DNA of 63,389 nucleotides, filler included, from Octopus bimaculoides (GCF_001194135.2; 6 parts of 5 records of this genome joined end to end with filler, not necessarily neighbours in it), one strand, 5' to 3'; positions 1-63,389 are shown, counted from the whole stretch's first letter. Notes: generated by a model not told the origin, from the letters alone. Program-made: numbers and translations.

Positions 1-37
<37 letters not shown>

Positions 38-1614
38 GTATGTATATATATTTATAAACGGCGGTGCCCCATGATGGCCACAGCTTTGAGTTGAAACTGA
101 TGAAAAATATGGATGAATGTATGAATGAATGAAAGATTGCAAGAAATGCTATGCGGTTGCTCTATTACTATTTTTGTTATTCTGTAAATTCAAGACATTA
201 CGCTTGGTTGTTGCTTGCATCGACCTTCCTGAAGAATTCCCCTAGTCGTATAAATAGAGTCAGGGTCACGTTTTCGGAAATTTGATCTTCATATAATTGT
301 CAATAATATTTCCTTAAACATTATTTATATAATCCATGTTTTACAATTACTACCATTTTGATATTGAAAGGTTTAAATTTTAATTGCTGCGAATTACAAT
401 AATCTAAATCTCTTATAGCGTTTATCAAATGACTAAGTAACATTTTCTCGCAAACAGCAGGATATTCTAGCAATCAGTCAATAAGTTAACAACTGCGGCT
501 AATCGGTTTTGTAAAGCATTCATTATTGCCTAATCCAAAACCCACGCCTAACCCATTCTGGAAAGAATTTCCTGTGATTTCAAGAAGACTGCTTTTGAGA
601 TATCTCACGTGTAAGGTGATTAACGTCTCTATATTGGAAATAAATAATTGTACGCCTCAAATAAATGTCGAAAGCATTATTCAATTACCAAATTTAGTAT
701 TCTCAAACCTACTAAACATTTGGGACATAAAAAAACTTGGATTAATTACATCAAGTAAGTCGTAGCTGCATTTGAACATGACATGGGAAGACTACATTAC
801 GAATACTGTTCTATTAGAAAATTGTCATAGTCAAGGCATATGATTCATAATAAAGAAACAGTTATTCAAACGGTTTGCGGAGCGAAAGCAGAGGTTTACT
901 AAAAAAATAACTCTAGAGAATTGACCACAAGACTAGACTAAGACGCGATGATAAAATCGTCTAAAAATCACAGAGTTTGAGACGAATACTTTGAAAAATA
1001 AATTCGAACTCCTTCCAGCTAGTGTCATTGTTTTATTGCTAGAAGTGACACGTTCGAAGGCAACAGACAAAGTGGACTTGGATGAATATAAAGAATACAA
1101 AAGACAGAATATGACCTACGCTCTCAGTCACTTTGGAGTTGAACTCCTGGAAAATGGGAAATAACCGGTGATATATGTAAGAATATGTTGCGCTTGACAT
1201 GTAGTCTTCTGTCAAAAACCCCATACGCGGGTTCACAAATACTTGCTGAGAAACCTGCACACATGATTTGTTCATAATGATTAAATGATCATGCTGTTTA
1301 CGCCCGCCATCAAATTTATATAACTGGTACAGAAACACGGTTCGACAGAACAGCCTGATGACAAGGTCAAGCACTTCCACATATATGTATGTATGTAAAC
1401 ATGCATGCATATATAAATGCATATATACATACACACACACGTATGTACGTATAAAGATTATGCAGTTACTTTCAGAAGTCTTTGCATTTTGATACAACTA
1501 CACCCATCTATTTTTTACAAATCTGGCATTTGACAAAGAATTTTTGGATTTAATTTTAAAATGACTTTTGAATAAAAGAATTGCCTTTTTTCGCATAACA
1601 CACACACACACACA

Positions 1615-1660
<46 letters not shown>

Positions 1661-2481
1661 TGTATGTATGTATATCCGTGGTTTTGCTTTCCAATGTTGG
1701 CTTTTTCTGATTTCTATATTTCGTTTGTTTATCTTTATCTCCGTTTTCTTGTCCAGTAAAATTATATTATAAACATGTTTATTCCTGATGTTATATTATT
1801 GAAATAATATTTTTCCTTTGCATCGTGGCCAAAATCTCAGTTTAAATTGTATTTCTAGACAGATGAATATTTTAGGCATTCTCTTTCACCTCAGTATTCA
1901 TAAATATTTTTACGCCACTTCTCTTTGTGTGTTTCGATTTATAGATAGAAATATATATTAACATACGTTTCACGAGTGTCTTTTTTTTTTCTCATATGTA
2001 CTGTTAATTCATTTCTCAACTTCTATGTAAAGACTCTTCTGAATTTAAGTGTGGTCATATGTTACACTATACAATTTCTTGTTATTCTATGAGCAGACAA
2101 GTCTGCGTCTCTTGAATGGTGTTCTTATAAACTGTCTTTGATGCAAAATACTTAAATCTTGTCTACTAGTAGGTTATCCAACTAGAGTTAATTCGATAAG
2201 AAGTGTCAACAGGTTTACATAAAAAGAAGGATAAAAATGATAACACAAACCATATGTAGAATAAAAAAAATCAAATTGGTTGGATACGATGTTTATCTTC
2301 GTGCACTTACGAAATTATTTCCATCTTTGAATAATGAGAATAATAATAATAATAATAACAATAATAATAAAGACATCTGAAACGATATATTAACTTTAAG
2401 TCGATGACTGTATGCAATTAAGCCTTTGTTTTGGCGGAATCTTACACAAGTCTATTCTGTCATACAGTCGTATAATGATGC

Positions 2482-2516
<35 letters not shown>

Positions 2517-3854
2517 GGGNNNNNNNNNNAACATAAAATAATAATAATAATAATAAAGAATATAATTGAATAACCGTGATTTAGTAGCAAATTGGATGCA
2601 TTATCCATGCACCGTGTCTGTAATGATATATATTTTTATATTTATATAAGACACTGGGACCATATTTTTTGTATTTGCTGATAATGAATATCACAAAATC
2701 TACAAGATTACAAACACATACAAATAACGTTTGGATATTATTTTTTGATGATGACGTTAACAAAAATAAATGAAGTGCATGAAATATAGAATTCTTTTTC
2801 TGTATAAATACCGAGCTTCTTTAACATATCTAATTATTGAATAATGATTAACATTTTTTCATCTCGTGCAGACAACTCGAAATTGAATACGTCATTATTG
2901 CTTTCATTTCATCAATTCCACTCCAATACCTCTCTATTCCTACCAGAATTATATACCTATAAATATGCACCCACATGCACACATACATATAAACGCACCC
3001 CATGCCCACTGACTAAAACGCACAAATAAATACACAAACATATACACACACACTTATGCACATATCCATACAAACATGTACATATTAAGACGAAAGTGTC
3101 TGCCATTTTTGATGACTAGTTTTAGAAATAAAACACATTATCAGATTGTGACTGTGATATAGTCAATGGAAAGGTGAGTGCTGAGGTGGATGTGAGGTAG
3201 TTTCTAATGTTTTATAGCAGTGATATTGGCAAAAATAATGCTTTCATTACATTTAAATCTAACAAAAATTTAAAGGAAATAAATAATATTTCTTTGTTGG
3301 ATACACAGTAAATAACTATCTGTAAGGGATATAATTCCTAGTATCAATCTCAGTGTATTAATGGTACACACATTATTGATTGTGTAAAATTGGAACTCGT
3401 TTAAGAAGGGATAAATTAAACACTCAAATGCATCGGTGTCTGTGTTCTATTATGTCGACCGTTACTTGTCATCGTATAAAATTTCACATACGCTTCTCAG
3501 CTTAGAAATAAAGTAATGAATTTTACGAAAAACATGTAAAAATTAAAAATAACAGATTTACATTATTTAAGCTGAAAATTATTATATAGGCCCTTTTATC
3601 CCAAATCTCGTCCTGCCATACATTTAGACACTTAGACACTATATGTCTTAATAATGAGTCAACGTTTAGTTATGCCATTATGAGTAATAGATTTATTATC
3701 CAACGATAAGAAATTAAATGGCAATTAAAAAGAGACGCATTTGTATTTTTCACATTTCTAAAATATAAACAATATTTATTTCTTTTTCATTATGTTCAAT
3801 GCTATTAACTCTCTCTCTCTCTCTCTCTCTCTGTCTGTCTGTCTCTCTCTGTCG

Positions 3855-3890
<36 letters not shown>

Positions 3891-4765
3891 GCACCTGGTC
3901 GTCGATACATATTTTTACGCATTTGTCTTTTCCACGCCACACTTCTTTTCTCTATTGCTCCACATTTTGTTTCACATCGTTATCATTCCTCTTCCGACGC
4001 GTCATGGAATTCCATGTTGTTGCAAATCGGAATTCCGGAACGCAAATCATACAACCGTTTATACATAAAAATACCAATCGTTAAATACACAGAACGGTAC
4101 GAAATACCTAAAAATCTATTTGAGGACAAATTTCTAACGGAAAAAAAAAAACGAGTGCAGTTAATTCTTAGAAGAAAACGTTACTCACCACAAAAGACCG
4201 TGATGGCGGGTGATAGGTGAATGTTCTTAAAATGCACTTTATATAATCATCATTAACAACTACTGTAATGGTGAAGTACTTAACCAAATATGTCACATAT
4301 TTGGGATACAGAGCTCGCTATGATCACATCCCTAGTATTATTTATATTACTTTTAGATTTCGGAGTGTTATAAGCAAAAAACTGACTGATATACCTTATT
4401 TAGAGTTATATTGTGTAGTCGAATAACTTATCTTGCAGTTTGCTTATGCTTTTTAATAATCAGATTCTTATATATGAATTTCTTGGCCGCATAATCATCT
4501 AAAACTTCTTCGAACATTACATTTGCCAGTGCCACTATATCATATCGTATTTATCGCAAACTTACTGTCAATAAAAAAAAACATCTGTTAGACACAGGTG
4601 TAATCTGGCGATATATTTTTCGACACACCATTCAAATCTGAGGGTTGTATATCAAGTAAAAAATAAGCTATATTATCTGCAGTAATCATAATGTTGAACT
4701 TTCCCCAATAGTTTCTAACTGTAGTTAACGGCTAACTGTAGTCTCTTCCTTAATAGTGTCCTTTG

Positions 4766-4803
<38 letters not shown>

Positions 4804-6260
4804 ATGTGTGTGTGTGTGTGTGTGTATTTCATTTTGATGCCCTAATAAAAAAAGGAAATATGTGAACAACGCTTTCGTATCATCGTTTATTTTTAATACC
4901 TCTCCGATTCCACATGCATTTTCTGAATATTTAAAGCCTCATGCTGATTTTTCGACAGCGCAAATATAAGTTCCAGTAGACACAACATTGCAATGAAGTT
5001 CAATTTCATCCGCAGTTTATCCTTGTTCTAGTGCGTCTTGCAGAAATTTTGTTTAGCTCCTCATGATAATAATTTCAGCATCTATATCCATTCTGGTAGA
5101 TTCCTTGGTCATTTTAATTTAGTACAACCTAAAGCTCCGATCAAATTTTTCAAACCCGCTTTTCCTAGGTAGAATATATTTCATATTAGAAATCATATGT
5201 GCATCTCTCTATAAATCTTCATACCAATTTAAAATTTCAATTGAATAATCACTGTCATTATTGATACAATACGTCTAATCTCAACGACGACCGTTACATA
5301 TAGGAGACATTCTAAGTTAAGCATTATATTGAAACTATGTAAAAAAAAATAATAAATGAAAATAAACAGACAAAATCGCTGCTCGTGTATTTGACATCAT
5401 TTACTTTTTATTATGAAACGCAAGTTGAACAGCCAACACCACAACCTCTTTCTTTCCACACTTGCACATTTACTTCCACTTTCTGTCTGCCAATGCGCTT
5501 TACTGTACCAATTTGTGGTTATATCCCACAGAGTTAGATTCAGACACTGATCTGCATCAAAAATAGAACAGTGGAATCCGCTTTTGTCAGAAAAATATGT
5601 AGTGTCATTACTTTAGAGAAAAACGTCAATGCAAACAAATGTGTTGGTGGAATCTCGTCAATGGTTGAGATCTGTGCATTGTCGGAAGAAATTTTATGGA
5701 ACAAACATTAATAAAGTGATGAACGGCCAAAGTGTCGTAAGTGATGAAAAACAATGTCGCCTGAATTTATGCTGTACACTCAGAGACAAGTTAACCATTG
5801 AAAATTGTGCCGGTCGTTCTTGTAAACAATGTAAGGAACTATATATGAAGAGGAATAAAGCGTGAAAACAATATTTTAGTAGAAAACGGAATAAACTTAA
5901 TTAATCGAGGTGCTAAACTGTAAGAAACAAGGAAAAATTAATATATAAAAATGGATATAAGATGGTGAAAATAACTGCTGGTCGTATACCGAATATAATA
6001 TATTTGTACAAAAGTATTATTGTTTTATATATATATATATATAAATAAAATCAAAATAAGCAACACGGATTTTAAAGATGATTGCAGTACGCACGTCTCA
6101 TGCTACTCCATTTATTTAAGTAATGCGAGCATTTCATTAAATGCAATATGTAGAGCAATCTTCAGCTGCACAAAAATATAGAAAAATTACAGTAGAATAG
6201 ACATATTATAATTTTGGCAACATTTAAAATCCAAGTGGGAAGAAGAATACATAAAAATTT

Positions 6261-6308
6261 ATCTTGACATAGCCAAGGCTAGCAGGCTAGCCTTGGCTAT
6301 GTCAAGAT
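6261..6308. repeat. Perfect 48-bp hairpin (23-bp arms, AG loop)
   Basis: ATCTTGACATAGCCAAGGCTAGC-AG-GCTAGCCTTGGCTATGTCAAGAT. Confidence 0.97.
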
Positions 6309-6494
6309 GGATATATATNNNNNNNNNNNNNNNNNNNNNNNNNNNNNNNNNNNNNNNNNNNNNNNNNNNNNNNNNNNNNNNNNNATCTTATATATATATA
6401 TATATATATATATAGACATACACACCCACACACACATAAATCGTGATATTAGTTTTAAAATTATTATTCACATAACTTCATATTACTGGTGAGT

Positions 6495-6915
6495 GAAAGC
6501 GACGAACGTGCAGAATTGTTACAGTACCAGAAAAAATGCTTTGTGGCATTTCTTCGGGTATTACATTATAAGTTCAAATGTCGACTTTGGCTTTCATACT
6601 TCCGGGGGTCGATACAATAAGAAGCAATCGAACAATACGGTTGATGCAATCGACTAACCTCTCCCCACATATAATGTCAGGCCTTGTGCGTGTTATATAA
6701 AGAATATTGACTTCAAATTTTGGCAAAAGACCAATGATTTCGGGAGATGAAGCAAGTCGAGTACTTCGTCCCTAGTATTTTACTGGTACTTATTTTATGG
6801 ACTCCGAAAGGAAGAAAGTCAAAGTCGATCTCGGTGGCATTTCACCTCAGAACGTAAAGACCGCCGAAATGCTGCTAAGCATTTCGCCCGGCGCACTAAC
6901 GATTCTACTAGTTCA
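6495..6915. mobile_element. Two family-A SINEs, tail to tail
   Basis: tRNA-like head (GAGTTCAAATTCC B box) and a central GTCGACTTTGCCTTTCATCC..GGGGTCGATAA..AGTACC block resembling the Meta domain; + copy then - copy. Confidence 0.8.
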
Positions 6916-9549
6916 CCGACTTATAATAGAAAGAATATTGCTAGTGGTAGTTACCAAGTGGAATTCCACTTTCTTTCAATCTCTTTTTTGTTTGTTTGCA
7001 ATATCTACTTCTCTGACCTTCTTTTCTCATATTTCTCTTACTTTCCAACTTACTCTCACTCTGCCTCCCGTTTTCAATTCTCTATGCGTGTATTTATATA
7101 TTATTCTGTTAATATGTATATATGCGTGATGCGTGTATGCGTGTGCGTGTGCGTGCGTGTATTCATGCTTGTATGTAACAATACAAGATGTCACAGCACA
7201 TTTCCACAATCTGGTCGATGACAGTTGAAATGAAACTTGATGACAGCTACTTCAAAGCAATTTATAAAGGATTCATAATATACTGCTCGGTATTTAGCCT
7301 TCGGGGAGCTAGAACATAGCGGAAGTTTATGAGTTTCTTCAAAACTCGGATGTCACGCACTTCTTTTATTGGAATCTGTGGCAGATGTCAACATTTGGGT
7401 TTCTGTGCTGCTGTAATACTTGTCTACATTGTGAAAAACAGTTACTGAATTAGACCAAGAATATCAGAACAATGTCTATTTTGTATGATGTATGGCTTCA
7501 TAATACTAATCTCTGTGGCTACCAATCACTCACTTGTCATCTATACAGACACACCATCATAAATACTTTCCATCGACAGCTAATGATGGAGCGGTAGCAT
7601 TTTCTTTTCTGTAGTAGTAAACCAATTTCTTCCACGGTATAATTTAGATCTACATTGCATTACATTCTTTATGAAACATTCGGAAATAACATGGTCGACC
7701 TGTATTTTGTATTCTTAATTACACATGTCTCCCCGTTCTCCTCTTCCTACCCCTCCTCCTCTTCCAAATTCTTCATTTTCCTCCTCTTCGTTCTACTTCT
7801 CGCCCCCACAAGTCTTCATCAACCTGATTTATTTCGAAACATATTTACAACGCTGATCACATCTGTTTTATGAACTTATTTCGTATAAGATCACGTTATC
7901 TTACGGGTCTGTTAAATGAATGACAACATGCGATCGGGACTTTATTTCACTTCTATTTCTAGTAGGTCATGTGTTTATGAATATGTTCTCTCATTAGTTC
8001 AACAAAAAGTGTAATAGAAAATTTATTTCTCATTATGGAAATATTCGTTAGTGCTGTGGCAGAAGTATTTTTGAAGGAATTCTTCAGGTTGTCACTGAAT
8101 TTTGAGCTGATTAATATTGATAGCCTTGGTGCGGTTTAACTTTAGGTCACATGTGGTTGAGTAGATCTAGTTATGACAAAATTGAATTTTTGAATATCTA
8201 TGACTAAAGTGTTCTATGTTCCATTCTTTCCTTAAGAGAGTAATGTTGAGTTCGAGAGAGATTTGCTTGCAGGTCACGGGACGACGTAAAGGTTTTCTTG
8301 TTGATTCATGATTAATGTTCGTTTCGTTATAATATGGCTGTTCGTCAAGAGAAACAACACTATTCTTACAAGCAGTGATAGAACCATTAGAAAATACCTC
8401 CAGATAATCTAATACAATCTATACATTCAATCTTGTGAATCAGATCTAATCTTTAAGTTGAATTTATGTTTGTGTCCACTTGGTTGTACATTCAGGACAT
8501 TCTTTATAAACAGGAAACCGTCAGCTTTTGTAAGGAATTATTAATTATTTTTACATTCAAGTTCTCATTTATGTTTCAGCGATATGAAACATGCTAGTGG
8601 AATAAAGTGTTGCTGCATTCTGAAGAGGTTTTTAATCTTTCATAAGATATTTGCATATTGCTGTTTCCTATTATATTTCTGTCATTGTTTAATGTCGTAT
8701 ATTGGAATACAAGTATTTGAGATGTTAATTTGAATGGTAATTTATATGAAAATTCTTGAATTTTGATGCATGTACGCTTTAAAAATGAATTTATCAAGAA
8801 AGTGTACGTCCAACAAATGTTTACCAGTAGAACTGAAGCTTCACTGATTAATACTGGATGGGTGGGAAATTATCACCAGCTTCTGTTACAGCCGTGTGCA
8901 TCCTCAACATATTCAATCAAAGAGGACATGGTTCAAGGGACTATAATTATTCATTGTAGATATTTTGTTCTCAGTATTTGCTCGTTGCCGAAGAGGGTTT
9001 CAAGTTTTGTGAAAGCCTTAAACCATTCGCTTGTGCGTTGTATTATTACGGAAAAAACGTCTCAAGTTCAATCCTAACGTTCATTTCACATGAGAAAAAA
9101 ATTCATGACAAAACATTAAATAATATAATAATACATAGGTCATGAGTGTAGAGTTTTTCAGTTAATACGCATACACATACATGCCTGCATATATACAAAG
9201 GTACATATACACATACACACATACGTTACGGCCTGCTAAACTATCATTGGACTGTGATTTGTTTGAGCTTATCTTCGCATTATATAGTCTAAGCTAACTT
9301 AAAATTTTCAGGGGTAGTCTGATGATGGCTTAGTTGGCAGGAGCTTCCATGTCACTGTCAATACTATTCTTGTGAAACAATGATAAACATGTATTCTGCA
9401 AAAATTATTGAGTATGTTTTCAGTTTAATGTACAAATGTTTTATCATAAGTTAGCAATAAAAACAAAACAAACATTAATATAACTCGGTTCTGACATGTG
9501 TGCTATCATAACATTATTTGTAAAACAGCAAAAGTTGCAGCAAGGCCCA

Positions 9550-9950
9550 ATACATTTCTCTACGAAAAAATACAAATTATAACCAAGAATCAATTCCTGA
9601 ATCACTAATCCAAATATTTTGCCAAAAGACATACATGGAGAATTTATCATTACGAAAAATACTGAAAGGAGAAATATCCCACTAACAACTATGGTTTTAA
9701 GACGTTAAATATCCTCAAACCAATCTATTGCTATCAACCTTTGACGAAGATCTATTCGAAATGTTAAAGCAATACGATTTAACAAGCAACCGAACGGCCA
9801 GCAGAAATAACTGAAACAGAATGTCAAGCTGATAATAACAAACCGAAGCATATTTGTAAGAACAGAGAAGACAAACAGCCTTTACCAGATAAGTTAAAAT
9901 GCTATTAACTACTTTCTTCCTAACACAATCTCCTAGAAATAAGAAACTAA
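9550..9950 (+). mobile_element. Penelope-like element, N-terminal fragment
   Basis: Frameshifted pieces FAKRHTWR, NNYGFKT, DEDLFEML, IRFNKQPN..LKQNVK..IFVRTEKTNSLYQI resemble the N-terminus of Penelope/Poseidon ORFs. Confidence 0.55.
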
Positions 9951-11674
9951 ATATGTAGCTTTAAATCGTACCTAGAACATAGAAATCTCTACAATGATAC
10001 CGATATCATTTGTTGGTATACTCCAAAAACCTCCCGTCCGTACATGGTGATAAAAACACGTATAACGATAATGGCAACTCCTTCTTTCTCCCCTCTAGAA
10101 AGGAACTTTCTTTCAAGCAATATTTTCTTTAGTGTAACTGTAGCCAAGAAACTTCAAAGTCACTAGTAATACTTTTCTTGTTAAAGAATAATATATGTAA
10201 ATATGTATGAGTGTACACAAACGTGCCTACTTTCATACATGCATAAGTGTGGAGAGAGGCAGAGAAAAACAAAGAAAAAAAACATGACTTGGGTTATCAA
10301 ATAAGGTATAGATAAACCAATAAATATAACATAATGACGGTAAAGCGAACGCGCGTCAATGAAAAAGCGTATACGTATAGAGCGAACAAATGACATTCAA
10401 AGAAGTGTATGTAATCTCTAACGGATGAAAAAGACTAAAATCTACAATTTCGATCGATAGCCTCTATGAAAGGACGGAAATGGAATTAAGAAAGACATAA
10501 TGAGATATATACATGAAAATATAGATATACATATACACACAAACACACACACATATATATGTATACATACATACATATATGTGAGCTTACTCGTACAAGC
10601 TACCTTGTGAGTACATTCGTGAGTGCTTGTTTGCATACATGCATTTCCATAGTTCTAATTACATTGTCAAGCTCAATGACTGGCAATTACCTATTTGTAT
10701 TTCTAGATACAAATATACATGTCAACATGGATTAACGTAATCCATGATGACAAGTGTATTCATGAAAGAGCCATAATCCAAATGTGTTAGCTGAATGGAT
10801 AATTTATTCATTTCCATTATCTGAACTTTCTATAGATTGCACTTAGCATCTGTCACATTCATACTATTATCTCCTTCACATTCCGTTTCTCTCTATAAAC
10901 ATATTCCTCATATATGTATGTATATATATATATATATATATATNNNNNNNNNNNNNNNNNNNNNNNNNNNNNNNNNNNNNNNNNNNNNNNNNNNNNNNNN
11001 NNNNNNNNNNNNNNNNNNNNNNNNNNNNNNNNNNNNNNNNNNNNNNNNNNNNNNNNNNNNNNNNNNNNNNNNNNNNNNNNNNNNNNNNNNNNNNNNNNNN
11101 NNNNNNNNNNNNNNNNNNNNNNNNNNNNNNNNNNNNNNNNNNNNNNNNNNNNNNNNNNNNNNNNNNNNNNNNNNNNNNNNNNNNNNNNNNNNNNNNNNNN
11201 NNNNNNNNNNNNNNNNNNNNNNNNNNNNNNNNNNNNNNNNNNNNNNNNNNNNNNNNNNNNNNNNNNNNNNNNNNNNNNNNNNNNNNNNNNNNNNNNNNNN
11301 NNNNNNNNNNNNNNNNNNNNNNNNNNNNNNNNNNNNNNNNNNNNNNNNNNNNNNNNNNNNNNNNNNNNNNNNNNNNNNNNNNNNNNNNNNNNNNNNNNNN
11401 NNNNNNNNNNNNNNNNNNNNNNNNNNNNNATATATATATATATATATATACATATGCGCACAGTCACACTGAATTAAACAAAGTATATGCGGACTATGCA
11501 AAATGTACATTGTATGAGGTATGGTTTGAAACTAATTTTGTTTCTTATGGATATTAATCCGACTTTACGGTCACACCATTGAGAAATATTGTTCAGCAAC
11601 AAATACTGAAGAACCGATAGTATATTTCATTTTTGTTGTCTAAAAAAATCTCATGCTATAAATACCGTTAATTT

Positions 11675-11827
11675 TTCTTCTTCTTCTTCTTCTTCTTCTT
11701 CTTCTTCTTCTTCTTCTTCTTCTTCTTCTTCTTCTTCTTCTTCTTCTTCTTCTTCTTCTTCTTCTTCTTCTTCTTCTTCTTCTTCTTCTTCTTCTTCTTC
11801 TTCTTCTTCTTCTTCTTCTTCTTCTTC
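11675..11827. repeat. Pure (CTT)n microsatellite (~50 units)
   Basis: Read directly; explains the poly-R ORF. Confidence 0.98.
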
Positions 11828-12129
11828 GCCACATCACACTTTATTAGTCAAACCTCACTACATAACTCCACGAAAATATCGAATTTTGTGTCGTATATGT
11901 CCTCGCCCTCTGGGCGGCACACTGGTATGTGACCCTATTACTTATGTTTGGGACCTGAGTGGACTTTTTTTTGCTCAAGGAAGCTAGGCGTCACTTGGTG
12001 CAGGAAGCGAAACCACAATCTTATGAACATAACAGCAACGCGTTAATCACCAAGCCACACGCCTCCACATCGACACACCAACACGCATACACGTTCGCAC
12101 ACACATAGACACATGCACACACAAATATA

Positions 12130-13680
12130 TATACCAGAGTAAGCACATAAATGTGAAACAATGTGAGAAAAAATAGTACTCGAATTCCAGAGGTAGATTA
12201 ATATGCTATGATTAAAGCTGCAAAGACATCACAAAAATATCACAAAAAATTTTACTCCGAGTATCACGTTCTCAATCACAACTGTCCGACGAACAGGAAC
12301 CTGAAACACTGAGTAGCAAATTTTTCTTATGTTTTTGTGCTGTTTTTGCAGTTTTATTACTAAAGTGTATATATACCCAAGAAAGTTAGGGGTTGTGAAT
12401 CCAACCCACTAAGGAATAATATCTATCCAATATACTGCTTGAAGAATACCCAATTATTATTACACCAGTGTTTTTTTAATTGCATTAGCAAGTGCCATAA
12501 ATGGGTGCGTATAAAAATATATTTTACCATTAGTTTATATAGAAATAAAAAAAATGGAGGGGAATAGGTGGTATTCATCAACTTGCAGACATTGTATTGT
12601 GTCAATTTTCTTGTTCATTTGTTTACTAAAAGGACAATAATAACATTATACAATATCCCATTTTCTGTCACTATATGTCATTTTTTTAATTATAGATCTG
12701 ACATAATATTTGACATGTGTTTATATATTGTTTTTATTGTCCAGAAGTAATGTTACACTGGTATATAGAATTTTAAACTTTAGAGTTACTTGACATAGAC
12801 TTGATTCTGTTGTAATTGACTTCAGATACAATAACCTTGTTATTAATATTTCTAGGGGGTTGGATGGTATTAGCTAAATTAATGTTAGTATTATTAAATA
12901 TGTCCCTATTCAACAGGCTAATATTATGTGAGGAGATAATTTGTAAGAGATCTGTTTGCGTTGGAAAACCAATACTGTGTGTGAGTTGATAATGGAGTAA
13001 TGCCTACAATTCTTTGGAAAATTCCTATTAATAGCTTCACGAAACAGCAAAGGAAGATTAGATTTAATTTGCCTCCCATAAGGAATAAATAACCAAATGG
13101 TTTTACTATTAGTTTCCTTATTTTTAGTGTAACTAACTTTGAAAGATATATATGTACCTTTAGAACGAAAATAGGGTTTTAAATAAGGGTTATCTCCCTT
13201 GCTCTGTTTCGTTTGGAGTATAAATTAAAATTGATATCGTTTATATCCTTACAACTAGATTTCATCTCTCCATTAGTAAAGGTAGAATAAGATTGACTGG
13301 AATTAATGTAGGTAACTTTCTCTGTATAACCTGCTTTGAGTAAGGCAGAGTTATAAAATTCGGCCTGATCATTGAAAATGTCAATATTAGCAGATAACTT
13401 AGACAATGTAAATGAAATATTCTGAACAAAGTTCCTAGTAATTGCTCTAGAATGATTACTGAATTTGCTAATATACTTAAGATCGGTCGATGGTCTTTGG
13501 TATGGGAAGTACGAATTATTGTAAGTTAAGTGTAATATCTAACAATTTGGCCTTCGTTACATCATAAAAAGTGATGCTTAAGCCCATTCTACGGAAAAAT
13601 TTAACTAAACTATTCTTAATGTTTGTACTTTTTGGTCGGAAACCTGTGTCAGAAGTAAAAGAATTTGAATAACACATGCG
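12130..13680 (-). mobile_element. Decayed Penelope-like element (RT thumb, linker, GIY-YIG remnant, terminal region)
   Basis: IKNSLVKFFRRMGLSIT..LLDITLNL, KYISKFSNH, FNDQAEFYNSALLKAGYTEKVTY, TIWLFIPY..INRNFPKNCRHYSIINSHT, SIYQCNITS. Confidence 0.78.
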
Positions 13681-14560
13681 TTTAACTCCATTTAATTATT
13701 TATTTATTTATTTATTCATATATTTATAAATATGTACATATTGCCACATATATCAAAATGGGAATTTACAAGTTTACAGAAACTCTTGGAAGTATTTATT
13801 TATAATTAAATATATTTCATTTCCTAACAAGAGTAATAAAATTGTAGAAGACATATAAGCTGTCTTTTGATTTTTAATAGTAAATGTCTTACATGCTTTC
13901 TACAACACATACAATTTTATGAATAAATAATATCAAAAAATATACCAATTTCCTCATTCCATTTTTAAACGTTTCGCAAAAGTATTTTCCAAACTTTTCA
14001 GCTCTTATCTAAAGGGCACTCATACACATCGTGTAAAGGATACTGATTTGGAATACTGGAATAAGGAGTGCTTGAAGCGGACACGGCTTGCATAATTAAT
14101 CCTACCTATATAATACACACACACACACACACGCACATACATATATGCATATGTGTGTGTGTATAAATGTATACACGCTACACGCATACACTCACAAGTA
14201 CAAATCGCCACACACACACATACACACACATATGTATTAGTATTTGTTTTTATGTTCAATTGCAATAGAGATAAATTTACATTACATTTCATGGGTTGCT
14301 CCATAATTTGTAGAGTACAAATTTATTATTCTTATTCAAGAATTTTGTAGATAGTGACTTCGAATTTCGTCCAGCTAAAACAGCTGCAGTCTGAAGATGG
14401 CTTATGTGACTGATGATGGTTATTCGAGGTCAATATGAAAAATATTATTGTATAAGAATATTACGAACACGCACATACACAGACATATAGATACGTATAT
14501 ATAAATGCGCGCGCGCCTGTGTGTGTATGTGTGCGTGTGTGTGTGTGTCTGTCTGTCTGT

Positions 14561-14595
<35 letters not shown>

Positions 14596-15120
14596 AAGAA
14601 AAACCACAAACAGTTGGACATAGAAAGAAATGATGGAAGAAAGAAAAAAGTAGATATCGGTGCGGATATTTTTCATTTTTCCTTAATTTTACAAATGTAT
14701 ATAAGCGAAAGACGATAATATTTTACCTCGAATATGAAAGACTATCTATCAAATACACAATGAAATACATGAACTTGTCGATGCGAATTAAATTTTTTGA
14801 ATCAACAGTACTGGGTTGCTGTTGTGTCTGCAAATAGTAAAGTATTTATGGGCCAAAATAAAGCTTGATGCGAAAATACGCACAGAACATCAGGACCACA
14901 TGTATGTATAATATACACATCTCGAAATATTATATGATCAAATGGATTACTGTTTGCAGAATGAGTAGAGATCAATAATGAGGCTTTGGTATAGTAGTTC
15001 GTGTATGTTCAAAAGAGCATCAATGGTAATATGATGAGAAAAGAACTAATTATCTAAAAGGTTTATGTTCTTCAAGCATATGAAACAAGATGTCCAATGT
15101 TTAAGGTATTGAACAATATC

Positions 15121-15472
15121 TTGTTGCTGTTGGCACTCCGTCGCTTACGACGTCGAGGGTTCCAGTTGATCCCATCAACGGAACAGCCTGCTCGTGAAAT
15201 TAACGTGCAAGTGGCTGAGCACTCCACAGACACGTGTACCCTTAACGTAGTTCTCGGGGATATTCAGCGTGACACAGTGTGACAAGGCTGACCCTTTGAA
15301 TTACAGACACAACAGAAACAGGAAGTAAGAGTAACAGAAAATTGTGGTGATAGAGTACAGCAGGGTTCGCCACCATTCCCTGCCGGAGCCTCACAACGCT
15401 CGGTCTAGGAATCTAAACCGCGATCCTGTGACTTCGAGTCCGCTGCACTAACCACTGGGCCATTGCGCCTCC
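15121..15472 (-). mobile_element. tRNA-derived SINE family C
   Basis: Homologous to 24925-25267; A box and B-box-like GGTTTAGATTCC present; (CAA)n tail. Confidence 0.9.
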
Positions 15473-15698
15473 NNNNNNNNNNNNNNNNNNNNNNNNNNNN
15501 NNNNNNNNNNNNNNNNNNNNNNNNNNNNNNNNNNNNNNNNNNNNNNNNNNNNNNNNNNNNNNNNNNNNNNNNNNNNNNNNNNNNNNNNNNNNNNNNNNNN
15601 NNNNNNNNNNNNNAGCAATTAATCTGAGTTAAAAACTGCTTAAAGTGATGGTCACATTTAATTAGGAATCTTATTCAGATAAAAATTTACCAGTATTG

Positions 15699-15741
<43 letters not shown>

Positions 15742-16099
15742 TATTTCTACTCAAACATGGATGTTATAATATTTATTCTTAAGTTGAGTTAGATATTACC
15801 TCTTGGTATTCCTCTACGCCTGTTGCTCTATAGTAAACATCCAAGACGCCACGCAGAGAGACTGAACCCGGAATCATGTGATTGGGAAGGAAACGTCTTA
15901 CCACACTTCCATGCCGGCATTTGTAAAGATGTAGATTCAGGAAAGAGACTATGTAAATAACGATAAGAATGTTTTATCTGAAAACCAATTTCCTATAATT
16001 GCTCCTATTCTAAAATTTTCCATTCGATCTAAATTTCTTTTTGGTTAATCGCTAGAAGATTCAATAGTAGGGATCTATTTATGACGATGTTTTCTGCAT

Positions 16100-16480
16100 A
16101 CTTTTTAAGTGTGTAGTATATGACAACCATGATACATACTTGTTAACCGATAGGACATTGTTTTGTGAAATTGTTTTTGCCGTTACATTTATAATATAAG
16201 ACCGTTTCAATAGATAGTTTAATCTTCTTAAGTACACGAATAAAGCGATGTGTACCACTGAGAATTTAAAACCGGAAAGGATTGTAAAGTACACTGCATT
16301 GTCAATCATATCGTTTGGAAAATTAGTGATAATATTCACAGGTTTGGAAAAGTCAATCACGAAATGTAAAATTTCTAACGGCCGCTATTGAATATATGTC
16401 ATTATTCTTCTAAAAGAATGCTATTAATTGTGACTTTGATGTTTCGGCTTGTGAAGCCATCGTAGGGCTGTTGTATACAA
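16100..16480 (+). mobile_element. Penelope-like GIY-YIG 3' fragment (very decayed)
   Basis: Across a frameshift reads TALS-NHIVWKISDNI, resembling the T.LS.HIW.LKD motif; followed by a gtttcggc..gccatcgt end motif. Confidence 0.4.
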
Positions 16481-17221
16481 AATTATACAGTAACCTAAGA
16501 GATTAATGTAACATTTTTTTATTATAACTGAACATAAAAACAAGCAGAGATATTGAACAAACTCTTGAGGCGGTTAGGAAATTAATATTTTGAGGTATTT
16601 TATTTTGAAATTATCAGATTATTGAATTTTAATCGTCGATATATATTGCTGAAGTCTATGTTCGTATGCACATATACACATTGGATACAATCAGCATTGT
16701 GATTTGACACCTAATCACAAATCCAACACTACTCATTCATCTAAACGCTATCTATCCTACTCCTCCTATTCATCTTCCAACTGTTTACCTATACATCTAT
16801 CTCTCTTAGTAACGTTATTATTAACCCCTCACTCTTCCTGAACTATATTTTCTCCTCTCACCAATCCCTGACTTAAAAGCCTCCCTCTAACCACGCCGAC
16901 ATTCCTATCTCACCCCTCTAATACAGTCAGCTCTCCACCTGTAATCATTCCATCTTTGAAATTCTCAGCATTAAGATGTGAAATTTAAGATCTTCTCTAC
17001 CCTGATGACAGAGTCGCATCTTATCCAATGTTCATTGTATGTATTATGGAAACATTATAATGAACCATATCTATCAACATTATTAAGGATCTCCGAACCC
17101 CTATAAACAGCTGTTGGACATATAACACCTTTCTGGCCCTTAAATATCCCATGTTATTTGTACTCTGTGTACTTAAAAAATTCATCGGAAAATCTTCACC
17201 TTTTGTCTTCTCTCGTGCTAT

Positions 17222-17335
17222 ATACATACATACATACATACATACATACATACATGCATTTAGGAATTCATGCATGCATGCATGCATACATACATACATA
17301 CATACATACATACATACATACATACATACATACAT
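17222..17335. repeat. (TACA)n microsatellite
   Basis: Read directly. Confidence 0.95.
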
Positions 17336-18062
17336 AATACTTACATACAAGTTTTGTGTTTAATACTCAAACTAATATATTTAATATATTTAATGTATCT
17401 AATTTACTTATCCGCATATATATATACGTATGTATGCATATATACATACCTACATACTCATACAAATACACAGATACATACACACATATATTGAAATACA
17501 TACCCACGCACATACATACGTATATAAATGTATGCGTATGTACATATGCTTGTATATATATAGATATACATACAAGCATTCGTATAGGCATATAAATATT
17601 CACATACGACTGGGTTGGTTAGTGCTTCTGTCGACCAAATTCTACGCACAAACTAATGATAAATGAAGGTTTATAGTCTAACACATTTCCAAAACATATT
17701 GCAACGTGAGATTCGAGCCCATCTCTTCATGATTGCTGAAAGAAATATTTTAAGTGGATCTCTATATCAGTGTCTTTTGTTTGAAATCAATCATCTTATT
17801 TTGGTCTACTCTTACGAGAACCCGATATCATTACTATAATCTAACACAAATATTAACGAAATTACTCATCTTGTGCACAGATAGTAACATGAGAGACATA
17901 GAAAATAAATAAATAAATAGATAAATAAATAAATAAATAAATGAATAAATAAATAAATAAATAAATAAAGATCAAACATTTAAGAATGATAACAACAATC
18001 ACAGCGCCAAACCAGAGCTGTTACAACTATTATGAAGAAAGCAACAGAATAATAAAAAAAAA

Positions 18063-18115
18063 CATTAACAACAACAACAACAAAAACAACGACGATGATC
18101 ATGATGATACTACTT

Positions 18116-18154
<39 letters not shown>

Positions 18155-18171
18155 TTACTACTACTAGTACA

Positions 18172-18203
<32 letters not shown>

Positions 18204-18224
18204 AACAACTACTACTACTACTAT

Positions 18225-18293
<69 letters not shown>

Positions 18294-18370
18294 GACTACA
18301 AATATAAGCAACAACGACAACAACAATAATAATGATAATAATAATGATAATAATGATAATAATAATGATA
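18063..18370. repeat. Compound trinucleotide microsatellite (AAC/GAT/ACT/AAT)
   Basis: Read directly; explains the poly-T/L/S/V ORFs. Confidence 0.97.
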
Positions 18371-20260
18371 GATGACTTTTGTAATATGACCCGTCGTGGC
18401 AATGAACACGATTTTCTATTTTGACGTGACATGATTTTAATTTCCATCTGAACTTGAGAGCAATATGAATGTTTTTTTCTGTATAGTTTTATATATGTTC
18501 CATATTTTGGATACGATTGTTTTTGAGGTTTTATGTATGTGTTAGTATTTTACTGGCTACAGATGTTGTTGTAATTATCTATATATCAGTTCTTCGTTTT
18601 TTCTACGACTTAACGTACAGGCTTGCACGTATATATATAAATATATATTTATTTTATGGTTATCTTATAATAATATGTATTTCTGCCGCGTGTGCTCGTT
18701 TGTATTAGTCTGTATTAGTCTGTGCAATTGTACGGCCCGTGCGATAGTATGGACAGTGCGTGTACGTATTTATGCGTGTATATGTCGATGAATGGAGGAT
18801 ATAATACTTCGTGACAATCGGTTGATTCTGTAAGATTATATAAAAATAAAGATAAACACACATGAATCCTACCACTATTATAATAACCTAAAACTGCCAT
18901 ATCTTCAGCACCGCAATCAGCAGCGGCAGCACCACCACTACCACCGTCGCCGCCGCCACTACTAACAGCACCACAATCAATAACAGTTCAAACAACTCTA
19001 TCAGCACTGCATCTCACAACAGCAATATTAACAACCGCATTACTATCATCAATAATTAAATGTCGATTATACAGTGACTTTAAAAAAAAATGTGTGGAGG
19101 CGTAGAAACAATTATAGAAATGGAAAAAAAGGAAATAACAAAGGGAAGATAAATAGAGACAGAAACATTCACATGTGGTCGAACGCATATATACACGTTC
19201 TGCAAATAACAACGATGACAAAAAATAACACATCTTCAATAACAAACATTGATGAAACGAAATACACAACAAACAAACATGGTTGTCACTAAACATGATA
19301 GGACGAGACGTGCTCCGATCCGGCTGTTTGTTAGTTCAGCCATTTCAACTTCACAGCTGGACGCGGCCAATCGGCCGATGCATCTTCCATTGAGATAACA
19401 TGCAAACGTTTAAGGTTACAAAGAATTCTTTCGTGGTGGTGTTTATATTTTGCGTGATGGTATAAAAATACATACACACATACATGCATTCATACATACG
19501 TATCTCCATACATACATACATACTTGCATACATACATACATACATACAAACATTCATACGTACGCACGTACATATACATTCAAACACACAGCGAATACTT
19601 ATACAAACACAAGTGATTGCTTGCAAGAGAGTATGCGGAAATTAACCCATTTTACTTTCATTTCTCTTTCTGCCCTTATTTTGATTGTATTTTATTTATT
19701 TCTTTAGANNNNNNNNNNNNNNNNNNNNNNNNNNNNNNNNNNNNNNNNNNNNNNNNNNNNNNNNNNNNNNNNNNNNNNNNNNNNNNNNNNNNNNNNNNNN
19801 NNNNNNNNNNNNNNNNNNNNNNNNNNNNNNNNNNNNNNNNNNNNNNNNNNNNNNNNNNNNNNNNNNNNNNNNNNNNNNNNNNNNNNNNNNNNNNNNNNNN
19901 NNNNNNNNNNNNNNNNNNNNNNNNNNNNNNNNNNNNNNNNNNNNNNNNNNNNNNNNNNNNNNNNNNNNNNNNNNNNNNNNNNNNNNNNNNNNNNNNNNNN
20001 NNNNNNNNNNNNNNNNNNNNNNNNNNNNNNNNNNNNNNNNNNNNNNNNNNNNNNNNNNNNNNNNNNNNNNNNNNNNNNNNNNNNNNNNNNNNNNNNNNNN
20101 NNNNNNNNNNNNNNNNNNNNNNNNNNNNNNNNNNNNNNNNNNNNNNNNNNNNNNNNNNNNNNNNNNNNNNNNNNNNNNNNNNNNNNNNNNNNNNNNNNNN
20201 NNNNNNNNNNNNNNNNNNNNNNNNNNNNNNNNNNNNNNNNNNNNNNNNNNNNNNNNNNNN

Positions 20261-20315
<55 letters not shown>

Positions 20316-20381
20316 ATATATATATATATATATTAATAATATTTGATAAGTTTAAAGTTTGTAAGCCATTAAGTCATATTA

Positions 20382-20612
20382 GCACTCGACTGAAAAAAAG
20401 TGGGTTTTCCGTATGCGAGTGAGTCGAACCTCTATATTCTCGCGACAATTGTGCTATCATCTACACTAACATACCCACGAGTGGGTATGTTAGTGTAGAT
20501 GATAGCACGATTGGGTATGTTGATGTAAATGGTAGCAGAGTTGTCGCGAAAACATAGAGGTGTTGGGTTCGAGTCTCATTTATACAAAAATCCCACTTTT
20601 TCCATCGAGTGC
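20382..20612. mobile_element. Fold-back MITE with ~100-bp imperfect arms and an internal perfect inverted duplication
   Basis: Left GCACTCGACTGAAAAAAAGTGGG.. aligns along its length to the revcomp of the right arm; TA next to both ends. Confidence 0.75.
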
Positions 20613-21210
20613 GTATATGCCCCAAAACTGAACCGTTTTCTTAAGTGGATACATGTCCATCGTTTATAAAACTTTGTGATTTTGTTTATAAGATATTGTG
20701 ATCACTTACAAAATTGTAACACTCGGCAAGACTTACCAAATCATCATAGAAAAAGCGCATACTCGCTTGTTTATATATATATATAATACAAAGAATATAT
20801 ATGCATGTATACACGCATATATGTACAAGGTGACACTTGTTTGCTGGTCATGCTTCAAGAATCCTGCGAAAATTCTTGCAGTTCGGGGCAATGGTGATTT
20901 TTGTAGGTGTTCTACGTTCACACTTCCACTGATCTTTTTCATCCATGTTGGTAGTTGAGTGCTGATACTTCCAAGTGAACCAATTACTATTGATATCACG
21001 TGCCAAATGCTACTACGCCTATTATTGCTAACCACCTACACTTTTTCTGCAAAATAGGGGTACTTTATCCTGTTCAGGCTATAATATTAGCATTATCCTG
21101 CGATTGAGAATTTAAACATCACTTCTTTATCTTTCTAAGTCATCTGAAACCTTTTAAAAGCAAACTTCGTTTGTTTGTTTACGTTTATCGTAATTTGAAT
21201 TTAATATTAA

Positions 21211-21268
<58 letters not shown>

Positions 21269-22400
21269 GTTGTTGTTTTTCTTCTTCTTTCTTCACATTT
21301 TCTTCCATTTCTCGCCGAGTGTTTTCCGTACACCTAGGGCAGAGAAGCTCATTGTATGCAATCCCAGTTTACATACGCAAATTCACAGGTAAAATATGTA
21401 TTAAAAATAAATAAATAAATAAATAAATTCATTAATGGATGTTGTTTTCACAGCGGTAATGCACTTCTCAGTACATGAGTCGTTCCAGTTAACACGATTT
21501 GTTACTTCCTCTAGGGATGGTAAGCCTGGTATCATTTTCAAATAGGTTTCAGTAACATTTTTTAAAAATCATTCATAGAGATCCTACAATCACGGGTACG
21601 GTAGTCGCCTTGAGATGCCACATCTTTTCAATTTCTATTGGCAAGTTTTTATATTTATTGATCTTGTCAAATTCTTTCGCCGCTACATTATGATCGCAAG
21701 GAATACTCATGTCAATTAATAAACACATCTCCTTTGTGTGATCTTTTATAATGATATCCGGTTTATTAGCTTTTATAGTTTTGTCGGTATGTACGGTGAA
21801 CTCCCAGAGAATCGACACATTTTCTCCCTCAGTCACAGCTTCAGGATGGTGTTAATACCAATTGTCAGCGGCTTTGATTTTATAATGCCAACATATTGTC
21901 CAGTGTTAATACTGGCCGACACTGTCATGCCTTGCTTTATATTCTACAGGTGCTAAGACTCTACACCCTGAGATTAGGTGGTCTATAGTTTCAATCTCAT
22001 CGTTACAGAATCGGCATTTTGGGTCAGCTCCATTTTTTATCACATTCGCTTTGCAGTTCGGGGTTAATAAGCTTTGGTCTTGAGCAGCTAATATGAAACT
22101 TTCACTCTCTGCTTTTAGACCTTAGCTTCGTAATCATTGATGCGTGTGTTTCTGGTCGACATCAGCTTGTTTGCTACGGGCTACATACTTGCCATGCAGA
22201 GGTTTCTGTTCCCATCTGCTAGCTAATTTTTCATGTACATTTGTCTTTGCCTTTAATTTTATTTTCTTTGCAGCAGCAGTTGGCGCATTTCCTTCAACCT
22301 TATCAATCTGTTGGGTATCTAAGAGATCAGAAGCAATTTTCGAACACAAGGTAATGGCCCACAGGTGATATATATTAGGCTTGGAATACATTGTTTTAAG
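21211..22400 (-). mobile_element. 5'-truncated R4/Dong-like non-LTR retrotransposon (restriction-like endonuclease end)
   Basis: One reading frame with in-frame stops only: KPLHGKY, AESESFILAAQDQSL, CRFC..ETIDHLISGC zinc motif, RHD, NKPDIII..IDMSIP, K..KY. A (TAA)n run at 21211-21270 is taken as the tail or target. Confidence 0.88.
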
Positions 22401-24924
22401 CTTTATTATTGATGTTAAGTCGCTTCAATTTATGCGATTGATACGATCGAAAAACGTGTCGGACTATTATTCTAACTGGAAATAAACAGAAAGTTTGAAT
22501 GTTCAGATTCTTCATTCTCCTCATTTTAATATTGTTCTTTACACTTTAAGTAGACGAGACATAAACTGGAACATCAGATGAGAGCTGAAAGTAGATCACC
22601 AAAAAATGCACCATTAGAAGGAACCAACCTTGGCCTTTTACTCAGAGAGATTCGATATCTACCTGGATATCATATCCATCCTACTTACATATAAGTACTT
22701 ATAAAAATGCAATAGGATCAAATGTCCTTCGCCAGTTTTCCCCGGGTTCAGTGAAATATGTATTCAAGCTGGAAAAATCTCCCTAGGTGACACGTTGGTC
22801 GGTCACATGATTACTCTCTTTTGCCTGCTGAGCTGACTGGAGCAAAGTAAAATGAGATGTTTCGTTCAAGAACGCACACATCAAACCCAACCCACTAACC
22901 GAACCTATAATCCTACGACTGTAACTGTAACACACTAGCCACTAAAGCCACGCCCATACACACATACGCGCGTGTACACTCTCACACACACACACACACA
23001 CATACACATACACACACACCCATACACCCACACACACACACACATACACAAAACAAACGTCCACGCGTAACCCGTCAACCAAATTAACTCACATTTTATT
23101 GACTAAACCGAGGCTATAGTGGAAGTCACGTGCTCCACTAGTCGTTAAGAAGATTGATAAATCGAACGCCACATGGTTCCAAAGCAAAATTGTTAACCAC
23201 ACTGCTGCGGAAGACGTCTAATCTTGTCAAAAATGTATAAGATATCATCCTTACACTGAATATTGGAAGAATTCGTGAGGACGCCAAAAGGAATGAGGTT
23301 TATTTGTTGTTAGTCTCTGTATTTTCCTGAAATTTTAGGCGGGAGAAGATCATATGAAATGTGGAGCGTTCTGATCTCGCACTGAGTCTGAAAGTATATT
23401 CTCGGAGATTTCTGATAATCTGTTGTCAACGAGAATTTGGGGGAAAATTCTACCAACATCGTCAGCAATAATTTTCCTTTCCAGTTTTAAATGTCTTTGT
23501 CATATCAGTTCATATTGTGCACGCGCACACACGCACACGCACACACACACATGCATGCACACACACACATACACACACACACAAACACACATACGAACGC
23601 GCACGCACTATCGCATATTTCTAAAATTTACAAGAAGCCATGAGAAAATATGATAGTTATGCAATAGTTATAGAACGTCTGTGTTTGTATTAAGTAAATT
23701 TTATAAATCAGTAAGTGAGTAATAGACTAAATTCGTATGTTCTGTACAGTTTATAATTTAATAGCTAAACCAATTAATTCTATGTCCCGGCTTCTTTCTG
23801 ATCGCTTGTACACACATTTCATTCACTGTTTTATATCAACTATTAAAATAATAGTGAGATATAATTATATATTTCCATAGAATTTGTGAGTATTATTTTC
23901 TAGAATATGGCGAATGTATTATTTATTAATTGAATCAGCAAAACAAGTATTTTCATATTTTTATTCTGATAACTTTTACATAATTTAAACTAAATTTGTA
24001 ATGTTATTAATAATAGTAATTTTTCTTAACAGGTGCAAGTCACAGATTTGCTAGGTGAGCGATGTCAAGCTAATAACCTTCTCCAACACATGTCTGGTAA
24101 TATTCTACTTTATCCACGAGAGGTGAAACATAAATTCGATCCCACAGAATTTAAAAACAAAAAAATTATTGGCAAACATTGTAATAGCATCTACTATCCA
24201 CCCCATAGTCATACTATTAATGATTTCAAGCACATAAACCACAGTACAAATGCCAAACGTTTTAGCTCATTGCCGAAGACATTTACGGATGAGAAAAGAC
24301 ATATATAAACTTTCCATAGGTAGTAATACACCGGTGAATCGCACATTTTAAGCATAAATTGCTCATACTGTCCTGTATTATTATATTTGTTACTCCATTC
24401 GTTAAAGGCTAATTTGAGTGTTAATACCTTGATTGAATTGCTCTATAGAATATTTACTCTGATATGCTCCATTTTATTCTAATTGTGTGCGTCTTTACTA
24501 AACATCACACAAATTCGCACTCAAATTAACAATTGTGTCAACGAAGACAGAAGCAAAAATCTTCCGCCAATACAACTGCAGTTTCACGTGTATTCTCTGT
24601 TTCCTGTTTTCATATAACAGCAATCGGTATATAATTTCATGCACGCTATGTATTTTCTTTCAGTTATGTTTAAAACTTGATTCTGTACTTTTGAAAAAAT
24701 AATCAGTTCAAACCACAAGGTACTAAAAATTATCAACTTTGAAAGAAGTTTGCTTTTCGTTTCACTAGAATACATTAACTGGTTTTAATAAAAAGAAATC
24801 TAAATATCTACATGCCGTACTTTGGCTATTTTATTGATGTGTCTTTTATGAAATTGGACCTATTTCTACTTACATCCTCACACAAAAATATTTTGTCATA
24901 TGTACGACACTTAATATCATTTTG

Positions 24925-25267
24925 GGTGGAGGCGCAATGGCCCAGTGGTTAGGGCGTTGTGAGTGTTTATTGAGCGAAAAACACCCAAAAGCTCCACGAG
25001 GATCCGGCAGGGGATGGTGGCAAACCCTGCTGTACTCTTTCACCACAACTTTCTCTCACTCTTACTTCCTGTTTCTGTTGTGTCTGTAATTCAAAGGGTC
25101 AGCCTTGTCACACTCTGTCACGCTGAATATCTCCAAGATCTACGTTAAGGTTACACGTGTTTGTGGAGTGCTCAGCCACTTGCACGTTAATTTCACGAGC
25201 AGGCTGTTCCATTGATCGGATCAACTGGAACCCTCGACGTCGTAAGCGACGGAGTGCCAACAACAAC
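24925..25267 (+). mobile_element. tRNA-derived SINE family C with 12-bp TSD
   Basis: A box TGGCCCAGTGG; (CAA)n tail; TSD AATATCATTTTG at 24913-24924 and 25268-25279. The B-box segment is deleted. Confidence 0.9.
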
Positions 25268-25924
25268 AATATCATTTTGAAATCTGTCATGTTTTTATTT
25301 AAAGTGACTTCATCTAAACATTCTTCCTAAGACAGACTCAGTAAGGTAATTCAACTCTTTCAAAATTCTGGATTTCTCCTGAGCTCGTTCTTCTTGCATG
25401 GCGTTTGTATGACAAAATATTATGTTTGAGGGACAGTAGAAAGATGAACTTCATTGGAAAAAAGACGGACAGCATACACTATCAGTGCACCTATTAATAG
25501 CTATATAACAGTAAAAAGACCACTCAGTACAAAATAGAGTGAGTGGAAGCTAAGCTTCACAATCAAATGGTAGGAAATAAAAAGAACAAATATGAGTACA
25601 TAAACACAATCCTGGATTACTCGCACAAACTAAATACCAACACAAGCGTAAAATTCTTGTCACCATAATTAGCCACTAAAATTGTGCCAATCTTTCATCG
25701 GGCAATCTACTCTCAGAGAGAAGTAGAGTCGTTGATGCATATATCAGTACTTAATCGGTACCTCATTTCATCGATTGGTAAAAACAGAACTTTGAGCGAT
25801 TTGAAATTGAAATATCTAAAATAGATTAAATATAGTGACTTTACTAATTATAAATAGTTGCAAATGTAAATTAAGCGATTAGTTGTAATAAAACCAACTT
25901 CATTTAAATGATAATAATAAATAT

Positions 25925-26337
25925 TTTTTTCAACTCTTGGTATAAGGCCCCAAAATTTTTGGAGATGGGCCAGTCACTGAGATCGATCCCAGTACGCAAC
26001 TAGTACTTACTTTATCACCTCGAACGGATGAAAGGCAAGGTCGGACTCAGAACGTAAAGACAGATGAAATACCGCTAAGCAATTCGCCCGGCGTGCTAAC
26101 CTTTCTTATTTCTTTATTGCCCACAAGGGGCTAAACATAGAGGGGACAAACAAGGTTAGACAAGAAGATTAAGTCGATTACATCGACTCCAGTGAGTAAC
26201 TGGTACTTAATGTATTGATCCCGAAAGGATGAAAGGCTAAGTCGACCTCGGCGGAATTTGAGCTCAGAACGTAAAGACAGACGAAATACCAATAGGCATT
26301 TTGTCTGGCATGCTAATGTTTTTGCCAGCTCGCCGCC
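25925..26337 (-). mobile_element. Two adjacent family-A SINEs
   Basis: Revcomp heads GGCGGCGAGCTGGCA..; central domain present; the two copies have different tails. Confidence 0.85.
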
Positions 26338-26388
26338 TAAGTGATAATAAATATTACTGGTATTATTAGTTTGATTATTATCATATAC

Positions 26389-26572
26389 GTTTTCGATCTA
26401 GTTTTGATTCTTTGCCATCAAATTCGAAAATTTGAATTCTTTGCCATCAAATTCGAAAATTTGAATTCTATGCCATCAAATTCGAAAATTTGAATTCTTT
26501 GCAATCAAATTCGAAAATTTGAATTCTTTGCCATCAAATTTGATGTCAAAGAATCCAAACTAGATCGAAAAC
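26389..26572. repeat. 29-bp tandem array (~4.6 units) enclosed by ~35-bp inverted arms
   Basis: Unit TTCTTTGCCATCAAATTCGAAAATTTGAA starts at 26408, 26437, 26466, 26495 and 26524. Arms GTTTTCGATCTAGTTTTGATTCTTTGCCATCAAAT and its revcomp (2 mismatches). Confidence 0.9.
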
Positions 26573-26582
26573 ATCTATATTC

Positions 26583-26967
26583 TTTTATTCTTTTATTTGT
26601 TTCAGTCATTTGACTGCGGCACTGCCTTTAGTCGAACAAATCGACCCAAGGACTTATTCTTTGTAAGCCTAGTACTTATTCTATCGGTAACTGTTGTCGA
26701 ACCGTTAAGTTACGGCGACATAAACACACCAACATCGGTTATCAAGCGTTGGAAGGGGGACAAACATAGACACATACATATATACATATATATATATGCA
26801 TACGAAGGGGTTCTTTCAGTTTCCGCCTTCCAAATCCACTCACAATGCTTTCGTCGACCCGAAGCTATAGTAGAAGAAACTTGTCTAATGTGCCACGCAG
26901 TGGGACTGAAGCCGGAACCATGTGGTTGATAAGAAAGCTACTTACCACAGAGCCACACCTGCGCCTA
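26583..26967 (-). mobile_element. Full-length CORE-like SINE family B with internal microsatellite
   Basis: tRNA-like head (GGTTC...GTCCCACTGCGTGGC), internal (TA/CA)n tract, and 3' block ..GTCGATTTGTTCGACTAAAGGC..AATGACTGAAACAA. Resembles octopus OR-type SINEs. Confidence 0.82.
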
Positions 26968-28239
26968 TAGTGTAGTTATTATTTTTATTATTACGATTAT
27001 TATCTTTTTGTCGTTATCTTTTCATAATATTCATCTCAGTCATTTATATATTTGTGCTCTCAAGGCATAATTTCGACATTCAGGCTATAAACAGCTACAG
27101 AAATAAACATAATAAAACTACAAAGGCACGTGTGTGACGTGTGTATTACATGTCTTCACATAATCTGTAGCCGATCTTGCTATCTAGCTAGACAGAATGC
27201 ATTGAACAATCGTTTTGATAGCTGCTGTTTACCAACTACATCTTACAGCTATCACAATTATCGGCCAACCAGCATGCCAGGCAACGGTCTTGCTTATACA
27301 AACGAAGTCCGCAGAAAGCAATAATCAGTAATCTCTAAATTACAACAAAACATTCTAATGATCATTTTTATCTTCTCTTGCAAACGGTCACTGACCGATT
27401 ACATAGACCCGACCCAAGAGATGGAAGATCATGAAGAGAAACACGTGTTTATATACATACTCGTCTTATAAATGTCGCAATGTTTATAATATCACGATCT
27501 TTCAAATACACACACAAATATTTTCTGAAGCAAACATAGATGTCTTCGAAAGTGTATCAAACACGGATACGCACACTCCTGTACGGACCAACGCATACAT
27601 ACATAACCGCAAATATAGACCCACTCATGCATATAGAAACACTTACACGTACACAAGATATCTGTGTGCGTATATAGAGCAATATTTATATATTTATGTA
27701 TGAAGAGAAGATTAACAGACTTAATGTAATATACAACCATTATCATGTCTAATGAATAATGAATGCCTAATCTCATACAAGCGTCCGACATATTCCCTCA
27801 CCAATACTTTTGAATACGGAGACCTGCACAGACACATGCACGCGTGTGTGTATATATATGTATGTGTGTGTATATACATACATATATATATATATATATA
27901 NNNNNNNNNNNNNNNNNNNNNNNNNNNNNNNNNNNNNNNNNNNNTTAATTAATTAANNNNNNNNNNNNNNNNNNNNNNNNNNNNNNNNNNNNNNNNNNNN
28001 GCGTGCGTGCGTGTGTCTTTGTGTTTGTCCCAACCACCGCTTGATAACAAGTGATGGTCTGTTTACGTCACCGTAACTCAGCGGTTCGGCAAAAGAATAA
28101 ATACCATGCTTTAAAAAAAAAAAAGTAACAGGGTCGTTTTGTTCCAATGAAAGTCGGTATTCCAGCATGGCCGCAGCCTAATAACTAACATGGAATGTTA
28201 TAGATATCGTATTTTACTTATTTATTTAGATCAATGATC

Positions 28240-28893
28240 CTTTCTATTATAGGTACAATGCCTGAAGTTTCGTGGGTGGGGCTAGTTGAATACGTGGACC
28301 CTAGTGCTGGAACATGTTCAGTACTTATTTTATCAACCCCGAAAAGCAAAGTCGACCCTAGCAGAATTAGAACTCGAAATGTGGAGACAGACGAAATGCC
28401 ACAGCATTTTGAGCGGCGTGCTAACGATTCTGCCAGCTCACTGCCTTTTGTTTAGATAAATAATCTCTTGTACTGTAGGTACAAGGTCTGAAATTTTGGG
28501 GGCAGGGGGTAAGTTGATCACATCGAACCCAATACTTGATTGGTACTTAATTTATCGACCCCGAAAGGATGAAAAGTAAAGTCGACCTCGGCGAAATTTG
28601 AACTCAGACTGTAGCAGCAGACGAAATGCTGCGAAGCATTTCGACCGGCGTACTAGCGGTTCTACCAGATTGCCGCCTTTTGTTTAGATTAATAATCCTT
28701 TCTACTTTAGGCACAAGGCCAGAATTTTGGGGATAGGGGGTCAGTCGATTAGATCGACCCAGTACTCAACTGGTACTTAATTTATGAAAGGCAAAGTCGA
28801 CCTCGGTGGAATTTGAACTCAGAGTGTAACAGCAGACGAAATACCACTAAGCATCTCGCCCGGCGTGCTAACGATTCTGCCAGCTAGCCGCCT
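28240..28893 (-). mobile_element. Three tandem family-A SINEs
   Basis: Three ~220-bp head-to-tail units separated by a shared linker CCTTTTGTTTAGATAAATAATC. Confidence 0.88.
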
Positions 28894-28994
28894 TTTGCTT
28901 AAATAAATAATAAAAACTGAAACAGAAGTATTTTGCCCAAAATCCACTGTTAAAAAGTCGCCTGGTGCACCACGATCTGTTTAAAAATAAAATA

Positions 28995-29335
28995 ATGGAG
29001 CACCACCTTGAAGGGCTTTTAGTCGAACAAATCAATCCCAGACTTACTTTTGTTTATCAGTCTTTTTTGGCGAACCGCTAAGTTACGGGGACGTTAGCAC
29101 ACCAACACCAGTTGTCAAGCGGTGATGGTGAGGTGGGGGAGGTGGACAACACAGACACAAAGACACACATACATAGGTGATGGGTTTCTTTCAGTTTCCG
29201 TCTACCAAATACATTCACAAAGGTTTGGTTGGCTCGGGGCTTTAGTAGAAGACAGTTGCCCAAAGTGCCACGCAGTGGGACTGAACCCATAACCATGTGG
29301 TAGGGAAGCAAGCTTCTAACTACAGAACCAACATC
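28995..29335 (-). mobile_element. CORE-like SINE family B
   Basis: Revcomp contains GGTTCAGTCCCACTGCGTGGCACTTTGGGCAA (CORE-like ACCTTGGGCAAGT) and the 3' block. Confidence 0.85.
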
Positions 29336-29376
29336 GAGGTCTCATTCATTCTTTTGTTGTCATACTCTTACTATTA

Positions 29377-29435
<59 letters not shown>

Positions 29436-29499
29436 ATGGTGTGTGTGTTTGCGTGCGCGCGTGTGTGCGCGTATGTATGTATGTATGTATGTATGTATG

Positions 29500-29547
<48 letters not shown>

Positions 29548-30209
29548 GGCTATAGCAGAAGAAACTTGTCCCTTATCCAAAATGCCGTGCAGTGGAACTG
29601 AACCATAGACCGTATGGTTGGGATGTCAGCTTTTTAATCACACAGCCGCGCATGCGCCTACTCTGGCAACACATAAAAGCTACAATATTACTAGATAGCA
29701 GAATTCAACTTAAGCAATAAAGTGAATACTATTAAGGCTTGATTTAGTATAGCAAATGTTAGCTTTGGTTGCTGTTACTGCATTAAATATGTTAACGCTA
29801 GCTTAACTATTGGTTTGCAAATGGATGACGTCTAAATGAAATTTAGTCTCTAAACATGTCTAATACATTTTGTTGGTTTATGCTGATGCAACGAAGTATA
29901 TAATTACGATAGTGTTTGGACGACACTAGAGGTGGAAAAGTCATTTATGACTAACAATTTTAAACTGTAGGAACATATAAAACATAGAGAGCGATAGAGA
30001 AGGAGAGCTAGCGATAGATAGATAGAGAGGGAGAGAGTATTTACAAAAAGCTATCGGGAAGAATTGAAAGCGGGGTTGGTAATGGGATGGGTTCTCGATT
30101 GATTTAAAATCAACGGGAAGCAAAAATAAACTCTGACTAAACCGTAATTATTTTTGTTGTCCTGAAAAATGCAAAACAAAACAGAAAAGAAAAGAAGAAA
30201 TCATTGAGC

Positions 30210-30560
30210 GCAGACGTGGTTGCGTGATTAAGAATAAGCTCAGAACCTCGTTTTGGAACTACGCGGTTTCGAGATCAACCTCACTGTGCGGCACTTTGGG
30301 CAATTGTCTTCAATCACTATAGTTCCAGGCTAGCTAATGCCTTGTGAGTGAATTTTAGTTGATGGAGGATGTGTGGAATCCCGTCTATATCGTTGTAGGA
30401 GTGATTGTGTGGTAGGAAGTTTATTTCCCAATCCCATAGTTTCAGGTTCAGTCCGGCTGCGTGGCACCTTGGTCAAGTGTCTTCTACTACAGCACTGGGC
30501 TGACCAAGGCTTTGTGAGTGGATTTGAATGGTGGAAATTGAAAGAAGCCCGTCGTATATA
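30210..30560 (+). mobile_element. Two tandem family-B SINE heads
   Basis: CACTTTGGGCAATTGTCTTC (30292) and CACCTTGGTCAAGTGTCTTCTACT (30465), followed by GAAAGAAGCCCGTCGTATATA. Confidence 0.8.
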
Positions 30561-30566
30561 TACATT

Positions 30567-30598
<32 letters not shown>

Positions 30599-30907
30599 CA
30601 TATATACATATATACACATACATATATATAAATTAACTCCGACAGAATTTGAACTCAGCGATGATCCAAAGTAATTTTCCCAGGCTNNNNNNNNNNNNNN
30701 NNNNNNNNNNNNNNNNNNNNNNNNNNNNNNNNNNNNNNNNNNNNNNNNNNNNNNNNNNNNNNNNNNNNNNNNNNNNNNNNNNNNNNNNNNNNNNNNNNNN
30801 NNNNNNNNNNNNNNNNNNNNNNNNNNNNNNNNNNNNNNNNNNNNNNNNNNNNNNNNNNNNNNNNNNNNNNNNNNNNNNNNNNNNNNNNNNNNNNNNNNNN
30901 NNNNNNN

Positions 30908-31113
30908 GTACTCAGAAACCTGGATGTTTGTACATTTACAGATTTTTATTAATGTCACATATTAAATGAAGCGCTTTTCACCTAGTCGTGTAGGTTTTTC
31001 AAATTGTTTCAAAACAATTTGAAAAACCTACACGACTAGGTGAAGAGCGCTTCATTTAATATGTGACATTAATAAAAATCTGTAAATGTACAAACATCCA
31101 GGTTTCTGAGTAC
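30908..31113. repeat. 206-bp near-perfect hairpin (102-bp arms, 2-nt loop); candidate Kolobok-type fold-back MITE
   Basis: Arms 30908-31009 and 31012-31113 differ at one position; followed by C-TTAA. The left boundary is a gap. Confidence 0.8.
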
Positions 31114-31167
31114 CTTAATTAATTTTTTTCTATATAATTTCTGTACATCACCTCCAAACCTTCAAAC

Positions 31168-31201
<34 letters not shown>

Positions 31202-31254
31202 GTATGTGTGTGTGTGCATATATACATATATACACATACATATATATAAATTAA

Positions 31255-31460
31255 CTCCGACAGAATTTGAACTCAGCGATGATCCAAAGTAATTTTCCCA
31301 GGCTGGCGATTCCGCCAGCTCGGTGCTTTTAATAATTTAAGCACGAGGCCAGCAATTTTGGGAAGAGGGTTTAGTTGATGCCATCAGCTCTGGTATGTGT
31401 CAATCACTTTATTTTGGCAAACTTGAAAGGATGAAAGACAAAGTTCATCTTAGAAAATTA
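31255..31460 (-). mobile_element. Family-A SINE fragments
   Basis: GAATTTGAACTCAG..GCCAGCTC head remnant and GGCCAGCAATTT tail remnant. Confidence 0.6.
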
Positions 31461-31849
31461 CTATTTGTAAATCTCACAACGAGAGATATTCAGCAACAGT
31501 ACTTTGGAGTAAAGATTGTTTGCCAACATAACATGGCAGCCCTATATCCGGATTACAAATTTACATTTATACCAATAATAATTGCAGCACTTTGTTTTGT
31601 AAGTAAATGGTTAACTGTCAGTTTGGATAAGATCGGATCTCCAGAAAAAGAAATCCACCAACTGACTCCCACATTACAAATACAATCTGTAAGCGGAATT
31701 GTAAAACTCTGCAAGACTTTTCTCAGGTTTAAAAATGTGACAGTCTTATTGTTATCTACATTCCAACGACGGAGCTTTGTATCTTTATTAAAGACCAGCT
31801 TCTCTAAAGGAAGTGTCTAAATAAAAAGAGAAAAGAAAATACATACATA

Positions 31850-32646
31850 CGAGGTGTGTTCAAAAATCATCCGACTTTTTTCATGTCCAAAGGATATAAA
31901 AAAAGAACAAAACAATTTCGTACATTTCAAAAATTTTATTCAGTCTGCTTCAAAATACTACCCTTGGAAGTTCATACTCTTCTGCAGATGGCTCTGCCAC
32001 GGCTGGTAACACCTCTGGAATGCCTTCTCTAGAATACTATGGAGCTTCGCCGTCGCTTTACTCATAATTTCCTCTTGCGACTCAAACCGCTTCCCTTCCA
32101 GCGTGGTTTTCAGTTTGGGGAAGAGCCAAAAGTCACACGGTACCAAGTCGGGTGAATAGGGAGCCTCTCGAACCAGTAGTGTGTTGTTCTTGACCAAGAA
32201 AGCTTGGATTACAGGTTGCCGAACCTTCTCAATCGTTTCCTCCTTTCACTTTGTGGATGGCCTGCCTGAGCATGCCTCGCTCTCCACTGAAGTGCAGCCA
32301 TATTTGAACTGGTTGTACCACTCATTGATCTGAGTTTTGCCCATGGCATAATGCCAAAGCCTTGCTGAATCTTCTGGATAGTTTGAGCTTGAGTATCACA
32401 AAAAGTTTGGCAAAACTTGACGCAATATTCCTGCTCGATGCGTTCGGTCATCTTGTTTGAAAACGAAAATCCGACGAGCACTACTCATCTGTACTCTTGG
32501 CGTAACAGCAAGAGCTGACGCCGCCTACCGGCGAAAAAGTTTTCACGCAGGAAGAGTGGTGTCACCTCACACCCAACGGATTTTGCCCACGCGACATTAG
32601 TTTTGGCGAGAAAAAATAAAATCCGATACTTTTTGAATGAACCTTG
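31850..32646 (-). mobile_element. Internally deleted mariner (non-autonomous, 797 bp)
   Basis: TA flanks and TIR pair. N-terminal HTH (MTERIEQEYCVKFC..SGRPST) joined to the C-terminus (APYSPDLVPCDFWLFPKLK); most of the catalytic core is missing. Confidence 0.92.
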
Positions 32647-32674
32647 TACACACACACACACACACACACATACA

Positions 32675-32930
32675 CAAGGGTAAAGGCCACCTTCAAGTCA
32701 CAAATGACCATGGGATTGTGCCTAGAAATTTTATGGAAGACCATGCATACCTGCCTCTCTTCTCCACGTCACTGATGTTATTCAAGGAAAAGGCAAAGGT
32801 CGATACAGCTTGGCACCAGTGATATTGCAACTCATTTTTACACCTGAGCAAACTGGAGCAACATGAAATAAAGTGTCTTGCTCAACAACATGACATACAA
32901 CCCGGTCGAGAAGTCGAACTCACAATTGTA
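32675..32930 (-). mobile_element. SINE family D (TTGAGCAAGACACTTTATTTCATGTTGCTCCAG block)
   Basis: Revcomp has a B-box-like GAGTTCGACTTC followed by this conserved block. Related decayed copies at 11885-12065 (-) and 22790-22950 (-). Confidence 0.6.
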
Positions 32931-34747
32931 AGCCTGGGTCGGTGATAGCGCTATAGTGTACAGACAATGTATAATGACAAATATATACTCACTTGTTCTT
33001 CGGTTATGCACACGTTCACAAGAGGCTGATAGAATACACAGCGAGTCATCACGGTCACTCATGGATACACTCACTGCTCCTATTGCATCACCGTCTATAG
33101 ACTCCAGATCCAAACGAGTTGCAAGTTCCGAGTTAGGTGAAAAGTAGACAATAACAACAGCTGTTTCAGACGTGTTTTTCTTTTAATTGAAGAACAGAAA
33201 TGTTACATCATGCAAAAATAATATCTGTTTTCATCAGGTGAATACAAGTAAAAATTAACAGTTAGAATTTCTCAAGAACAAGTACATAATGCCAGATGAC
33301 TCGGTCGACCCAAATTCGGCGAAAGGTCTTATTGTTAATTCTTATATATATATATATATNNNNNNNNNNNNNNNNNNNNNNNNNNNNNNNNNNNNNNNNN
33401 NNNNNNNNNNNNNNNNNNNNNNNNNNNNNNNNNNNNNNNNNNNNNNNNNNNNNNNNNNNNNNNNNNNNNNNNNNNNNNNNNNNNNNNNNNNNNNNNNNNN
33501 NNNNNNNNNNNNNNNNNNNNNNNNNNNNNNNNNNNNNNNNNNNNNNNNNNNNNNNNNNNNNNNNNNNNNNNNNNNNNNNNNNNNNNNNNNNNNNNNNNNN
33601 NNNNNNNNNNNNNNNNNNNNNNNNNNNNNNNNNNNNNNNNNNNNNNNNNNNNNNNNNNNNNNNNNNNNNNNNNNNNNNNNNNNNNNNNNNNNNNNNNNNN
33701 NNNNNNNNNNNNNNNNNNNNNNNNNNNNNNNNNNNNNNNNNNNNNNNNNNNNNNNNNNNNNNNNNNNNNNNNNNNNNNNNNNNNNNNNNNNNNNNNNNNN
33801 NNNNNNNNNNNNNNNNNNNNNNNNNNNNNNNNNNNNNNNNNNNNNNNNNNNNNNNNNNNNNNNNNNNNNNNNNNNNNNNNNNNNNNNNNNTTTAGGCTTT
33901 TTTTTTTAGAAAAAATATTTATTTTGTAGGTCTGTTGTTTCTCTACAGCTTTTGTATATGACGTTTGAAATTTGAATAAATTTTTTAAAACTCATTTGAC
34001 AATAGAATTCCAAATAGACAAAACAAAAAAGAGAAAAAAAGAAACCGAACGAATTTATCTTTCATTAAGACGATGGAATAATGTGCGAAAGACAAGCAAA
34101 AACCACCAAGAATTCTGTTCACAATGTTTCTTCGTGGAAGTGTAAAGCATAACACGAAGATCACTGGAAAACTTTGGTAATTACAGTTTTCCGTGATGGA
34201 TCGATGCAATTGTTCAGACCAAAATTATTTTCATGTGCGTGTGCGCCCGCGCGCCTGTGTGTATGCGTGCATGTGTATGTCTCTGTATGTGTGTGTGCAT
34301 GTGTGTGTGCGAATGTGTCTGCATGTATCTATATGTGTATATATATATATGTATGTGAGTGTATGCGTGTGTAAAAGTTTTCTGTATATTTTACTGATTT
34401 ATTGTGATATATATTAATTAAATTTATTTGTAGCAGTCTGCTGCGTCGCACACTTCGGTCGATGTCGTCGTCATCATCAGCGACGTCGTTGTCGTCGGCG
34501 GTGGCGTCGCTGTTGTTGCTGTTGCTGTTGTTGTTGTTGGTGGTGGTGATGTTTTTTAATTTACAGTCCAACCTGATTGAGTTGATCATTAATTAAAAGT
34601 TATTCTAGACGTGACCATCTCGTCTTATTTATTTTTTTCCCAAATGTTTTTTTAAATCTGTTATATCCTTCTATTTTATTTGTTTTTGGACGGTTTTTCA
34701 TGCTTTAAGATTATTATTATTATTATTCAATATACAGCAACATCTGC

Positions 34748-35143
34748 TCAATGGTCAAATTGAATGGTCACATATGGGAATCGTTAAGCATCGCACGTTC
34801 GGTCCGTCAAGAATGCCCACTCTCGTCCCTTCTGTACATGTTGGATCTCGAACCATTTCTAAAAAAGCTTGATGTTTCGAAGGGAATCCCGTGTGAACTA
34901 GGACGCGGAAGATTCGTGTCAACGACATCACCGAAATAGCGTCGGACATCTCGGAAATCGAAGTGATCGGCGTCACCCTAAGAGAATACGAAGCAGAGAC
35001 AGAGGCAAAGATTAACCAGGAGAAGTCAGTTTGTTTGCAGCTCGGTACCTTGAGAAGCAGGTCCGTGGCAACCAAGAGTTTTATGAGGTATTGGACGGAA
35101 GGACCCGGTTAAATTACTCGGGATCCGGGGTCCGGACCTCTAG
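34748..35143 (+). mobile_element. Tx1/L1-clade RT fragment (second family member, 5' block)
   Basis: SVRQECPLSSLLYMLDLEPFL, then REYEAETEAKINQEKSVCLQLGT; homologous to the RT end of the 46-47 kb element. Confidence 0.85.
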
Positions 35144-35331
35144 ATACGCATGCACGCATACACACGCGCGCGCGCGAGCGCACACGCACATGAAAATAAT
35201 TTTGGTCTGAACAATTGCATCGATCCATCACGGAAAACTGTAATTACCAAAGTTTACCAGTGATCTTCGTGTTATGCTTTACACTTCCACGAAGAAACAT
35301 TGTGAACAGAATTCTTGGTGGTTTTTGCTTG
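35144..35331 (-). repeat. Inverted copy of local sequence 34093-34278
   Basis: One mismatch over ~150 bp of non-microsatellite sequence; the other differences are confined to the GC/GT-repeat end. Confidence 0.95.
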
Positions 35332-35700
35332 GTGGTATCTGATATCTAGAGTATCATCAGGCGCTCACACTCCTCTGTCAGTTGGGAAATGCGGTTGATG
35401 GAAGTCTCACTCAGGCGTTCTGTAGAAGGTTAGTGGTTGGCTTGTGTGACGACGTTCTTCGGGGAACTCTGGGTGTTGATGAGAATCAACTGGGTGACCT
35501 GTTCTGGAGGATTTTCGGGCCGAGGCCTATCGATATTTCTAGATATCCTTGGTCTTGCAGATACTTTCCACCCTAACCAAGGCCTCATTATCTTTTTCAA
35601 GTTTTACTTGAAAAGGAAAGCGGGGTGGAGTGGAAAACGCTGCGTTTGAGCAGTTTTGTTGAAAGGTGGGTGTATGTAAGAATGATCCGTGTGAACGTGT
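35332..35700 (+). mobile_element. Tx1/L1-clade ORF2 C-terminal fragment
   Basis: NQGLIIFFKFYLKRK..VEWKTL..SSFVERWVYV resembles a Tx1 ORF2 C-terminus. Separated from the 5' block by a deletion filled with a locally templated insert. Confidence 0.7.
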
Positions 35701-35724
35701 CTACGCTAAACATGCGCCTGTCTC

Positions 35725-36063
35725 TACGTTCTGAGTTCAAATTCCTCCGAGGTCGACTTTACCTTTCATCTTTTCGGGGTTGATAAAATAGACACCAGTC
35801 GAGCACTGGGGCCGATGTAATCCACTGGCTCCAACTCCCCAAATTTCAGGCCTTGTGCCTAGATTAGAAAAGAATATTGGCTTCAAATGTTGGCACAAGG
35901 CCAGCAATTTCGAGGGGAGGTGATAAGTCGATTGCATCGACTCCAGTGCTCGACTGCTACTTATTTTATCGACCCCACGAAAGGATGAAAGGCAAAGTAG
36001 ACCTCAGCGGATTTTGAACTCAGAACAAGAATTTTGCCCGGCGTGCTAACAATTCTGTCAGCC
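35725..36063. mobile_element. Two family-A SINEs, tail to tail
   Basis: Same architecture and junction as 6495-6915. Confidence 0.85.
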
Positions 36064-36700
36064 NNNNNNNNNNNNNNNNNNNNNNNNNNNNNNNNNNNNN
36101 NNNNNNNNNNNNNNNNNNNNNNNNNNNNNNNNNNNNNNNNNNNNNNNNNNNNNNNNNNNNNNNNNNNNNNNNNNNNNNNNNNNNNNNNNNNNNNNNNNNN
36201 NNNNNNNNNNNNNNNNNNNNNNNNNNNNNNNNNNNNNNNNNNNNNNNNNNNNNNNNNNNNNNNNNNNNNNNNNNNNNNNNNNNNNNNNNNNNNNNNNNNN
36301 NNNNNNNNNNNNNNNNNNNNNNNNNNNNNNNNNNNNNNNNNNNNNNNNNNNNNNNNNNNNNNNNNNNNNNNNNNNNNNNNNNNNNNNNNNNNNNNNNNNN
36401 NNNNNNNNNNNNNNNNNNNNNNNNNNNNNNNNNNNNNNNNNNNNNNNNNNNNNNNNNNNNNNNNNNNNNNNNNNNNNNNNNNNNNNNNNNNNNNNNNNNN
36501 NNNNNNNNNNNNNNNNNNNNNNNNNNNNNNNNNNNNNNNNNNNNNNNNNNNNNNNNNNNNNNNNNNNNNNNNNNNNNNNNNNNNNNNNNNNNNNNNNNNN
36601 NNNNNNNNNNNNNNNNNNNNNNNNNNNNNNNNNNNNNNNNNNNNNNNNNNNNNNNNNNNNNNNNNNNNNNNNNNNNNNNNNNNNNNNNNNNNNNNNNNNN

Positions 36701-36735
<35 letters not shown>

Positions 36736-36984
36736 GAGAATGTACGAAAAAGCAACAACAGACGAGGACAGGTGGTGTAAATAACAAAAGGATGTATTAG
36801 TATGACGCTCGGGAATACGGAAAGTCTTTGACGTTTCGAGCTACGCTCTTCAACAGAAAGAATACGGAGACAAGGAGAAAAACACGGAGAAAAAAAATGG
36901 AGAAAAAAAATTGGGAGAAAAAAAAATTGAGGAAAAAAAATTGAATAGTGTTCAGTCAACGGTCAATCAAATGCACACACACAC

Positions 36985-37285
36985 ACATATATATACATAT
37001 GTATGTATGTAAGTATGTATGTATATCTTTGAGTTAATGTGTGTGCCCCACCACACCGATCGATAACCGGTGATGGTTTGTTTATGTGTCCGTAACGTAG
37101 CGTTTCGGCAAAGGAGATCAAATAGAATACGTAGTAGACTAAATATGAAAGACGTAAAAAAAACAAAAACCCCCCAAAAAAGTACTGGGGTCGATTTGCT
37201 CAACTAAGACTCTCCCAAGCGGTGCCCCAGCGTGGCCGCGGTCCAATGACTGTAACAAAACGAAAAGAAGAAAATAAAAAATAAA
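36985..37285 (+). mobile_element. Family-B SINE 3' half
   Basis: CGATAACCGGTGATGGTTTG..CGGCAAA..GGGGTCGATTTGCTCAACTAA..GCGGTGCCCCAGCGTGGCCGC. Similar fragments at 57-110, 28001-28190, 51835-52030 (-), 55035-55095 (-) and 57240-57408 (-); heads at 15810-15918 (-), 23085-23205 (-) and 29548-29660 (-). Confidence 0.8.
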
Positions 37286-37917
37286 AAACAGTCGGACAGA
37301 AAGTGCATCAGTTTCTCAGTGGGGTGGGGGTGTAACAGAACCTCAATTTGGGTTAACATCACCAACTGGCCAACGGCTGCCTTTTAGTGGGGGTCAAAAA
37401 AAAAAACAAAACAATCACGACCTTTGTAAATATTCGAACCGAATCTCTCGAATGACGATGATAATGAATAATAATGACTCGATACTTCGACACCGTGTCT
37501 CTTTTAGCAGCAAATCCGTGTGACGTGATTTCTTCTCATTCTCCAGTCTCGCTGTCTTTCTGACTAAGCTTACAATAAGTCAATTGATTTAGTTTCGTTC
37601 CACCGCAGGGAATGGCTTTATCCATTACAAAAGGATCAAAGGTCAAGTTAATCCTGACGGGATTTGAACTGAAGACACAGAAATAAGAGATTAAAATACA
37701 GTTAAGCCGTTTTCAACGTCTCTGTCAAATCATCACCCATTATTCCATGTAGAATATTGATTTGGTTTTAGAATAACTGCAATAGGATTTCTTGCTTGAC
37801 TCTACAAACTGGAAAACACAAATAGTAGGCTGCATCGACCTCGGTGTGTGTGTGTGTGTGTGTGTGTACCATTGTATGTGTGTGTACAGTGCGTGCATGT
37901 ATGTATGTATGCATATA

Positions 37918-38017
37918 NNNNNNNNNNNNNNNNNNNNNNNNNNNNNNNNNNNNNNNNNNNNTTAATTAATTAANNNNNNNNNNNNNNNNNNNNNNNNNNN
38001 NNNNNNNNNNNNNNNNN
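37918..38017. other. Assembly join: 100-bp N block with central TTAATTAATTAA six-frame-stop linker
   Basis: The same 12-mer sits inside 100-bp N blocks at 27946, 37962, 50129, 58517 and 62186. It is artificial, so order and distance across these joins are unknown. Confidence 0.92.
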
Positions 38018-38345
38018 ATGCATCACTACACATGTTGATGCCCAGATCTCTCACTGTTTGTGGTTCTGGGATTGCAGTACCTCCAGGCCCTGTGTATGCC
38101 AGTTGGGAGGTACTTGTGGTCTTGTAGCGCAGTACTTGAAATTTTTTTGCATTGAACTGCATATTATTTTGCTCTGCCCACTCATATATTGCATTTAGGT
38201 CATTCTGCAGGCTTACAATATCATCAGGATTCTTTATTGCCGGAGATATCTTTGTGTCATCAGCATAGCTAGTGACAGTGGCTCTCCGAGTGACCGTGGG
38301 CATGTCCAGAAGGGCCACTATGAACAGTAGTGGCCCCAGAACAGT
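38018..38345 (-). mobile_element. CR1/Jockey-group LINE reverse-transcriptase fragment
   Basis: TVLGPLLFI..YADDTKI..LQNDLNAIYEWAEQNNMQFNAKKFQVL..VRDLGI; truncated at an assembly join. Confidence 0.88.
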
Positions 38346-38864
38346 GATATACTAGCAGACACTCGCTTCTAGTATAGTGGTTGAGAAGCATTATTGTATA
38401 CATTGATTTTATCGTGTGTCTTCTAGTGTGCGTGTTTGTACATGTTATATTTAACTGATATGTTATATGTATGTGTGTATGTACGTATGTATGCCTGCAT
38501 GAATGTATGTTTCTCCGTATGTATGTAATTATGTATGTATGTATGTATGTATGTATGTGCACTGCAGCTCTCATTTTGCGCACTGTCTAAAAACGGGTTT
38601 CTAAGTATTTTGTGCAAATGAGTTCTTGCGTGTAAGTCTGTGAAGTTGTTTATTGATGAAAAACCAGTAAACCTGTATATAATAATATCATACCTCATCA
38701 AGGCAACCAATCAGGTTTTAATAATGATAGAACTGGTAACAGCATAAACTATACCGTTAACGGTTACTACCTACATTCAATCGCTTTATCTCCAGAATAG
38801 AACACAGTCTTTACTTGTCACAACCAAACCTGTTTGATTTTTCTTCGAACTAAGTGCATCGAAA

Positions 38865-38898
38865 ATGGACGGAATTTTGCCTCGATACATATTTGTTG
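38865..38898 (+). CDS. Predicted coding exon 1 of a secreted cysteine-rich protein (MDGILPRYIFV, start of signal peptide)
   Basis: ATG in good context (gaaaATGG). Donor GTTG|gtaaag at 38899 is phase 1 and joins in frame to the exon at 42840. An upstream acceptor-like site ctttatctccag| (38795) suggests the exon may begin at 38796 with 5'UTR. Confidence 0.6.
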
Positions 38899-39282
38899 GT
38901 AAAGTGATATTCCTTTTTTTTTTTCCTTTTATATTACACATATAAATAATTAATTAATGTAGTCATTTATTTGTTTATTCATTATAATCTGTTTTTATCG
39001 CAAAGCCTTAGAAGTTTTGCGATTATAGAACAAAACGTTAAGAATACAAATAGGTTTTGGGAGTGCGAACGGTTTGAAAATACATCTTATACATCAGAAG
39101 AGAAATTTTTCAACGGAGTATGCGTTGTCAAACGTATACTGTTAGAAGCAGCATAGACGACATGTCAAAAGGTTTTTGAAAAAGAATTTATTACAGATAT
39201 ATGAAATATTCCATTATTTTATCACCATATTTTCCTTTGTCCCTCCCCCATAACTTCCAATAGAGCGTTTGATGTATACAAT

Positions 39283-39283
<1 letters not shown>

Positions 39284-39360
<77 letters not shown>

Positions 39361-39361
39361 G
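39284..39361. repeat. (GATA)n microsatellite
   Basis: Read directly. Confidence 0.97.
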
Positions 39362-39679
39362 CAAACAGAAAGAAAGCAAGAGATTTTGATAAAGGGGTAA
39401 AATGAATTATTCTCCTACAGCTACCATCTTTGTTGGCAAATTCGCTTTGATAAATAGATTTAATGATCCATGTTAGCTATTTACTAAGTATTGTAGATAG
39501 GATTTGATCCCCAAATTTTTGCTAATCATTCGTATGTTAATGTGAGTGATAAATCTCATGCCATTTGTAATATCGTACATACCTATGGTGTATCGCCGCG
39601 CTCCATCTGTGACCAATTCGTTTTAATTTTATCGATCATTGTACATTCAAGACTACATTATCCAGTAAGTTCTACCCAT

Positions 39680-39972
39680 TTTTAAAGGCGCTTGAATGTG
39701 ATTTGATGGACATTTAACTGATATTTACTGCAGATACCAAGGAACACTTAGAGGAGTTGTCATTGAATTCGTTATGTCGTTATTACGAGGAGGAGAAGTA
39801 AGCTTAAGGAATCATTCAGATGATTACTTAAGTACATGAACTTATACAATCAGGGTTAATTCATTCAAATTTCAACAGAATGACCTCAGACGTACATAAA
39901 CCACCACAGACTTCTACACCTGCTAGAAATATCAGCTAAATCCCCTTAATTACAATATGTACTGTCTTAAAG
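39680..39972. mobile_element. Decayed TIR (MITE-like) repeat
   Basis: 39697-39733 TGTGATTTGATGGACATTTAACTGATATTTACTGCAG aligns with the revcomp of 39920-39955. Confidence 0.6.
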
Positions 39973-39984
39973 AGGGAAGAAATG

Positions 39985-40016
<32 letters not shown>

Positions 40017-40311
40017 GCCGCCTATGAGGAGGCGTATAAATCGATTAAAGTTGTTCATCATTTTTTTTCAGTCTGCGAAGAAATGGCTAAAAATTTGCCT
40101 TGTTTATAATTATACCATATATATATTAACCTGAAGAAAAGAACGAAAAGTCACAGAGAGAATGTCATTGGGCATTTGTCTATCTAAGAGATTGTTCTAA
40201 GGTTAAACAACTTCCAAAAGAATATGGGAGATGAGGTATTAAAGTTCTTCATAGTTCAAGCACCATCGTACAAGGAAGGGCTGCTGATGAATTGTGGGGA
40301 ATTATTTAAAT

Positions 40312-40827
40312 TGGGGGTGGAGAAATCCTTGCCGGCGGGCGCAGTTTACGCCCGCGAGCCCATTTTATTACGCCCGCAGGATAATATACTCGTATGAACA
40401 AAATATAGTAAATTTTTCAATTATTAAATTTATACGATACTAGTATGCCTATTTGCGACATAGGTCGCGTTTCTACTACAACTTAAAACGGTTAAAATGG
40501 CAATTGCCATTTGAATGGAAATTTTCTTTTCACTATAAAACAAATACTGCTAAGTTTGTACTACCCTCTTGAGACCAAACTACACTCTAACTGAAAGATA
40601 TAGAATACCTCATAAGTAATATAAACATGCTAAATTCTGTGGCGGCGTGAATGAAGATGTTACGTGATAATTTAATGTGTTAAACTTATCTTTATTGATG
40701 TATATCGAATTATACATAGATATATACAAGATTTCCACAGATATAAGGGTTAGAACTTGTGATCCGCCTGCGGGCCTTTTTCTTTGGAAATTTTTGCCCG
40801 CCGCACTATAAAGTTTCCCTACCCCTG
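40312..40827. mobile_element. hAT (Charlie-like) MITE, 516 bp
   Basis: Perfect 8-bp TSD ATTTAAAT (40304-40311, 40828-40835). Termini (T/C)(G/A)GGGGT.G...CCCCTG with subterminal GCCCGC repeats. Confidence 0.9.
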
Positions 40828-42839
40828 ATTTAAATTACAGAAGTTCATAGTTAGTTGATGCATAAAATATCAATGTTTAATAAATAACATTCTAAAAAAT
40901 AAATATAAAAGACATTTTTACTTGAAAATAAAATGGGTTAATAATTAGAGAAGCAATTTTAATTATTCTACTCATTTACTGATAGAAATCATGGTCGTTT
41001 TAGATATATTTTTTCTTTTCATGTCTGTGAAAAATATTCCCACAGTATTTTCTGTGCTTTCGTTTATTCACAATGATTTATCAAGTCTTTTGAAATGTGT
41101 TTTCTTTTTCTTCTTTTACATTTTTTTTCGTTGATTTTCGTTTAGTTCAAAGGTTTTATTGTTTCACGTTATTTACACGTTTTATAAAAAGCATCTAAAT
41201 GACTGATACAGTGGAAGGTTTTGTCTAAATAACTAACATTACCGTGCAGTGAGTGTGTGAGAAATATTTAATTGTTAAAGAAGCTCTTTGTTTTTCTCAA
41301 CTCTAAAAATAAGCATGTCAGAAAAATTTCTCAACGATTCGTAGTCATAATTCTGTACAAAAAAACTGAATAAGTTAGAACCAGTTTTCGTGGTAAAATA
41401 ATTGCATCTTATTTATCATCGACAACTCTAAAATGGATGTGGACTGGAATATTTTTTAGAGCATCTATGAAGATCGTTCATTTTATTATGTGTTTCTGTC
41501 AGGCTGCGATTTTTGTTCATCATTCATGATTTGATTTTATAAGACTTTATTAGTCAAGTATTGGTGTCGATTTTATTCACAATCCACTCTCTCAGGCATG
41601 TTGAGTCTTGTAACCATGTTAGAAATCAATATTATGTTGTACGAGTCGGTGTGTTAGGTAATCCTTTCTATACTAGTTCTCCTCTCTGAATTAGTCATCA
41701 AAACGCTCCTCCCTTCTGTATTAATCATCCAGACACTATTACTCTCACGATAGCTAATTTGATATTCCTTTGTATTGCTGTTATTGATCACTTTACAAAG
41801 CAAATTGTTGTCCAGTCACACATCCACCGTCATGCAACACACCTGTGATTATCCTTTTACTGTGATATAGGGCTGTATTATCTATTTCCTTTCTGTTGTT
41901 TAATTAAACAGGATAGTTCCATTGTTACTTCTAGTAGGTCTAGCGATCAAGTTAGGCGTTTCCATTAAGCTGTTTCAATTCTGTAATTTGAGGCTTTCAT
42001 AGATTTCGTATCAGTTTAATACTACCAGCCAATTTAATCAATCTTTGACATTTCTCGGAATGAGAATAGCGACAGCTAACATCACTTTCTCCATTCTTAT
42101 AGGTACATGTCATATAGAACTTCTCGATTCCTTTATTAGACATTAAGCTACATCCAGCAATGGCTTTCCGGTTCGTGGTTTCTGAAGTTTTGAAAAGTAT
42201 CAAGCTACCCTTATTCACCACAGCTCTTAATTTCGTTAAGGGCTGGTAGTACCTGTCAAGATCCCCATTCTATGTCAAGTAGTAGAAGTTATTTCTGTGC
42301 AATACAACAATGAGAACATAGACTAAGGTACACAACCCTGGCCCTTAGACATGTGTGCTACAGCTCTAAATGTCTCTGGACATGCCCGAAGTCACCTGCA
42401 CCAGACCTACACACCAGACCTACACATCCCCAGATAACAGTGAAATATCCTATCTTTAAAATTGCTTGTTTGTTCTAGTAAATAAATGTATGGAGGTGGG
42501 TAAATGTTTGTGGGTACAATTCCTGATTACAGATTGTTTCTGCCTTTCAGTTCAACAATTTTTGTTATTGATCAACTTGGTGGTCTAGTAGAAGATATTT
42601 ATTCAACGTGGTGCTGCGCAATGGAATCCACCCTAAACCCAAGTTATTGCAAATATTGCCACACATATACTGTATAATATTGCAATGTTGTGTAAATGTT
42701 AAGACTTTGAAAACGCAATAAAAAAATTGTTGGCCAAGCATATACACATATAAGCTCACTCAAAAAAGACACACGTTACACAATTAAACGCATTTATAAC
42801 TAATTATTTAAATAACTCCTTATCCATTCTATATTTCAG

Positions 42840-42987
42840 TTACTATTTTTCTGTGGATACCATTGAGCAATGGTTGTATGAATACAGCTGTCGGTGAATT
42901 TATGAATTGTACAATGAAATTAAATATCCCAATGGCAGCATCACCAGATAAATCCTCGTTAAAACAGCAAATGGATGTGATATGCAA
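42840..42987 (+). CDS. Predicted coding exon 2 (VTIFLWIPLSNG-CMNTAVGEFMNCTMKLNIPMAASPDKSSLKQQMDVICK)
   Basis: Strong acceptor ctccttatccattctatatttcag| and donor TGCAA|gtaatt. 148 nt, open from phase 1 to phase 2. Completes a hydrophobic signal peptide ending S-N-G and is followed by three Cys. Confidence 0.72.
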
Positions 42988-43154
42988 GTAATTAGACATT
43001 TTATTAAATACTTATTATTCAATTAATTGTTCACTGCCTTATAATTCAGTCAGAATAAGTTACACAATGAAATAAGATTGATATGAGGATAACTAGAATT
43101 GTAAAACGTCTGACATTTGTTTTCTTCTTAATAATAAATATGCAAAACAATATA

Positions 43155-43325
43155 TTTGTTTCAAATTTTGGCCAGCAATTTCCGGGAAGGAGAGAAGTTG
43201 TTTACATCGATCCTCGTGTTCGACTGGTACTTATTTTATCGACCTGGAGAGGACGAAAGGCAAATTCTACTCCAGCGAAATTTGAACTAAGAAGGATAAG
43301 TCGGAAGAAATACTGCTAAACATTC
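43155..43325 (-). mobile_element. Family-A SINE (decayed)
   Basis: Revcomp of the central domain (GGTACTTATTTTATCGAC..GAAAGGCAAA) and B box. Confidence 0.75.
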
Positions 43326-43570
43326 AATTTAATTTATCAAAATTAAATTAAATGTCACAATATAAATATATAACTATATAATTTAGAGAATAAAATCACA
43401 ATTATTTAATTCATCCATGAAACTATTTTAATATTTATTACTTTGTACGTTTTTTTGATTTTTATTATAGATTTATATATATATATATATATATATTGGT
43501 ATATAAGTATATATATTGGTATAGAAGCGTTAGCACGCCGGGCGAAATGCTTAGCGGTGTTTCGTCTGTC

Positions 43571-46500
43571 TCCTTTGTTGCTTGCGCATCGCACATGTGT
43601 TCGTGGTGAAAGTTGCTGTTTCTTGGTGTTGATATTGCTAATGGCTGCTGTTTCTAATAGCTTCTGTTTCTTGTTGAATTGTTGAATTTCGTAACTATTG
43701 GAGTTTTCGTTTGAAAGCACTAGGTGCTTGAGGAGGGCACGCGTTGCTCATTTCTCCGTTGGGGGTAGGAATGTCGTCAAACGGGGGAGGGAGGTTACCG
43801 TTGGAGCGGAAGTATTTGTTTCCCCTGTTGAAGCGAGGAATTGCATGTTGTCTGGCGGGGAGCCAGCTGCGAGCGGGGAAATGGTGGATTCCCCCGAAGA
43901 TGGAATTTTTTATTCCCCCGTTGCAGGAAGAAGTAGCAGGGTGTATAAGTTATTTGGGAGGAATTCCCGAGTTTGCCAAGGAACGGGGGCATTGTGTCCA
44001 AAAGAGTGATTGATGCACCTANNNNNNNNNNGAGGATGGAGAGGTACCTGAGGCCGGTCTGGAGCAACGTGGTTTGTCTGACGTGAAGCAGGAGGTTTGA
44101 TGCGATGGAGGTGGGGTTTACCAGCAGAGAAGTTGCAGGGGGACATTCGGTGGAAGCGCAGAAGGCGGGCGACGTGGCGCTCATGCCCACTTATATGGGG
44201 ATGGGAGCGTCCAGAATTAGAATCACAAGGATCCCACCGGAGGTGAATCCTATGTGGTTGGTGGCGGCAGTCCTAATCAAACAGGAAGAGAAAATTACTC
44301 TCCTCCAGGCTGCCGCTACCGGGGGCGCTGACTGAACTGGTCAAACGGTTGGTCTCCTTATCCAGGCTGACCCTAAAGTAGTTGAAACAATTCCCGGGAC
44401 AATTGAGATGGGGGTGGAGACTCTCATGGTGTTTGTTGAGGGCCAAAAACCCCGATGTTTTTTGTGCGTCCAATTAGGCCACATTCGAAGGAACTGCAAG
44501 GAAAATGAGGAAGGGGAGAAGGAAGAAAAGGAGGAAGAAGAGGAAAAAGATGAGAAGAAAACAACAAACAAAAAGGAAAATACAATCAGCAATTCAACCG
44601 AGAGAGGCGACTACTACAGAACAACGACCAAAAAAGACTGCCAGAAAAGAAAAAGAGGAAAAAGGCATAATAGCCGTATACAGTAAAGATACTGAGCTAA
44701 TGAGAGACATTCAATTGATTAAGACTGCAAAAAAAAATAAATAACCTTTCTGAGAAATTTAACAACTATGACGTGTATGAAGTCTCAAATAAGACTCATA
44801 AAATTTTACCAAACAAATACCGTAAGACAGTATCATCTATGAAATTGGACTTTAATAAGTCTATATTTCATGGAATACCAGCCCCGATCCCTCGAGAAAA
44901 GAAAAAGGTGGACACCCCTCTCCACTCCACCTGATAATTCTGTGTCGGTAATGAGACGGGATTTTAACAAATCTATTTCCCAAGACCTGCCATCTCCGAC
45001 CTTGTATCAAGAAAAAGTGGAGGGTCCTTCTCCACCGGACAGCCCTGATTAACAGGTAAATCATGTCTATTCACATTGGTTGTATAAATGTTCGTGGCCT
45101 GATGCCTAGCTGGAAGCAAGTACGCTTCCTAAATGACATCAGGTCAAGAAAATTGGATGTGATTGTTGCAACGGAAACCCGAGTAAAGGGGCGAAGAGAT
45201 CTGTCCCCCCCCCCCGCCTCCTGAATGGCTATGAGAAATACGTTTCTCCGAGTCGGGCGGGAGGGGGTGTTGTCCTACTAAAATGAAACCGGGTAGCCGA
45301 GAAAAAGTTGGGTTTTTTTTCTGATCCAGAAGGCAGGCTGGTCGTTCTCGACATGACATTCAGTTGTGGCAAGATAATCAGGCTAGTCGCTATTTATGCA
45401 CCCAACATTATGGGCCCACAAAGTGAATATTTTCGTAACCTGGGCAAGTTCATGGCCACGTCACATTCGCTAGTATTGTTAGGAGACTTTAACACAATAT
45501 GTGAGGCACACACAAATTGTGTTAGCTCGAACATGAACAGAAAATGTAACCCAGGCTTACGGGATCTGCTAAGTCATTTTCAGCTAGCAGATCCATATAG
45601 GTTGGAACACCCGAACACTCTACAGTGGACGTGGTTAAATAGTGACGTGTCTTCCAGAACATATCTAGATAGGATTTTAATTAGAGAAACAGATAAGTCC
45701 ATAGCTAAGCGTCCACAGTTTTTTCTAGTCATCTATAGTGACCACAAGATGGTTACCTGTAAACTGACAATAGATAAGTTACATAGTCAGTGATCTGGCT
45801 ACTGGAAACTTAATACACCCCTTTTGGCGATTGAGGAATACAGAAAGCGGATCAAGATATTAATACATAGGGCATTGACAGGTACCATCATTAATAACAA
45901 ATGGTGGTACACCCTAAAAAGAGCCATCAAATATGAGTCTATTAGGTTTAGCGTAAGTTTAGCTAAGGGACGTAGAATAGGAGATGGTTTAGTTAAGGAA
46001 CTAGAAGAAGCCTGAAGGACTGGTAATGCGAACCAAGTGAAGGTAAAAAGACTGGAGTTAAACCAGTATCTTGAAGCCCAACACATGGGAAGTATTGCCA
46101 GAGCTAAGTTACGTGCGATGGGAAGTGAAGGAATCAAGGCCGCTGGATGGGCCCGAGTGGGGGAAGCTCGGCAAGGAAATAGTTCCACGATACGGTCTTT
46201 GACGAATCATAATGGCGTCTTGGTAAACGAACCCGAGAAAATGTGTGAGGCCCTTCGAGAATACTTCGCCCAATTGTTGGGGGGTTACGGCGGTCCTGGT
46301 GGTGAGAGAGCCCTCGAGAACATTCTTGTCGGGTTGCCGTGTCTCCCGGGGTCGGATGCGGAGTCTTGCGAAGGGCCAATCACGCCTGTGGGGGTGATAG
46401 AGGCTTTAGCCGACTGTAAAGCGGGTAAGTCGCCGGGACTTGATGGTATTCCGTATGAGCTGTATAAATGTATGCCAGACTTGTTCGGGCATCAACTGCG

Positions 46501-47915
46501 TGACGTCTACGCGAACTGGCAACAGAATGGGTTTATCCCCAGATTTGTGCGCCGGTGAGTAGTGACATTGGTCAGAAAGGACCCGGACAAGGGGGACGTT
46601 ATAGAGAATTTCAGGCCCATCACTCTGTTAAACGCAGAAGTGAAGATTTTGGCCAAGGTCTTAGTGAAAAGGTTGGCGCGTGTCGCAAATGGTATAGTCG
46701 GGGAGGCACAGACACATGCCATCCCAGGCAGAACCATTCAGGATACCCGCCATCTTATTCGCTATACCATAGAGAGGGTTGGTAATAAATCCGGCAAATG
46801 TGGGGCATTGGTATATTTGGACCAGTCTAAAGCTTTTGATAGGGTTGACCATCGATACCTGGCGACTGTGCTTGCGCGGTTCAGCCTGGGCCTTGGCTTC
46901 CTCAGGTGGTTTATCGCTTTGTACCACAACATCGACTCGATAGTTCGGGTGAACGGTTTCTTTTCGAAGCCGTTCTGCATCAGACGCTCGGTTCGTCAAG
47001 GATGTCCGCTCTCACCACTTTTTTATGTGGTGGCTCTGGAGCCCCTACTACGATGGTTGAGTGGCATCTCGAGAGAACCAGGTCTAGAGAAATTTGTTAC
47101 GGCTTACGCGGATGATATCACTATCAGCGTAACCTCAGTAGCACGCCTACGTGAAGTGGGTAAGACTATTGAGGCTTACGAGGAGGTAGTAGGAGCTATT
47201 CCGGCGCTCGGGCAACGCCAGCGGTGGGGGTTCCACACGGATTTTATATAGTGGGTTGGTAGAGTTTGAATGTGACGATTGCCTAAGGGTGACTCTAGGT
47301 CTCGGGTTTATTCAACTGGACAGCCTGTTTCACCGTACATTCGGGTTGAGAACGTTGGACAACTTCCAAAAGTCCTTAACCTGGCAATGCTACAGAGGTG
47401 CCTTGCCCGTTTGGGATAAGCTCGCAAAACATGGTAAGCGTCTGTCGCCGACCTGTCCAAGATGCGAGGGAGACAGGGAAACCGTCCCTCACGCTATTGT
47501 TCAGTGTCCGGAGATATCTGAAATGTGTGCTTATGCTGAACACCTTGTTGTCCGGCGAAGGAAGACTACAGCTGTCAACTGAATCAATTATAAAAATTGA
47601 CCCACCGGGAGTTTTAACAAACGAAGGTAAGAATTGTTTTCTCACGGTTGTAGCAATAGCGAAAGAGACAGTATGGAAGACTAGGATAAAAGGAATTAAG
47701 ACAGGCAACTTTATCTCTGGCCNNNNNNNNNNNNNNNNNNNNNNNNNNNNNNNNNNNNNNNNNNNNNNNNNNNNNNNNNNNNNNNNNNNNNNNNNNNNNN
47801 NNNNNNNNNNNNNNNNNNNNNNNNNNNNNNNNNNNNNNNNNNNNNNNNNNNNNNNNNNNNNNNNNNNNNNNNNNNNNNNNNNNNNNNNNNNNNNNNNNTG
47901 TCCCTGTATTGTTAA
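43571..47915 (+). mobile_element. Near full-length decayed Tx1/L1-clade non-LTR retrotransposon (ORF1 + ORF2) in intron 2 of the predicted gene
   Basis: ORF1 remnant with RRM-like RIRITRIPPEV and CCHC knuckle CFLCVQLGHIRRNC (~44455-44500). ORF2 from ATG 45063: APE motifs (CINVRGL, ATET, YAPN, LGDFN, LDRIL, SDH), YWKLN, RT motifs (GKSPGLDG, FRPITLLN, LDQSKAFDRVDH, RQGCPLSP, YADD) and C-terminal CPRC..ETVPH...CP. Several stops and frameshifts, plus an internal deletion near 47198. The 3' end runs into a gap. Confidence 0.93.
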
Positions 47916-48009
47916 TTTCATTCGATTTTTTTTAAAGATTTTTTATTTAATTTATAAAAGTCGTACTTTATGTAAAATCATACCGATTTACTGATCCCAT
48001 CAGTTGTTC

Positions 48010-48240
48010 TGTCCATTTCTATGTTTAGCCCCCAGTGGGCAATGAAGAAATTGGTATTTCGTCTGCCGTTACGTTCTGAGTTCAAATTCCACTGAGGTCG
48101 ACTTTGCCTTTCATCCTTTCGGGATCGATAAATTAAGTACCAGTTACGCACTTGGGTCGACGTAATCGACTTAATCCCTTTGTCTGTCCTTGTTTGTCCC
48201 CTCTATGTTTAGCCCCCTGTGGGCAATAAAGAAATAAGAA
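48010..48240 (+). mobile_element. Family-A SINE (partial tandem)
   Basis: GAGTTCAAATTCC..GTCGACTTTGCCTTTCATCC..; tail ATGTTTAGCCCC..GGGCAAT duplicated at both ends. Confidence 0.88.
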
Positions 48241-48540
48241 ATGTAGAAAAAGAAGTTAGAAATGTATTGGGATTCGTTTAGATCTTTTATTTAAAATTTT
48301 TTTAGACATATCCTGTTTCACAGATTGCTTTGATTTTCAAAAGTTGAGATGGTTATGCTGTTAACTGTCATGCTTCTGATTGGAGTTTAAAAATTGTCTT
48401 GTTTTTATTAAGAGAACCTGGTTCAAATTAGTATATGTTTGGGGTTCGTTTTGATTGGCCGTAGATCACGAGAATAGGTTTAGAAATTTTAGTAAATTTC
48501 CCGCTACATCCGTTATTTAATGACATCTGACAATATGCTG

Positions 48541-48922
48541 TGGCGCGTAAGTTAAAACTGTTACGGTTGAGTGAACATGTCCAGTACCTGCCTAGATATA
48601 TGCAAACAATAACTATTCAACCACTGCGCTCCATAGAAACAACTCTTGACCACTTTACCCCTTGACAGATTAAATTTAGAGAGCTCAGATTGGAAATTGC
48701 ACAACACATGTTCACTCAGCCGTGTCAGACTTAATTTTCGGCGCAAAAAATATAACCACATGATATTAACGCATGAACGTAGCAAAGAACCTACCAGCAA
48801 TTACTGAGGCTAATCACGTGATCTTCCACTACATTTGACCGTTAAAACTCAGACAGCTTTCATTGTTTGGGATTGGCACTAGATGTGCTCACTCAACCAT
48901 GACAACTTTAACTTACGGCACC
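48541..48922. mobile_element. MITE-like element with ~46-bp imperfect TIRs and a third internal TIR copy
   Basis: Left GGCGCGTAAGTTAAAACTGTTACGGTTGAGTGAACATGTCCAGT; reverse copies at 48706-48744 and 48877-48922. Confidence 0.7.
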
Positions 48923-49644
48923 AAAGATATTATCCCCTGACATTAAAGAACGCACGTAGCGAGGAAACTATAAGCATTTCTAAATTTAATCATATGATCA
49001 AAATCAGTCGATCAAAACGCATCGAAAAGAGATACTAATTTGAGCAATGTTCTCTATAAAAACAAGTCAATTTTTAAACCCCAGTCAGAAGCAATACAGT
49101 TGCAGCATACCTCCACGTCTTTCTATCTCAACCTTTGAAAATCAGAAATCTGTGAAATCGGTTGAGTTTTAAAAATTTACACACAAAAACCATAGTAATG
49201 TTCATTAGGATAACTGATGATAGTAACGCAAATATATTTTATGTTCGACTGTGAATGTCTTACATCTTAGTCTTGTTATTCTGGGTTGGCCTTCATTCTT
49301 GTAATGTGGAAAGCGTTTTATGGGGATAGCTTACTTTCGTAGTGTTTGTTTTTCTCCATAAGTCATCTAATTAAGCTTGAACAAGCCTGAGACATTGGAG
49401 TCTAGTTTACGGGAAGTTCAGTGGCATATAGTTTACTGTTTCTTTATTGGTAGGGTCAAATAAGGTATTCCATCCGGTGAGAGATAAATATCATTTGACA
49501 TACACGGAATTTAAGAAAACTATTGGTAGCTCATTTTAAAATTCTGTGTATATTAAATCACACACACACACATATACATATACATACATGTGTGCATGTG
49601 TGTGTGTGTGTACATCTATCTTCTAAATTTATTTCTTTTTCTAG

Positions 49645-49790
49645 GATGGAATCAGAAAAGAAAAAGAAATTCCATTCTTGCTTTGACAACTTTAAAAAAT
49701 GTGAACAAATTAAGACAATATCAGAAAGTGTGGGGATAAATATCTTGAAGACGATGGAGTCCACCGAGAAGCTGTGTAAACACGAACAAG
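49645..49790 (+). CDS. Predicted coding exon 3 (MESEKKKKFHSCFDNFKKCEQIKTISESVGINILKTMESTEKLCKHEQ)
   Basis: Acceptor tttatttctttttctag| and donor ACAAG|gtaaga. 146 nt. Only the phase-2 frame is open (the other two hit stops), which matches the phase left by exon 2. Ends in phase 1; the next exon was not identified. Confidence 0.72.
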
Positions 49791-50594
49791 GTAAGATTTA
49801 GTTTTCTTATTAAAGCCTTTTTCTTGTCATTGTTGGTGAAATAATATGGACACAACCATCTGAGTTTATGTTACCCTCACACTCCATCAGCTCTGATCGA
49901 CCATTGCTCCAAATTGCTCCCCAGAGCAGCACAGAACAGTCACCGTGTTTCATTGTTCGCTACAATCTTTTCATGTCAAATTCTTGATCACAGTCTCCAG
50001 AACCACGCTCGACCACTGTCAGAAAATACAGCAAATCTGAACTCATCAGAAAATATGACAGTGTCCCAAAATGCTAGTGTCCTCNNNNNNNNNNNNNNNN
50101 NNNNNNNNNNNNNNNNNNNNNNNNNNNNTTAATTAATTAANNNNNNNNNNNNNNNNNNNNNNNNNNNNNNNNNNNNNNNNNNNNTGTGTGTGTATGCGTG
50201 TGTATGTATATATGAAACAATGCGTGGAAGATGCACAATATAAGAGAGCACACCTTTGATGCACATCTCATGAAGCGCCACACTAATGTCTATAACAGGA
50301 AACGTTACGTAATTTTTTTGCGTAAACTGACGTTGCAAGCAGAGTTAGTACAGAAACAATTGCAATAAGTAATTAAAGATAGATATATTAAAGGACGTCT
50401 TTGTCTTATTATCTGAATTATATTTTACTCTTCGCCACACCCACACAACGGTTTTACCGTCGTGAAGCCAGGATTTTCTACGCTTGAAGAATTTCGATAA
50501 TAGTGTGGAATCCAGCACTGTTGATAGCTCAGAACTTGCATTGCGTGCTTCTCTGAAAATACCCTACCTTTATACCCTACAGGATCCAGAATGA

Positions 50595-50616
50595 CAGACA
50601 GACAGACAGACAGACA

Positions 50617-50701
<85 letters not shown>
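50595..50701. repeat. Compound (GACA)n(GGCA)n(GATA)n microsatellite
   Basis: Read directly. Confidence 0.97.
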
Positions 50702-50702
<1 letters not shown>

Positions 50703-53139
50703 AAATTACGAAAAGTAGCGTGAACAATAATTTTACAATTGTTTCGTCGGCATTCATACTCAACAATGTTGCTTTATTATTATATTATACACGCAAATAT
50801 ACATATAAGATGTCTCAGTATTTTGATACACACAATTGTCGACTAACCAGAATCATATAATGAAACATACATACATATATATATGTATATACTCAAACCA
50901 CCAGTAAACTGGTTTGAGTTGAGTATCACCAGTACAGTGAAATGCAACGAAGTTTCTCTAGACGCCAGGTAGTGGTGGTATTGGCACCAACAATAAATTA
51001 AGATTAATGCCATATAGGCCATTTTGAGATTTGAACCCAAAACTGAAAGTGTCGGAAAAATTAACGCAAATCATTTTGTGTGACATCCTCAATGTTTCTC
51101 CAAATTACCACCCTCGATTAGCACATCCTATTATCGATTTACAGAATGAGGATTGGTAAAACTGATATCGGCAGAATTTGAAGTCAGAGTGCATAAAAAC
51201 TGAAGAAACTTATTGAGGTATTTCACTCAGTACTCTCTATCGACTACGCCAAATCACTGCCTAATATAGCACCTAATAATGAAAATTTCATGCATCATTA
51301 TATCAATTATGATAGCATGCGCTTTACTATAAACTGTTGAAGCAGTAGTCATCTGTGGTTAAATACACTACCCAGAGTTCATGTACAACAAACCTATATC
51401 TCACTAATCAATATTATGTAGTTACTGTTACGTTTTGTTATGCTAACGAGAGTTATCGTGACAGAAATTTATTTACAGTTCTCACCATATCACTAGAGGT
51501 CAAATTCTATCTTGCACCCTATTGTATTATATACTTAATTAAATATTACTTGAATTCCGGATTTATCATCTCCGCCCTTACAGAAGAATTAGTCATTTAT
51601 ATAATTCATGTCCATTTTTATCACTGAGGTTATTATTTTTATTAATTAAAATCTATTGTTTCATAACACCAAGAATGGTAGCAGCCATTTCAAGAGAGAG
51701 AATCATTACGTGTATTTGTTGATATATTTCAGTTGTCAGAAACAGCCTTTTTGGTGGTTCACACATTCAGATTTTTCTCTTTTGTGTTAAAAGTGCGAAG
51801 TTCACGTTTGTTCTTCATTGTTTCTTATATATATATTATTTTTAGTTTTGTATCAGTCATTGGACTACGGACACACTGGAGCACCGCCTTGAAGTGTCTT
51901 AATGAAACAAACCGACATCAATACTTATTATTTTCTTTAGGCCTGGTAATTATTCTATTGGCCACTTTTGCGAACCACTAATTATAGGAACATAAAGAAA
52001 GCAACTCCACTTGTGAGGCGGCGGGGAGTATAAACACAACGCTATTATTGATTTAATCATTGATACTGTTTTCCACATTATCCGTGTAGTTATTATTATT
52101 ACTAGTCATATAATATTTATTTTGGTTTTATTATTTGTGTTTACTAGGTTTCAACCAATGAATTCTTTAGTTCGCTTAAAACCATATACTGCCATAATTT
52201 CGGCTAGATTCCTAGTCGCCGAAAAGGAAAACCTAATCGCATGCCGCTTCAAAATGTGATTGCACCTGCTCGATGGCGGAAAGTGTCTACCTAAAGCAGC
52301 GAAAGACTTTACAGGTATATGTGTGGCTGTCTGAGTTCCAAAGAGTGCATTATACCATAATATAAGTCTAGAGCTAGCTTTTTTTTTTTCTTATGGGGTG
52401 ATCACCGTTTTTATTAACAGCCTCATTTTGATATTTACTGTATGTTTTTTTAGTTATTACTACGTTTTTTATGGGTGTTCACTTAAACTTATATCACTAT
52501 TAATTATACGACTGTTCTTACTATTGTGATGTTCGGCACGAAAGACTGAAAATCGCATTATCGTTGTCCTGATTTTTTGCCTTATGTTCACGTTTTGATT
52601 ACCTATATCAATTTGATCCATAATATTTACCTTATTCGTCTGTTCCTTAATTTCATTATTAAGGATAGATGTTAACAGGGACTATTTAATACTTGAATCT
52701 TCAGTTCACTTCATACACCCAGTTTGATAAACCCTTGAGAAAAGCTGCAAGGTAACGTCTAGCTTGGTTGGATATGAACTTCAAATTAACCAAGTAAATT
52801 CATATAAACGCTACATCAAATGACACAAGAGCACCTATCCAACAGAAACATGTGTCGGTTTGGAATTTAATGAGAAAAATACTGTAATAAATAATTTTTG
52901 AAGATGTATAATTCTCCATTCTTCTTTATAATGTCATGATTATTATCCTTTGTACACTGTATGAAATCCAATGAAGTGAAGTCAGGGTTTATCAACTGTG
53001 TGAAGTTCCGTTTAATTGTTTGTCTTAAAATAATTCTGTGTTCTGTATCATTCGATGTGATAAGCCAGATTTGGATTCTATCCGAGTGCTAATAAATAAA
53101 TTACGTGCTCGGATTGCTCATCGTTATTCCTTTACTACA

Positions 53140-53176
<37 letters not shown>

Positions 53177-53219
53177 GTGCTGTTCGACATTACTGCTGTT
53201 TTAACCCCAGGCAGATCCT

Positions 53220-53260
53220 CCGCCAGCTGGTTACCGGTGCAACATGTAACCAGCTGGCGG
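53220..53260. repeat. Perfect 15-bp inverted repeat with 11-nt spacer
   Basis: CCGCCAGCTGGTTAC-cggtgcaacat-GTAACCAGCTGGCGG. Confidence 0.92.
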
Positions 53261-53594
53261 TTACAGCACCCTGTATATATACGGCGGATCTCTTTCAGCT
53301 TCCCTCCTACGAAATTGACTCACGGCGTTTCGGTCGATTCTGAGTATTAATACAAGTTACTTGCCGAAGGTGAGACTAACCGAAGATTACGTCGTTCGAA
53401 AGCTAACTTCTTAACCCCACAGCCACATGTTTCAACTCAGTGGGTTAATTGTTTTTATTAATGCCACTGATTTCTCACCGTTCGAAAGTGGCACCAAGCA
53501 ATCGGATCCCACAAGTCCTGCAAAATTATAAGGACTATTCCTTCTTCCAAGCTCAGCAAGGGAAAAGAAAAAAGAAAAACGTATTTATAAGGTA

Positions 53595-54880
53595 CGAGGG
53601 GTGTACTAAAAGTCTTGAGCCTCAAAAAAAAAACAGTACAAGACTTCTGATGATTTATTTTTCAGCATAGTCCCCTTCGATGGTTGAACACTTTCTCCAG
53701 CGGAGCTGAAGCGCCATTATCCTGGCGTAGAGGAACTCTTTTGTTTGAAACTCCAAGAAACTTCCTACAGTGTCTATGACGTCATTGTCACTGGCAAAAT
53801 AGCGACCAGCCAGGGCTTCTTTTCAATTTTGGGAATAGATGAAAGTCAGAGGGGGCTAAGTCTGGCCAATAAGGCGGATGGGGAGCAAGTTCGTATCCAC
53901 AATCACGAATTGTTGCCATGGTAACCACTGAGGTGTGGGCTGGAGCATTGGCGTGATGAAAAAGGACTCTTCTGGTGAGCATTCCCGGCCTTTTTTCTTT
54001 GATTGCTTCTCGGAGGCGTTTCAGTAGCTGAGAATAATAGAAGCCCTGTCATGGTGTGACTCTTTTCAAGGTAATCGATCAGCAAGACACCTTGAGAATT
54101 CCCAAAAACTCATGCCATGACCTTGCCAGCTGAAAGAATGACCCTGGCCTTCTTTCGGGTAGGGGAAGATGTGTGCTTCCACTGCTTTGTTCTTTGGTTT
54201 CAGGCTGGTAGTGATGAACCCAAATTTCGTCCATAGTAATGAAACAATCAAGACAATTCTCTTCATCAGCTTGAAACAGTTCCAGATTGCTCGTGGATTA
54301 AGTGCACCTGGTGCATTTCTGTTCAGGAGTCAAAAGGCGAGGGACCCACCTTGCAGAAACCTTTGAAAACCCAAGTTCTTTTGTCACAATGTTGTCTGCT
54401 CTTTCAGTTAAGATGCCCAGTCACTTGGCTATCTGACGACATGATATTCGACGATTTTGCATTATCATACCAAGAGCAAGGTCAAAGTTGTCCTTGGTGG
54501 TTTTAGTTGGAGGTCTCCCTGGTCTGGGATCATCTTCCACACTCTCCCCGCCACGCTTGAATTCATTTACCAGCGTTTGTCTGTTGCACATGAAGGAGCA
54601 TTATCTGTTAAGGTTCTCACTATATCTTCATGGAATGCTGATGGAGTCATACCTTACAAATGAAGCTACTTTATGACAGCACGATACTCAGTTTCCTGCA
54701 TTTTCCTTGTGACTGCGACACTTGTTTATTCAAAACTCTGCAACAAAAAACAATTAAAATATCAGAATCATGAAAATGAGCAAGAATACTCCGAAAAGAC
54801 TGTACTTAACAGAAAAAATTGTTTCAGCTACTTAGCAGGCCCGTTTCTAGGTTAGGCTCAAAATTTTCATACACCCCTTG
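53595..54880 (-). mobile_element. Full-length (1286 bp) mariner element with pseudogenised transposase
   Basis: TA on both flanks. Imperfect TIRs CGAGGGGTGTACTAAAAGTCTTGAGCCT / revcomp CAAGGGGTGTATGAAAATTTTGAGCCT. Transposase from ATG 54701 (MQETEYRAVIK*) with TMDETWVHHY, LFHHANAPAH and PYWPDLAPSDFHLF motifs; multiple stops and frameshifts. Confidence 0.93.
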
Positions 54881-55310
54881 TAAGTACAAAGGTCATCATC
54901 ATTCATAGAATATATCGCATTAATATCGCTTCAATATCCCATACAAAAGAAATATCAGTGAATGCAGTGCCGAAATAAAATTATGAGAAATACAGATTTT
55001 CCACGCGTAAATATATTTTACAACACTGTATCACCGTAAACAAGCGTATCTGTGACTTTCTTTTTCAGTCATTGAATGACCGCAGGGAAGGTAGCAGACA
55101 GTTTTGTCTAAAGTAGTGATTCTGGCAACTTCAAGCGCTGAACTAGATTCAAATCCTTTTTCTGTAATCAAGCTATCACATGCTTGGTGTAGGTTATCTT
55201 CTGTGCATTCATGTAGGGGATGGAGGTGTTTGTCTCTGTGTGTGTGTGTGAGTGTGTGTGTGTGTGTGAGTGTGTGTGTGTATGTGTGAGTGTGTGTGTG
55301 TGTGTGTGTA

Positions 55311-55342
<32 letters not shown>

Positions 55343-56639
55343 CGTGTCTGAGTGTGTTCCTATTTGTATCTGCATATGTCCGATGCGTGTCTGTATTCCA
55401 AAGAGTACTGTGTCATTTATAAAAAGGGATACAAGACATTCCCCAGCCTTTCTTTCCACCTGCCTGCTCATTAGCCACTACGATGTTCGACTCGCAATGG
55501 TTCCACTGGAATGGCCTGAGATAGCTAAATAAAGATTATGCATGCTTAGACAAGCAACAAGCCACTAGCGCCTTGCAAAGTCAACTTGTTATATCAATTT
55601 GGCTTCCTGTAGTTACTTGAATACAAACACCGTCATTCTAGTAGCATGTTAATGACATACATACATATATACACACATACAAGCATACATACATACATAC
55701 ATACATACATACATACAAATATATACATATATATATATATATATATATTTGCATCTGATGTAGTAAGTCAAAGATTGGATTTCAGTTATTTGGAAGTTGC
55801 TTAACAGCAATTGTTCATGCTTTGAAGTTATTGATATGTCCCCAAGAGCTTATTAGAGAGTTGAATATCTGTACATTTTACTCAGCGTTTACATAAGATA
55901 TAGAAGATGTGACGGAAAACTGGTATTTACATTACACCTAATATAATATCCGATTATGCGACGCAAGCTCTTGGTAATTTTCTTCTTGTTTTATTATCTA
56001 CCAGAGTTAATTTCTACTATTATCCTTTTCTTTATGCCACTGCATTATTTCTGCTCTTTTATATCAGTAGTTTACAGAGATTGACAAGATCATTCCATCA
56101 GTATTCTTTCATCGTATGAGCAAGTTTAATTTCTAATTACAGCAGCTTGAATATTTATCTTGATTACTTGCTTTCCTTGTTGTATTGTATCGTCTTTTGA
56201 CATCATACCTCATATGTAACTAAAATTGTGATAGTGGTTATCGAATTAATGTTGGCACGTATTTTATAATATTTATTTGAGGTTTTCTGATTCACGGAAT
56301 GTTCTGCATAAAATTGATGCATAACATTCTATGAATCAGAAAAACTCTAATAAATTCATATATTAGAAATCCTGATTATGATAGTACAACCAAATTTTCT
56401 AAAATTTAGATTTATTTCATTTCACCTGACATGCTGCTTTGTATAATAAGATATAGATTTACTCAATAATTGTTTACATACTTGTTTCTCTCACAGCAAG
56501 ACTTTCCAATATCAACTTTGTTCTCAATAATATTTGATAGTATCATAAATCATCTCCATGTTAGTCGATCCATTTGAGAGTTCTGAATAAAGCTCAACTG
56601 TTTCATTTTCTTTGTCTACTCCCACTCGGCTCTTGAATT

Positions 56640-57110
56640 CACTTCGTCCACCTGCGACACTTCTCTTAACCCCTGTGTTATCTCTGATATCATTTTTTCC
56701 CGTCGATCAATCCTACTTCGACATTGATACTTCTGCTCTTTTATACAAACTTACTGATCGCCACTGATATCTTGACTTCTGTCTATCCTCATCTAACTAA
56801 CACCAAACGCATCATCACCTAATATAAACTCCTTCGCCTCCGCAATCCTCTGTAGTTAAGACCATTAATTCGAGACGAACGTTCAGCGCATGTCTCGGTT
56901 ACTTAACGACACGAATACTCACACGAAATTCAAACAACCCTCATACGCACCCACGAAATCATTCATACAAATACTTTCTAACTTCACGCCCGATCCATAA
57001 CATACCGTCTTCCTTTTCTATCTACCTTACATCAACAATACTTCAGATTCTTCCAATTCCAACCGCTCATTTGCCATCTCTACCCCAATCTACCTCGTCT
57101 TACGTTTAAA
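56640..57110 (+). mobile_element. Penelope-like RT fragment
   Basis: LLYKLTDRH*YLDF and YKLLRLR match the PLE motifs LY.KPTD...YL.F and SQ.LR.RRIC. Confidence 0.55.
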
Positions 57111-58390
57111 ATCGCATCTGAAACATACTAAACTTAAAATGCAATAGCTGGATTAGTGATTCGGTAATAGTAGTAGCACTGCCACTTAGATTTCATCTTC
57201 GGTTACCTGGAATTTAGTTTATTGCATTATGTAGGTGCATCTATTTCTTTTACTTGTTTCAGACATATGACTGCAGCCATGCAGGGACATCGCCTTGAGG
57301 GTTTAGTCGAAAATATCGACCCATGACTCATTTTTTTTTTTTTTTTTGGTAAGCCTAGTACTTATTATATAGGTCTTTTTCGACAAACCGCTAATTTCCA
57401 GGGATACAANNNNNNNNNNNNNNNNNNNNNNNNNNNNNNNNNNNNNNNNNNNNNNNNNNNNNNNNNNNNNNNNNNNNNNNNNNNNNNNNNNNNNNNNNNN
57501 NNNNNNNNNNNNNNNNNNNNNNNNNNNNNNNNNNNNNNNNNNNNNNNNNNNNNNNNNNNNNNNNNNNNNNNNNNNNNNNNNNNNNNNNNNNNNNNNNNNN
57601 NNNNNNNNNNNNNNNNNNNNNNNNNNNNNNNNNNNNNNNNNNNNNNNNNNNNNNNNNNNNNNNNNNNNNNNNNNNNNNNNNNNNNNNNNNNNNNNNNNNN
57701 NNNNNNNNNNNNNNNNNNNNNNNNNNNNNNNNNNNNNNNNNNNNNNNNNNNNNNNNNNNNNNNNNNNNNNNNNNNNNNNNNNNNNNNNNNNNNNNNNNNN
57801 NNNNNNNNNNNNNNNNNNNNNNNNNNNNNNNNNNNNNNNNNNNNNNNNNNNNNNNNNNNNNNNNNNNNNNNNNNNNNNNNNNNNNNNNNNNNNNNNNNNN
57901 NNNNNNNNNNNNNNNNNNNNNNNNNNNNTATATATATATGTGTGTGTGTACTGGTGTTTTTGGTGAGACGTATACGCGAAGTTGCTTTCATATACGTATG
58001 TGTCTATTTGCATACAGTAGTCAAATGCGCATATGAGTGGATATATATTGTTAGCACTTGCGTTTTGTGTAGCACATAATTTGAGTACGAGTAATACTCT
58101 CAAGTCATAACTATACCAAGCGATTATTTTCGATTGTCATATTTATATGCTGTAATTATGGGAAATAAAGAGCATTTTAGGATATTCAATGGAGTATCAC
58201 ACAATAGTTATAAATACAATTCACAGAATGTTTTAAATCCAGTATAAAATGCGTTTACACAGGAAAATTTTCAGCAATTCCTTGATCATTTGAAGCAATC
58301 AAATAACTGAAATGCATATTTACATATATTGAGTTCTCTCTTCACATATATGTGAGTGCATGTGTGCGTGTGTTGCACTCTCCCTCGCTC

Positions 58391-58472
<82 letters not shown>

Positions 58473-58571
58473 NNNNNNNNNNNNNNNNNNNNNNNNNNNN
58501 NNNNNNNNNNNNNNNNTTAATTAATTAANNNNNNNNNNNNNNNNNNNNNNNNNNNNNNNNNNNNNNNNNNN

Positions 58572-58572
58572 N

Positions 58573-58653
<81 letters not shown>

Positions 58654-59030
58654 TTCAGTTTCTGTGTGTATGTGTTTCTGTTTCTCTCTCTCGCTCTCGC
58701 TCTCTCTCTGTTTGTGTGTGTGTGTGTGTGTGTGTGTACGTTTGTATTTGTGTGTGTGTGTGTTTGTGTTTAAGTGTGAATGTTGGATGAATGCGTGTGC
58801 ATGTGTTTGTGTGTGAGTATGTATGTGTGTATATGTGCAGTATGTGTGTATGCGTGCGTGTTTGCATTTGTGTGTCTGTGGGTGCCAGCATATCTGTGTG
58901 CATGCGAGTGTACGCATGTGTGTATATATTTATGTGAGTTCATGTATATGTATTGGTTATGTGTATGTATGTGTGTGTGCGCGTGAGTATGTGTGCATGT
59001 GTGGGGTGTGTGTGTGAGTGAGTGTGGGTG
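58572..59030. repeat. (TC)n followed by degenerate (TG)n low-complexity tract
   Basis: Read directly. Confidence 0.9.
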
Positions 59031-59253
59031 TGAATATATACTTGTTTTGAGCTAATTTGTATAAAATTCCACTCGTAGCCCTATAAAGCTCCGGTTTGGT
59101 GAGTTTTTATTTATTTATTTATTTATTCATATTTGTATTTTATAAACCACTTAGTGAGAGAGGGAGCGGCAACACCCAAGGCATTTTATTTCTTCGGAGT
59201 TTCATAAGACTCCAAATGAGGATATGAGGAGAGGTGCACTCTCAAACTAAAGA

Positions 59254-59290
<37 letters not shown>

Positions 59291-59843
59291 TATATATNNN
59301 NNNNNNNNNNNNNNNNNNNNNNNNNNNNNNNNNNNNNNNNNNNNNNNNNNNNNNNNNNNNNNNNNNNNNNNNNNNNNNNNNNNNNNNNNNNNNNNNNNNN
59401 NNNNNNNNNNNNNNNNNNNNNNNNNNNNNNNNNNNNNNNNNNNNNNNNNNNNNNNNNNNNNNNNNNNNNNNNNNNNNNNNNNNNNNNNNNNNNNNNNNNN
59501 NNNNNNNNNNNNNNNNNNNNNNNNNNNNNNNNNNNNNNNNNNNNNNNNNNNNNNNNNNNNNNNNNNNNNNNNNNNNNNNNNNNNNNNNNNNNNNNNNNNN
59601 NNNNNNNNNNNNNNNNNNNNNNNNNNNNNNNNNNNNNNNNNNNNNNNNNNNNNNNNNNNNNNNNNNNNNNNNNNNNNNNNNNNNNNNNNNNNTTTATTTA
59701 TTTATTTATTCATATTTGTATTTTATAAACCACTTAGTGAGAGAGGGAGCGGCAACACCCAAGGCATTTTATTTCTTCGGAGTTTCATAAGACTCCAAAT
59801 GAGGATATGAGGAGAGGTGCACTCTCAAACTAAAGAATATATA

Positions 59844-60313
59844 TAAGGTGCGGCGAACAAACTGTCGTCTACTACGTGACACAAACAATGAAAATAACAC
59901 CGACATCTCATTTTAACAGATATATTAACCAAAATTACTTTTAAATATCTTGAAATACTAAAGAGTAAATTCATTCAATAAAATCGCCATTGGCTTCAAC
60001 CACGGCCTCCAGACGTCTTCGGAATCTCCTGCAACTCTTCTGGTCGGTCTCCTTGTTTAAGTTGGTGAATGCTGCCATAATCCTTGCCTTCTGTTCATCT
60101 TTGGTGTTACAAGGAGCTTTGTTGGTCTTTCGCCAAGCATTACAGCATGTCGTTTCCAAATTTCTGGCTGAGTGAATTGTGTTATGGTGCCGTTTTTCTT
60201 ACAGACAGTGCCCAACTGATCCTACAGTACTGCATAGTCAACAAAATCAAAAACAATGTGCATGCACGAAATTAAAAATATAAGAATGGTGACAATTTTC
60301 CCATCGCACCTTG
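59844..60313 (-). mobile_element. Non-autonomous Tc1/mariner-superfamily element (470 bp)
   Basis: TA flanks; TIRs TAAGGTGCGGCG.. / revcomp CAAGGTGCGATG... Keeps only the transposase C-terminus KTNKAPCNTKDEQKARI..CRRFRRRLEAVVEANGDFIE. Confidence 0.85.
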
Positions 60314-60656
60314 TATATGTGTGTGTGTGTATGTGTGTGTGTGCATGCAGGTATATATCTATGTATCTGTGTTTGTATAACTATGTGTGTATATACGCAC
60401 ATATATACTTATATATGTGCATATATATGTTTGTAAATGTATATGTGCTTAAGTTATCTAATTTTTAGAGTCATTACGGTCAAGTTCATGCTGGAGCTTC
60501 ACCTTACATATCCGTGTGTGTACATGTGTATGTATATGTATGTTTATGCATGTACATATGTGTATCTATATAGATGTTCGTGCTTGTATGTCTGTCTGTC
60601 TGTGTGTCCACTTCATTTCTATGAGCTCCCATCAAGTACACCCTTCTTCACGTGTT

Positions 60657-60657
60657 C

Positions 60658-60717
<60 letters not shown>

Positions 60718-60734
60718 AATAATAATAATAATAA
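60657..60734. repeat. (AAC)n(AAT)n microsatellite
   Basis: Read directly; explains the poly-Q/T ORFs. Confidence 0.97.
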
Positions 60735-61156
60735 CGAAATAAGCTAAAGTGGCTGGTAATTACATCATACTGATGACCTGGTGTCTAGGAGTTGAAAGTT
60801 CAAGTGGGTGTCTAAGCTTAATTACACACAGACACACGCGCGCGCACACACACACACNNNNNNNNNNNNNNNNNNNNNNNNNNNNNNNNNNNNNNNNNNN
60901 NNNNNNNNNNNNNNNNNNNNNNNNNNNNNNNNNNNNNNNNNNNNNNNNNNNNNNNNNNNNNNNNNNNNNNNNNNNNNNNNNNNNNNNNNNNNNNNNNNNN
61001 NNNNNNNNNNNNNNNNNNNNNNNNNNNNNNNNNNNNNNNNNNNNNNNNNNNNNNNNCACACAAACACACACACAGACACGGCTTTTGAACACGCCTCTTC
61101 CATTCTTCTCCTTCCATATTATTATTATCTTCTACTCCTACTTCTCTTCTTTTTTC

Positions 61157-61322
61157 TTCATCATCATCAGCATCAGCATCATCATCATTATCATCATCAT
61201 CGTCTTCATTCTCATCATCGTCGTCGTCGTCATCAGCATCACCGTCGTCACTATCACCCGCATCACCATTATCATCATCATCATCATCATCGCTACCACC
61301 ACCACCTCCACTACCACCACCA
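61157..61322. repeat. (CAT/CGT/CAC)n compound microsatellite
   Basis: Read directly; explains the poly-H/D ORFs. Confidence 0.95.
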
Positions 61323-61429
61323 AGTTCTTTTAAAAGGCTTCGGTAAACTGAAGGACTGCTGCAATAAGTGTGAATCTGAGAGGGAAATATGTTGAATAAA
61401 ATCATAATTAATTAATCATAATTATTTTC

Positions 61430-62110
61430 TTTTACCCAAATCCAGGACCTTTTCAGCACCCCTACATACAGGATCGATAAGAAAGGGTGCTCTTGGCGGC
61501 GGACTGAGTGCGTTATTCGAAACGGTTCTCATCTGTAGCCATTTAGTTTGACCACCGAAAAAGATGTTTAGGACTTTGAAGTGACCGGAACTCTGAAAAC
61601 GAGATCGAAAGAAGATATACTGAATACAACTGCTTAACACTGAAGATCGATCTCATCGAAGGCTTTGGATTGATCTAAATGGCCCAAAGACTCACAAACT
61701 GCCCGGGTTATAACTCATCCTCTCTGCAGCGATTTACATGAGGTGAAGGTCATCTCTGACAGTTCTGCAAGCAATCGTGCGACTTTGCATCATGGCCGCC
61801 AACACTACCAACAACAAACGCTGTCAACTTCGTAAACGCCTTGGCTAAAATCTTTAACTCTGCTCTCAGCAGAGTTATCGGCAGGAAATCGTCGGTGTTG
61901 TCGTCCTTACTCGACAGCATCACCGCTCGTCAGTTAACACAACTGGGAACGTTCTGTAGTCTGTGTTGCTGTCAGTTGAGATAGACGCCTGCCATGCGAG
62001 GTGATGGCGAACATGTCCGACATGAATCCATAAAGATGATAGAGCAGACCACTTAACCCTTTCCAGAGCCACTCAACAGCCTGATCGATAGTTGCAACAA
62101 GGACACTGAA
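61430..62110 (-). mobile_element. Decayed Tx1/L1-clade RT fragment
   Basis: Minus-strand translation pieces GLLYHLYGFMSDMFA, DFLPITLLRAELKILAKA, HLDQSKAFDEID and EPFRITHSVR. Confidence 0.8.
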
Positions 62111-62241
62111 TATATATACACACACACACATATATATATACNNNNNNNNNNNNNNNNNNNNNNNNNNNNNNNNNNNNNNNNNNNNTTAATTAATTAANNN
62201 NNNNNNNNNNNNNNNNNNNNNNNNNNNNNNNNNNNNNNNNN

Positions 62242-63010
62242 GATAGCAGACTTTGTTAGGATAAGGAATAACGTGCCCCTATATGTGAACACTATGAAGT
62301 AAAGAAACATATACAGAACTTCATGCACCACATGCAATTCTCTGGATATGACCAAAAAGATAGTATTTGTGTATACAGGGGAGCTTGAAAGAAGTTTGGT
62401 AATGTTGTATGTAATAAAACCAGTGGTACCCACCCTAGATACAGAGGTAAAGACTGGAATAGTATTCAGAGTGTTTGTGACAAAGCAGAGTGAACACATG
62501 GTACAGGNNNNNNNNNNGACAAATATCAAGGAGTGATGCTTGTAGAGACCACACCCATTAGGGAACTAGCTGGTAGATTTAGAAAGCTTTGAAGGAAACT
62601 GAACTCAACATTAAGATCATTGAAAAGCCAGGGAGATCACAGTTATATAGAATGTAGCCCTTCAAAAATACCACATGTACTAATGAGAACTGCATGGTAT
62701 GTAAGATTCACCCTGGCATTAACTGTAGAACTAGAAATGTAGTCTACACCATAAGGTTCATAGAGAATGCTTGTAAGAACAAAAACCATGCTATACATTG
62801 GAGAAGTATTGTGGAGAGAATAAATGCACACTTGAGGCAATATGATGACAAAAAGCAGTCCTCCATACTCTACCAACATGGAGGTATGCTGGGCCAACTT
62901 GACATCTACATTTTATCCAAGCACCAGAAGAATCCATCACTCAGACAAATACAGGAGTACGTCCTCATAAAGGAAACGTTCCCTATACTAAATAGGAAAT
63001 ACACATAGAA
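62242..63010 (+). mobile_element. Penelope-like element 3' part with Cys-rich linker and GIY-YIG endonuclease
   Basis: NFMHHMQFSGY, HPRYRGKDW, MLVETTP, IKIIEKPGRS, CTNENCMVC..NCRTRNVVYTI, (YIGE frameshifted) ERINAH, SILYQH, RQIQEYVLI, ILNRK. Confidence 0.75.
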
Positions 63011-63389
63011 GGTAATGATACCTCAACACTTACTTAATACATATAGGTACATTTGCCAGTAGGCTGTTAAGTAGGCAAATATGTATATATATACATGGGT
63101 AGGTTAATGGATATATGGGTAAGCAGATAGATACATAGGTAAATAGATAGATAGGTACATAGGTAATATGCACAGATACTCACACACACACAAAAAGGAG
63201 ACATAAGCACATGACAATATACACATACACACTCCACATGCATACACACAAAGACACATATGGAGACACATGTCCATACATAACAGACACATGTACATAG
63301 TCACACAAACTCATATGCATAGACATGCTCACACACACACAAGGAGACAGAGGTACACACACAAATACATACACACACATACAAACACA

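What the first reader, a model, noticed from the sequence alone, without database searches (positions are those of the whole stretch)
38865..49790. Hidden three-exon gene for a secreted six-cysteine protein, missed by the ORF track
Seen: three exons with canonical GT-AG sites and matching phases (1, then 2) splice into an uninterrupted 109-aa frame: MDGILPRYIFVVTIFLWIPLSNG|CMNTAVGEFMNCTMKLNIPMAASPDKSSLKQQMDVICKMESEKKKKFHSCFDNFKKCEQIKTISESVGINILKTMESTEKLCKHEQ. The spacing is C-x10-C-x24-C-x12-C-x6-C-x24-C after a hydrophobic leader ending S-N-G. All three exons lie between the artificial joins at 37918 and 50085, so exon 4 may be lost or misplaced. Inference: a secreted, disulfide-bonded, mostly helical domain, loosely like the DUF19-type cysteine pattern of invertebrate secreted proteins. 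I do not recognise it, so it may be a lineage-restricted secreted protein.
Basis: partly seen in the sequence, partly recalled or inferred. Interest (0 to 1): 0.75.

Follow-up and report, generated by a model that had tools for sequence, protein, structure and literature searches.

The report
Annotated octopus surface-protein gene, first three exons
The three exons are real, but they are the first three of five exons of an already annotated, uncharacterised Octopus bimaculoides gene (LOC106869697) for a fast-evolving, cysteine-rich helical protein that most likely sits on the cell surface by a lipid (GPI) anchor.

Summary
Exons 38865-38898, 42840-42987 and 49645-49790 splice (GT-AG, phases 1 and 2) into the stated 109 aa.

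It is not a hidden gene. The peptide is 100% identical to residues 1-109 of XP_014771024.1 / A0A0L8HMU2, "uncharacterized protein LOC106869697" of Octopus bimaculoides (233 aa). The piece is 100% identical to chromosome CM046613.1 of GCA_001194135.2.

The gene has five coding exons (34/148/146/172/202 nt). Exons 4 and 5 lie 2.9 and 6.3 kb beyond exon 3, past the piece's edge. Both N gaps lie in intron 2, in O. bimaculoides-specific DNA that carries a dead LINE, so no coding sequence is affected.

No Pfam family reaches threshold (DUF19 at best E 0.15). No solved structure resembles the model.

The gene sits in a three-gene tandem array shared with O. sinensis and O. vulgaris. Frame, splice sites, cysteines and targeting signals are conserved, yet exons diverge about twice as fast as flanking introns (dN/dS 1.2-2.0). 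Exon 2 shows gene conversion with a paralog.

The gene is known; its function is not.

The parts
38865..38898 (+). Coding exon 1 of LOC106869697 (ATG + 34 nt; MDGILPRYIFV + 1 base; first half of the signal peptide). Ends in phase 1.
   Evidence: Exact spliced mapping of P0010 on L001. Same 34-nt exon and donor in O. sinensis, O. vulgaris and the paralogs.
38899..42839 (+). Intron 1 (3941 nt), GT..AG. Contains a perfect (ATAG)19.5 microsatellite at 39283-39360.
42840..42987 (+). Coding exon 2 (148 nt). Encodes the rest of the signal peptide (VTIFLWIPLSNG), the predicted cleavage site G23|C24, and Cys 24, 35 and 60. The exon and its flanks group by species with exon 2 of the neighbouring 3-unit gene, which indicates gene conversion.
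   Evidence: Quartet test 10:0. Internal repeat units of the paralogs begin at the residue aligned to this exon's first codon.
42988..49644 (+). Intron 2 (6657 nt as assembled). Its middle part, 43329-48236, has no counterpart in O. sinensis or O. vulgaris. That part holds both N gaps (44022-44031, 47723-47898) and a dead LINE.
44408..47582 (+). Degenerate non-LTR retrotransposon inside intron 2, not part of the gene product. It has a zinc knuckle (44408-44686), endonuclease (45308-45793), reverse transcriptase (46562-47251) and zf-RVT (47256-47582). ORF2 carries three in-frame stops and a frameshift.
   Evidence: Pfam hits and translation.
49645..49790 (+). Coding exon 3 (146 nt; Cys 73, 80, 105). 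It has the best acceptor/donor pair in the piece and ends in phase 1.
   Evidence: It groups with its ortholog 14:0.
49791..50084 (+). First 294 nt of intron 3, cut by the piece's edge. Exon 4 (172 nt) and exon 5 (202 nt, including the stop) would stand at window-equivalent positions 52543-52714 and 55987-56188. On L001 they are 23679-23850 and 27123-27324.

Best explanation
The finding is the 5' part (coding exons 1-3 of 5) of Octopus bimaculoides gene LOC106869697 (XP_014771024.1, 233 aa).

Shown:
- The exon structure.
- Identity to the annotated protein.
- Synteny and conserved exon sizes and splice sites in O. sinensis and O. vulgaris.
- Ten invariant cysteines across 12 domain units.
- An all-alpha predicted fold with no Pfam family at threshold and no similar solved structure.
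- A three-gene tandem array.
- Amino-acid-changing divergence about twice the intronic divergence, and gene conversion at exon 2.

Inferred from sequence rules:
- The precursor enters the ER through a 23-residue signal peptide (n-region with R7, h-region YIFVVTIFLWIPL, S-N-G | C).
- It folds into a ~186-residue helical domain held by five disulfides, with N-glycan sequons at N34 and N128.
- Its C-terminal peptide is exchanged for a GPI anchor. That peptide has small residues S210-S211-G212, the spacer IKSLPNIS, and a 14-residue hydrophobic tail that ends the protein.
- The mature domain is therefore displayed on the outer face of the plasma membrane.

Inferred from the mode of evolution: a conserved leader, cysteine scaffold and anchor signal surround a hypervariable surface. 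The domain most likely acts as a binding or recognition module whose partner changes quickly (gamete, microbe, or chemical or contact cue). Which partner cannot be told from sequence.
For: Gene identity:
- 100% identity over 100% of the 109 aa to P0010.
- The piece is 100% identical to CM046613.1.
- A unique exact spliced mapping gives exons of 34/148/146/172/202 nt.

Conservation:
- The O. sinensis ortholog has exons of 34/148/146/163/202 nt, and O. vulgaris shares the first four sizes. Both share the same splice-site sequences and the same upstream neighbour gene.
- With 139 random substitutions, P(no stop) = 0.002 and P(all 10 Cys kept) = 0.003.
- Intron flanks carry 26 indels per 3 kb. The exons carry one, a 9-nt in-frame indel.

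Architecture:
- Cys and motif conservation (alignments A1 and A2).
- Model pLDDT is 73.5 overall and mostly 76-91 over residues 24-209, with nine helices. Residues 1-21 and 210-233 are below 50, as expected for cleaved targeting peptides.
- The strongest hydrophobic windows lie at 218-233 and 8-19.
- Internal units of the 3-unit paralog splice out the tail, and only terminal units keep it intact.

Evolution (versus O. sinensis unless stated):
- Exons are 79.9% identical and 300-nt flanks 89.6%.
- Mature domain: dN 0.293, dS 0.22. Signal peptide: dN 0.059.
- Nonsynonymous differences versus intron mismatches: OR 2.75, p 3e-14. For exons 3-5 alone: 0.218 vs 0.115, OR 2.1, p 3e-7.
- O. sinensis vs O. 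vulgaris: 10 nonsynonymous and 0 synonymous differences. Neighbour gene: omega 1.54.
Against: - No transcript or protein evidence could be examined here. The RefSeq and UniProt entries are predictions.
- Signal-peptide and GPI calls rest on inspection against textbook rules. No SignalP or GPI predictor was available.
- dN/dS above 1 is not significant against the few synonymous sites (Fisher p about 0.06). dS (0.17-0.22) itself exceeds intron divergence (p about 0.1).
- Gene conversion is demonstrated for exon 2. Undetected exchange with unsampled paralogs could therefore inflate exon divergence elsewhere.
- Nei-Gojobori counts were not corrected for transition bias or AT-rich codon usage.
- The alignment behind the structure model holds only 12 closely related sequences.
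- The function has no direct evidence.
Confidence: 0.85

Rival explanations
1. One reading: a freely secreted, soluble six-cysteine protein.
For: The exon-5 internal donor TCATCTG|GTATAAAA is conserved in this gene. In O. vulgaris an annotated isoform (P0007) uses it and lacks the hydrophobic tail, so tail-less soluble isoforms are conceivable. GPI proteins can also be shed.
Against: The annotated product has ten cysteines in one domain, and a C-terminal hydrophobic tail conserved in O. bimaculoides, O. sinensis, O. vulgaris and the paralog P0004. The GPI-signal region is more conserved than the mature domain at the nucleotide level: exon 5 is 84% identical against 75-79% for exons 2-4.
Confidence: 0.12
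2. The C-terminal hydrophobic stretch is a transmembrane anchor (a type I protein with no cytoplasmic tail), not a GPI signal.
For: No GPI predictor was run. A hydrophobic C-terminus alone is ambiguous.
Against: The hydrophobic run is only about 14 residues and ends the protein, with no charged stop-transfer residues. It is preceded by small residues (S-S-G) and a polar spacer of 8 residues. This is the classical omega-site, spacer and tail layout (established knowledge of GPI signals; sequence).
Confidence: 0.1
3. The family is a divergent branch of the DUF19 / T20D4.11-like secreted proteins known from nematodes. This is compatible with the main explanation and concerns ancestry only.
For: UniRef names four paralogous entries 'DUF19 domain-containing protein'. 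Two of 12 units give weak PF01579 matches, best E 0.15; one spans unit residues 16-128 and profile positions 37-147 of 157. There are also weak hits to two other nematode extracellular Cys-rich families: SCVP E 0.0099 and CPG4 E 2.8. C. elegans DUF19 proteins are mostly secreted and 140-220 aa long (PMC3534327).
Against: Nothing reaches Pfam's gathering score (10 bits against 23.2). The window's own protein P0010 gives no Pfam match at E<=10. By my recollection of the Pfam description, not checked here, DUF19 has 12 conserved cysteines against 10 here.
Confidence: 0.3
4. The excess exon divergence is produced by gene conversion or exchange among paralogs, not by positive selection on amino-acid changes.
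For: Exon 2 and its flanks group by species, not by orthology (10:0, 8:0 and 4:1 informative sites). dS in the exons also exceeds intron divergence.
Against: Exons 3, 4 and 5 and their flanks group by orthology (14:0, 12:3, 7:1; flanks 18-92 to 0-1). Their closest relative is the ortholog, not any sampled paralog. They still show nonsynonymous divergence twice the intronic value (p 3e-7). The very close pair O. sinensis / O. vulgaris differs by 10 replacements and no silent change.
Confidence: 0.2
5. A chance chain of open frames, or a decaying pseudogene evolving neutrally (omega about 1).
For: Omega is near 1 to 2 and not significantly above 1 on synonymous sites alone. A determined reader can find GT-AG chains in 12 kb of AT-rich DNA.
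Against: Exact identity to an annotated 233-aa protein. Intact frames, identical exon sizes and splice sites in three species. Ten of ten cysteines kept in 12 units. P<0.003 each for no stop and for all Cys kept under random substitution. The only exon indel is in frame, against 26 indels per 3 kb in the flanks. The nonsynonymous rate exceeds, rather than equals, the intron rate.
Confidence: 0.02

Closest known systems
RefSeq LOC106869697 / XP_014771024.1 (UniProt A0A0L8HMU2), Octopus bimaculoides 'uncharacterized protein'
   Same: Identical: the 109 aa are residues 1-109 of this entry, and the DNA is 100% identical to CM046613.1 of GCA_001194135.2.
   Different: Nothing differs. The window piece merely lacks exons 4 and 5.
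Positional orthologs: O. sinensis LOC115218594 (XP_029644350.1) and O. vulgaris CAI9732001.1 / CAI9732000.1
   Same: Same neighbour gene upstream, same strand, exon sizes 34/148/146/163/202 nt (O. sinensis; the O. vulgaris model shares the first four), same splice-site sequences, all ten Cys, and the same leader and GPI-type tail.
   Different: Only 59.6% amino-acid identity although flanking introns are ~90% identical. Exon 4 is 9 nt shorter. Their intron 2 lacks the LINE.
Paralogs in the same array: LOC106869698 (222 aa) upstream and LOC106869700 (three fused units, 431/510-aa isoforms) downstream
   Same: Same domain, same cysteines, same exon design, same GPI-type tail.
   Different: 32-55% identity. 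LOC106869700 strings three exon sets together through an internal donor in each exon-5 copy. Its internal units retain a relic of the signal-peptide half and decayed tails.
DUF19 / T20D4.11-like domain (Pfam PF01579), a large family of nematode secreted proteins
   Same: Secreted, cysteine-rich, of similar size (140-220 aa in C. elegans, PMC3534327). Weak sub-threshold profile matches, and UniRef naming of paralogs.
   Different: Scores are far below the Pfam cut-off and the window's own protein gives no match at E<=10. Ten rather than (from memory) twelve cysteines. A GPI-type tail and multi-unit genes.
Conotoxin-type and reproductive-protein-type 'accelerated' gene families (works like, not a member)
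   Same: Conserved signal peptide and cysteine framework around a hypervariable mature region. Exons diverge faster than introns. Tandem gene array. (Comparison from general knowledge; the pattern here comes.)
   Different: A large (~186 aa) helical, membrane-tethered domain, not a small soluble peptide. No evidence of venom or gamete expression.
GPI-anchored cysteine-rich surface proteins: Ly6/uPAR and GFR-alpha/GAS1
   Same: Signal peptide plus a disulfide-rich ectodomain plus a GPI signal. GFR-alpha domains are also all-helical with ten cysteines (from memory).
   Different: No Pfam match to UPAR_LY6 or GDNF/GAS1 domains at E<=10. Ly6 is a beta-sheet three-finger fold. No Foldseek match to any PDB chain.

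Membership tests
Gene LOC106869697 of Octopus bimaculoides | Protein sequence identical to XP_014771024.1 over the part encoded here | tested here: met
   100% identity, 100% coverage of the 109 aa. Sequence, accession.
Gene LOC106869697 of Octopus bimaculoides | Genomic DNA identical to the reference chromosome, and exons at the annotated CDS positions | tested here: met
Megablast gives 100% over 9705 + 2186 nt.
Gene LOC106869697 of Octopus bimaculoides | Transcribed and spliced as modelled | not testable with these tools
   No RNA-seq data were available. Indirect support only: conserved exon sizes and splice sites in three species.
DUF19 / T20D4.11-like (PF01579) | Score at or above Pfam's gathering threshold (23.2 bits) | tested here: not met
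   The window peptide and P0010 give no match at E<=10. Best among 12 units is E 0.15. One unit scores 10 bits over profile positions 37-147 of 157.
DUF19 / T20D4.11-like (PF01579) | Conserved cysteine framework (12 Cys in ~130-150 aa, as I recall the Pfam description) | tested here: inconclusive
   Ten invariant Cys over ~180 aa here. The register against the DUF19 cysteines could not be checked because no DUF19 alignment was at hand.
DUF19 / T20D4.11-like (PF01579) | Secreted protein with a signal peptide, 140-220 aa | tested here: met
   Leader MDGILPRYIFVVTIFLWIPLSNG, and a mature length of ~186 aa. The C. elegans family description is in PMC3534327.
GPI-anchored proteins | N-terminal ER signal peptide | tested here: met
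   By inspection: basic n-region, 13-residue h-region, and small residues at -3 and -1 (S-N-G|C). The region has a second-ranked hydrophobicity peak and pLDDT below 50. No predictor was run.
GPI-anchored proteins | C-terminal signal: small omega, omega+1 and omega+2 residues, a 6-10-residue spacer, and a 12-20-residue hydrophobic tail ending the protein | tested here: met
   ...KID-S-S-G-IKSLPNIS-LISLLFLILLFVIS(stop). This is the top hydrophobicity peak, at 218-233. It is conserved in orthologs and in terminal units only. By inspection, no predictor was run.
GPI-anchored proteins | Release by PI-PLC / chemical detection of the anchor | not testable with these tools
   Requires experiment.
Genes under diversifying (positive) selection | Replacement rate above the neutral rate | tested here: met
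   Against intron mismatches: OR 2.75, p 3e-14 for the mature domain, and OR 2.1, p 3e-7 for exons 3-5. Against synonymous sites, omega is 1.2-2.0 but p is about 0.06.
Genes under diversifying (positive) selection | Not explained by paralog exchange | tested here: inconclusive
   Exon 2 is converted (10:0). Exons 3-5 are orthologous (14:0, 12:3, 7:1). Only one paralogous unit per species was used in the quartets.

The most novel reading that the evidence does not exclude
LOC106869697 and its two neighbours form an Octopus-restricted family with a previously unseen all-helical, five-disulfide fold, displayed on the cell surface by a GPI anchor. The family diversifies under positive selection and grows by gene conversion and exon-set fusion. 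It would then be a lineage-specific recognition system (gamete, microbial or chemotactile) of octopuses that nobody has described.
Probability: 0.3. Interest if true: 0.55.

Novelty: already known. Interest (0 to 1): 0.3.

Why it matters
As a gene discovery it does not matter, because the gene has stood in UniProt and RefSeq as a predicted, uncharacterised protein.

What may matter is the character of the family, which I found described in no paper:
- It was detected only in Octopus.
- No Pfam family reaches threshold and no similar solved structure was found.
- It appears to be GPI-anchored.
- It is arranged in a conserved three-gene array.
- It changes its amino acids about twice as fast as its introns change, while keeping cysteines, leader and anchor signal fixed.

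Such a pattern is typical of proteins engaged in recognition or conflict. That makes the array a reasonable candidate for cephalopod-specific biology worth an expression and localisation study.

The case also shows that the first-stage reader can reconstruct split eukaryotic genes correctly from raw sequence.

Tried and rejected
- Pfam scan of the 109 aa and word-index homology search: nothing. The latter was a false negative, because a 100% identical protein is in that database and appeared only with a profile query. The third word-index search, with the conserved C-terminal half, returned one known member and missed the rest, so that tool's negatives carry little weight.
- Single-sequence AlphaFold model of the 109 aa (pLDDT 64.5) and its Foldseek search: no significant match. 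The top rows (nematode FAR proteins, E 1.7) are noise.
- Full-length model against PDB, and a family profile against PDB sequences: only designed coiled coils or E above 1.
- Rfam on the piece: nothing.
- P0005 (1284 aa, E 3e-7) is a low-complexity repeat protein and was rejected as spurious.
- Literature searches for the LOC, XP and UniProt identifiers and for DUF19 with octopus: no relevant paper.
- The look-up of encoding contigs for P0002 failed because only the longest isoform is indexed. P0007 and P0008 were used instead.
- Independent test of continuity across the N gaps: not possible, because the only O. bimaculoides assembly reachable carries the same gaps.

Full report
**Observation**

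The proposed exons were read directly and spliced by script.
- Exon 1 is 38865-38898 (ATG, 34 nt, donor GTAAAG).
- Exon 2 is 42840-42987 (acceptor tatatttcAG, 148 nt, donor GTAATT).
- Exon 3 is 49645-49790 (acceptor ctttttctAG, 146 nt, donor GTAAGA).

Together they give 328 nt, that is 109 codons plus one base. The frame ends in phase 1 at a strong donor, so the gene must continue.

I scored splice sites with a rough consensus matrix of my own. Exon 3 is the best candidate internal exon on either strand: its acceptor ranks 3rd of 727 AG and its donor 4th of 738 GT. Outside the LINE-bearing part of intron 2, exons 2 and 3 are the only + strand candidates at those thresholds. Exon 2's and exon 1's sites are only moderate, so the sequence alone would leave some doubt.

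**Gaps**

The two N runs (44022-44031 and 47723-47898) both lie in intron 2. The same runs are present in the source assembly, so their continuity cannot be tested independently. They are irrelevant to the frame, for two reasons.
- The gap-free orthologous introns of O. sinensis (4461 nt) and O. vulgaris (4407 nt) align only to 42988-43328 and 48237-49644. Window 43329-48236 is therefore O. bimaculoides-specific DNA.
- The homologous proteins align across the exon 2/3 junction without any indel.

That specific DNA carries a non-LTR retrotransposon on the + strand: zinc knuckle, endonuclease, reverse transcriptase and zf-RVT. Its ORF2 has three in-frame stops and a frameshift.

**What it is**

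Pfam and the word-index protein search found nothing for the 109 aa. The exhaustive phmmer search found four Octopus protein clusters. They align from residue 1 to 108/109, that is across both splice junctions (E 1.3e-47, 1.0e-35, 1.1e-33 and 5.9e-9). They come from O. bimaculoides, O. vulgaris and O. sinensis.

A profile of these hits then retrieved P0010, 233 aa, 100% identical over 100% of the query. It is 'uncharacterized protein LOC106869697 [Octopus bimaculoides]', XP_014771024.1, UniProt A0A0L8HMU2. Its locus lies on chromosome CM046613.1 of GCA_001194135.2 and is 100% identical to the piece.

Exact spliced mapping gives five coding exons of 34, 148, 146, 172 and 202 nt. Exons 4 and 5 lie 2.9 kb and 6.3 kb downstream of exon 3, beyond the piece's edge at 50084. 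So the gene is real and correctly reconstructed, but it is neither hidden nor new, and nothing is lost or misplaced.

**The protein**

Residues 110-233 add four more invariant cysteines, giving 24, 35, 60, 73, 80, 105, 117, 166, 181 and 201. They also add the best conserved motif of the family (YCP-LL/IL-K-GIE...KC-EKF...D-MSD-CRSIN). The protein ends ...KIDSSGIKSLPNISLISLLFLILLFVIS.

That ending has small residues (S-S-G), an 8-residue polar spacer and a 14-residue hydrophobic tail terminating the protein. This is the textbook layout of a GPI-attachment signal. The N-terminus has a basic n-region, a 13-residue hydrophobic core and S-N-G before Cys24. Both calls are by inspection, because no predictor was available.

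AlphaFold2 with a 12-sequence family alignment gives pLDDT 73.5 and pTM 0.70. It shows nine helices over residues 24-209 (mostly pLDDT 76-91), with low confidence exactly for residues 1-21 and 210-233.

The comparisons gave the following.
- Foldseek against the PDB finds nothing: best E 1.7, TM below 0.25.
- A family profile against PDB sequences finds only designed coiled coils.
- Pfam gives no hit at threshold. DUF19 (PF01579) matches 2 of 12 units at E 0.15 or worse. One match covers unit residues 16-128 and profile positions 37-147 of 157 at 10 bits, against a cut-off of 23.2. SCVP and CPG4 give single weak hits.
- UniRef nevertheless calls four paralogous entries 'DUF19 domain-containing'.

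**Genomic context**

On CM046613.1 the order is LOC106869698 (222 aa), then LOC106869697 (this gene), then LOC106869700 (three fused units). All are on one strand within about 106 kb. In O. sinensis and O. vulgaris the ortholog has the same upstream neighbour.

The three-unit gene repeats the exon set 148/146/172/131 nt. Each internal unit begins with a relic of the exon-2-encoded half of the signal peptide (VTMSPQIPSSNG). Each exon-5 copy is spliced at an internal donor, TCATCTG|GTATAAAA, just before the GPI tail. In internal units the tail has decayed. The same donor is intact in this gene's exon 5.

**Evolution**

Against O. sinensis:
- No frameshift or stop occurs.
- Exon sizes are 34/148/146/163/202 nt.
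- Splice-site sequences are nearly identical.
- All ten cysteines are kept.

Under 139 random substitutions the chance of no stop is 0.002 and of keeping all ten Cys is 0.003. Intron flanks show 26 indels per 3 kb (21 of them not multiples of three), whereas the exons show one 9-nt in-frame indel. The gene is therefore under selection for its frame and scaffold.

Yet amino-acid identity is only 59.6%. Exons are 79.9% identical while their 300-nt flanks are 89.6% identical. Nei-Gojobori estimates are:

| Region | dN | dS | omega |
|---|---|---|---|
| Whole protein | 0.252 | 0.167 | 1.5 |
| Residues 1-109 | 0.276 | 0.137 | 2.0 |
| Mature domain | 0.293 | 0.22 | 1.33 |
| Signal peptide | 0.059 | 0 | not defined |

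Against the few synonymous sites the excess is marginal (p about 0.06). Against intron mismatches it is strong: OR 2.75, p 3e-14.

Two further comparisons point the same way. O. sinensis and O. vulgaris differ by ten replacements and no silent change in 207 codons. The neighbouring three-unit gene gives omega 1.54.

A four-sequence test separates two processes.
- Exon 2 and its flanks group by species: 10:0, 8:0 and 4:1 informative sites. This indicates gene conversion between this gene and unit 1 of LOC106869700.
- Exons 3, 4 and 5 group by orthology: 14:0, 12:3 and 7:1. They still show a replacement divergence of 0.218 against an intronic 0.115 (OR 2.1, p 3e-7).

I read this as accelerated, probably diversifying, evolution of the exposed residues on a fixed scaffold, with conversion superimposed at the 5' end. 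Codon site models on more species are needed to prove it.

**Mechanism, with its grades**

- Shown: gene structure, identity, conservation, array, fold class, mode of evolution.
- Inferred from sequence rules: ER entry, cleavage after G23, five disulfides, N-glycans at N34 and N128, GPI anchoring near S210-G212, and display on the cell surface.
- Inferred from the evolutionary pattern: a recognition or binding role against a rapidly changing partner. The partner is unknown.

No paper in the searchable library mentions any of the identifiers.

**Verdict**

As a finding it is already known, being an annotated predicted gene, so the interest score is low (0.3). The residual interest lies in an undescribed, Octopus-restricted, fast-evolving family of putatively GPI-anchored proteins with no recognisable fold.

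Noticed in passing
window 44408-47582 (+), inside intron 2: Degenerate LINE with zf-CCHC, endonuclease, reverse transcriptase and zf-RVT. ORF2 has three in-frame stops and a frameshift. The whole block 43329-48236, with both N gaps, is absent from the orthologous introns of O. sinensis and O. vulgaris, so it is a lineage-specific insertion.
   Followed up: yes
window 38018-38318 (-): Fragment of another reverse transcriptase (RVT_1, E 1.9e-5) on the opposite strand, about 550 nt upstream of the start codon and cut by the piece's edge.
   Followed up: partly
window 48285-48588 and 48875-49188: Pair of ~300-nt inverted repeats (71-86% complementary over the seeds) in intron 2, about 0.5 kb upstream of exon 3. 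The same inverted arrangement is seen in O. sinensis and O. vulgaris (reverse-strand HSPs). It may be a foldback element or a conserved intronic structure.
   Followed up: partly
window 48054-48241; L001 23968-24154: A ~190-nt dispersed repeat in intron 2 recurs at 94% identity in intron 4 of the same gene. It also occurs, inverted and at 72% identity, near the 5' end of the O. sinensis and O. vulgaris intron 2.
   Followed up: no
window 38466-38558, 39283-39360, 49559-49611: Microsatellites: an imperfect (TATG)23 about 300 nt upstream of the ATG; a perfect (ATAG)19.5 in intron 1; and a (CA)n/(TG)n tract ending about 30 nt before the exon-3 acceptor.
   Followed up: no
L005 10001-39745 (LOC106869700) and L006 (O. 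vulgaris CAI9731999): The neighbouring gene consists of three complete domain units made by repeating the exon set 148/146/172/131 nt. Internal units start with a relic of the signal-peptide half encoded by exon 2, and their exon-5 copies keep decayed GPI tails after an internal donor. This looks like a fusion of once separate tandem genes. Annotated isoforms have two or three units.
   Followed up: partly
L001 27253|27254 (exon 5 of the window's gene, outside the piece): The internal donor TCATCTG|GTATAAAA used by the multi-unit genes is intact in this single-unit gene. The O. vulgaris ortholog has an annotated isoform (P0007) that uses it and loses the GPI tail. So tail-less or read-through isoforms may exist.
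   Followed up: partly
window 42840-42987 with ±250 nt; L005 21928-22075: Exon 2 and its flanks are ~90% identical even between paralogs and group by species (10:0). This indicates concerted evolution (gene conversion) confined to the 5' part of the genes.
   Followed up: yes
L003 vs L004 (O. sinensis vs O. vulgaris orthologs): Ten amino-acid replacements and not one synonymous difference in 207 codons between two very closely related species.
   Followed up: partly
tools: The word-index protein search returned nothing for a query whose 100% identical full-length protein is in its database, and later missed most family members. Its negative results should not be read as absence.
   Followed up: yes
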